Shown here: one piece after another, positions 1 through 38,828 of the stretch | How the letters are laid out: each line of letters opens with the position of its first letter | How positions within the stretch are numbered: the stretch's first letter is position 1 | Origin: Propionibacteriales bacterium | Lineage (GTDB): Bacteria > Actinomycetota > Actinomycetes > Propionibacteriales > Nocardioidaceae | Reading direction: 5' to 3' | Length of the DNA stretch: 38,828 bases | Assembly (NCBI GenBank): GCA_038200025.1 | Contig: JBBPYJ010000197.1 | Span: 1-38,828 of the forward strand | Translations under genes and position numbers: made by a program | The notes under the pieces: model-generated | Database searches by the model: none | Told to the model about the DNA's origin: nothing | What the model saw: only the letters and a program-made list of their open reading frames with translations

Positions 1-79
1 GCCCGAGGAGCCCTTGTGGGGTTGGAGAATCGGAGTTACCACAACCTCGATTCGAACCCGACAAGGGAGCACCTCGGAA

Positions 80-234
80 GTGAAAGCCTCTCACACGATT
101 GTCCCGAAGTTCGATGACCCGAACCTGGTGGGTTCGGCGGGTCTTGTTCCGGCCTTGTTGCTGGGTCGCGCCGCGGGACTTGATGACCTCGCTGCCCAGC
201 ACCTGGGCGTGGACTCCCCGAACGCCGCGGCTAA
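80..234 (+). pseudogene. IS1380-family transposase, N-terminal stub truncated by ISAzo13
   Basis: GTG at 80 gives MKASHTIVPKFDDPNLVGSAGLVPALLLGRAAGLDDLAAQHLGVDSPNAAAK, matching the actinobacterial IS1380 N-terminus (FDDPNLVxxAGLVP). It is preceded by a long imperfect hairpin (about 3-77), and similarity stops at the ISAzo13 end. Confidence 0.8.
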
Positions 235-1536
235 GGGCCCGCGAAGAATCAGTGTGGGTTGGGGTCGGGCGTGTCGGTGGGGTGGATGGTGTAGTTCCAT
301 TCGCCGTGGAATTCGTGGCGGGTCAGGGGTAGAGCTTCGATCTCGGCCTTGCTGTAACGCAGGCCGATGGGGTACTGGTCGGTGTCCAGGACGCAGTGGA
401 CGCTGAGCCCGGTCTCGGTGGTGGTTGCGCTGATGAGATCGACGATGACTTGGTGGGTGATGAGGGGTCGTCCCCGCCAGTTCATGGTGATCTGGGAGAA
501 CAGTCGGTGTTCGATCTGGTTCCACTTGCTGGTCCCGGGCGGGAAGTGACACACCGTGATCTCTAGCCCGGTCTGGGCGGCGAACTTCGCGAGCTCGATC
601 TTCCAGGCCCGGATCCGGTACCCGTTGGACCCACCGCCGTCAGCGCAGATCAGCAGCCGGCGCGCCTGGGCGTACCGGGTCTTGCCCACGGTGTCCCACC
701 AGCGGCGCAAGGTCTGCACGGCGAACGCGGAGGTGTCGTGGTCGACTCCGACCGAGACCCAGCCGGTGTTGGCTGAGACGTCGTAGATGCCGTATGGAAT
801 GGCTTTCCCAAGGTCCTTGTCGGGGAAGTCGTGGACCTGGACGCGTTCTGGTTCACCGGCTGGTTGGTACTCGCGTCCGTTGTTCTTGAAGTCGCCGACG
901 AGTTCCTTCTTCTTGGTGTCGACCGACACGACCGGTTGCCCAGCGCCAGCGTGCTCGGCGACGACGTTGTTGAGGTAGGTGAACTGGGCGTCGCGGTCCT
1001 GGTGTTGGCGTCCCTCGGTGACTTTCGCGTTGCCCTGCAGGCTGAACCCAAGGTCATGCAACAGCCCGGCGACGGTGCGGTCAGAGACCTGGTGGCCCAT
1101 TGCGACCAGTGCCGCAGCGAGCTTGCGGGTCGACTTCGTCGTCCAGGTCAGCAGCGACATCGGATCGCCACGGGTCTCCGGAGCCACCAGCAAGCGCAGA
1201 TCTTCCAGCAGAGCCGTGTCAGTCGTAGCCAGCTTCTTCCGCCCACCACCAGTAGCGCGGACCCGAGGCGTCACCTTGATCTCACCGGAGACCTCACGGA
1301 CTCCGCGCGCGACCGTATCGGGGTGGACCCCGGTCGCGGCCGCGATGGCCTTGATCCCACCCCGACCCATCTCGGTGGCCTCCAGACCCAGGACCAGACG
1401 CCGTTGCCGCTCATCGAGATGAGGGCGAAGCAACGTGTACTTACGCGCAGCAGACTCCGCGACCTCGGCCATCACTGACATAGCAGAACCGTAGACCGCT
1501 CAAGCCCATGAACCTATGTTATTTCTGCGCGAGTCC
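235..1536 (-). mobile_element. ISAzo13-family insertion sequence
   Basis: Imperfect terminal IRs: GGGCCCGCGAAGAAT (235-249) versus the reverse complement of the right end, GGACTCGCGCAGAAA (11/15 match). TAA flanks both sides (232-234, 1537-1539). Encloses a single transposase ORF. Confidence 0.88.
249..1481 (-). CDS. ISAzo13-family DDE transposase (410 aa)
   Basis: Motifs GDPMSLLTWT, VSVDTKKKELVG, HDFPD, PYGIYD, ADGGGSNG and PPGTSKWNQIEHRLFS; ORF intact. Confidence 0.95.
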   Translation of the reverse strand: MSVMAEVAESAARKYTLLRPHLDERQRRLVLGLEATEMGRGGIKAIAAATGVHPDTVARGVREVSGEIKVTPRVRATGGGRKKLATTDTALLEDLRLLVAPETRGDPMSLLTWTTKSTRKLAAALVAMGHQVSDRTVAGLLHDLGFSLQGNAKVTEGRQHQDRDAQFTYLNNVVAEHAGAGQPVVSVDTKKKELVGDFKNNGREYQPAGEPERVQVHDFPDKDLGKAIPYGIYDVSANTGWVSVGVDHDTSAFAVQTLRRWWDTVGKTRYAQARRLLICADGGGSNGYRIRAWKIELAKFAAQTGLEITVCHFPPGTSKWNQIEHRLFSQITMNWRGRPLITHQVIVDLISATTTETGLSVHCVLDTDQYPIGLRYSKAEIEALPLTRHEFHGEWNYTIHPTDTPDPNPH

Positions 1537-1971
1537 TAAGTCAACACCTGGACTAAGTGCCCATCTTCGGGACCTACGGATCGCTCCAGCTTTCGGTCAA
1601 AGGTCACCAGGACGGCGTCGTGGCGAGCGGCAAGATTCAGCAGGTGCCAGTCAGTGACCTGCTTGTGCCCTGCGAGGCCCATCGTGCTCACCTGCGCCGA
1701 GCCGAGGCTGGAATCGTCGACCAGGAAGACCGCCCGGAGATCTTGCCTTATCGCGAGCAGGATGCGAGCGCCTGCTGGACCGCGATCTTTTCGCCGACCA
1801 CGTTCGGGTTGAGGAGCAGGCGCACCAGCCCGCTTTCGGTGACGGGAGTCGTCGCGTAGCGCTGGACCTCGCCGAGCCCACCGGTGTGCCTGGCGGTGGG
1901 ACACATGGGTTGCATTGGTGAGCGCGATCAGCACGTTGACGTCGGGCAGCAGCGAGCCTCGACTTAGGCAT
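1536..1971 (-). pseudogene. vapC: VapC PIN-domain toxin (VapC39/Rv2530c-like), frameshifted
   Basis: Reconstruction across frames gives LLPDVNVLIAL..H..H..AHRW|LGEVQRYATTPVTESGLVRLLLNP...|ILLAIRQD...GHKQVTDWHLLNLAARHDAVLVTFD. Indels lie at about 1953, 1878 and 1764. The ATG at 1971 overlaps the antitoxin end (GATGCCTAA). Confidence 0.85.
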
Positions 1972-2155
1972 CGTTGAGAGCGTCCTCAACCATCTCGAGG
2001 GTGATGACGTGGCCCTCGACTCCCGGAAGAACAGGGAAGCCAACTGTATTCGGGATGGCGGCCGTCTCAGCCTCGTAGCCAATCAAAGCTAGTTCGGACA
2101 CGGCCTGTCCGATCGAGATCCCGTGACGGTGTGCCCGGCTGCGGGCCGCCGCGAG
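1964..2155 (-). pseudogene. vapB: VapB antitoxin (VapB39/Rv2530A-like), 5'-truncated
   Basis: Frame absent from the ORF track: LAAARSRAHRHGISIGQAVSELALIG...GFPVLPGVEGHVITLEMVEDALNDA*. The expected MRTTLxIDD start is missing and an in-frame TAG lies at 2156-2158. Confidence 0.75.
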
Positions 2156-2193
2156 CTACGGGGGCGCCCTCAAAGACGGCACGAGTCTCAACC

Positions 2194-2565
2194 TCAGCTA
2201 GAGAGTGAGTCGCCGTACGTCGCGGTCAGCCCGCCGCCCACATCACCGGTGTTGACGACCCCGGCTGGCTCGAGCAAGAGCGCGTGGACCTCGCCTTGCG
2301 CGATCGGGCAGTGCTCAACGCCCCGCGGCACGACGTACAGCTGGCCGGGATTGAGAACCACATCTCCGTCACGCAACTGAATCGTCAAGCAGCCCTGGAG
2401 CACGAGGAACAGTTCGTCAGTGTCGTCGTGGGTGTGCCAGACGAATTCACCTTGGACTTTGACGACCTTGATCTCGTAGTCGTTCAGCTTCGCTACCACC
2501 TTCGGTGACCAGTGGTCGGTGAAGTTCGAGAGCCGTTCGGCGAGGTCGACAGGCTGGTACGTCAT
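2194..2565 (-). CDS. Cupin domain protein (small, mannose-6-phosphate isomerase-like fold)
   Basis: DHWSPKVVAKLNDYEIKVVKVQGEFVWHTHDDTDELFLV...VVPRGVEHCP; GGAGG RBS ahead of the ATG at 2565. Confidence 0.9.
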   Translation of the reverse strand: MTYQPVDLAERLSNFTDHWSPKVVAKLNDYEIKVVKVQGEFVWHTHDDTDELFLVLQGCLTIQLRDGDVVLNPGQLYVVPRGVEHCPIAQGEVHALLLEPAGVVNTGDVGGGLTATYGDSLSS

Positions 2566-2621
2566 GGGGACCATCCTCCCCTGTGGACGCCGGCAGCCCC
2601 GGCCTGCCTACGATCGGTCGC

Positions 2622-3338
2622 ATGCTCAAGCGACTTGCGCGTTCCGCGCGTACCCCGGCCATGGTTGCTACGACCCTCCTCTGCCTCTCGCTGACGGCCT
2701 GCGGCAGTGAGGAAGACGTTGCGGACCTCGCCGGTGACACACCGACCAGCGAGCCAACCGACTCCGAGGCCGCGACTGCCGCTGCGGCGGCGCAGTGCGA
2801 CTATCCCACCGACGGTCAGCCGGCCGCCAAGGAAGTTGACCCGCCGCTGGCCGAGGCCGCCGACGAGCAGGCCACCGTTACCCTGACCACCTCCGCGGGC
2901 GACCTCACCGCCGACCTGGATGGTGCTAAGGCCCCGTGCACGGTCAACAGCTTCTTGTCGCTGGCCAAACAGGGGTACTTCGGCAACACGACCTGTCACC
3001 GGCTCACCACCGATGGCATCTTCGTCCTGCAGTGCGGAGACCCCACCGGCACCGGCCAGGGCGGACCGGGCTACTCGTTTGCCGACGAGCTCAGCGGCTC
3101 GGAGACCTACGGCCCGGGCACGCTGGCGATGGCCAATGCCGGGCCGAACACGAACGGCTCGCAATTCTTCCTGGTGTACGACGAGTCGCCGCTGCCCCCG
3201 AGCTACACCGTCTTCGGCGAGATGGACGCCGAAAGCCTCGCGACCTTGAAGGGCATCGGATCCGAGGGCACCACCGACGGCGGACCTGACGGAGCCCCCA
3301 AGAAGCCTGTCGACATTGAGAGCGTGTCCATCTCCTGA
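2622..3338 (+). CDS. Cyclophilin-type peptidyl-prolyl cis-trans isomerase, predicted lipoprotein
   Basis: Signal peptide with lipobox LTAC; motifs CHRL, QCGDPTGTGQGGPGY, LAMANAGPNTNGSQFF and YTVFG. Confidence 0.93.
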   Translation: MLKRLARSARTPAMVATTLLCLSLTACGSEEDVADLAGDTPTSEPTDSEAATAAAAAQCDYPTDGQPAAKEVDPPLAEAADEQATVTLTTSAGDLTADLDGAKAPCTVNSFLSLAKQGYFGNTTCHRLTTDGIFVLQCGDPTGTGQGGPGYSFADELSGSETYGPGTLAMANAGPNTNGSQFFLVYDESPLPPSYTVFGEMDAESLATLKGIGSEGTTDGGPDGAPKKPVDIESVSIS

Positions 3339-3370
3339 GCCCCGAGCACCGAATCCGCCCCGACCGTGGG

Positions 3371-3429
3371 TAGTCCCTAGCGTTTGGCACGATTTTCCCG
3401 CTCGGAATGGTGCCGTTTGCTAGGGACTA
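3371..3429. terminator. Long hairpin (REP-like or bidirectional terminator) between convergent genes
   Basis: TAGTCCCTAGC (3371-3381) and GCTAGGGACTA (3419-3429) form a perfect 11-bp stem, with inner GGCAC/GTGCC and TTCC/GGAA pairs. Confidence 0.6.
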
Positions 3430-3494
3430 TCAGATCTGGGGCCGGTCCGGGGCCTAGGCTGGGGGCTGGGGGCTGGGGGCTGGCTGAGCGGCCG

Positions 3495-3995
3495 TCAGTC
3501 CGTGCTGCAGTCGACCTCAGCTTCGGCAGCTGGTTCGGCCTCGGGATACGTCACCTCGGCGCCGACCTGGACGGTTCGCGCAACCGTACAGAGTCGGTCG
3601 CGCACCATCGCCAGAGCGCGGGGAAGGACTTCGCGGGCTTTGTCGCCGTCCTCGCCCTCAGGGAAGGTCAGGTCGAAGGACACCCGCAGGTCGACCATCC
3701 GGCTGCCGTGCTCGTCGCGCACCTTGTGGCCCTCGGCGCGGACGTCGAAGCCGAGGGTGGGCGCACGCTTGCCGGTGATCGACTCGGCATCGATAGCGCT
3801 GCAGCCGGCGATGGCTGCCAGCAGCAGCTCGACCGGACTGAAGTCCGGATCATCGCCAGGGCCGATCGGCACGAGTCCCCCGCGACCGTTGAGCGCCTTG
3901 TAGCGACCTTCACCGATGCGGACGAGATCGATGGCCCGCAGGGTGGACCCGTCGGACTGGGAATCGGACTGCAAGTCGGAATGGGGCTGCGTCAT
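3495..3995 (-). CDS. OsmC/Ohr family protein
   Basis: FSPVELLLAAIAGCSAID...DRLCTVARTV with the two conserved cysteines. Confidence 0.88.
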   Translation of the reverse strand: MTQPHSDLQSDSQSDGSTLRAIDLVRIGEGRYKALNGRGGLVPIGPGDDPDFSPVELLLAAIAGCSAIDAESITGKRAPTLGFDVRAEGHKVRDEHGSRMVDLRVSFDLTFPEGEDGDKAREVLPRALAMVRDRLCTVARTVQVGAEVTYPEAEPAAEAEVDCSTD

Positions 3996-4071
3996 GAGGA
4001 CACTTTGCCAGAGCCGTCGGATCGATCGACCCGATCGGCCGGCCAGGGCCGGCCATTCGGGTCAGGGTGGA

Positions 4072-4215
4072 TCAGCGGGAGAACAGGCTCCGGCGCTGAC
4101 GGGTACGACGCTTGGCCTGGCGGGCCAGGGTGACCTCGCGCAGGATGGACTGGTCCTGGTCCGAAAAGGCACGGGACTGAACGAGTCCGATGGCCAGGTG
4201 AAGCTGGGAGTTCAT
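4072..4215 (-). CDS. Small hypothetical protein (47 aa), below the ORF track cutoff
   Basis: MNSQLHLAIGLVQSRAFSDQDQSILREVTLARQAKRRTRQRRSLFSR*; GC-rich third positions, purine-rich upstream region, and it fills the intergenic gap. Confidence 0.5.
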   Translation of the reverse strand: MNSQLHLAIGLVQSRAFSDQDQSILREVTLARQAKRRTRQRRSLFSR

Positions 4216-4398
4216 GTGATTTCTCGACTTTCCGGCGGCAGATGCGGCCGATTGGTTGTCATGTTTGTCATCACTTGATGACTATTACATCCTACGTTGA
4301 CAATTATTAGAACCCACATCGCGGCCATGGTGATCTCGGCCACCCCGGACCCCGTCGGCCGATCTATGGTGAGGTTGTCCCATGAACCAGGCTGCACC

Positions 4399-5934
4399 TT
4401 GACAAGAGCACGCGTCGCCGTGGCCGCGACCGGGCGGCAAGCCCTCGAGGCAGGGCTAGGAGTAGCTGCCGATGGCGGCGGTGCGGTCGACGCCGCGATG
4501 GCTGCCGCGTTCGTGGCGTTGTCCACCGAGCCGGGGATGGTGAGCCTCGGTGGCGGTGCCTACATCAACGTCTGGCCCGCGGGCGGCGACCCCGTGGTCA
4601 TCGACGGCAACGTCGAGATGCCGGGGCGTGGTGCGCCCGCCGAGGCCTTCGGATCGGGGGTCCGCGAGGTCCGATCGGCGTACGGCGGCGGGGTCACCAT
4701 GCACGCCGGGCACGGGTCGGTCGGCACTCCCGGCATCGTGCCGGCGATGGCGCTGGTCCACGACTCCTACGCCCGCCTGCCCTGGGCCCGCTTGTTGGCT
4801 CCCGCAACCGCGGCCACCCGCGAGGGTTACCCGATGAGCCCGGCGGCCTCGCGCTACCTCGCCTTCACCGCCGAGACGTTGTTCGGTCCCGACCCCGAGG
4901 CCTATTCGCTGGTGACCGACTCTGCCGGCGGGGTGCTCCTAGGCGGCGCCGCGACTCGCAACGAAGCACTCGGCGACGTGCTCGACGAGCTCGCCGTCGA
5001 AGGTCCCGACCTCTTCATCACTGGACGCGTCGGTCGGGCGCTGCTCGACGACATGGCCGGGCGTGGACTGATCACCGCAGCCGATCTGGCGGCGTACTCG
5101 CCCGTCGTCCGGCCGGCCCACACCGTGGACATCGGCGACTGGACCGCGGCCCTCAATCCACCGCCGGCGGTGGGTGGGGTGGTTCTCGCGGTGATGCTCG
5201 GCGAACTGGCCCGGCGCGGCCACTGGACCTGGGCCGACGCGATCGAGGTCCAAAGAAGCGTGCTGGCCTACCGACTGGCCGTCCACGACCACTCCCAAGA
5301 TCTCGAGGCCGACGGGCTCGCGATGTTGGCGACAGTCGACGAGCGCGGTCTGGCCGGGCTGGCGGGCTCGTCCTCGACCGCGCACATCTCCGCGGTCGAC
5401 AACGACGGGAACGCCTGCGCGATCACGATGAGCAGCGGCTACAGCGCCGGCATGTGCATCCCGGGCACTGGGGTCCTGCTGAACAACTGCCTGGGCGAGG
5501 TGGAGCTCAACCGACTCGGTCTGCATGCTATGCCCCCCGGAACGCGACTGGCCTCTAACATGGCACCGACGACCGCGCGGACCGCCGACGGCCGGGTGAT
5601 AGCGGTCGGCTCCCCCGGCGCCGACCGGATCACCAGCGCGCTGATGCTGGTGATGGGGCAGGGGTTCCTCCACGACGCAGACCTGCGGGAGGCGATCGAC
5701 GACCCCCGCCTGCACCTGCGCCTGGGAAAAAGCGGCCAGTTCGTCGTCGAGCACGAGGCGGATGCCGGTATCGAGGCCGCGGTGGCTGCCGCTGGGCTGG
5801 CCAGTCATGAGTACGCCGAGCCGCATATGTACTTCGGCGGGGTCGGTGCCGCACTGCGCGATGTCAGCGGCAACCTGACCGCAGCCGGTGACCACCGGCT
5901 GGCTGCCGCGGTCGGAGTTTCCCAGCCCGACTAG
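4399..5934 (+). CDS. Gamma-glutamyltransferase family protein (Ntn hydrolase)
   Basis: GGGAVDAAMAAAF..EPGMVSLGGG, SVGTPG, nucleophile Thr in SSTAHISAVD, GVLLNN, GSPGADRI. Start at TTG 4399 is uncertain. Confidence 0.88.
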   Translation: MTRARVAVAATGRQALEAGLGVAADGGGAVDAAMAAAFVALSTEPGMVSLGGGAYINVWPAGGDPVVIDGNVEMPGRGAPAEAFGSGVREVRSAYGGGVTMHAGHGSVGTPGIVPAMALVHDSYARLPWARLLAPATAATREGYPMSPAASRYLAFTAETLFGPDPEAYSLVTDSAGGVLLGGAATRNEALGDVLDELAVEGPDLFITGRVGRALLDDMAGRGLITAADLAAYSPVVRPAHTVDIGDWTAALNPPPAVGGVVLAVMLGELARRGHWTWADAIEVQRSVLAYRLAVHDHSQDLEADGLAMLATVDERGLAGLAGSSSTAHISAVDNDGNACAITMSSGYSAGMCIPGTGVLLNNCLGEVELNRLGLHAMPPGTRLASNMAPTTARTADGRVIAVGSPGADRITSALMLVMGQGFLHDADLREAIDDPRLHLRLGKSGQFVVEHEADAGIEAAVAAAGLASHEYAEPHMYFGGVGAALRDVSGNLTAAGDHRLAAAVGVSQPD

Positions 5935-6036
5935 ATCCAACCGGGTCACGTCTAAAATTCACACCATCGGCGTGCAAGACTTGAGACAGGGGTCACAGGG
6001 GCCCTATATTCCTGCTGCCTTTGGAGAGTCCGCCTG

Positions 6037-6492
6037 ATGTCCATCACCTCCGCGACCGATCGGGTCGCCCTGGTGCGCGCTATCGCCACCCAACATGCCG
6101 ATATCCGCGGCCCGCTGATGCCGGTGCTCCACGAGGTCCTCGCGGACTTCGGCCACATCTCGCGCGGTGACGTGGAGGTGATCGCCGATGTGCTCAACCT
6201 GTCGGTCGCCGACGTCCACGGCGTCGTCACCTTCTACAACGACTTCCGTACCACCGAGGCGCCGGCCCACACCGTGGCGCTGTGCCGCGGCGAGGCATGC
6301 CAATCGGTCGGCGCCGAGGAGTTGTACGACGCCACCCACGCCCGAGCCGGCGAACTCGGCGACAGCGTCGAGGTAGACGAGATCTTCTGCTTCGGAAACT
6401 GCGCCCTCGGTCCCTCCGGGATGATCGACGGCCGCCTGTACGGTCGCCTGGACAGCGCCCGGATCGACGCAGTTACCAAGGACTGGCGCTGA
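6037..6492 (+). CDS. fdsG: NAD-dependent formate dehydrogenase gamma subunit (NuoE-like, 2Fe-2S)
   Basis: LNLSVADVHGVVTFYNDF, CRGEAC and CFGNCALGP; first gene of a translationally coupled operon. Confidence 0.92.
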   Translation: MSITSATDRVALVRAIATQHADIRGPLMPVLHEVLADFGHISRGDVEVIADVLNLSVADVHGVVTFYNDFRTTEAPAHTVALCRGEACQSVGAEELYDATHARAGELGDSVEVDEIFCFGNCALGPSGMIDGRLYGRLDSARIDAVTKDWR

Positions 6493-8027
6493 TGACCACG
6501 GTCTACGTCCCGGGCGACGCTGCCGCCTGCGCGGTCGGCGCCGAAGAGGTCGCGGCCGCGTTCGAGGCGGGCGGTTTCACCGTCATCCGCAACGGCTCGC
6601 GCGGGATGCTGTGGCTGGAGCCGCTGGTCGAGGTCGTCACTGAGAACGGTCGGGTCGGATTCGCAGGCGTCGACACCGACGGCGCTGCGGCGATGCTGGA
6701 CGCCGGGCTCGACTCGATCGCTGACAACGAGCACCCGGGCCTGCCCGAGTGCATCGGCGTGGTCGACAAGCACCCCTGGCTGGCCAGGCAGCAGCGGATC
6801 AGCTTCGCCCGGGTCGGGATCGTGGACCCCGCGTCGATCGCCGACTACGAGAGCCACGGTGGTTGGGCCGGGCTGCGCGAGGCGCTGAGCATGACCAGAG
6901 CCGAGGTCGTCGCCGAGGTGACCGCGTCGGGTCTGCGCGGGCGCGGCGGTGCGGGGTTCCCCGCCGGGATCAAGTGGAAAACGGTCTTGGAGACCGCGGC
7001 CGACCAGAAGTTCATCGCCTGCAACTTCGACGAGGGCGACTCCGGGACGTTCGCGGACCGGATGGTCGTCGAGGGCGACCCGTTCACCCTCATCGAAGGG
7101 ATGACGATCGCCGCCTACGCGGTGGGAGCCACCGAGGGCTACGTCTACGTCCGGTCCGAATACCCGCATGCGATCGCGGCGCTGCGGCGCGCGATCGACG
7201 CGGCGTACACCAATGGCTACCTGGGCCGCGACGTCCTCGGTAGCGGGCTGAGGTTCGACCTGCACGTGCGGGTGGGCGCGGGCGCCTACATCTGCGGTGA
7301 GGAGTCCTCGATGCTCGACAGCCTCGAGGGCCGTCGCGGCGAGGTGCGTGCCAAGCCGCCGATCCCGGCGATCGCCGGTCTCTTCGGCAAGCCCACGGCC
7401 GTCAACAACGTCCTCACCCTCTGTGCGGTGCCGATGGTGCTCGCGGACGGCGCAGCGGCGTACGCCGAGCTCGGCATGGGGCGCTCGCGTGGCACCCAGG
7501 TCTTCCAGCTGGCCGGCAATATCAAGCAGGGCGGCATCGTCGAGCTGCCCTTCGGGATCACCCTGGGTGAGCTGGTCAACGACTTCGGCGGTGGCACCCG
7601 GTCCGGGCGGCCGGTCCGCGCGGTGCAGGTCGGTGGCCCCCTGGGGTCCTACGTGCCGACCCACCAGTTCGACGTGCCGATGGACTACGAGGCGATGGCC
7701 GAGTCCGGCGCGATGATCGGCCACGGTGGCCTGGTGGTCTTCGACGAGACCGTTGACATGGCCAAGATGGCTCGCTTCGCGATGGAGTTCTGCTCGGCGG
7801 AGTCGTGCGGCAAGTGCACGCCGTGCCGGATCGGCTCCACCCGCGGGGTCGAGACCATCGACCGGATCATCGCCGGCCACGACGTGTCGAGAAACCTCGT
7901 GCTGCTCGACGATCTTTGCGAGACCATGACCAAGGGCTCCCTGTGCGCCATGGGCGGCCTGACACCGATGCCGGTACAAAGCGCGATCAAGCACTTCCCG
8001 CAGGACTTCGAAGGAGCAGCACGATGA
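6492..8027 (+). CDS. fdsB: NAD-dependent formate dehydrogenase beta subunit (NuoF-like, FMN/4Fe-4S)
   Basis: RNGSRGMLWLEPLVE, SGLRGRGGAGFPAGIKW, DEGDSGTFADR, GAGAYICGEE and ESCGKCTPCRIG; TGATG overlap with fdsG. Confidence 0.95.
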   Translation: MTTVYVPGDAAACAVGAEEVAAAFEAGGFTVIRNGSRGMLWLEPLVEVVTENGRVGFAGVDTDGAAAMLDAGLDSIADNEHPGLPECIGVVDKHPWLARQQRISFARVGIVDPASIADYESHGGWAGLREALSMTRAEVVAEVTASGLRGRGGAGFPAGIKWKTVLETAADQKFIACNFDEGDSGTFADRMVVEGDPFTLIEGMTIAAYAVGATEGYVYVRSEYPHAIAALRRAIDAAYTNGYLGRDVLGSGLRFDLHVRVGAGAYICGEESSMLDSLEGRRGEVRAKPPIPAIAGLFGKPTAVNNVLTLCAVPMVLADGAAAYAELGMGRSRGTQVFQLAGNIKQGGIVELPFGITLGELVNDFGGGTRSGRPVRAVQVGGPLGSYVPTHQFDVPMDYEAMAESGAMIGHGGLVVFDETVDMAKMARFAMEFCSAESCGKCTPCRIGSTRGVETIDRIIAGHDVSRNLVLLDDLCETMTKGSLCAMGGLTPMPVQSAIKHFPQDFEGAAR

Positions 8028-11005
8028 GCATCCAAGAAATCGACTCACCCGTCGACACCGCCGTTCACCCTGGCCTCGACGGGTTCAGCGGACCCATCGG
8101 GGAGCGCGACTACGGCACCCCGAAGGTCACCGGCACCGCGACGGTGCAGGTCACCATCGACGGCCAGCCCATCGACGTACCAGCCGGCACCTCGGTGCTG
8201 CGCGCGGCCACCGAGGTCGGCGTGGAGATCCCGAAGCTGTGTGCGACCGACTCGCTCAAGGCGTTCGGCTCGTGTCGGATGTGTGTGGTCGAGATCGACG
8301 GCGCCCGCGGCGTGCCCGCCTCCTGCACCACCCCGTGTGCCGACGGCATGGTCGTGGCCACCGCGACCGAGCAGGTCCAGCGGCTGCGTCGCAACACGAT
8401 GGAGCTCTACCTCTCCGACCACCCCGAGGACTGCGACGGTTGTGCTCGCGGCAACTGCGAGATGCAGGCAATGGCGGTCTCCCTGGACTCCGCCGAGGTG
8501 CGCTACGGCCGTCCGGAACGCACGAGCCGCTCGGCTGCCGCAGAGTCGTTGAAGGCCCCGATGGCCACCGAGGACTTCGCCGCCCCTGAGGGGATCTTGT
8601 CCCGGCCGGTCCCGTTCGATGACTCCAACCCCTACTTCGCCTTCGACGCCGCCTCCTGCATCGTGTGCTCGCGCTGCGTGCGGGCCTGCTCGGAGGTCCA
8701 AGGCACCTTCGCGCTGACGGTGGAGGGCCGCGGCTTCGGCTCGACCATCAGCGCCAGCGGCACCGACTTCTTGTCCTCCGAGTGCGTGTCCTGCGGCGCC
8801 TGCGTGCAGGCCTGCCCGACCTCGGCGCTCCAGGAGCATTCGATCGTTCAACTCGGCATGCCGACCCGTTCGGTCGACACCACCTGCGCCTACTGCGGCG
8901 TGGGCTGCTCGTTCCGCGCCGAGGTCCAGGGCGAGGGAGCCGACTCCAAGGTCGTCCGGATGGTCCCGACCAAGGCCGGCGGCGCCAACGAGGGCCACAG
9001 CTGCGTCAAGGGCCGGTTCGCCTACGGGTACGCCGCTCACGACGACCGCCAGCTGTCTCCGATGGTGCGCGACACCATCGACGACGAATGGCGCAAGGTC
9101 TCGTGGGAGGAAGCGATCGCCAAGGTCGCCGACGGCTTCAAGGCCCTCCAGGCCGAGCACGGTGTCGGTGCGATCGGCGGCATCTCGTCAAGCCGCTGCA
9201 CCAATGAGGAGGTGTACGTCGTCCAGAAGATGGTGCGGGCGGCCTTCGGCAACAACAACATCGATACCTGTGCCCGGGTCTGCCACTCGCCCACCGGCTA
9301 CGGCCTGAAGCAGACCTTCGGCACCTCGGCCGGCACCCAGGACTTCCGCTCGGTCGAGGAGACCGACGTGATCCTGCTGATCGGCGCCAACCCGACCGAC
9401 GCGCACCCGGTCTTCGCGTCGCGGATGAAGCGTCGCCTGCGCGCCGGCGCGAAGCTGATCGTGGCCGATCCCCGCCGCATCGACCTGGTCCGCAGCCCGC
9501 ACGTCGAGGCCGAGCACCACCTGCCGCTGCTGCCCGGCTCCAACGTCGCCTTCATCAACGCGATGGCGCACGTCATCGTCACCGAGGGCCTGCACGACCA
9601 GCAGTTCCTCGCCGAGCGTTGCGAGGACGTCAACGGCTTCTTGTCTTTTATCGCCGACCTCGGACACTCCCCCGAGGCCACCGAGGAGTTCACCGGCGTC
9701 CCGGCCGCGGAGCTGCGGGCGGCGGCTCGGCTCTTCGCCAGCGGCGCGAACGGTGCGGTCTACTACGGACTCGGCGTGACCGAGCACTCGCAGGGCTCCA
9801 CGATGGTGATGGGGTTGGCCAACCTGGCCATGCTGACCGGCAACATCGGTCGCCCCGGCGTCGGGATCAACCCGCTGCGTGGTCAGAACAACGTGCAGGG
9901 CGCCTGCGACATGGGCTCCTTCCCGCACGAGCTGCCCGGCTACCGGCACGTCTCCGAAGACAGCGTCCGCGCCATCTACGAAGAGCTGTGGGGCCGCACC
10001 CTGGACCCCGAGCCGGGTCTGCGGATCCCCAACATGTTCGACTCCGCGCTCTCCGGTGACTTCCGCGGCCTCTATGTGCAAGGTGAGGACATCGCGCAGA
10101 GCGATCCCAACACCACCCACGTCGAAGCCGCACTACGGGCCATGGACCTGGTGGTCGTCCAGGACCTGTTCCTCAACGAGACCGCGCGGTTCGCACACGT
10201 CTTCCTGCCCGGCACGTCGTTCCTGGAGAAGGACGGCACCTTCACCAACGCCGAGCGTCGGATCAACCGGGTGCGCCCGGTGTTCGACTCGAAGGTCGGC
10301 AAGGACGAGTGGGACATCACCTGTGCCATCGGCCGGGCGATGGGCTACGACATGTCCTACGCCAGTGCCTCGGAGATCATGGACGAGATCGCGGCCACGA
10401 CCCCGACGTTCGCGGGGGTCTCGTTCGCTCGTCTCGACGCCGAGGGCTCGATGCAGTGGCCGGTCACTGACGCCGCCCCGACGGGCACCCCGACCATGCA
10501 CGTGGATCAGTTCGTGCGCGGCAAGGGCCGGCTGGTGGAGACGGTGTTCGTGCCGACCACCGAGCGTTCCACGCGCCGGTTCCCGCTGATCTTGACCACC
10601 GGACGGATCCTGAGCCAGTACAACGTCGGCGCCCAGACCCGACGTACGTCCAACAGCACCTGGCACCCCGAGGACATCTTGGAGTTGCACCCGGCCGACG
10701 CCGAGATGCGCGGCATCTCCACCGGCGATCTGGTCGACCTGTCCAGCCGCGTGGGGAGCACGACGCTGCGCGCGATGGTGTCCGAGCGGATGCCACCCGG
10801 GGTCGTCTACACGACCTTCCACCACCCGGTGACCGGTGCGAACGTGGTGACCACCGACAACTCTGACTGGGCCACGAACTGCCCCGAATACAAGGTCACG
10901 GCCGTCCAGGTGGGGGTGGCCAACTCGCGGGGAGCCACCGACGCCGAGGCCGCTGCTATCCCGTCGTACGGCGACCTGCCCGAGCCCGCCGAGACTCGCG
11001 CCTGA
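8024..11005 (+). CDS. fdsA: NAD-dependent formate dehydrogenase alpha subunit (Mo-bis-PGD, Cys-type)
   Basis: N-terminal Fe-S motifs (IPKLC..GSCRMC, CIVCSRCVRAC, CVSCGACVQAC, CAYCGVGC), active site NNIDTCARVCH, PLRGQNNVQG, CPEYK; ATGA overlap with fdsB. Confidence 0.96.
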   Translation: MSIQEIDSPVDTAVHPGLDGFSGPIGERDYGTPKVTGTATVQVTIDGQPIDVPAGTSVLRAATEVGVEIPKLCATDSLKAFGSCRMCVVEIDGARGVPASCTTPCADGMVVATATEQVQRLRRNTMELYLSDHPEDCDGCARGNCEMQAMAVSLDSAEVRYGRPERTSRSAAAESLKAPMATEDFAAPEGILSRPVPFDDSNPYFAFDAASCIVCSRCVRACSEVQGTFALTVEGRGFGSTISASGTDFLSSECVSCGACVQACPTSALQEHSIVQLGMPTRSVDTTCAYCGVGCSFRAEVQGEGADSKVVRMVPTKAGGANEGHSCVKGRFAYGYAAHDDRQLSPMVRDTIDDEWRKVSWEEAIAKVADGFKALQAEHGVGAIGGISSSRCTNEEVYVVQKMVRAAFGNNNIDTCARVCHSPTGYGLKQTFGTSAGTQDFRSVEETDVILLIGANPTDAHPVFASRMKRRLRAGAKLIVADPRRIDLVRSPHVEAEHHLPLLPGSNVAFINAMAHVIVTEGLHDQQFLAERCEDVNGFLSFIADLGHSPEATEEFTGVPAAELRAAARLFASGANGAVYYGLGVTEHSQGSTMVMGLANLAMLTGNIGRPGVGINPLRGQNNVQGACDMGSFPHELPGYRHVSEDSVRAIYEELWGRTLDPEPGLRIPNMFDSALSGDFRGLYVQGEDIAQSDPNTTHVEAALRAMDLVVVQDLFLNETARFAHVFLPGTSFLEKDGTFTNAERRINRVRPVFDSKVGKDEWDITCAIGRAMGYDMSYASASEIMDEIAATTPTFAGVSFARLDAEGSMQWPVTDAAPTGTPTMHVDQFVRGKGRLVETVFVPTTERSTRRFPLILTTGRILSQYNVGAQTRRTSNSTWHPEDILELHPADAEMRGISTGDLVDLSSRVGSTTLRAMVSERMPPGVVYTTFHHPVTGANVVTTDNSDWATNCPEYKVTAVQVGVANSRGATDAEAAAIPSYGDLPEPAETRA

Positions 11006-11241
11006 TGACCCCCGAGGCGCGGATGAGCAACGACATCGCCCGGCACTTCAAGCACCTGCCCAATGAAGTCGCCGTCGATGCCATCGCGCGCCACATCGAG
11101 ACGTTCTGGGACCCAGCCATGCGCGAGCGACTGCGCAATCTGGCCCTGGCTCATGACGACTCGCTCGACGCGCAGGTGACGGCGGCGGCGAAGGTGTTGA
11201 AGCGCAAGCCCGAGCGGCACGAGACGCAGGCCCAACCCTGA
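11005..11241 (+). CDS. fdsD: Formate dehydrogenase delta subunit
   Basis: RMSNDIARHF...AIARHIETFWDPAMR, the FdsD signature; coupled to fdsA. Confidence 0.9.
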   Translation: MTPEARMSNDIARHFKHLPNEVAVDAIARHIETFWDPAMRERLRNLALAHDDSLDAQVTAAAKVLKRKPERHETQAQP

Positions 11242-11272
11242 CCCGGGTGTGCCCCGCCAGCACTTTTCGGTG

Positions 11273-11304
11273 TTGAGCCTGACACGGTGTCAGGAGCCTA
11301 GAAC
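11273..11304 (+). promoter_or_regulatory. MerR-type promoter/operator
   Basis: TTGAGC (-35) is followed by the perfect dyad CCTGACAC-G-GTGTCAGG (11278-11294) in a long spacer of about 20 bp before TAGAAC, directly ahead of a MerR-family gene. Confidence 0.7.
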
Positions 11305-11313
11305 AGTGACGTC

Positions 11314-12004
11314 ATGTTAAGTATCGGAGAGTTCGCCAGGTTCACTGGAGTCTCGGTGCGGATGCTGCGTCGGGCCTGGGGAACTGCACGGCATGTTGGC
11401 TTTGAAGTGATCCCAGATCGCGGAGCAGCTGACTGCCGATGCCGACAGGCTCCAGCGGATCGACGCGAGACTCCGCATCATCGAGAAGGAGAACGCTATG
11501 TCAGAGATCCAGTTCACCGAGAAGCCCTTGCCGTCCGTGCTGCTCGCCCAGACCCGCAGCCGAGGAGAGCGGCGGCGCGGTGCGCTCACCACCGAGGTGG
11601 CGGGTGTCGAGGAGATCGGCGATCTCGTGGGGACGATGTTCGGTCGGCTGATGCCCACGCTGGGCCAGGCCAGCGTGCCCTTCGAGGCCGCGCCGATGGC
11701 CTGGTACGAGGGACGCGAGGAGGCCATGGCCCTCGGCGTCGGGGTGCCGATCGCCGAGAGCTCGCGTCAACGGGCCGAATCCCTGGAGGGCGTGCAGATC
11801 GAAGAGCTGCCGGAGGCCGAGCGGGCCCTGACCGTCGTGCATCTGGGCGCGATGGACAGCATCGCCCGAACCTGGCAGACCCTGCAGAGCGAGATGGAGA
11901 ACCTCGGCCTGCGACCGGGCGGTCGGGGGCGTGAGATCTACCTCGAGATGCCGCAGGACAATCCGGATGCGTGGGTCACCGAGCTCCAGCTGCCGATCTC
12001 CTAG
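11314..12004 (+). pseudogene. MerR-family regulator with GyrI-like effector domain; HTH disrupted, C-terminal ORF 11498-12004 still open
   Basis: MLSIGEFARFTGVSVRMLR, then an internal deletion/frameshift at about 11370. It resumes as ELHGMLALK*SQIAEQL..RLQRIDARLRIIEKE (TGA 11408-11410), followed by a GyrI-like domain (VHLGAMDSI..W, REIYLE, WVTELQLPI). Confidence 0.82.
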
Positions 12005-12051
12005 GTCGCCGGACCCGGTTCGGCGGGTTGGGGGTGGTGGTCGTGCGTAGA

Positions 12052-12885
12052 GTGACCGCCGTGTCTCTCGCGCGTCGCCCCGGCCCGTCGGTCCGAGTGC
12101 GTGTTGCCGAGACCGACGGTGAGATCACCAGCGACCGCGAAGACCGGCTGATCACCGAGGAGCCGCTCGAGCTTCGCGTGGTCTCCCCGGGCACGCCCGC
12201 CGCGCGCGTGTGGGTCACCATGCGGACACCGGGGCACGACTTCGAGCTGGCCGCGGGGTGGGCCCTGCACGAGGGGATGATCCGCCCCGATCAGTTGCGC
12301 GGTGTCGCCTACTGCACCGATGACGATCTGACCCCGGACCAGGAGTTCAACGTGGTGACGTTGACCCTGGACTCTGCGCCGTTGATCGATGTCGGCCACC
12401 GGCACACCGTCCTGGGAGCCGGGTCGGCCTGCGGGGTCTGCGGTAAGGACTCGATCGCCGCGGTGCTCGACGTCCCCCGGGGATCTGCCTGGACTGGCGC
12501 GCGACCACACTTGGACGTCGTACGCCGACTGCCCGACCGGCTGCGGGAGAAGCAGTCGCTCTTCGAGCGCACCGGTGGGGTGCACGCGGCGGGGCTGGCG
12601 ACCGCCGACGGCGAGATGCTGGTGGTGCGCGAGGACGTCGGCCGTCACAACGCCGTGGACAAGGTCACCGGAGCCCGGCTGCTGGCCGGCGCGCCGATTG
12701 CCGACGCCGTGCTGGTGATCAGCGGACGGGCCGGTTACGAGTTGGTTCAGAAGGCGGTGGCGGCCGGGATCGGCAGCCTGGTCGCGGTCGGCGCGCCGAC
12801 CAGTCTCGCGGCCCGACTGGCCGAGGAGGCCCAGCTGGGTCTTTACGGCTTTACCCGGGGGGAGCGCACCGTTCGCTACGCCTGA
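12052..12885 (+). CDS. fdhD: Formate dehydrogenase accessory sulfurtransferase FdhD (FdsC)
   Basis: EEPLE, TMRTPGHDFELAAG, SACGVCG, TGGVHAA, EDVGRHNAVDK and GAPTSLA. Confidence 0.95.
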   Translation: MTAVSLARRPGPSVRVRVAETDGEITSDREDRLITEEPLELRVVSPGTPAARVWVTMRTPGHDFELAAGWALHEGMIRPDQLRGVAYCTDDDLTPDQEFNVVTLTLDSAPLIDVGHRHTVLGAGSACGVCGKDSIAAVLDVPRGSAWTGARPHLDVVRRLPDRLREKQSLFERTGGVHAAGLATADGEMLVVREDVGRHNAVDKVTGARLLAGAPIADAVLVISGRAGYELVQKAVAAGIGSLVAVGAPTSLAARLAEEAQLGLYGFTRGERTVRYA

Positions 12886-12936
12886 CGGGCGGCGTGGGTC
12901 CGCAGCACTGTCGGTGGCTCGATCTAGGTTCTTCGT

Positions 12937-14106
12937 GTGCGCATCCTTCACACCTCGGACTGGCATCTGGGCCGGTCATTTCACCGTGAGGGGATGCTCG
13001 AGCACCAGGCAACCTACGTCGACCACCTGCTGGCCGTCGTGGCGGCGGAGCGCGTCGATGTCGTCGTGGTGGCCGGTGACATCTACGACCGCGCCCTCCC
13101 CCAGGTCGACGCCGTCCGGCTGGCCGACGAGACCTTCGCACGGTTGGCCGCCTCGCGAGCCAAGGTGGTGGTCAGCAGTGGCAACCACGACTCCGCCCAG
13201 CGGCTCGGCTTCGGCTCCCGGCTGATCGATGCCGCCGGGGTGTTCATCCGTACGGATTCGGCCGCGGTCGGCACTCCGGTGCTGCTCGAAGACCAGCACG
13301 GGCCAGTGGCCATCCATGCGATCCCCTACCTCGAGCCGGACACCCTGCGGCTGCCTTGGGGGCTCACCGGGCGTTCTCACGAGGCAGCGTTGACCGAGGC
13401 GATGCACCGGGTCCGTGCCGACCTGAGCCAGCGCCCGTCGGGCACCCGCTCGGTGGTGCTCGCCCATGCGTTCGTGGCCGGTGGAGCGCCCAGCGAGTCC
13501 GAGCGGGACATCTCGGTCGGTGGGGTTTCGATAGTGCCGACCGGGGTCTTCGACGGCGTGGACTACGTCGCGTTGGGCCACCTGCACGGACGCCACACGA
13601 TGACCGATCGAATCCGCTACAGCGGGTCGCCGCTGGCCTACTCGTTCTCCGAGGCCGACCAGCACAAGGGGTCGTGGCTCGTCGATCTCGACGCCTCCGG
13701 TGCGGTGACCGCGGAGTTCATCGACGCCCCGGTCCCCCGGCGGTTGGCCCGACTGCGTGGCGACCTGGCGTCGTTGCTCGCTGACCCGGACTTGGACCGC
13801 CACCGCGACGCCTACGTCCAGGTGACGCTGACCGACGACCGGCGCCCGGAGCGGGCGATGGAGCGGCTGCGCTCGAGGTTCGCGCACACGCTGGTGCTGA
13901 GCTTCGAGCCAGCCGGTGGACCGGGCAACGCCACCCCGGTTGCGCGCCCTAGCGGTCGTGGTGACCACGAGATCGCCCTGGAGTTCGTCACGGACCTGCG
14001 GGGATCGCCGGCCACCGACGCGGAGTCCCGGTTGTTGGGGGAGGCCCTGGACGCATGCTGCGTCGATCCCGAGCGCGACGTACTGGTCGGCAGCGGTGGC
14101 CGATGA
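12937..14106 (+). CDS. sbcD: Exonuclease SbcCD subunit D
   Basis: HTSDWHLG, AGDIYD, GNHD, ALGHLH and RYSGSPLAYSFSE. Confidence 0.96.
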   Translation: MRILHTSDWHLGRSFHREGMLEHQATYVDHLLAVVAAERVDVVVVAGDIYDRALPQVDAVRLADETFARLAASRAKVVVSSGNHDSAQRLGFGSRLIDAAGVFIRTDSAAVGTPVLLEDQHGPVAIHAIPYLEPDTLRLPWGLTGRSHEAALTEAMHRVRADLSQRPSGTRSVVLAHAFVAGGAPSESERDISVGGVSIVPTGVFDGVDYVALGHLHGRHTMTDRIRYSGSPLAYSFSEADQHKGSWLVDLDASGAVTAEFIDAPVPRRLARLRGDLASLLADPDLDRHRDAYVQVTLTDDRRPERAMERLRSRFAHTLVLSFEPAGGPGNATPVARPSGRGDHEIALEFVTDLRGSPATDAESRLLGEALDACCVDPERDVLVGSGGR

Positions 14107-17100
14107 GACTCCACCGCCTGGACCTACGCGCCTTCGGGCCGTTCGCCGACGACACCACCGTCGACTTCGACGCGCTGTCCGCCGCCGGGTTGTTCCTGCT
14201 CAGTGGTGACACCGGAGCAGGCAAGACCAGTGTCCTCGACGCGGTCTGCTTCGCCCTGTACGGCGACGTGCCCGGTGATCGAAGCACCGCCAAGCGACTG
14301 CGCTGCGACCAAGCAGGTCCGGGGGTGTCTCCCCAGGTCACCCTGGAGGCCACCTTGTCGGGCCACCGCTTCAAGATCACCCGGTCGCCGGCCTGGGATC
14401 GCCCCAAGCGTCGCGGCACGGGGTTGACCAGGCAGCAGGCCAGCGTAGTGATCGCCGAGTGGGTGGACGACGAATGGTTGACCCGGTCGACCCGACTGGA
14501 CGAGGCGGGCTATCTCATCGGTGAGATCACCGGGCTCAACCTCGACCAGTTCTGCCAGGTGGCGATGCTGCCGCAGGGTCGCTTCCAGGCGTTCCTGCGG
14601 GCCGGCTCCGAGGAGCGGCACAAGCTCCTCCAACAGCTTTTCAGAACCGGTCGTTTCGAGGCTGTCGAAGGTTGGCTGCGCGACCACCGCTCCTCGCTCC
14701 GCAAAGTTTCGTTGTCCCACCGAGAGGTCATCGACGACCTGGTCAGCCGACTGAGCGAAGTTGCTTCCTGGGATGGCGAAGACACCTCACCTACCCACCA
14801 CCTCAACGGTCTGGGCGAGCCGGACGGGCAGGACGGGCTGGACGAGCCCGACGGGCCGGCGCGTGCCGAAAATTGGGCCGCGGCGCTGCTCGACAATGCG
14901 CTGAGCGAGAGTGTCGCCGCCGAGATCGAGGCTGGGTCCAGCACAGCTGCCGCCGACCAGGCTAATGCCGCCTTGGCCCAAGCCAAGCACCTCGCCGATC
15001 TCCAGTCGCGACACGCGGCCGCGGTCGCGCAGGCGGCCCGGCTCGATGAGCAACAGCCGACCCACGACGAGGCGACCGCCCGGCTTGCTGCTGCGGCCCG
15101 GGCTGACCGGGTGCTGCCCACCCTGGATCACGCCACCGCTGCTGACCAACGAGCACTGGAGACACAAGCCGAGGTGGCGCGGACGTCGGTGGGCCTGGCC
15201 GACCGCGGTGTCGTTGCCGAATCCACCTCGTTGGGCACCCTGAGAGCGTCGACGTTGTCTGCGGTGGCGCAGGCTTCGGCGCTGGCTCCCCGGGAGAGGC
15301 GACTCAACGAACTGCGCCTCGCGGTCGACTCCTACACCGACCGGATCGCTTCCTTGGACCGCGACATCGCCGAGGACCAGGAGTCCCTTGCGGCCGGCGC
15401 CATCCGCGCGGAGTCCTGCCAGCGTGAGCTGACCGCGGCCCAGAGTGCCGCGAGCCGCCTCGAGGGGGCCCGAGTTCATGCGCAGACCCTGGCGGGCCAG
15501 CAGACAGCGAGTCGGCAGCTGCACGCGCTGGCCCCGCAGCTTGCCGACGCTACCGCCGAGCTGGCCGCCGCCGTCGACCAGGCGCAACGCCACACCCAGC
15601 TCTGGCTCGACCTGCGCGAGCAACGGCTGACCCAGATGGCCGCCGAGATTGCCGTAGGCCTCGCCGTCGGGGGTTGTTGCCCGGTCTGTGGGTCGTCCGA
15701 TCACCCCAGCCCGGCTTCCCGACTCGACGGAGCCCCGGATGCCGCGTCCGAGCGCGAGGCCCGACGCAGCGTCGACGACGCCGAGACAGAGCGCCACCTG
15801 CGCAGCGAGCACTTGCGCGACCTCACCACCCGCCAGGCACTCGCTGACCAGGTGCTAGCCGGCGCCGATGTCTCGACGCTGGCCGCTCGGGCTTCCACCG
15901 CAGGCGCAGAAGTCACCGCGCTCGGTGCGCTCGCGGCGTCGGTCGAGTCTCTGGGCGCCGAGCTGCGCCTGATCGGCTCCGAGACGACCCGGCTGACGGG
16001 TCGACGCGACGCGGCCCTACTCGAACGCACCGGCGTCGAGGCGGCGGCGGCAGCCCAACGGGGCGAAGCCGCGTCGATCGAGGTCGAGGTTGCTGCGGCG
16101 TTGGCCGACACCCCGGACGTTGATCTACTCAGCAGGGCGGACCGATTGACGGCTCTAGCCGACGCCTGTGCGTCCGTGCTCGCCGCACAAGAATCGGCCG
16201 ACGTTGCTCGCAGGGAACAGGACCGGGCCCAGGCAGCCGCGGTCCGAAGCCTGAGCGAGAGCGGGTTCGTCGATGCCGACCAGGCGCGCCAGAACTCCTT
16301 GACGCCGACCGCCCGCGACCGGCTCGCCGGACAGATCGGCCGGTTCGATGCCAGCCGGCTGGCGGCGTCGAGGCTGCTAGATGACGATGAGTTGACCGCT
16401 GCAGCCGGCACCGTGGCCCCCGACGTGACGGGCCTGGCCGCTGTCGAGCTGAACGCCCGCCACGTCGCAGGGGCAACACAGACCAGGTCAGTTCGGCTCC
16501 GCGAGCGGTGCTCCCGCGTGCAGCAGCTCCACGGCGAGCTGGCCGCGACGCTTGATGCCTGGCGTCCGGTGCGGGCCGACCTGGACATCGCGACGGCGAT
16601 GGCAACGTTCGCCGACGGCCGCTCAGGCGACAACCGGCTGCAGATGCGACTGTCGGCCTACGTGCTGGCCTATCGGCTGGGACAGGTCGTGGACGCAGCC
16701 AACCTGCGACTGGCCACGATGAGCGACCAGCGCTACTCCCTGGTGCACACCGGCAAGCGTGGTGCCGGCGAACGCCGAGGTGGTCTGAGCCTGCTGGTGC
16801 GCGACGACTGGTCGGGTGTGTGCCGCGATCCGGCGACGTTGTCGGGCGGTGAGACCTTCGTGGTCTCCCTGGCGCTCGCACTCGGGCTGGCCGACGTGAT
16901 CACCCACGAGTCCGATCACGGTTCTGCGGGTGACTCCAGGCTCGACACACTGTTCGTGGACGAGGGGTTCGGAAGTCTGGACGCCGACACCCTCGATGAC
17001 GTGATGGGCACCTTGGACTCCCTACGCGAGGGCGGGCGGGTGATCGGAGTGGTCAGTCACGTGCCGGCGATGCGCGAGCGGATCCCGACCCGACTCGACG

Positions 17101-17153
17101 TGGTCAAGCATCGACAGGGATCACGGGTGCGCGGGCCGCAGGTGGACGGCTAG
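14103..17153 (+). CDS. sbcC: SMC-like ATPase SbcC
   Basis: AFGPF, Walker A GDTGAGKTS, LPQGRF, coiled coil with zinc hook CPVCGS, LSGGE, LFVDEGFGSLD and VVSH. Confidence 0.96.
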   Translation: MRLHRLDLRAFGPFADDTTVDFDALSAAGLFLLSGDTGAGKTSVLDAVCFALYGDVPGDRSTAKRLRCDQAGPGVSPQVTLEATLSGHRFKITRSPAWDRPKRRGTGLTRQQASVVIAEWVDDEWLTRSTRLDEAGYLIGEITGLNLDQFCQVAMLPQGRFQAFLRAGSEERHKLLQQLFRTGRFEAVEGWLRDHRSSLRKVSLSHREVIDDLVSRLSEVASWDGEDTSPTHHLNGLGEPDGQDGLDEPDGPARAENWAAALLDNALSESVAAEIEAGSSTAAADQANAALAQAKHLADLQSRHAAAVAQAARLDEQQPTHDEATARLAAAARADRVLPTLDHATAADQRALETQAEVARTSVGLADRGVVAESTSLGTLRASTLSAVAQASALAPRERRLNELRLAVDSYTDRIASLDRDIAEDQESLAAGAIRAESCQRELTAAQSAASRLEGARVHAQTLAGQQTASRQLHALAPQLADATAELAAAVDQAQRHTQLWLDLREQRLTQMAAEIAVGLAVGGCCPVCGSSDHPSPASRLDGAPDAASEREARRSVDDAETERHLRSEHLRDLTTRQALADQVLAGADVSTLAARASTAGAEVTALGALAASVESLGAELRLIGSETTRLTGRRDAALLERTGVEAAAAAQRGEAASIEVEVAAALADTPDVDLLSRADRLTALADACASVLAAQESADVARREQDRAQAAAVRSLSESGFVDADQARQNSLTPTARDRLAGQIGRFDASRLAASRLLDDDELTAAAGTVAPDVTGLAAVELNARHVAGATQTRSVRLRERCSRVQQLHGELAATLDAWRPVRADLDIATAMATFADGRSGDNRLQMRLSAYVLAYRLGQVVDAANLRLATMSDQRYSLVHTGKRGAGERRGGLSLLVRDDWSGVCRDPATLSGGETFVVSLALALGLADVITHESDHGSAGDSRLDTLFVDEGFGSLDADTLDDVMGTLDSLREGGRVIGVVSHVPAMRERIPTRLDVVKHRQGSRVRGPQVDG

Positions 17154-17163
17154 GTTCGTCATC

Positions 17164-18678
17164 ATGACCGGGATCGACCCCACCTTCACCTGCCTTCCGT
17201 ACGCCGCTCTCGGCGACATCGCCCTCGACCGCGCCGGCGCGCTGGGAGCCTCTCACGCCGACTTCCGGTTCGAGCGCCTGCAATATCAGCACCTCGGGGT
17301 CCGGGACGGAGTCTTGCAGGGTGCCGCGGACGTCGAGGATCTCGGATTCGCGGTCCGGGTCCTCTACGGGGGCTCGTGGGGCTTCTCCGCCGGGGTGGTG
17401 CTGACCGAGGCCGAAGCGGTGCGACTGGCCGAGTCCGCGGTCGCGGTGGCCAAGGTTGCCGCAGCGATGACCCCGACACCGGTGCAGCTGGCCCCCGAGC
17501 CGGTCCACGCCGACGCGACCTGGGTGTCGGCGTACGACCTCGACCCCTTCACGGTGCCGACAGCCGACAAGGCAGAGCTGCTGATCGACTGGACCAACCG
17601 GCTGCGCCGCCACAATGTCGTCGAGCATGCGACGGCGGGGTTGCAGCAGGTCAAGGAGAACAAGTACTACGCCGACCTCACCGGCACCCGAACCACCCAG
17701 CAGCGGATTCGGTTGATGCCGACCATGGAGGCGATGGGCACCGACTCCGACACCGGAGTCTTCGACTCGATGGCGTCGATCGCCCCACCCGTTGGTCGTG
17801 GGTTCGAATACCTCACCGGCAACCACTGGGACTGGAACGCCGAGCTCAGCGAGATCCCCGAGCTGCTGGCCGAGAAGCTCAAGGCACCGACGGTGAGCCC
17901 CGGCCACTGCGACCTGGTCGTGGATCCCTCGAACCTGTGGCTGACCATCCACGAATCCATCGGACACGCCACCGAGCTGGACCGGGTGCTCGGCTACGAG
18001 GCCAACTACGCCGGCACCTCGTTCGCCACCTACGACCAGCTCGGGTCGCTTCACTACGGCTCGCCGATCATGCAGGTCACCGGCGACCGCACCATCGCGC
18101 ACGGGCTGGCTACCACGGGGTACGACGACGAGGGCGTCGCGACCCAGTCCTGGGACCTGATCCGGGACGGGATCCTGGTCGGCTACCAGCTCGACCGGCA
18201 GATGGGGCTGATGCACCCCGAACTCAATGACGGCCGCTCCAACGGCTGTGCCTACGCCGACTCCCCCGGCCATCTCCCGATCCAGCGGATGGCCAACGTG
18301 TCCCTGCAGGCCGCACCCGACGGACCCGACACCGACGAGCTGATCGCCGGCGTGGAGCGCGGGCTCTACGTCGTGGGCGACAAGTCTTGGTCGATCGACA
18401 TGCAGCGTTTCAACTTCCAGTTCACCGGCCAGCGGTTCTTCAAGATCGAGGGCGGACGGCTCGCCGGTCAGGTCCGCGACGCGGCGTACCAGGCCACCAC
18501 GACCGACTTCTGGGGGTCGATGGATGCGGTGGGCGGACCGCAGACCTGGGTGCTGGGCGGGGCATTCAACTGCGGCAAGGCCCAACCGGGCCAGGTGGCG
18601 GCGGTCAGCCACGGGTGCCCGTCGGCCCGCTTCCGCGACGTCACCATCTTGAACACCCGCGACGAGGCAGGACACTGA
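17164..18678 (+). CDS. tldD: TldD/PmbA family metalloprotease, catalytic TldD-type subunit
   Basis: IHESIGHATELD (HExxxH), GYDDEG, QRMAN and FNCGKAQPGQ. Confidence 0.92.
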   Translation: MTGIDPTFTCLPYAALGDIALDRAGALGASHADFRFERLQYQHLGVRDGVLQGAADVEDLGFAVRVLYGGSWGFSAGVVLTEAEAVRLAESAVAVAKVAAAMTPTPVQLAPEPVHADATWVSAYDLDPFTVPTADKAELLIDWTNRLRRHNVVEHATAGLQQVKENKYYADLTGTRTTQQRIRLMPTMEAMGTDSDTGVFDSMASIAPPVGRGFEYLTGNHWDWNAELSEIPELLAEKLKAPTVSPGHCDLVVDPSNLWLTIHESIGHATELDRVLGYEANYAGTSFATYDQLGSLHYGSPIMQVTGDRTIAHGLATTGYDDEGVATQSWDLIRDGILVGYQLDRQMGLMHPELNDGRSNGCAYADSPGHLPIQRMANVSLQAAPDGPDTDELIAGVERGLYVVGDKSWSIDMQRFNFQFTGQRFFKIEGGRLAGQVRDAAYQATTTDFWGSMDAVGGPQTWVLGGAFNCGKAQPGQVAAVSHGCPSARFRDVTILNTRDEAGH

Positions 18679-18679
18679 G

Positions 18680-20083
18680 ATGACCACCACTCCCCAACAG
18701 CTCGTTGAGCACGCCCTGGCCGTCAGCCGCGCCGACGGCACCGTCGTGCTGGTGCACAACGGCACCCACGCCAACCTGCGCTGGGCCAACAACACCCTGA
18801 CCACCAACGGCGTGATGCACAGCATCGACGTCACCGTGGTCTCCTTCGTGCGCACCGACGGTGGGGTTGCCACCGGATCGGTCAGCGGCAGCGCCAGCTC
18901 GCTGGCCCAGGTGAGCGAATTGGTGATCGCAGCCGACAACGCGGCCCGGTCGGGCGCACCGGCCGAGGACGCGACCGACCTCGTCGCGGCGCGAGTGTCG
19001 GCGGACTGGGACGCCGCGCCGCAGACGACCGACATCGGTGTCTACGCCGACGTCGCCCCGGGGCTGGGCGAGGCGTTCGCCCGCGCCGAGGCCGGCGACC
19101 GGGTCCTCTACGGCTTCGTCAACCACGGCGTCACCACGACTTATCTCGGGTCCAGCACGGGTCTGCGGTTGCGGCACGTGCAGCCGACCGGCCACTACGG
19201 GTGCACGGGCAAGACCGCAGACCGACGGCGCAGTGCCTGGGTCGGTGGAGCCACCCGTGACTTCGTCGGGGTCGACCCGCTGGAGTTCGACGTCACGCTG
19301 GAGCGACGACTCGGTTGGGGGCGCCGCGAGGTGGACCTGCCCGCCGGGCGCTACGACACGATCATGTCGCCCTCGGCGGTCGCCGACGTGATGATCGACG
19401 CCTATTGGTACGCCGGCGCCCGCACCGCCCTGGACGGGCAGTCGGTCTACAGCCGACGCGGTGGGACCCGTCTCGGCGAGCAGATCGTCGACCCGAGGGT
19501 GACGCTGCGCTCGGAACCGACGTACCCCGGGCTGGAGTGCGCACCGTTCGTCACCGCTGCCGCCTCCGGCGATGACGAGTCGGTGTTCGACAACGGCCTG
19601 GCCCTGGGCCCGACCGACTGGATCCGGGACGGGCGGCTGGAGGCGCTGCTGCAGACCCGGCACTCCGCGACCCTGACCACACGGTCGGGACAGTCGGGCC
19701 AACCCGTCACCCCAGCCATCGACAACCTGGTGCTCGAGGTCGCCGACGGCGCCGGCTCGATCGGGGACCTGGTGGCGGGCACTGAGCGAGGGTTGCTGCT
19801 GACCTGCTTGTGGTATATCCGTGAAGTCGACCCGCAAAGCCTGCTGCTCACCGGCCTGACCCGAGATGGGGTCTACCTGATTGAGGACGGCCAGATCACC
19901 GGCGAGATCAACAACTTCCGCTTCAACGAGAGCCCGATCGACCTGCTGAAGCGATTCACCCATGCCTCAGCGACCGAGCCCAGCTTCAGCCGCGAGTGGG
20001 GCGACGACTACTTCTCCCGCACCGCCACCCCGGCCCTACGCATCCCAGACTTCAACATGTCCAGCGTCAGCCAGGCCCGCTGA
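18680..20083 (+). CDS. TldE/PmbA-like partner subunit
   Basis: NLRWANN, WYIREVDPQSLLLTGLTRDG and NNFRFNESP; no HExxxH; adjacent to tldD. Confidence 0.88.
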   Translation: MTTTPQQLVEHALAVSRADGTVVLVHNGTHANLRWANNTLTTNGVMHSIDVTVVSFVRTDGGVATGSVSGSASSLAQVSELVIAADNAARSGAPAEDATDLVAARVSADWDAAPQTTDIGVYADVAPGLGEAFARAEAGDRVLYGFVNHGVTTTYLGSSTGLRLRHVQPTGHYGCTGKTADRRRSAWVGGATRDFVGVDPLEFDVTLERRLGWGRREVDLPAGRYDTIMSPSAVADVMIDAYWYAGARTALDGQSVYSRRGGTRLGEQIVDPRVTLRSEPTYPGLECAPFVTAAASGDDESVFDNGLALGPTDWIRDGRLEALLQTRHSATLTTRSGQSGQPVTPAIDNLVLEVADGAGSIGDLVAGTERGLLLTCLWYIREVDPQSLLLTGLTRDGVYLIEDGQITGEINNFRFNESPIDLLKRFTHASATEPSFSREWGDDYFSRTATPALRIPDFNMSSVSQAR

Positions 20084-20097
20084 CCGACGTACGGCTC

Positions 20098-20204
20098 GGT
20101 TCGACTCGAACCGGCCCGCCTGACAGGCAATTCGTGTACTTGTCAGGCATCGCAATGCCTGACAAGTGCGTAATTCCCCGGTCGGCCGGTCGGCCGGGGA
20201 ATTA
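20098..20204. repeat. Cluster of palindromes (REP-like or bidirectional terminator)
   Basis: GGTTCGA-C-TCGAACC (20098-20112); ACTTGTCAGGCAT-cgca-ATGCCTGACAAGT (13-bp stem, 20138-20167); TAATTCCCCGG...CCGGGGAATTA (20171-20204). Lies between the convergent tldE-like gene and gcvP. Confidence 0.7.
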
Positions 20205-20227
20205 GTCAGCGGTCCAGGAGCGGCGAA

Positions 20228-23137
<2,910 letters not shown>

Positions 23138-23173
23138 GGAAAGGCGCTCCTCGAATGGGGTCGTCAAGATCGC

Positions 23174-23333
23174 CTCCCCCTCTGTCACCGCTCACGGCCT
23201 TCGCCGCCGACGGCTCCACAGGTGCCTGACCCGCGCAGTCCGTGCGCCTGAGAGGTTCCGGGGAGGATTTGCCCCTTCGGCGCTCCGAGCCCTCTCAGCG
23301 AGAAACTCAGAGACTCTCCCACGCGGGATCATC
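23174..23333 (-). ncRNA. Glycine riboswitch (one full aptamer plus a reduced second stem)
   Basis: The minus strand reads GGGAGAG...CGCCGAAGGGGCAAATCCTCCCCGGAACCTCTCAGG...GACAGAGGGGGAG in the gcvP leader. Confidence 0.9.
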
Positions 23334-23429
23334 AGCAGTGCCGAATCTACCACTCGGGGTGCCAAGAGGCCGGGTTCCTGAGAGTCAGGACGGGGCCGGG
23401 AGCACTTGGGAAGCTTGGTGCAGCAGTGC

Positions 23430-24026
23430 TCAGCTGATCTTGCGAGCCCGCCGAGCGGACAGTTCGTCGGCGGCACTGGGCTGCTGGCCGACCTCTTCGG
23501 TGGTGCGCTCGGAAGGCAGGTCGGCCAGCGTTCCCTCGATCTCGCGCCAAACTCCGCCGATCGCGATGCCGAAGACGCCCTGTCCTCCCTGGAGCAGGTC
23601 GATCACCTCGTCGTTGCTGGTGCACTCATAGACCGAGGCGCCGTCGCTCATCAAGGTCACCCGGGTCAGGTCGTCGGTGCCGCGCTCGCGCAGGAACTGC
23701 ACTGCGGATCTGATCTGCTGCAACGAGATGCCGGCGTCGAGCAGGCGCTTGATGACCTTGAGGATCAAGATGTCGCGGAACGAGTAGAGCCGTTGGGACC
23801 CCGAGCCCTTGGCACCCCGCACGGTGGGTTCGACCAATCCGGTGCGGGCCCAGTAGTCCAGTTGCCGGTAGGTGATCCCGGCGGCGCTGCAGGCCGTCGG
23901 CCCGCGGTAGCCGGTGTCGTCGGACAACGGCGACAAGTTGTCGGTGAATAGCAAGCCCTGTTCGTCGGCCCGCTCAACAGCGATGGCGGCATCCGCATCT
24001 GTTCGCTGCTTGCTGTTCTCGTCCAC
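23430..24026 (-). CDS. MerR-family regulator (Rv1830/McdR-like)
   Basis: GYRGPTACSAAGITYRQLDYWARTGLVEP..GSGSQRLYSFRDIL; GGAGG precedes the GTG at 24026. Confidence 0.93.
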   Translation of the reverse strand: MDENSKQRTDADAAIAVERADEQGLLFTDNLSPLSDDTGYRGPTACSAAGITYRQLDYWARTGLVEPTVRGAKGSGSQRLYSFRDILILKVIKRLLDAGISLQQIRSAVQFLRERGTDDLTRVTLMSDGASVYECTSNDEVIDLLQGGQGVFGIAIGGVWREIEGTLADLPSERTTEEVGQQPSAADELSARRARKIS

Positions 24027-24210
24027 GTCGACCTCCGTCGAGATTTGCTCCAGCATTGCGCAACCCCCAGGAAGCCGCTCATCGGTCACATCGTGCAACC
24101 GACAACGGTGGAGTTACACCGAAGACACTTCAAGGTAGGGCTCCGGCCGGGGCTGGTCAACGTGTCGAGCGGCGTGTCGTAACTCTCATCCTCAACCTGA
24201 GACTTAGACT

Positions 24211-24678
24211 TCAGCCTTCTTCGAAGTCTTGTGCTGACACCTGGTCGAGGAACTCGCGGAACCGCTCGACCTCATCCTCTTGCTCAGCCGGAGCATCGAG
24301 ACCGGCCTCGTCCAGGACCGCCTCGGCACAAACGATGCGGGTGCCGGTGCGCAGCGCCAGCGCGATGGAATCCGATGGCCGGGCACTGACCTCAGCACCC
24401 GAGCCGAAGACCAGCAGCGCGAAGAACACGCCCTTGTCGACCTCGGTAATCCGCACCTCGGTGAGCTCGTTGCCCGTTGCCTCGAGCACGTCCTTCATCA
24501 GATCGTGGGTCAGTGGACGCGGCGGGACTACGCCCTGCTGGGCGAAGGCGATCGCCGTCGCCTCCACCGCACCGATCCAGATCGGCAGGTATCGCTCGCC
24601 GCCGACCTCGCGCAGCAGCACAATGGGCTGGTTCGAGGGCATCTCGACCCGGACTCCGATGACGTCAACTTCTCGCAC
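24211..24678 (-). CDS. Bifunctional nuclease domain protein (DUF151, Rv1829-like)
   Basis: LPIWIGAVEA, RPLTHDL and SARPSDSIALA; conserved synteny. Confidence 0.93.
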   Translation of the reverse strand: MREVDVIGVRVEMPSNQPIVLLREVGGERYLPIWIGAVEATAIAFAQQGVVPPRPLTHDLMKDVLEATGNELTEVRITEVDKGVFFALLVFGSGAEVSARPSDSIALALRTGTRIVCAEAVLDEAGLDAPAEQEDEVERFREFLDQVSAQDFEEG

Positions 24679-24720
24679 GCCATCACCCTACCCCCGGGCC
24701 CGAGCATGATGGCGAGCTCT

Positions 24721-25491
24721 TCAGCGACTGCTCAGACCGGCCTTGACCAGGGTGGCGTGCAACCGGACCGACAGCGCCGCGATCTCGCTGATCGCGTCGT
24801 CAGCGCGACCACTCGCTGAGGCGTCGCGACCGCGTTTCAACGGCGCGACCACCTGCTCGACCAGACCCACCTCACGGTCCGCGGCAGTTTTGAAGGCGCG
24901 CAGGTGGCGCGGCCCGAAGCCGAAGTCGGCGAGCTCGCGCGCCGTGGTGGCGATCACCAGCGCGTCGGCGTCGAAGTGACCGGTTCCAGCCTTGGCACTG
25001 ATCAATCCGAACTGCTCGAGCTCATCGAGCAGCGCCACGCTGATGTCGGCGATCTTGAGCAGCTCACGCCGCGAGATTCGTACGTCGCTGCGCGCGGCGA
25101 AAGAGGCCGCGCTCGGCAATCCGTCGGCGGCCAGCGCGACAGTAGGAACGGTGGGCACCACCGATTCGATCGGAGGCGGCTCGAGACCGCGGTCGATGGC
25201 GTCGAGGTGCTCACCGATCACCTTCAACGGCAGATAGTGATCTCGCTGCATCCGCAGCACGTAGCGCAGCCGATCAACTTCATCAGCGGAGAACTTGCGA
25301 TACCCGGCCGCGGTGCGCTCGGGCTTGATCAGACCCTTGTCCTCGAGGAACCGGATCTTGGGGATGGAGATGCCGCCGTACTCCGGGCGCAACTGGTCGA
25401 GCACCTGACCGATGCTGAACCGAGCCCGTCGCGACGCGGCTGCTGAGGCTGTGGAGCTCGGGGACGAAGAAGGGTCCGAGGCTGCGAGCAT
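24721..25491 (-). CDS. ftsR: MerR-family regulator FtsR (Rv1828-like)
   Basis: SIGQVLDQL..ISIPKIRFLE..PERTAAGYRKF, QRDHYLPLKVI and RHLRAFKTAADRE; located downstream of garA. Start uncertain. Confidence 0.88.
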   Translation of the reverse strand: MLAASDPSSSPSSTASAAASRRARFSIGQVLDQLRPEYGGISIPKIRFLEDKGLIKPERTAAGYRKFSADEVDRLRYVLRMQRDHYLPLKVIGEHLDAIDRGLEPPPIESVVPTVPTVALAADGLPSAASFAARSDVRISRRELLKIADISVALLDELEQFGLISAKAGTGHFDADALVIATTARELADFGFGPRHLRAFKTAADREVGLVEQVVAPLKRGRDASASGRADDAISEIAALSVRLHATLVKAGLSSR

Positions 25492-25494
25492 CGC

Positions 25495-26019
25495 CTACTG
25501 CCCGGGCCCGGAGAAGAACACCAGGCGATACTTGCCGATCTGCACTTCGTCGCCGTCGCGCAGGTCGACACTGTCGATGCGATCGCGGTTGACGTAGGTG
25601 CCGTTGAGGCTGCCCGCGTCGCGCACCGAGAAGGACGGCCCCTGACGGTGGAACTCCGCGTGCCGACGCGACACCGTCACGTCATCGAGGAAGATCTCGC
25701 TCTCGGGATGCCGACCGGCGGCCACCATGTCGAGATCGAGCAGGAAACGGCTGCCGGCACCTGGACCCCTCTGCACGACCAACAGGGCGTGACCGGTCGG
25801 CAGCGCATCGACCGCAGCGGCATCGACGGGCGTCAGGGCCGTTCCGGAGGACTCCGCCTTGGATTCGTGGCTGCCGAAGGTAATGGTCGCGGTGCTCTCG
25901 GCCGGCGATTCACCCCCGCCGGCACCTGGGGCGACAGGGACGACCAGGCGGGTCCCGCACTGGGCGCAGAACCGGGCTTCGTCGGGGTTGGCGTTCCCGC
26001 AGGCGGTGCAAAACGGCAT
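25495..26019 (-). CDS. garA: FHA-domain protein GarA/OdhI with N-terminal zinc ribbon
   Basis: CTACG...CAQCG, ESTAT phosphosite-like stretch, GRHPESEIFLDDVTVSRRHAEF and GSLNGTYVN. Confidence 0.9.
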   Translation of the reverse strand: MPFCTACGNANPDEARFCAQCGTRLVVPVAPGAGGGESPAESTATITFGSHESKAESSGTALTPVDAAAVDALPTGHALLVVQRGPGAGSRFLLDLDMVAAGRHPESEIFLDDVTVSRRHAEFHRQGPSFSVRDAGSLNGTYVNRDRIDSVDLRDGDEVQIGKYRLVFFSGPGQ

Positions 26020-26080
26020 GGTGGGAACCTATCAAAGCCGACGTCGACCCCGACAGTTCAGCAGCCAGTTCTGCGGGCGG

Positions 26081-26467
26081 TCAGCTCTCGAGCGTCGCGG
26101 TGTAGGTCGCGGCATCCATCAGCGACGACAGCGCGCTGGGGTCGGAGGCGGCGATCTCGAACAACCAACCGCCGCCGTAGGGGTCGGTGTTCACCAGCTC
26201 CGGGGTGTTGGTGAGCGCGTCGTTGACCGCGGTCACCGAGCCGCTGATCGGTGCGTAGATATCGCTGACCGACTTCGTGGACTCCAACTCGCCGCAGGTG
26301 GTGCCTTCGGTGACGTCCTCGCCAACCTCGGGAAGGGACACATAGACGATGTCGCCGAGGGCATCCTGAGCGAATTCGGTGATGCCGACTCGAACCGAGT
26401 CCGACTCCGCGTCGGGAGCTTTGACCCACTCGTGCTCGCCGGTGTACTTCAAGTCGTCGGGATACAC
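26081..26467 (-). CDS. gcvH: Glycine cleavage system H protein
   Basis: HEWV, GITEFAQDALGDIVYV, lipoyl-Lys in ESTKSVSD, and NTDPYGGGW. Confidence 0.97.
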   Translation of the reverse strand: MYPDDLKYTGEHEWVKAPDAESDSVRVGITEFAQDALGDIVYVSLPEVGEDVTEGTTCGELESTKSVSDIYAPISGSVTAVNDALTNTPELVNTDPYGGGWLFEIAASDPSALSSLMDAATYTATLES

Positions 26468-26548
26468 GTGCTTCCTCCTGCGTCACTTCGGATGGTGCTC
26501 AGCAGGCTACTGCCTGCCGACTTTCCGGTGCCCAGGTGGGCCGGGGCT

Positions 26549-27271
26549 TCAGCTGTCGGGACCACGCACGGCGTTGATGTTCAACGAGGAGAACTCGTCG
26601 ATGACGACCGTGGCGCCGTCGTCTGCGAGTTGATCCACGGGGCCGCGCAGGAAGACCATGGCACTGCGCAGCGTCGACGGGTCGCCGATCACATCGAGGA
26701 CGTACGGCGGCTGGAGCAGCACGCCGTCCACCGCGATCCCGCCGATGCCGTCCTCGAAGGCGGTCTGCGCGATCACCCGCACCTGGCCGTTGATCGCGAT
26801 CGACTCGGCTCCGGCGTTGCGCAGCTCCTGGATCGTGTCGATCATCGACTCCAGGTCGGCCTCGCCCTCGGTCTCGGCGATCGTCACCCGGATGCCGGGG
26901 CCGGTCACCGGCACCAGCCCGGCCAGGATGTTGTAGGTGTCCAGCGACTGGCGGGCATCGGCGATCGCGGCCTCGCGACGGCCCGTCACCGATCGCAGTT
27001 CGCGACGGGTGTCGGTCAACCGCGCCAGTTCTCCCTCGGCTCGCTGGGAGGCGCCGGACAGGGCAGTCAAAACGTCGACCAGATCTTGCTCGCGGTAGCC
27101 GGCGTAGGTGTCGTCGAGCTCGTTGGCACGCACCTGGGTGACCGCGGAGAAGCCCACCGCGGCCAGGAGTGCGGCAACCACGAACTGGCCGCTCGAGGGC
27201 CTGATGAAGGCCTGCCACAACCGGGCCCTCCCCAACGCCGGTCGGCGGGACGGCTCAGGCGTGGAAGACAT
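26549..27271 (-). CDS. DUF881 family protein (Rv1825-like)
   Basis: TM helix plus coiled coil, GPGIRVTI, ELRNAGAESIAING and PPYVLDVIGD. Confidence 0.88.
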   Translation of the reverse strand: MSSTPEPSRRPALGRARLWQAFIRPSSGQFVVAALLAAVGFSAVTQVRANELDDTYAGYREQDLVDVLTALSGASQRAEGELARLTDTRRELRSVTGRREAAIADARQSLDTYNILAGLVPVTGPGIRVTIAETEGEADLESMIDTIQELRNAGAESIAINGQVRVIAQTAFEDGIGGIAVDGVLLQPPYVLDVIGDPSTLRSAMVFLRGPVDQLADDGATVVIDEFSSLNINAVRGPDS

Positions 27272-27587
27272 GACGTCGGATCGCGGCGACGTTGGAGAAG
27301 ATCCGGATGCCCAGCACGACGATGACACCGGTCGACAGCTGACCGCCCACGCCGAGCTTGTCGCCGAGGAAGACGATCGCTGCGGCGATCACGACGTTGC
27401 TCAGGAACGACACCACGAAGACCTTGTCGTCGAAGATCCCGTCCAGCAGGGCGCGCAGCCCGCCGAGCACGGCATCGAGGGCGGCCACCACGGCGATCGG
27501 CAGGTAGGGCACCAAGGAGGGTGGCACCTCCGGCTGCAGCCACAGGCCCAGCACGATTCCGACCACGAGGCCAAGCGCGGCAATCAT
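27255..27587 (-). CDS. Small basic protein family (Sbp/DUF1290, Rv1824-like)
   Basis: PYLPIAVVAALDAVLGGLRA..FDDKVFVVSFLSN..GIRIFSN. Confidence 0.92.
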   Translation of the reverse strand: MIAALGLVVGIVLGLWLQPEVPPSLVPYLPIAVVAALDAVLGGLRALLDGIFDDKVFVVSFLSNVVIAAAIVFLGDKLGVGGQLSTGVIVVLGIRIFSNVAAIRRHVFHA

Positions 27588-28471
27588 GGCACTCCTCCTT
27601 CTGTTGGCCCGTCAACTCGTGGGGCAGGCACGTCCCCGGTCTGCCCGATGGTCGCCGACCGCAACCGACGCGGGGTAGCCGCCGGCAACTGCAGTTGGTC
27701 GACATTCTGCCTGTCGAACCGGAAATCGAGCAGTCGGGCGAAGGTGGCGAAGCGCGCCCCACTCGCGGACTCCAGCAGATCGGCCTGCAGGGTGCGGGTG
27801 TCGCCGAGCGCTTCGAGGGTGTACGGCGGCATCAGCGGGCGCGAGTTGACGTTGATCACCGGTCCGCTGTTCTGGATGTAGGACAGCGCTGTCAGCCGCT
27901 GCCCGTTAATGGCAATCGCCTCTGCGCCCGCGCTCCACAGTCCGTTGACCAGCAGCGCCAGATCCTCGTCGCGGACGATCTCGGCCGTTGCACTCTCGGG
28001 TGCGTCGTCGACCACGATCCGGACGCCGGCGCCGCTGACCGGTCTGGCGCCGATGCCCTCGCCGATCCGGGCCAGCTGATCTTGCAGCTCGGTCAGTTCG
28101 GCGGACGCTTTGTCGAGGTCACCCTGGGCGCCGGCGGTCACTGCGGCCAACCGGGCCACCCGCTCCTGGCTGCCGCGCAGGTCCTCACGCTCGACCCCGA
28201 CCCGGGTGATCAGCGTGGCCCGGCTGCTCTGGCTGGCCACCGTCTGCTCAGAACTCTGAACTCCCGCAACCGCGAAGAGAGCCCCGACCAGCACCGTCAC
28301 CGCCAACCAGGACCACCAGGTGACGCCTCGCTGCTGGGCGATGCCCTGGGCGCGACGTTGCCTGGCCACGTGCGCGTAGTCCTCGTCCAGGGCCTGGACG
28401 GTGATCCGGGTCAGCAACGGCAGGGCGACCCGCTCGACGGTGTTGTAGTCGCGGTTCTGCCATTCAGTCAT
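27584..28471 (-). CDS. DUF881 family protein (Rv1823-like)
   Basis: VRDEDLALLVNGLWSAGAEAIAINGQRLT and PPYTLEALGD. Confidence 0.88.
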   Translation of the reverse strand: MTEWQNRDYNTVERVALPLLTRITVQALDEDYAHVARQRRAQGIAQQRGVTWWSWLAVTVLVGALFAVAGVQSSEQTVASQSSRATLITRVGVEREDLRGSQERVARLAAVTAGAQGDLDKASAELTELQDQLARIGEGIGARPVSGAGVRIVVDDAPESATAEIVRDEDLALLVNGLWSAGAEAIAINGQRLTALSYIQNSGPVINVNSRPLMPPYTLEALGDTRTLQADLLESASGARFATFARLLDFRFDRQNVDQLQLPAATPRRLRSATIGQTGDVPAPRVDGPTEGGVP

Positions 28472-29066
28472 GAGCAGGCTCGGCGCGGTGGTCCCGGTCC
28501 TGCAGTAGCCGGTAGACCTGGAAGGCGTACAGGATCCCGGCCCACCAGTAGAGCCCGATCCCCCAGACCGCGAACGCCCAGCCGAACACCTCGGCCAGGG
28601 TCGCCACTACCCCCGATCCCTCCCCCAGCAACAGCAGCGGGAAGGCGTAGAGCAGGTTGAAGGTCGCCGCCTTGCCCAGGAAGTGCACCGGCAGCGCGCT
28701 GTAGCCCCGGGTGCGCAGGAACGGCACGAGGCCCCACAGCAGCAGATCCCGCAGGGGCAGGATCACCGCGACCCACCACGGGATGATGTCGCGCAGCGCA
28801 AGGCCGACCACCACCGCAAGGATGTAGAGCCGGTCAGCGACCGGATCCAGGATCTCCCCCAGCCGGGAGTACTGCCCCAGACGACGAGCCAGGTAGCCGT
28901 CCAGCCAGTCCGTAACCCCCGACAGCATCAGCAGCAACAGCGCCCAACCGTCCGCTTCGGGGCCCAGGACCAGCCACAGGAACACCGGCACCCCGGCCAG
29001 CCGGACCAGGCTGATGACGTTGGGCAGTGTCCAGACGCGACTTTCCTGCGTGGGTGTCCGGGGCAC
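28464..29066 (-). CDS. CDP-alcohol phosphatidyltransferase (PgsA2-like)
   Basis: TLPNVIS and DWLDGYLARR..SRLGEILDPVADR (CDP-alcohol phosphotransferase motif). Confidence 0.94.
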   Translation of the reverse strand: MPRTPTQESRVWTLPNVISLVRLAGVPVFLWLVLGPEADGWALLLLMLSGVTDWLDGYLARRLGQYSRLGEILDPVADRLYILAVVVGLALRDIIPWWVAVILPLRDLLLWGLVPFLRTRGYSALPVHFLGKAATFNLLYAFPLLLLGEGSGVVATLAEVFGWAFAVWGIGLYWWAGILYAFQVYRLLQDRDHRAEPAHD

Positions 29067-29070
29067 TGGC

Positions 29071-30150
29071 TCAGTCTAGAGACGAGGTCTGGGACGAGGT
29101 TTGGGTCGGCTCGTCCTGGTGCGCGGCGTCCCTGATCTCTCCGACCAGTTCCTCGATCACGTCCTCCAGGGTGATCAGTCCCACCACCTGCCCGCTGTCG
29201 TCGACCACGCGCGCCATATGGGCGCCGCGCCGTTGCAGGGTCTCCAGCGCGTCGTGCAGTGGATCGGTGGTGCGCACCCCGGCCAGTGGTCTGATCGACT
29301 TGTCGTCGATGACCTGGACGCGGCGGGACTGCTCGGTTTCCAAGACGTCCTTGATGTGCAGGTAGCCCATCAGGGAGCCGTCCTCGTTGGTGACCGGGAA
29401 GCGGCTGAAGCCGGTCGCCGCGCAGAGCGACTCCAGGTCCGAGGCCGTCGCACCACGCGAGATGGTGGTCAGCGAGGCAGTCGGCAAGACGACCGCGCTG
29501 ACCTGCTTGTCGGCGAAGCCGAGTGCTCCGGTCAGCCGGCCGTACTCCTCCTCTTCCAGCAGACCTTCGCCGCGGGACTCCTCCACCAGGGCTGCCACCT
29601 CTTCGCGGGTGTACGTCGAGCTCACCTCGCTCTGCAGCTCGACCCCGCCCAGCGCGAGCAGCCGGCGGGCGATCGCGTTCAGGACCACCACCACCGGTCG
29701 CAGCACCGTCACGAAGCCCCAGACCACCGGGGCGAGCACGACCACCACGCGCTCGGGCCCGGCCAGGGAGATGTTCTTCGGCACCATCTCGCCCAGCACC
29801 ACGTGCAGGAACACCACGATCATCAGCGCGATCGCGAAGGCGATCGGGTGCAGCAGCGCATCGGGCAGCTGCGCGACGTGCAGCGCCGGCTCGATCAGCG
29901 CGGCCAGGGCCGGTTCGGCGATCGCACCCAGTCCCAGGCTGCAGATGGTGATGCCAAGTTGGTTGACGCCGATCACCAAGGCGATGTTCTCCATCGCCTT
30001 GATGGTGATCTTGGCCATCCGCGAGCCGGCCTGGGCCAGTGGCTCGATCTGACTGCGCCGGGCCGAGACCAGGGCGAACTCGGCGCCGACGAAGAACGCA
30101 TTCAGGCCCAGCAGCAATGCAGCGAGCAGCAGCGCGGGAAGGGTGCTCAC
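29071..30150 (-). CDS. Hemolysin/CNNM family protein (DUF21 plus CBS pair)
   Basis: FFVGAEFALVS, QLGIT, GEMVPKN, GFSRFPV and ITLEDVIEELVGEI. Confidence 0.92.
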   Translation of the reverse strand: MSTLPALLLAALLLGLNAFFVGAEFALVSARRSQIEPLAQAGSRMAKITIKAMENIALVIGVNQLGITICSLGLGAIAEPALAALIEPALHVAQLPDALLHPIAFAIALMIVVFLHVVLGEMVPKNISLAGPERVVVVLAPVVWGFVTVLRPVVVVLNAIARRLLALGGVELQSEVSSTYTREEVAALVEESRGEGLLEEEEYGRLTGALGFADKQVSAVVLPTASLTTISRGATASDLESLCAATGFSRFPVTNEDGSLMGYLHIKDVLETEQSRRVQVIDDKSIRPLAGVRTTDPLHDALETLQRRGAHMARVVDDSGQVVGLITLEDVIEELVGEIRDAAHQDEPTQTSSQTSSLD

Positions 30151-31532
30151 CGTCGCTCCCCCTCGTCTCCCGCGGTCTGCTCGGAGTCCTCGCGCACCGT
30201 GACCGTCACCCGATCCACCCGAAGCCCGTCCATCCGGTCCACGCGCATCCGGGCCCAGCGGCGTACGGCGCCACCGTCGGTCGCCTCGCGCTCCTCGCTG
30301 CTGACCGGCAGCTCCACGTCCACTTCATCGCCGACCTGCGGGATCCGGCCGAGCCGTTGCACGATCAGCCCGGCGACCGTGTCGTAGTCGTCGTCAGCGG
30401 GCAGCTCGATCCCGCTGACGTCCTCGGCCTCGTCGGGTCGCAGTAGGCCCGACAGCGACCAGCCGCCGTCGCGCCGCTGCCAGGCCCTGGAGCCTAGGCG
30501 GTCGTGCTCGTCGGAGATGTCGCCGACGATCTCCTCGACGACGTCCTCCAAGGTGACGATGCCGGCGTGCCCGCCGTACTCGTCCAAGACCACCGCCATC
30601 TGGAAGCCATCAGCACGCAGCAGACCCATCAGCGGGTCCAGGCGCAGGGAGTCCGGCACCACGATGGGTCTGACCATGATGTGCTTGATCCGGGTGGTCG
30701 CCCGCTCACCCACCGGCAGTGCCACCGCGTGCTTGACGTGCACGGTCCCCACGACCGTGTCGTCGATGTCGAGGACCGGGAAGCGCGAGTGCCCGGTGCT
30801 GCGGGCAGTCTCGATCACCGCGATCGCCCGATCGGTGGCCTCCAGGGTCGTCGTGCGCACGCGCGGAGTCATGATCTCGCTGGCGGTGCGGTTGCCGAAC
30901 TCGACCGAGCGCTCCATCAGCTCGGCGGTGTCGGCGTCCAGGGTGCCCTGCTCACCGGACCGGGCGATCAGGCTGGCCAACTCGGTGGAGCTGCGGGCCG
31001 AGCGCAGCTCTTCCTGCGGCTCGATGCCCAGACGTCGCACCAGCGCGTTCGCCGACCCGTTGAGGAACCGGATCGGCAGCGCCATCAAGGTGGTGAAGGT
31101 GCGCTGGAAGCGCTGGGTGGCGATCGCGGTCTGCATCGGCAGGGCGATGGCCAGGTTCTTGGGCACCAACTCGCCGAAGATGACCGTCAGCCCGGTGCTG
31201 ATCGTCAGCCCCAGCACGACCGCGAGGGGGGACACCAGGTCCTCGGGCGTCCCGAGAGCGCTCAGCGGTCCGTCGATCAAGGTGGCGATGGCGGGCTCGG
31301 CCAGGAAGCCGATGGCCAGGTTTGTCACGGTGATCCCGACCTGCGCCCCGGAAAGCTGGGTCGACAGCGCGCGCAGCGCGGTCTGGACTCCCACCGCGCC
31401 GGGCTCACCTGCCTCGACGGCCCTGTCGACCCGGTTGCGGTCCACGGTCACGAAGGCGAATTCGGCGGCGACGAACATCCCCGAGGCCACGATCAGCAGC
31501 AGCGAGATGACGAGCAGGAGCGTAGCGGTCAT
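30147..31532 (-). CDS. Hemolysin/CNNM family protein (DUF21, CBS pair, CorC-HlyC domain)
   Basis: FVAAEFAF, LSGAQVGIT, GELVPKN, GHSRFPV, DEYGG, EIVGDISDEHD and YDTVAGL. Confidence 0.93.
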   Translation of the reverse strand: MTATLLLVISLLLIVASGMFVAAEFAFVTVDRNRVDRAVEAGEPGAVGVQTALRALSTQLSGAQVGITVTNLAIGFLAEPAIATLIDGPLSALGTPEDLVSPLAVVLGLTISTGLTVIFGELVPKNLAIALPMQTAIATQRFQRTFTTLMALPIRFLNGSANALVRRLGIEPQEELRSARSSTELASLIARSGEQGTLDADTAELMERSVEFGNRTASEIMTPRVRTTTLEATDRAIAVIETARSTGHSRFPVLDIDDTVVGTVHVKHAVALPVGERATTRIKHIMVRPIVVPDSLRLDPLMGLLRADGFQMAVVLDEYGGHAGIVTLEDVVEEIVGDISDEHDRLGSRAWQRRDGGWSLSGLLRPDEAEDVSGIELPADDDYDTVAGLIVQRLGRIPQVGDEVDVELPVSSEEREATDGGAVRRWARMRVDRMDGLRVDRVTVTVREDSEQTAGDEGERR

Positions 31533-31684
31533 CGTGGGTCACATCGTAACGGGCACGCGCCGTGCCGGCCCACTCGTGGTCAGTGGTTTCGCTGAACTCC
31601 CACACCGGCTCGCACGTGACACCGACCGGGGTTTTCCCTGGGCTGGGTCTTTCATCCCCTCGCTGTCCCCCCGCTGCCTCGGAG

Positions 31685-31990
31685 ATGCCTATGCCTGATT
31701 CTTTGTCCACACCGCGCTACCGCGCCGCAACGATCAGGTCCGCCGCAAGGGCGGAGCCGACGCGTGGTTCGAGTGGCAGCTGTCCGTCGCAGATCTCCGA
31801 CGACCAGGCGCAGGGCACGCAGTCGTGGTGGCCCTCGCTGGCCTACAGCCCCACCAGGCTGTGGGCCGACAGCCAGTCCGGAGCCAAGGGCGGCTGGCAG
31901 GTGATGGCCGACTATCAGCGCTGGTTGCTGCACCGCCGGATCACCTCGCAGCGACAGGTGCAGGAGGTGATGACCCAGTTCTGGGAGAAC
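31685..31990 (+). pseudogene. DUF1800-family protein, N-terminal fragment
   Basis: GGADAWFEWQL in one frame, then ..RRITSQRQVQEVMTQFWEN in another; ends abruptly. Confidence 0.65.
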
Positions 31991-32232
31991 GGCTGCGGTC
32001 GTGGCTGTTGACGCAGCCGATGTTCGTGGTGGCGACGGCCCCGGCGTCCAGCGGTCATGTCAACGCCTCGCCCAAGGGGATGGCCGCACTTTCGCGGTCC
32101 TCGGCGAGTGCACCGTGGCCTATCTGGACTACACCGGGAGCGGCGTCGAGACCGTCGCCCACCTGCGCGAGGACGGCTGGATCACCTTGATGTTCAACGC
32201 CTTCAAGGGTCCGCCCCGGATCGTGCGGTTGC
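31989..32232 (+). pseudogene. Pyridoxamine 5'-phosphate oxidase-like (FMN-binding) fragment
   Basis: LRSWLLTQPMFVVATAP..GHVNASPKG [frameshift at about 32083] TFAVLG..VAYLDYTGSGVETVAHLRE.G.ITLMFNAFKGPPRIVRL; both termini missing. Confidence 0.8.
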
Positions 32233-32692
32233 AGGCACCGGACCGGCGGGCCGTGGATGCGCAGGTTGCCGGGGATCCGGGCGTCTTCGAGGCGATGGGC
32301 GATCAGGAGATCGTGGCCGCCACCCAGAAAGCGGCCTACGCCGTGGACCCGGAGGTGTTCGTGGCCCGGCGGGCATATGCGGAGTCCCAGCGACACGTCT
32401 CGGTCCGCCCGGCACCGGACGCGATGACGTTCTTGGGTGCGCTGTTGCCGATACGCGACGGCGTGGCCTGCTTCGCGGCCTTGACCCGGGCTACCGAAGC
32501 GTGCGTGGCGAAGGGTGATTCGCGTAGCCGCGGTCAGATCATGGCCGACACCCTGGTCCAGCGGGTCACCGGCCAAACGGAGGCTGATCCGGCGCCGATC
32601 CAGGTGAACCTGGTAATGACCGACCAAGCCCTGCTCGACCCGATGGGACCCGATCAGGGCGCATGGGTCGATGGGTACGGCCCGATCCCGGC
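32233..32692 (+). pseudogene. DUF222/HNH endonuclease internal fragment
   Basis: RHVSVRPAPDAMTFLGALLP, DSRSRGQIMADTLVQRVTG and VNLVMTD..GYGPIPA; no N-terminus and no HNH domain. Confidence 0.8.
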
Positions 32693-32918
32693 GAGCTTGT
32701 CAAGTTTTCTGGGTAGTGATCGGGTCTTGATTGGTTGATTACTTTGTTACAGGTGGCGGTTGATGCGGTCGGGGTAGACGACCGCGAGTTGGGCCAGGGC
32801 TTGTTTCCAGTTCGTGACGGCTTGGCCCTCGACGAGCCGCCCGGGGGCCCTGCGCTCGGACGAGGGCTTGCCCTTCTCCTTGGCTCGTTCGCGGGCCCTC
32901 TTGTCCTCGATGTTGCAG
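32693..32918 (-). mobile_element. IS256-family remnant: transposase C-terminus plus right terminal IR
   Basis: The minus strand encodes CNIEDKRARERAKEKGKP..RLVEGQAVTNWKQALAQLAVVYPDRINRHL* (stop 32747-32749), followed by the IS256-like end CCCAGAAAACTTGACAAGCTC. Confidence 0.82.
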
Positions 32919-32921
32919 TTA

Positions 32922-32995
32922 ACGGGCCTATCTCACCGAACCGGCGCGGACCGATCGTATTGACGATGCAACAGATGCGGATACTCCCCACCGCC
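32922..32995 (-). ncRNA. Truncated yybP-ykoY (Mn2+) riboswitch aptamer
   Basis: The minus strand reads GCGGTGGGGAGTATCC-GCATCTGTTGCATCGTCAATACGATCGG...TTCGGTGAGATAGG. L1 (GGGGAGUA) and L3 (CGUCAAUAC) are present; the 3' GAGACC/P1 strand is replaced by the IS256 remnant. Confidence 0.65.
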
Positions 32996-33088
32996 AGGGA
33001 ACTAACCAGATCCCGAACCCTGGCGCCAGTTCGCGCTTGCCGCGCCCCGTGGGACTCACCTGGGCTTACCCCTCTACGCTCACGAGAC

Positions 33089-34240
33089 GTGAGCACCTTC
33101 GATATTGTCCGGGTCCTGCTGGGGCTGCTTATCCTCGTGGGCGGCGGCGAATTCCTGGTTCGTGGCGCTTCAGCGCTGGCCGCTCGGTGGGGTCTTAGCC
33201 CTCTCGTTGTGGGTCTGACAGTCGTCGCGATCGGGACCTCGGCGCCGGAGTTCGCGGTGACGGTTCAAGCAGTTCTGCGCGATCAAACCGACCTTGCGGT
33301 TGGCAATGTGGTCGGGTCCAACATTGTCAACGTCCTGCTTATCCTCGGTGTGGCCGCGTTGATCCTGCCGCTGGCGGTCAAGGAGCAACTCGTCCGGGTC
33401 GATGTGCCGGTGATGATCGTGCTGTCTGTTTTGCTCCTCCTCTTTGCCTTCGACGGGAACGTCTCGTTCGTGGATGCACTGGTGCTGCTCGCCCTATGGG
33501 TAACCCACACCACGGTGATCGTCGTGATGAGTCGCCGCGAAACCGACCGGGCGCGGCCAGGTGGCCAGACAGTCGAAACCACAGACGGGTCCGCGGAGGC
33601 CAGCGCGGAGCAAATATCGGCCCCAGGTCCTGGGGTGACGATGTCCGTGGTGCTTATTGCGGCCGGTATCGCCCTGCTGGTCGCGGGAGCCAACCTTTTG
33701 GTGACCGGTGCGGTAAATATCGCATCCTCCCTGGGGCTCAGCGGCCTGGTAATCGGGCTCACTGTCGTCGCCCTCGGTACGTCGTTGCCTGAACTGGTCA
33801 CCTCCCTGGTTGCTGCCATCCGAGGCGAGCGGGACATCGCCATCGGAAACGTCGTGGGGAGCTCCATTGCCAACATCGGGCTCGTTCTGGTTGTCCCAGC
33901 GCTGTTCGCCGGTGACGGGATCCCCGTCGCGCCCGCCGCGATCGCGCTCGACATTCCACTCATGGTGGCCACCGCTGTTGTGGTCGCGCCCATCATCTTC
34001 ACCGGTTTCACCGTCGAACGATGGGAAGGCGCCCTCTTCATCGCGCTCTACGTCGCCTACTTGACTTTCCTGGTACTAGACGCCAGCGGGCACCAAGCCC
34101 TGACCGGGTTCACCCGAACGATGGTGTATTTCGTCTTGCCCCTCGTTGTCGCCGCCCTCATCGCCGGCGTTGTCTACGAGTTCAAGCAACGGGCTGTCCG
34201 GAACAGTGCCGCAGCCAAACCCAAGGAGAACTCCGCGTAG
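33089..34240 (+). CDS. Calcium/sodium antiporter (CaCA, YrbG-like)
   Basis: Two alpha repeats, VAIGTSAPE..GNVVGSNIVN and VALGTSLPE..GNVVGSSIAN, and many TM helices. The true start is likely GTG 33089 rather than 32735. Confidence 0.93.
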   Translation: MSTFDIVRVLLGLLILVGGGEFLVRGASALAARWGLSPLVVGLTVVAIGTSAPEFAVTVQAVLRDQTDLAVGNVVGSNIVNVLLILGVAALILPLAVKEQLVRVDVPVMIVLSVLLLLFAFDGNVSFVDALVLLALWVTHTTVIVVMSRRETDRARPGGQTVETTDGSAEASAEQISAPGPGVTMSVVLIAAGIALLVAGANLLVTGAVNIASSLGLSGLVIGLTVVALGTSLPELVTSLVAAIRGERDIAIGNVVGSSIANIGLVLVVPALFAGDGIPVAPAAIALDIPLMVATAVVVAPIIFTGFTVERWEGALFIALYVAYLTFLVLDASGHQALTGFTRTMVYFVLPLVVAALIAGVVYEFKQRAVRNSAAAKPKENSA

Positions 34241-34282
34241 CGAAGCCACCCTGCTCGCTGAGAGGTTGTTGGGCCATGCCAG

Positions 34283-34800
34283 TCACATCAACGGCGCGAT
34301 CTTTGCCGCTGTGAGCGCGACGGCCAGCACGATTGTCCCGACTCGATGGACCGCGAAGATCGCCGACCAGTCACCCGACTCCTCGCCCCGGATGGCGCTG
34401 ACCGCGATATCCCCCGCAAGGTAGGCAGCGAAGAGCGCGGCGGTAGCCCACGCGAGCACAATCGCCACGTCGGGGGCACCATAAGCGTGCAGGGCCACGA
34501 TCAGGGTCAACGCGAAAGCGCCTTCGACTACTACGCCACCGGCGATATAGGCCCATGCGGAGGGGTATCGCCTCGATGCCGCCCGAAGACCTTCGCGTAT
34601 TCGCCGTCCATCGGCGAAACCCACCGGTCTGCGTCGCGCAGGGCCACATGCGGCGGACTCCCGCCGAGATCGACCCGGATTGAATCAGCCGGTACTCCAA
34701 GGAGCCGGCCCATACCGTAGTGGCCGTACTCGTGAACAACGATTAGCAGCAAGACGAACCCCACCCCACCAGCCAAGTCCACCGCGATCGTGCTCACCAC
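34283..34800 (-). pseudogene. Membrane zinc metallopeptidase (M50-like), frameshifted
   Basis: TM plus VVHEYGH in ORF 34531-34800; the hydrophobic C-terminal half (YIAGG..., SGD) is in another frame (34283-34624), with the shift at about 34570. Confidence 0.6.
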
Positions 34801-34959
34801 GTAATTCTATCGCCGGATCCGCACTGGTTCCCGCGCCCCAGGTGGTCGCAACAAGAGATCACAGACCATGGTCCTCTGCAGGGAATCAGGAGGCAGGCGT
34901 GCCCTAGCCGATCCACCTGTTGACGCGCGAACCCTGGTTCGCGTGTCCTTCGGGCCCCC

Positions 34960-35090
34960 GACGGGGGGAGTATCTCCAATGGCTCGCATCGTCAGCACGG
35001 CCCTGTAGGGGGGCCCGGTGTGAGCGGCCCAACTCGGGTCGAGAGAGACCTCGTTGCCGAATGTGGCCCTGGTGCCACCGCAACGAGGAG
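34960..35090 (+). ncRNA. yybP-ykoY (Mn2+-sensing) riboswitch with translational expression platform
   Basis: P1 GACGGGG/CCTCGTT; L1 GGAGTA...AGA; TCTC/GAGA; P3 GCTCGCATC/GGTGTGAGC with L3 GTCAGCAC and GGCCC/GGGCC; P4 GGCCC/GGGTC. The alternative stem CCTCGTTGC/GCAACGAGG covers part of the GAGGAG RBS. Confidence 0.85.
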
Positions 35091-35101
35091 CACTGATCGC
35101 T

Positions 35102-36178
35102 ATGACAACCTTCCGACCCAACCCCCGCCACGAACTGACCTCGGCAAGCGTGCTGACACTCCAGTCGATGCAGGCCTATCCCAGCCTCTCGATCCTGGTT
35201 AACGCTACCCCTGGGCCCAGACCCGAACCGGAGACCATCAGACGCCTTCGTCGCCTGCGCGACGGGGTCGCCGAACGGCTAGATCGCGAGAACTTCTTTT
35301 CCACGACCTCACTGATGGCCAAGGTCGATGACCTGATTGATCAGGCTTGCTTGGCGCCGTGCGGCCAAGCCATAGCGTTGTATGCCAGCGAAGCCCACGA
35401 GCAACTGGTGGTCCTGTCGGTCGAGGTCACCGAGCGAGCCGTCGTGGACCCCACCTTCGCCACCCGCGACCTGGTGCGAGCCCTGCACCGGACCCCTCGC
35501 CAGGTCGTCCTAGTCCTCGCCGTCGGCGAAGCACGCCTTTTCGAAGGCGTCGGCTCGCGGCTCAACCCCGCACCGGGGTCGAAGTTCCCCCGCAGCGCCA
35601 CTGCGGCTAGCCGCGCTGGCTCTACGAACAACGAGGCCTTCCTGGTCGACGTCGACACTGCCCTGGGCTCCTACCTGCGCATTCACCCGGCTCCTTTGGT
35701 GGTGGTAGGCGCAGAACCGACCCTCTCGACGTTCTGTGGGCTGTCCAAGAATCTGGGCCGTTTGGCCGGGAAAGTTGTCGGTAACCATGTCCACGTTCGT
35801 CTTGACGTGCTCAGCGGTCGCATCGCCCCGCGTATCGAGGACTATCTACGCTCCCGGCAAGAAGAAGCCCTGGAGCTCCTCGGCACCCGGACCGGTCAAG
35901 GTCGAGCTCGGATCGGGATCGACGCTGCCTGGTTCGCAGCACAGCGGGAGCGTCCCGAGATGCTCGCGGTAGAAACCGACTTCTTCTACCCAGCCCGTGT
36001 CAGTGCGGACGGCGACTACCTCGATCCAGCCCAAGACGTAGAGGATCCAGAAGTCACCGACGACTGCGTCGACGAGATCATCGAACGAGTCCTGGACCGC
36101 GGCGGATGGGTCGCCCTGGTCGACCCCGGATCGATCCCCACCGGCGGACGCATCGCGCTGACCTCCAAGGACGCCTGA
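35102..36178 (+). CDS. baeRF3-family protein (bacterial aeRF1/Pelota-like factor)
   Basis: YPSLSIL, AIALYAS, VVDPTFATRDLVRAL, ARLFEG, PLVVVG, G.VVGN and DD.VDEIIERVLDRGGWV; RBS GAGGAG; no GGQ. Confidence 0.8.
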   Translation: MTTFRPNPRHELTSASVLTLQSMQAYPSLSILVNATPGPRPEPETIRRLRRLRDGVAERLDRENFFSTTSLMAKVDDLIDQACLAPCGQAIALYASEAHEQLVVLSVEVTERAVVDPTFATRDLVRALHRTPRQVVLVLAVGEARLFEGVGSRLNPAPGSKFPRSATAASRAGSTNNEAFLVDVDTALGSYLRIHPAPLVVVGAEPTLSTFCGLSKNLGRLAGKVVGNHVHVRLDVLSGRIAPRIEDYLRSRQEEALELLGTRTGQGRARIGIDAAWFAAQRERPEMLAVETDFFYPARVSADGDYLDPAQDVEDPEVTDDCVDEIIERVLDRGGWVALVDPGSIPTGGRIALTSKDA

Positions 36179-36373
36179 CCCCCACGCCCCCGGCAGAAAA
36201 CCAGATCGCCACCGCGCCGGCCCATGGCCCTCGCCACCCGATTGACCCCCCGGTAAGAAGGAAGTGTTGACCTTGCGTGTGTCCACAATCGTGGCGGTCG
36301 GGCGGCGATACTGGCCCGCCGTGGCCCCCATCGGCCATCTCCCCGTCTCACAACGACGGCCTATGGTCTCTGC

Positions 36374-37014
36374 GTGCGTACGCATGCGCTCTGGAACCCG
36401 TTCGGAATCTCGTCGATGGATGAGATCAACGCAGCGCGAGTGAAGCTGGGTGCTTGGGCGCCGACGCCCGTCGAGGCTGTTTCGCCAGATGCCACGTGGG
36501 CAGACGCGTACGCAGTCGCCAGGCAACGGATCTGCGCGGCCCTGGGTGAGCGCGTGCTCGGTATGAATCACGTCGGTTCGACAGCAGTTGCTGGGCTGTG
36601 GGCAAAGCCGATGATCGACATCGACCTCACCGTGGCCAACTCCGCCGATGGAGCCGCCTGGCTCCCCGACCTCGAAGCCGCCGGCTTTGCGCTGCGGGTA
36701 CGTGAGCCCGAAGCGGAGGAGCGCCGTCTGGTCCGAGGCCAGGCACCGACCAGCAACGTGCACATCTTCTCGGTCGGAGCGCGTGAGCCTCAGCGACACG
36801 TGCTTTTTCGCGACTGGCTGCGCACGCGCCCTGACGATCGCGACCAGTACTCCGATCAAGCGTGATCTGGCCGCGGACGGGTTTACCGACGCGATGCTGC
36901 TACAACAACGCCAACGCGGGGTTTGTCTACGACCTCTACGAGAGGGCCTTCACCGGCGATCCAGAACACCAGCACGATCCACACCCGCGGTCCGACGCCG
37001 CCCCAAACCGTTAA
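36374..37014 (+). pseudogene. GrpB family nucleotidyltransferase-like protein, frameshifted
   Basis: HVGSTAVAGLWAKPMIDIDL, NVHIF and RHVLFRDWLR..PDDRDQY; the C-terminus (KRDLA.., YNN..GFVYDLYERAF) continues in other frames after shifts at about 36855 and 36900. Confidence 0.8.
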
Positions 37015-37392
37015 CAGGCCCGCGCGCATGAGTCACAGCCCCCGACATCCTGGATGAGGTAGACGACGCGTGCCTCGCGATGTCGGCTAAATGGTGACCA
37101 AGAACTGTGCCCCGCAAGAAGAACCTGCTCCGGTGACGGATCGTTCCGCGGCGACGCCCTCTGACTGCTCTCTGGCTGATCTCTGCGTCGGGTTGGTATC
37201 GCGGTCCTTGGTCATCCCTACCGGGCGCCGCTCACAACCCGGGATCGCGGCTGCAGGTTGTCGCGAGGCCATGTCGGATTCACCATCGACGCCGCCTACG
37301 CGGCTCAGATGGGCGGGTGCCCTTAGCCGAGACTGTCCGTCCTGGGACCGGGCGGCGGTGGATACTCGTGCCATCGCCTGGCCGGCGCTGGG

Positions 37393-38352
37393 TCAGCAGC
37401 TCCGGTGCCGGATCCCCGGCGATCCCCCGCGCTGCGCCGCGATACGCGATGCCGCCCGCACGGCGGCGAGCACGGGCGCGACGCCGAGGCGTCGTACGGT
37501 GGTTCCGGGCAGGCGGGCGGCGAACGCGGCCTCGATGGCAGTGTGCAGCAGGTCGTGGCCGGGGTCGAGAACCCGGCCGGTCAGCAGCACTGTGGGCGTC
37601 GGTTCGAGGTGGAGTCGACGGACCAGGCTGGCGGCTGCGGCGGCGTACGAGTCGGCTGCGCGGGCGGCGATCGAGGCGGCCATCGCGTCGCCGCCAGCCG
37701 CCACGTCCCACACGTCGGCGGGCGTGAGGGCGGGCCGGTGCTCGCGCCAGACAAGCCGGCAGTAGTCGCTGGCGTCGGTGGCTCCCGAGGCCGCGAGAGC
37801 GGCCGCGGTCAAGTCCGTAGGGGGGCCGAAGCCGAGGTGTGCGCCGGCGACCCCCTCGGCGGCGGCACGGACCACGTCGCCGCCCGAGCCCCACTCTCCG
37901 TGACCGGCCCCAACCCCCAGCGTGCGAGCCGTCCTCCCCGTCGCATCGCGTGCGACGGCCACCATCCCCGTCCCGGCGACCACCGCGATTGCGGCACCCG
38001 GAGGTGCCTGCTCGAGAGCGAGGAAAGCGTCGTTAACGACGAGTTGGGGCCCGGCCAGTTCGAAGGAGTCGATAATCTCTCGGTAACGCTCCGCGTCCGC
38101 GGGCCAGTCAAGTCCGGCTAGCCCCCACGCTCCTGCCGTCACGACTCCAACGGTGGCGCCCGCTGCCGAGCACACCGTGTCGAGCGCAAGGCGCAGTGCG
38201 TCCGCGGACCCTGCCCAACCCACGCGTTCGTGGTTGCCCGGGCCGACGCGGACCGAGGCGATGAGCTCGCCGGTGTTGGCGTCGGCCAGGGCTGCGTCGG
38301 TCTTGGTGCCTCCGGCGTCGACGCCGAGGACCAGACCTGCGGGCGCGGTCAT
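37393..38352 (-). CDS. BadF/BadG/BcrA/BcrD-type sugar (N-acetylglucosamine-like) kinase
   Basis: LGVDAGGTKT, GLAGLD, VVNDAFLAL, VVAGTG and GEWGSG. Confidence 0.9.
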   Translation of the reverse strand: MTAPAGLVLGVDAGGTKTDAALADANTGELIASVRVGPGNHERVGWAGSADALRLALDTVCSAAGATVGVVTAGAWGLAGLDWPADAERYREIIDSFELAGPQLVVNDAFLALEQAPPGAAIAVVAGTGMVAVARDATGRTARTLGVGAGHGEWGSGGDVVRAAAEGVAGAHLGFGPPTDLTAAALAASGATDASDYCRLVWREHRPALTPADVWDVAAGGDAMAASIAARAADSYAAAAASLVRRLHLEPTPTVLLTGRVLDPGHDLLHTAIEAAFAARLPGTTVRRLGVAPVLAAVRAASRIAAQRGGSPGIRHRSC

Positions 38353-38828
38353 GAGAACGCCGGGAGCCAGGCTCGGTTAGTCCTCAGCAGGTCGTCGAGC
38401 AGGGCGCTCGCAGACCCTGCGTCCGGGCACAGGGGGTGGGTGGTCAAGGCGAGCCGGGCCGCCCGGTGGTCTCCGGTGGTCGCGGCCTCGATGGCGTAGC
38501 GTTCGAAGTCCTTGACCTGGTTCGCGAGGCCGCGGGCGGGCCGGGCCAGCTCCTCCGTGGGAATCGGTAGTGCCCCGGATGGGTCCACCAGGCATGTGGT
38601 CTCCACAACTGCGTCGCTGGGCAGCCCTGGCAACGCACCGTCGTTGCGGACGTTGAGCACATGGCGGCTGCCGCTCACGCCGTCTTCGGCGGGAGTGACC
38701 AGGTCGGCGGCCAACCTGGCAGCTGCTAGCGAGTAGGACGCGCCGCCGCGACCTGCGAGTAGCTCCGGATGCCACGGGGTCGCGGGGTCGGCATACTGCC
38801 GGAGCAGGTCGGACTCGAGTTCGGCGAC
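38349..38828 (-). CDS. Glycoside hydrolase family 4 (6-phospho-beta-glucosidase-like), 3' part; starts outside the window
   Basis: LLRQYADP..PELLAGRGGASYS, NVRNDGALPGLPSDAVVE, QVKDFERYAIEAA and ALTTHPL. Confidence 0.9.
   Translation of the reverse strand, partial: VAELESDLLRQYADPATPWHPELLAGRGGASYSLAAARLAADLVTPAEDGVSGSRHVLNVRNDGALPGLPSDAVVETTCLVDPSGALPIPTEELARPARGLANQVKDFERYAIEAATTGDHRAARLALTTHPLCPDAGSASALLDDLLRTNRAWLPAFS

What the first reader, a model, noticed from the sequence alone, without database searches (positions are those of the whole stretch)
34960..36178. Mn2+-sensing yybP-ykoY riboswitch controls a baeRF3 (release-factor/Balon-like) gene, not a transporter
Seen in sequence: a complete yybP-ykoY-type aptamer (P1 34960-34966/35049-35055, GGAGUA L1, GUCAGCAC L3) directly ahead of an intact 358-aa baeRF3-type ORF with no GGQ motif. 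Established: this riboswitch class normally controls Mn exporters or membrane proteins (MntP, TerC/Alx, P-type ATPases), and bacterial aeRF1-like proteins include the ribosome hibernation factor Balon. Inference: Mn excess (or alkaline stress) may induce a ribosome-binding hibernation or rescue factor, a metal-to-translation link I do not recognise as described. The gene is intact while both neighbours are frameshifted, which suggests selection.
Basis: partly seen in the sequence, partly recalled or inferred. Interest (0 to 1): 0.85.

Follow-up and report, generated by a model that had tools for sequence, protein, structure and literature searches.

The report
Manganese riboswitch gating a Balon-like factor
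A manganese-type RNA switch sits directly in front of a gene related to the ribosome-hibernation factor Balon, and this pairing recurs in dozens of actinobacteria, so excess manganese or alkaline stress likely turns on a protein that is predicted to park ribosomes, not only a metal exporter.

Summary
34959-35056 is a yybP-ykoY aptamer of the three-way-junction (alx-like) form. It scores below Rfam's gathering cut-off (27.6 of 45 bits), but scores 54 bits on a model built only from terC-leading aptamers, and its homologues covary strongly. Its P1 3' strand can instead pair with the Shine-Dalgarno of the 358-aa baeRF3 gene, whose closest solved structure is Balon. Of 121 distinct close homologues, 97 lie behind such a switch: 43 directly, 2 behind a terC remnant, 31 behind terC and 21 behind other small genes. 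In 13 loci terC has its own second switch, so the gene is a real regulon member rather than a leftover. Three caveats apply. Balon's HP motif is replaced and the protein is below the NCBIfam cut-off. Metal response and ribosome binding are untested. A 2013 RegPrecise supplement very probably already lists the pairing as the anonymous locus Mvan_0329. I found no paper that makes the Balon link. The scan has noted other non-transporter targets of this switch on other DNA, but not this one.

The parts
34920..34949 (+). Predicted sigma-A promoter: -35 TTGACG 34920-25 and -10 at 34944-49. The window reads TGTCCT; near-identical strains read TATCCT.
   Evidence: runs X2 and X3 read A at 34945, X1 and X4 read G
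34928..34941 (.). Operator-like palindrome CGAA-N6-TTCG between -35 and -10; binding protein inferred to be a small winged-HTH that travels with the module
   Evidence: 57 of 92 distinct switch promoters versus 0.10 per kb background; the HTH is in 52 of 130 loci
34959..35056 (+). yybP-ykoY (Mn2+) riboswitch aptamer, three-way-junction form without P2; L3 UCAGCAC with the invariant A at 34994
35049..35090 (+). Expression platform: the P1 3' strand CCUCGUUGC (35049-57) can pair with GCAACGAGG (35080-88) and bury the Shine-Dalgarno GAGGAG (35085-90)
   Evidence: SD unpaired probability 0.03 when free versus 0.46 with P1 forced; cognate versus permuted duplexes
35102..36178 (+). baeRF3 / Balon-like gene, 358 aa; no GGQ or NIKS; C-terminal beta-hairpin kept; HP motif replaced; lasso loop short
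32930..32997 (-). Second, broken yybP-ykoY aptamer: L1, P3 and L3 are intact, and the 3' part is replaced by an IS256-type transposase remnant (32750-32929)
   Evidence: 35 bits with R1; remnant 68-77% identical to plasmid IS256/transposase sequences
32735..34240 (+). Na+/Ca2+ exchanger (PF01699); the ORF is given from its first possible start. RegPrecise lists COG0530 among yybP-ykoY targets (that COG0530 is this antiporter family is recalled).
34283..34800 (-). Frameshifted M50-like zinc peptidase pseudogene (HEYGH)
36374..37012 (+). Frameshifted GrpB pseudogene (3' end approximate)

Best explanation
This is a yybP-ykoY riboswitch directly upstream of a Balon-like baeRF3 gene, predicted to act as a translational ON switch, so that high Mn2+ (likely sensitised by alkaline pH) would produce a protein that likely binds the ribosomal A site and holds ribosomes idle. 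Mechanism: without metal, the 3' strand of P1 pairs with the Shine-Dalgarno (9 bp) and translation is off. Mn2+ docking of L1 on L3 stabilises P1 and frees the ribosome-binding site. The gene is part of a sporadic, mobile actinobacterial Mn/alkali-stress module (terC/Alx, a small winged-HTH with a palindromic operator, and sometimes carbonic anhydrase, a small unannotated protein or a P-type ATPase). In this module it is controlled by its own switch or by translational coupling to riboswitch-terC. The likely benefit is that ribosomes and peptidyl-tRNA are protected while TerC exports metal. SHOWN: aptamer structure and covariation, anti-SD complementarity, fold, conserved linkage and purifying selection. 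INFERRED: ligand, direction of switching in vivo, pH sensitivity, ribosome binding and benefit.
For: A CM from terC-leading aptamers scores the element 54 bits, about the same as the genome's own terC aptamer at 52.7. In 38 directly upstream aptamers, 89.4% of cells pair, 16 of 24 pairs covary on both sides, and covariation is 0.434 versus at most 0.154 for slid controls. The L3 adenosine is present in all 89 distinct regex-found aptamers, but the regex requires it. Anti-SD duplex: cognate mean -14.3 versus permuted -11.2 kcal/mol, 0 of 10000 permutations as low; SD accessibility rises by more than 0.1 in 25 of 45 leaders and falls in 4. Census: 97 of 121 clade proteins lie behind a switch versus 5 of 27 distant ones, and 13 loci have a separate switch for terC. 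M. austroafricanum DSM 44191 has 4 switches: terC, a second terC, UPF0016 and baeRF3. The window and L081 share 82% in the aptamer and 77% in the platform, versus 48-54% in flanks and dS 0.94. The best structural matches are Balon (8rdw, E 7.7e-26) and Msmeg1130 (E 5.5e-19), ahead of aRF1/eRF1. PMC10901736 (passages and sections 10-11 read) shows that the divergent homologues Msmeg1130 and Rv2629 also bind the A site and inhibit translation. PMC12153347 (passages) and bioRxiv 10.64898/2026.02.18.706685 (abstract, discussion) describe the P2-less aptamer with L3 starting in U as the pH-coupled alx type.
Against: Nothing here was measured. The HP decoding-centre motif is replaced by T-[TR]-P-[GA]-x-R in the clade, and the lasso loop is about 10 residues shorter. 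NF052287 gives 178 bits against a cut-off of 330. With P1 forced, the fold is 11 kcal/mol less stable in the nearest-neighbour model and the SD is only partly freed. Start sites were picked automatically, some wrongly, windows overlap in short leaders, and kin are not independent. L3 (UCAGCAC) differs from the alx consensus UCAUUAC, so pH coupling is not assured. terC remnants in L033 and L118 show that some direct copies arise by deletion. 15 of 121 clade loci have no switch, and 5 of the 21 'via other' calls rest on weak CM hits (23-29 bits). This copy has a -10 variant (G34945) and an 11-nt SD-to-ATG spacing, so it may be poorly expressed.
Confidence: 0.58

Rival explanations
1. Regulation is real, but the protein is repurposed. 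It no longer hibernates bulk ribosomes; it works with TerC (for example clearing ribosomes stalled during membrane insertion or secretion under Mn stress), or it has a non-ribosomal role.
For: HP motif lost and lasso loop shortened across the clade. terC lies within the fetched DNA in 58 of 130 loci, with stop/start overlap in 19 of 26. One continuous TerC-baeRF3 ORF exists in L026.
Against: 32 of 43 direct loci have no terC nearby. The L026 fusion keeps the internal SD and ATG and looks like a frameshift in the variable TerC tail. The three-domain fold, the FATRDL core and the beta-hairpin are kept. Msmeg1130 and Rv2629 also differ from Balon in sequence yet bind the A site (PMC10901736 passages).
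Confidence: 0.2
2. Passenger: the switch exists for terC, and the direct arrangement is a by-product of repeated terC deletion in a decaying mobile island, so control of the baeRF3 gene is not adaptive.
For: terC N-terminal remnants between switch and gene in L033 and L118. Direct rows nest inside terC-operon clades. The window region is decayed: two pseudogenes, a broken second aptamer, an IS256 remnant and a -10 variant. Earlier scan note e1-6658600 reports such a case for another gene (not checked here).
Against: 13 loci carry two switches, one for terC and one for the baeRF3 unit. A mycobacterial-type clade has 17 of 18 rows direct. Aptamer and platform are conserved far above flanks at dS 0.94. 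dN/dS is 0.07-0.40 in 10 of 10 pairs. The genome's own terC has its own switch.
Confidence: 0.1
3. The physiological signal is mainly alkaline pH or Ca2+, not Mn2+ excess as such.
For: alx-like architecture. Neighbours include carbonic anhydrase (9 of 130 loci), NhaA (L081), a Na/Ca exchanger (window) and P-type ATPases (L138, L145, L196). PMC11672702 (passages) notes that the S. pneumoniae switch also responds to Ca2+.
Against: The Mn-coordinating adenosine is kept. PMC12153347 (passages) shows that the alx pH response itself needs Mn binding, so the two signals may not be separable.
Confidence: 0.12

Closest known systems
yybP-ykoY Mn2+ riboswitch (Rfam RF00080), especially the three-way-junction E. 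coli alx switch before terC/alx
   Same: L1 GGAGUA/GAGA, P1, P1.1, P3, P4, L3 beginning UCA with the invariant A, no P2, and P1 competing with the ribosome-binding site
   Different: The target is a cytoplasmic aeRF1-fold protein, not an exporter. L3 is UCAGCAC rather than UCAUUAC. It scores below Rfam gathering, as do the actinobacterial terC-leading copies.
Balon (P. urativorans AOC03_06830 family, NF052287; PDB 8RD8/8RDV/8RDW) and Msmeg1130/Rv2629
   Same: Three-domain aeRF1 fold (Foldseek E 7.7e-26, TM about 0.63), no GGQ or NIKS, N-domain loop of the same length, C-terminal beta-hairpin, shared FATRDL core
   Different: 24% identity; HP motif replaced; lasso loop shorter; below the NCBIfam cut-off. 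It neighbours terC and a Mn riboswitch instead of RaiA, Hsp20 or OsmC.
RegPrecise yybP-ykoY regulon entry Mvan_0329 (M. vanbaalenii PYR-1; PMC3766115 supplements 1 and 5)
   Same: Very probably the same pairing. PYR-1 encodes a 379-aa member (ABM11177.1, 47% identical to the window protein) of the cluster of the L071 protein, and the related M. austroafricanum genome has exactly terC, a second terC, UPF0016 and baeRF3 behind its four switches, matching 'COG2119; ykoY; ykoY2; Mvan_0329'.
   Different: It is listed only as an unnamed 'miscellaneous' locus in one genome, with no family, function or breadth given. The locus tag itself was not verified by any search.

Membership tests
yybP-ykoY riboswitch (RF00080) | Rfam gathering score (45 bits) | tested here: not met
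   27.6 bits, E 6.9e-6; terC-leading actinobacterial copies also fail
yybP-ykoY riboswitch (RF00080) | L1 purine loop and L3 loop with the invariant Mn-binding adenosine | tested here: met
   GGAGUA/GAGA and UCAGCAC, A34994; invariant in alignment A2
yybP-ykoY riboswitch (RF00080) | Covarying P1, P1.1, P3, P4 architecture | tested here: met
   16 of 24 pairs with double changes; slid controls far lower
yybP-ykoY riboswitch (RF00080) | Four-way junction with P2 | tested here: not met
   5-nt linker instead of P2; the known alx member also lacks P2 (PMC12153347 passage)
yybP-ykoY riboswitch (RF00080) | Expression platform mutually exclusive with P1 | tested here: met
   9-bp anti-SD stem uses the P1 3' strand; computational only
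yybP-ykoY riboswitch (RF00080) | Mn2+ binding and Mn-dependent gene activation | not testable with these tools
   needs probing or a reporter
baeRF family 3 (PF18845) | Pfam gathering score | tested here: met
   71.8 bits versus 31.5
Balon ribosome hibernation factors | aeRF1-like three-domain fold, closer to Balon than to aRF1/Pelota | tested here: met
   AlphaFold model pLDDT 87.7; Foldseek ranks 1-5 are Balon and Msmeg1130
Balon ribosome hibernation factors | No GGQ and no NIKS | tested here: met
Balon ribosome hibernation factors | HP motif in the N-domain loop contacting the decoding centre | tested here: not met
   loop length kept, but it reads TPGPR in place of HRxHP
Balon ribosome hibernation factors | C-terminal beta-hairpin insertion (EF-Tu site) | tested here: met
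   strands 298-300 and 307-309 in the model, aligned to the Balon insert
Balon ribosome hibernation factors | Lasso loop and bL27 trap | tested here: inconclusive
   middle-domain loop about 10 residues shorter; trap residues are not given in the text read
Balon ribosome hibernation factors | NCBIfam NF052287 equivalog cut-off (330 bits) | tested here: not met
   178 bits; four other clade members 185-192 or lower
Balon ribosome hibernation factors | A-site binding and translation inhibition | not testable with these tools
   needs pelleting, in vitro translation or cryo-EM

The most novel reading that the evidence does not exclude
A distinct Balon subfamily with a rewired decoding-centre loop is a dedicated metal/alkali-triggered ribosome hibernation factor. 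An RNA metal sensor switches on translational dormancy directly, in parallel with TerC export, which gives a defined inducing signal for a bacterial aeRF1-type factor that does not involve starvation.
Probability: 0.5. Interest if true: 0.85.

Novelty: new variant of a known kind. Interest (0 to 1): 0.68.

Why it matters
Little is known about what triggers Balon-type hibernation factors, and Mn riboswitches are taken to drive exporters. A conserved, translationally gated link would tie metal and pH sensing straight to ribosome shutdown. It would also name a condition (Mn2+, alkali) and culturable hosts (for example Mycolicibacterium austroafricanum DSM 44191, M. hodleri, Lentzea) in which an uncharacterised Balon subfamily can be tested. 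The survey also shows that Rfam's gathering cut-off misses the actinobacterial three-way form, so this regulon is largely invisible in standard annotation.

Tried and rejected
1. Rfam at gathering found nothing in the window or in 18 loci. I rejected this as evidence of absence, because terC-leading copies also fail.
2. The folding z-score of the leader was uninformative.
3. First clustering of all neighbour ORFs was dominated by spurious GC-rich frames. It was redone with codon-scored genes.
4. The spacer palindrome resembles the actinobacterial LexA box (recalled). I set that aside because the six central bases vary freely and the site tracks the module: it is absent before the housekeeping terC and UPF0016 switches of DSM 44191. 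The binding protein remains unproven, and no clear copy of the HTH was found in G000 (one weak hit; genome 69% complete).
5. Search for fused forms found none among 7991 candidates of 724-2065 aa. Lengths 628-723, which include the 702-aa L026 ORF, were not covered.
6. No RNA holder was listed among the public runs, so expression is untested.
7. The small proteins between switch and gene have no Pfam or NCBIfam family, and the Atlas look-up returned nothing. Their resemblance to universal stress proteins is by eye only.
8. No complex prediction was sent: PMC10901736 reports that the Balon-EF-Tu interface is too small to be stable off the ribosome.
9. A survey paper on Mn exporters, recalled as listing riboswitch-associated genes, was not held.
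10. One paper search (baeRF or TerC) was swamped by telomerase papers.

Full report
Observation. Rfam finds RF00080 at 34958-35076 only below gathering (27.6 bits against 45, E 6.9e-6). The same blindness applies to 18 homologous loci that include terC-leading aptamers. I therefore built a covariance model from 27 terC-leading aptamers only. It scores the window element 54 bits (E 1.8e-10), about equal to the aptamer before this genome's own terC on contig C153 (52.7 bits). The element has P1, L1, P1.1, P3, L3 (UCAGCAC), P3b and P4, but no P2. In 38 aptamers lying directly before homologous genes, 89.4% of cells pair and 16 of 24 pairs change on both sides; slid controls give covariation of at most 0.154 versus 0.434 (the structure came from the same alignment, which favours it). 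PMC12153347 (passages) describes the P2-less, L3-starts-with-U form as the alx type. bioRxiv 10.64898/2026.02.18.706685 (abstract and discussion) ties that form to alkaline sensitisation. Our L3 is similar but not identical.

Expression platform. Unconstrained, the P1 3' strand pairs with GCAACGAGG and the Shine-Dalgarno is closed (mean unpaired probability 0.03). With P1 forced it rises to 0.46, at a cost of 11 kcal/mol that metal-driven docking would have to pay. Over 45 distinct direct leaders, accessibility rises by more than 0.1 in 25 and falls in 4. Cognate P1-strand/SD duplexes average -14.3 kcal/mol against -11.2 for permuted partners (0 of 10000). Starts were chosen automatically, some wrongly, short leaders make the two windows overlap, and kin are not independent, so this is supportive rather than a probability.

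Protein. The 358-aa product is baeRF3 (71.8 bits). Its only significant PDB sequence hit is Balon (E 1.5e-13). The AlphaFold model (pLDDT 87.7) matches Balon and Msmeg1130 before any aRF1 or Pelota. GGQ and NIKS are absent and the beta-hairpin is kept. The HP loop reads TPGPR and the lasso loop is short, and NF052287 gives 178 of 330 bits. It is therefore a Balon-like subfamily, not a filed member. dN/dS is 0.07-0.40 in 10 of 10 pairs. All four laid runs read T at 35503, giving the near-invariant His134 where the window has Gln.

Distribution. 162 loci were held. 14 were dropped as short, reversed or duplicate, leaving 148 proteins. Of the 121 at 40% identity or more (the window included), 43 have the switch directly upstream, 2 have it behind a terC remnant, 31 behind terC, 21 behind other small genes (5 of these on weak hits), 15 have none, and 9 have too little upstream DNA. 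Of 27 more distant proteins, 5 have one. 32 of the 43 direct loci hold no terC within the fetched DNA (up to 4 kb per side, often less). In 13 loci terC has its own separate switch. Behind terC, the gene overlaps the terC stop as ATGA or GTGA in 19 of 26 examined (of 31). Direct copies occur in Nocardioides, Mycolicibacterium, Lentzea, Pseudonocardia, Nakamurella and Jiangellales records. On the tree the regex-based 'direct' label needs 16 changes, so the module is rearranged often; origin by terC loss is visible in L033 and L118. The subfamily is sporadic. 1 of 60 relatives had any match (about 33-35% identity, no switch). In 400 phylum genomes, 37 had a distant match, with at most 33% identity among the 29 loci fetched; 1 of these 29 (1.5-kb flanks) had switch-terC-baeRF3. 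A Pseudonocardia plasmid carries switch, small gene and baeRF3 with carbonic anhydrase, an HTH and a P-type ATPase.

Local state. Both neighbours are frameshifted, also in the laid runs. A second aptamer at 32997-32930 is cut by an IS256 remnant. The -10 reads TGTCCT here and in two runs of one study, but TATCCT in runs of two other studies. This strain's copy may therefore be under-expressed, while aptamer and platform stay 82% and 77% identical to L081, against 48-54% in the flanks.

Mechanism. The most likely reading is a translational ON switch that induces an A-site-binding ribosome-parking protein alongside TerC under Mn excess, probably sharpened by alkaline pH. The rationale is inference: PMC10901736 (section 10) says Balon keeps the peptidyl-transferase centre inert, and the bioRxiv discussion notes that Mn hydroxide promotes RNA cleavage at high pH. 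Rivals are a TerC-linked repurposed role, a passenger, or pH/Ca2+ as the main signal.

Prior art. Searches: yybP-ykoY + release factor gave 2 papers with unrelated titles (listing only). Balon + hibernation + riboswitch gave 0. yybP-ykoY + hibernation gave 2 reviews; I read passages of one (PMC11672702, first 300,000 characters held, no 'hibernation' or 'TerC' there) and saw only the listing of the other. Manganese + ribosome hibernation + Balon gave 1 zinc review (listing only). Searches added no such link in their listings. The Balon paper has no 'manganese', 'riboswitch' or 'TerC' in its text or in the searchable supplements (one file unreadable, and its homologue datasets may not be held). 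The same holds for the main text of PMC6514570 (supplement not checked) and bioRxiv 2025.11.04.686544. However, PMC3766115 supplements 1 and 5 list 'COG2119; ykoY; ykoY2; Mvan_0329' as yybP-ykoY targets in M. vanbaalenii PYR-1. PYR-1 encodes a member of the L071 protein's cluster, and M. austroafricanum has exactly four switches, before terC, a second terC, UPF0016 and baeRF3. By elimination Mvan_0329 is very probably this gene. The pairing was thus likely catalogued once, anonymously; its breadth and the Balon reading I did not find in print. Subscription papers were not searchable.

Verdict. A real, conserved, new variant of a known kind. The regulatory link is about 85% likely and a Balon-like ribosome role about 65% likely. 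Interest 0.68.

Noticed in passing
window 32750-32997 (-): A second yybP-ykoY aptamer, pointing away from the Na/Ca exchanger, is cut after P3 by an IS256-type transposase remnant; its original target is gone.
   Followed up: partly
window 34928-34941; 57 of 92 switch promoters: Operator-like palindrome (C/T)GAA-N6-TTC(G/A) between -35 and -10; a roughly 100-aa winged-HTH is in 52 of 130 loci and is a candidate repressor, which would give a second layer of control.
   Followed up: partly
L047, L057, L102, L116, L024, L060-L077, L196: Small (130-190 aa) unannotated proteins sit between the switch (or promoter) and baeRF3; they look USP-like by eye and have no Pfam or NCBIfam hit.
   Followed up: partly
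L020, L039, L047, L052, L057, L058, L067, L102: Carbonic anhydrase directly follows the baeRF3 gene; in several of these loci a second switch and terC come next.
   Followed up: no
L026:2987-5092: Continuous 702-aa TerC-baeRF3 ORF; it keeps the internal SD and ATG, so it is probably a frameshift rather than a selected fusion.
   Followed up: partly
L036:3071-3526, L059:3169-3624: A GreA/GreB C-terminal-domain protein lies between terC and baeRF3 in the same switch-led operon.
   Followed up: no
L138, L145: Switch, P-type cation ATPase, small gene, then a more distant baeRF3: the link also occurs with a different exporter.
   Followed up: no
L034:1182-2348 and 2777-3802: Two baeRF3 paralogues in one switch-terC operon.
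   Followed up: no
window 23226-23331 (-): Glycine riboswitch aptamer, 58 bits.
   Followed up: no
window 29071-31532 (-): Tandem CNNM/HlyC-CorC CBS-domain genes about 1.4 kb downstream of the broken second aptamer, on the same strand.
   Followed up: no
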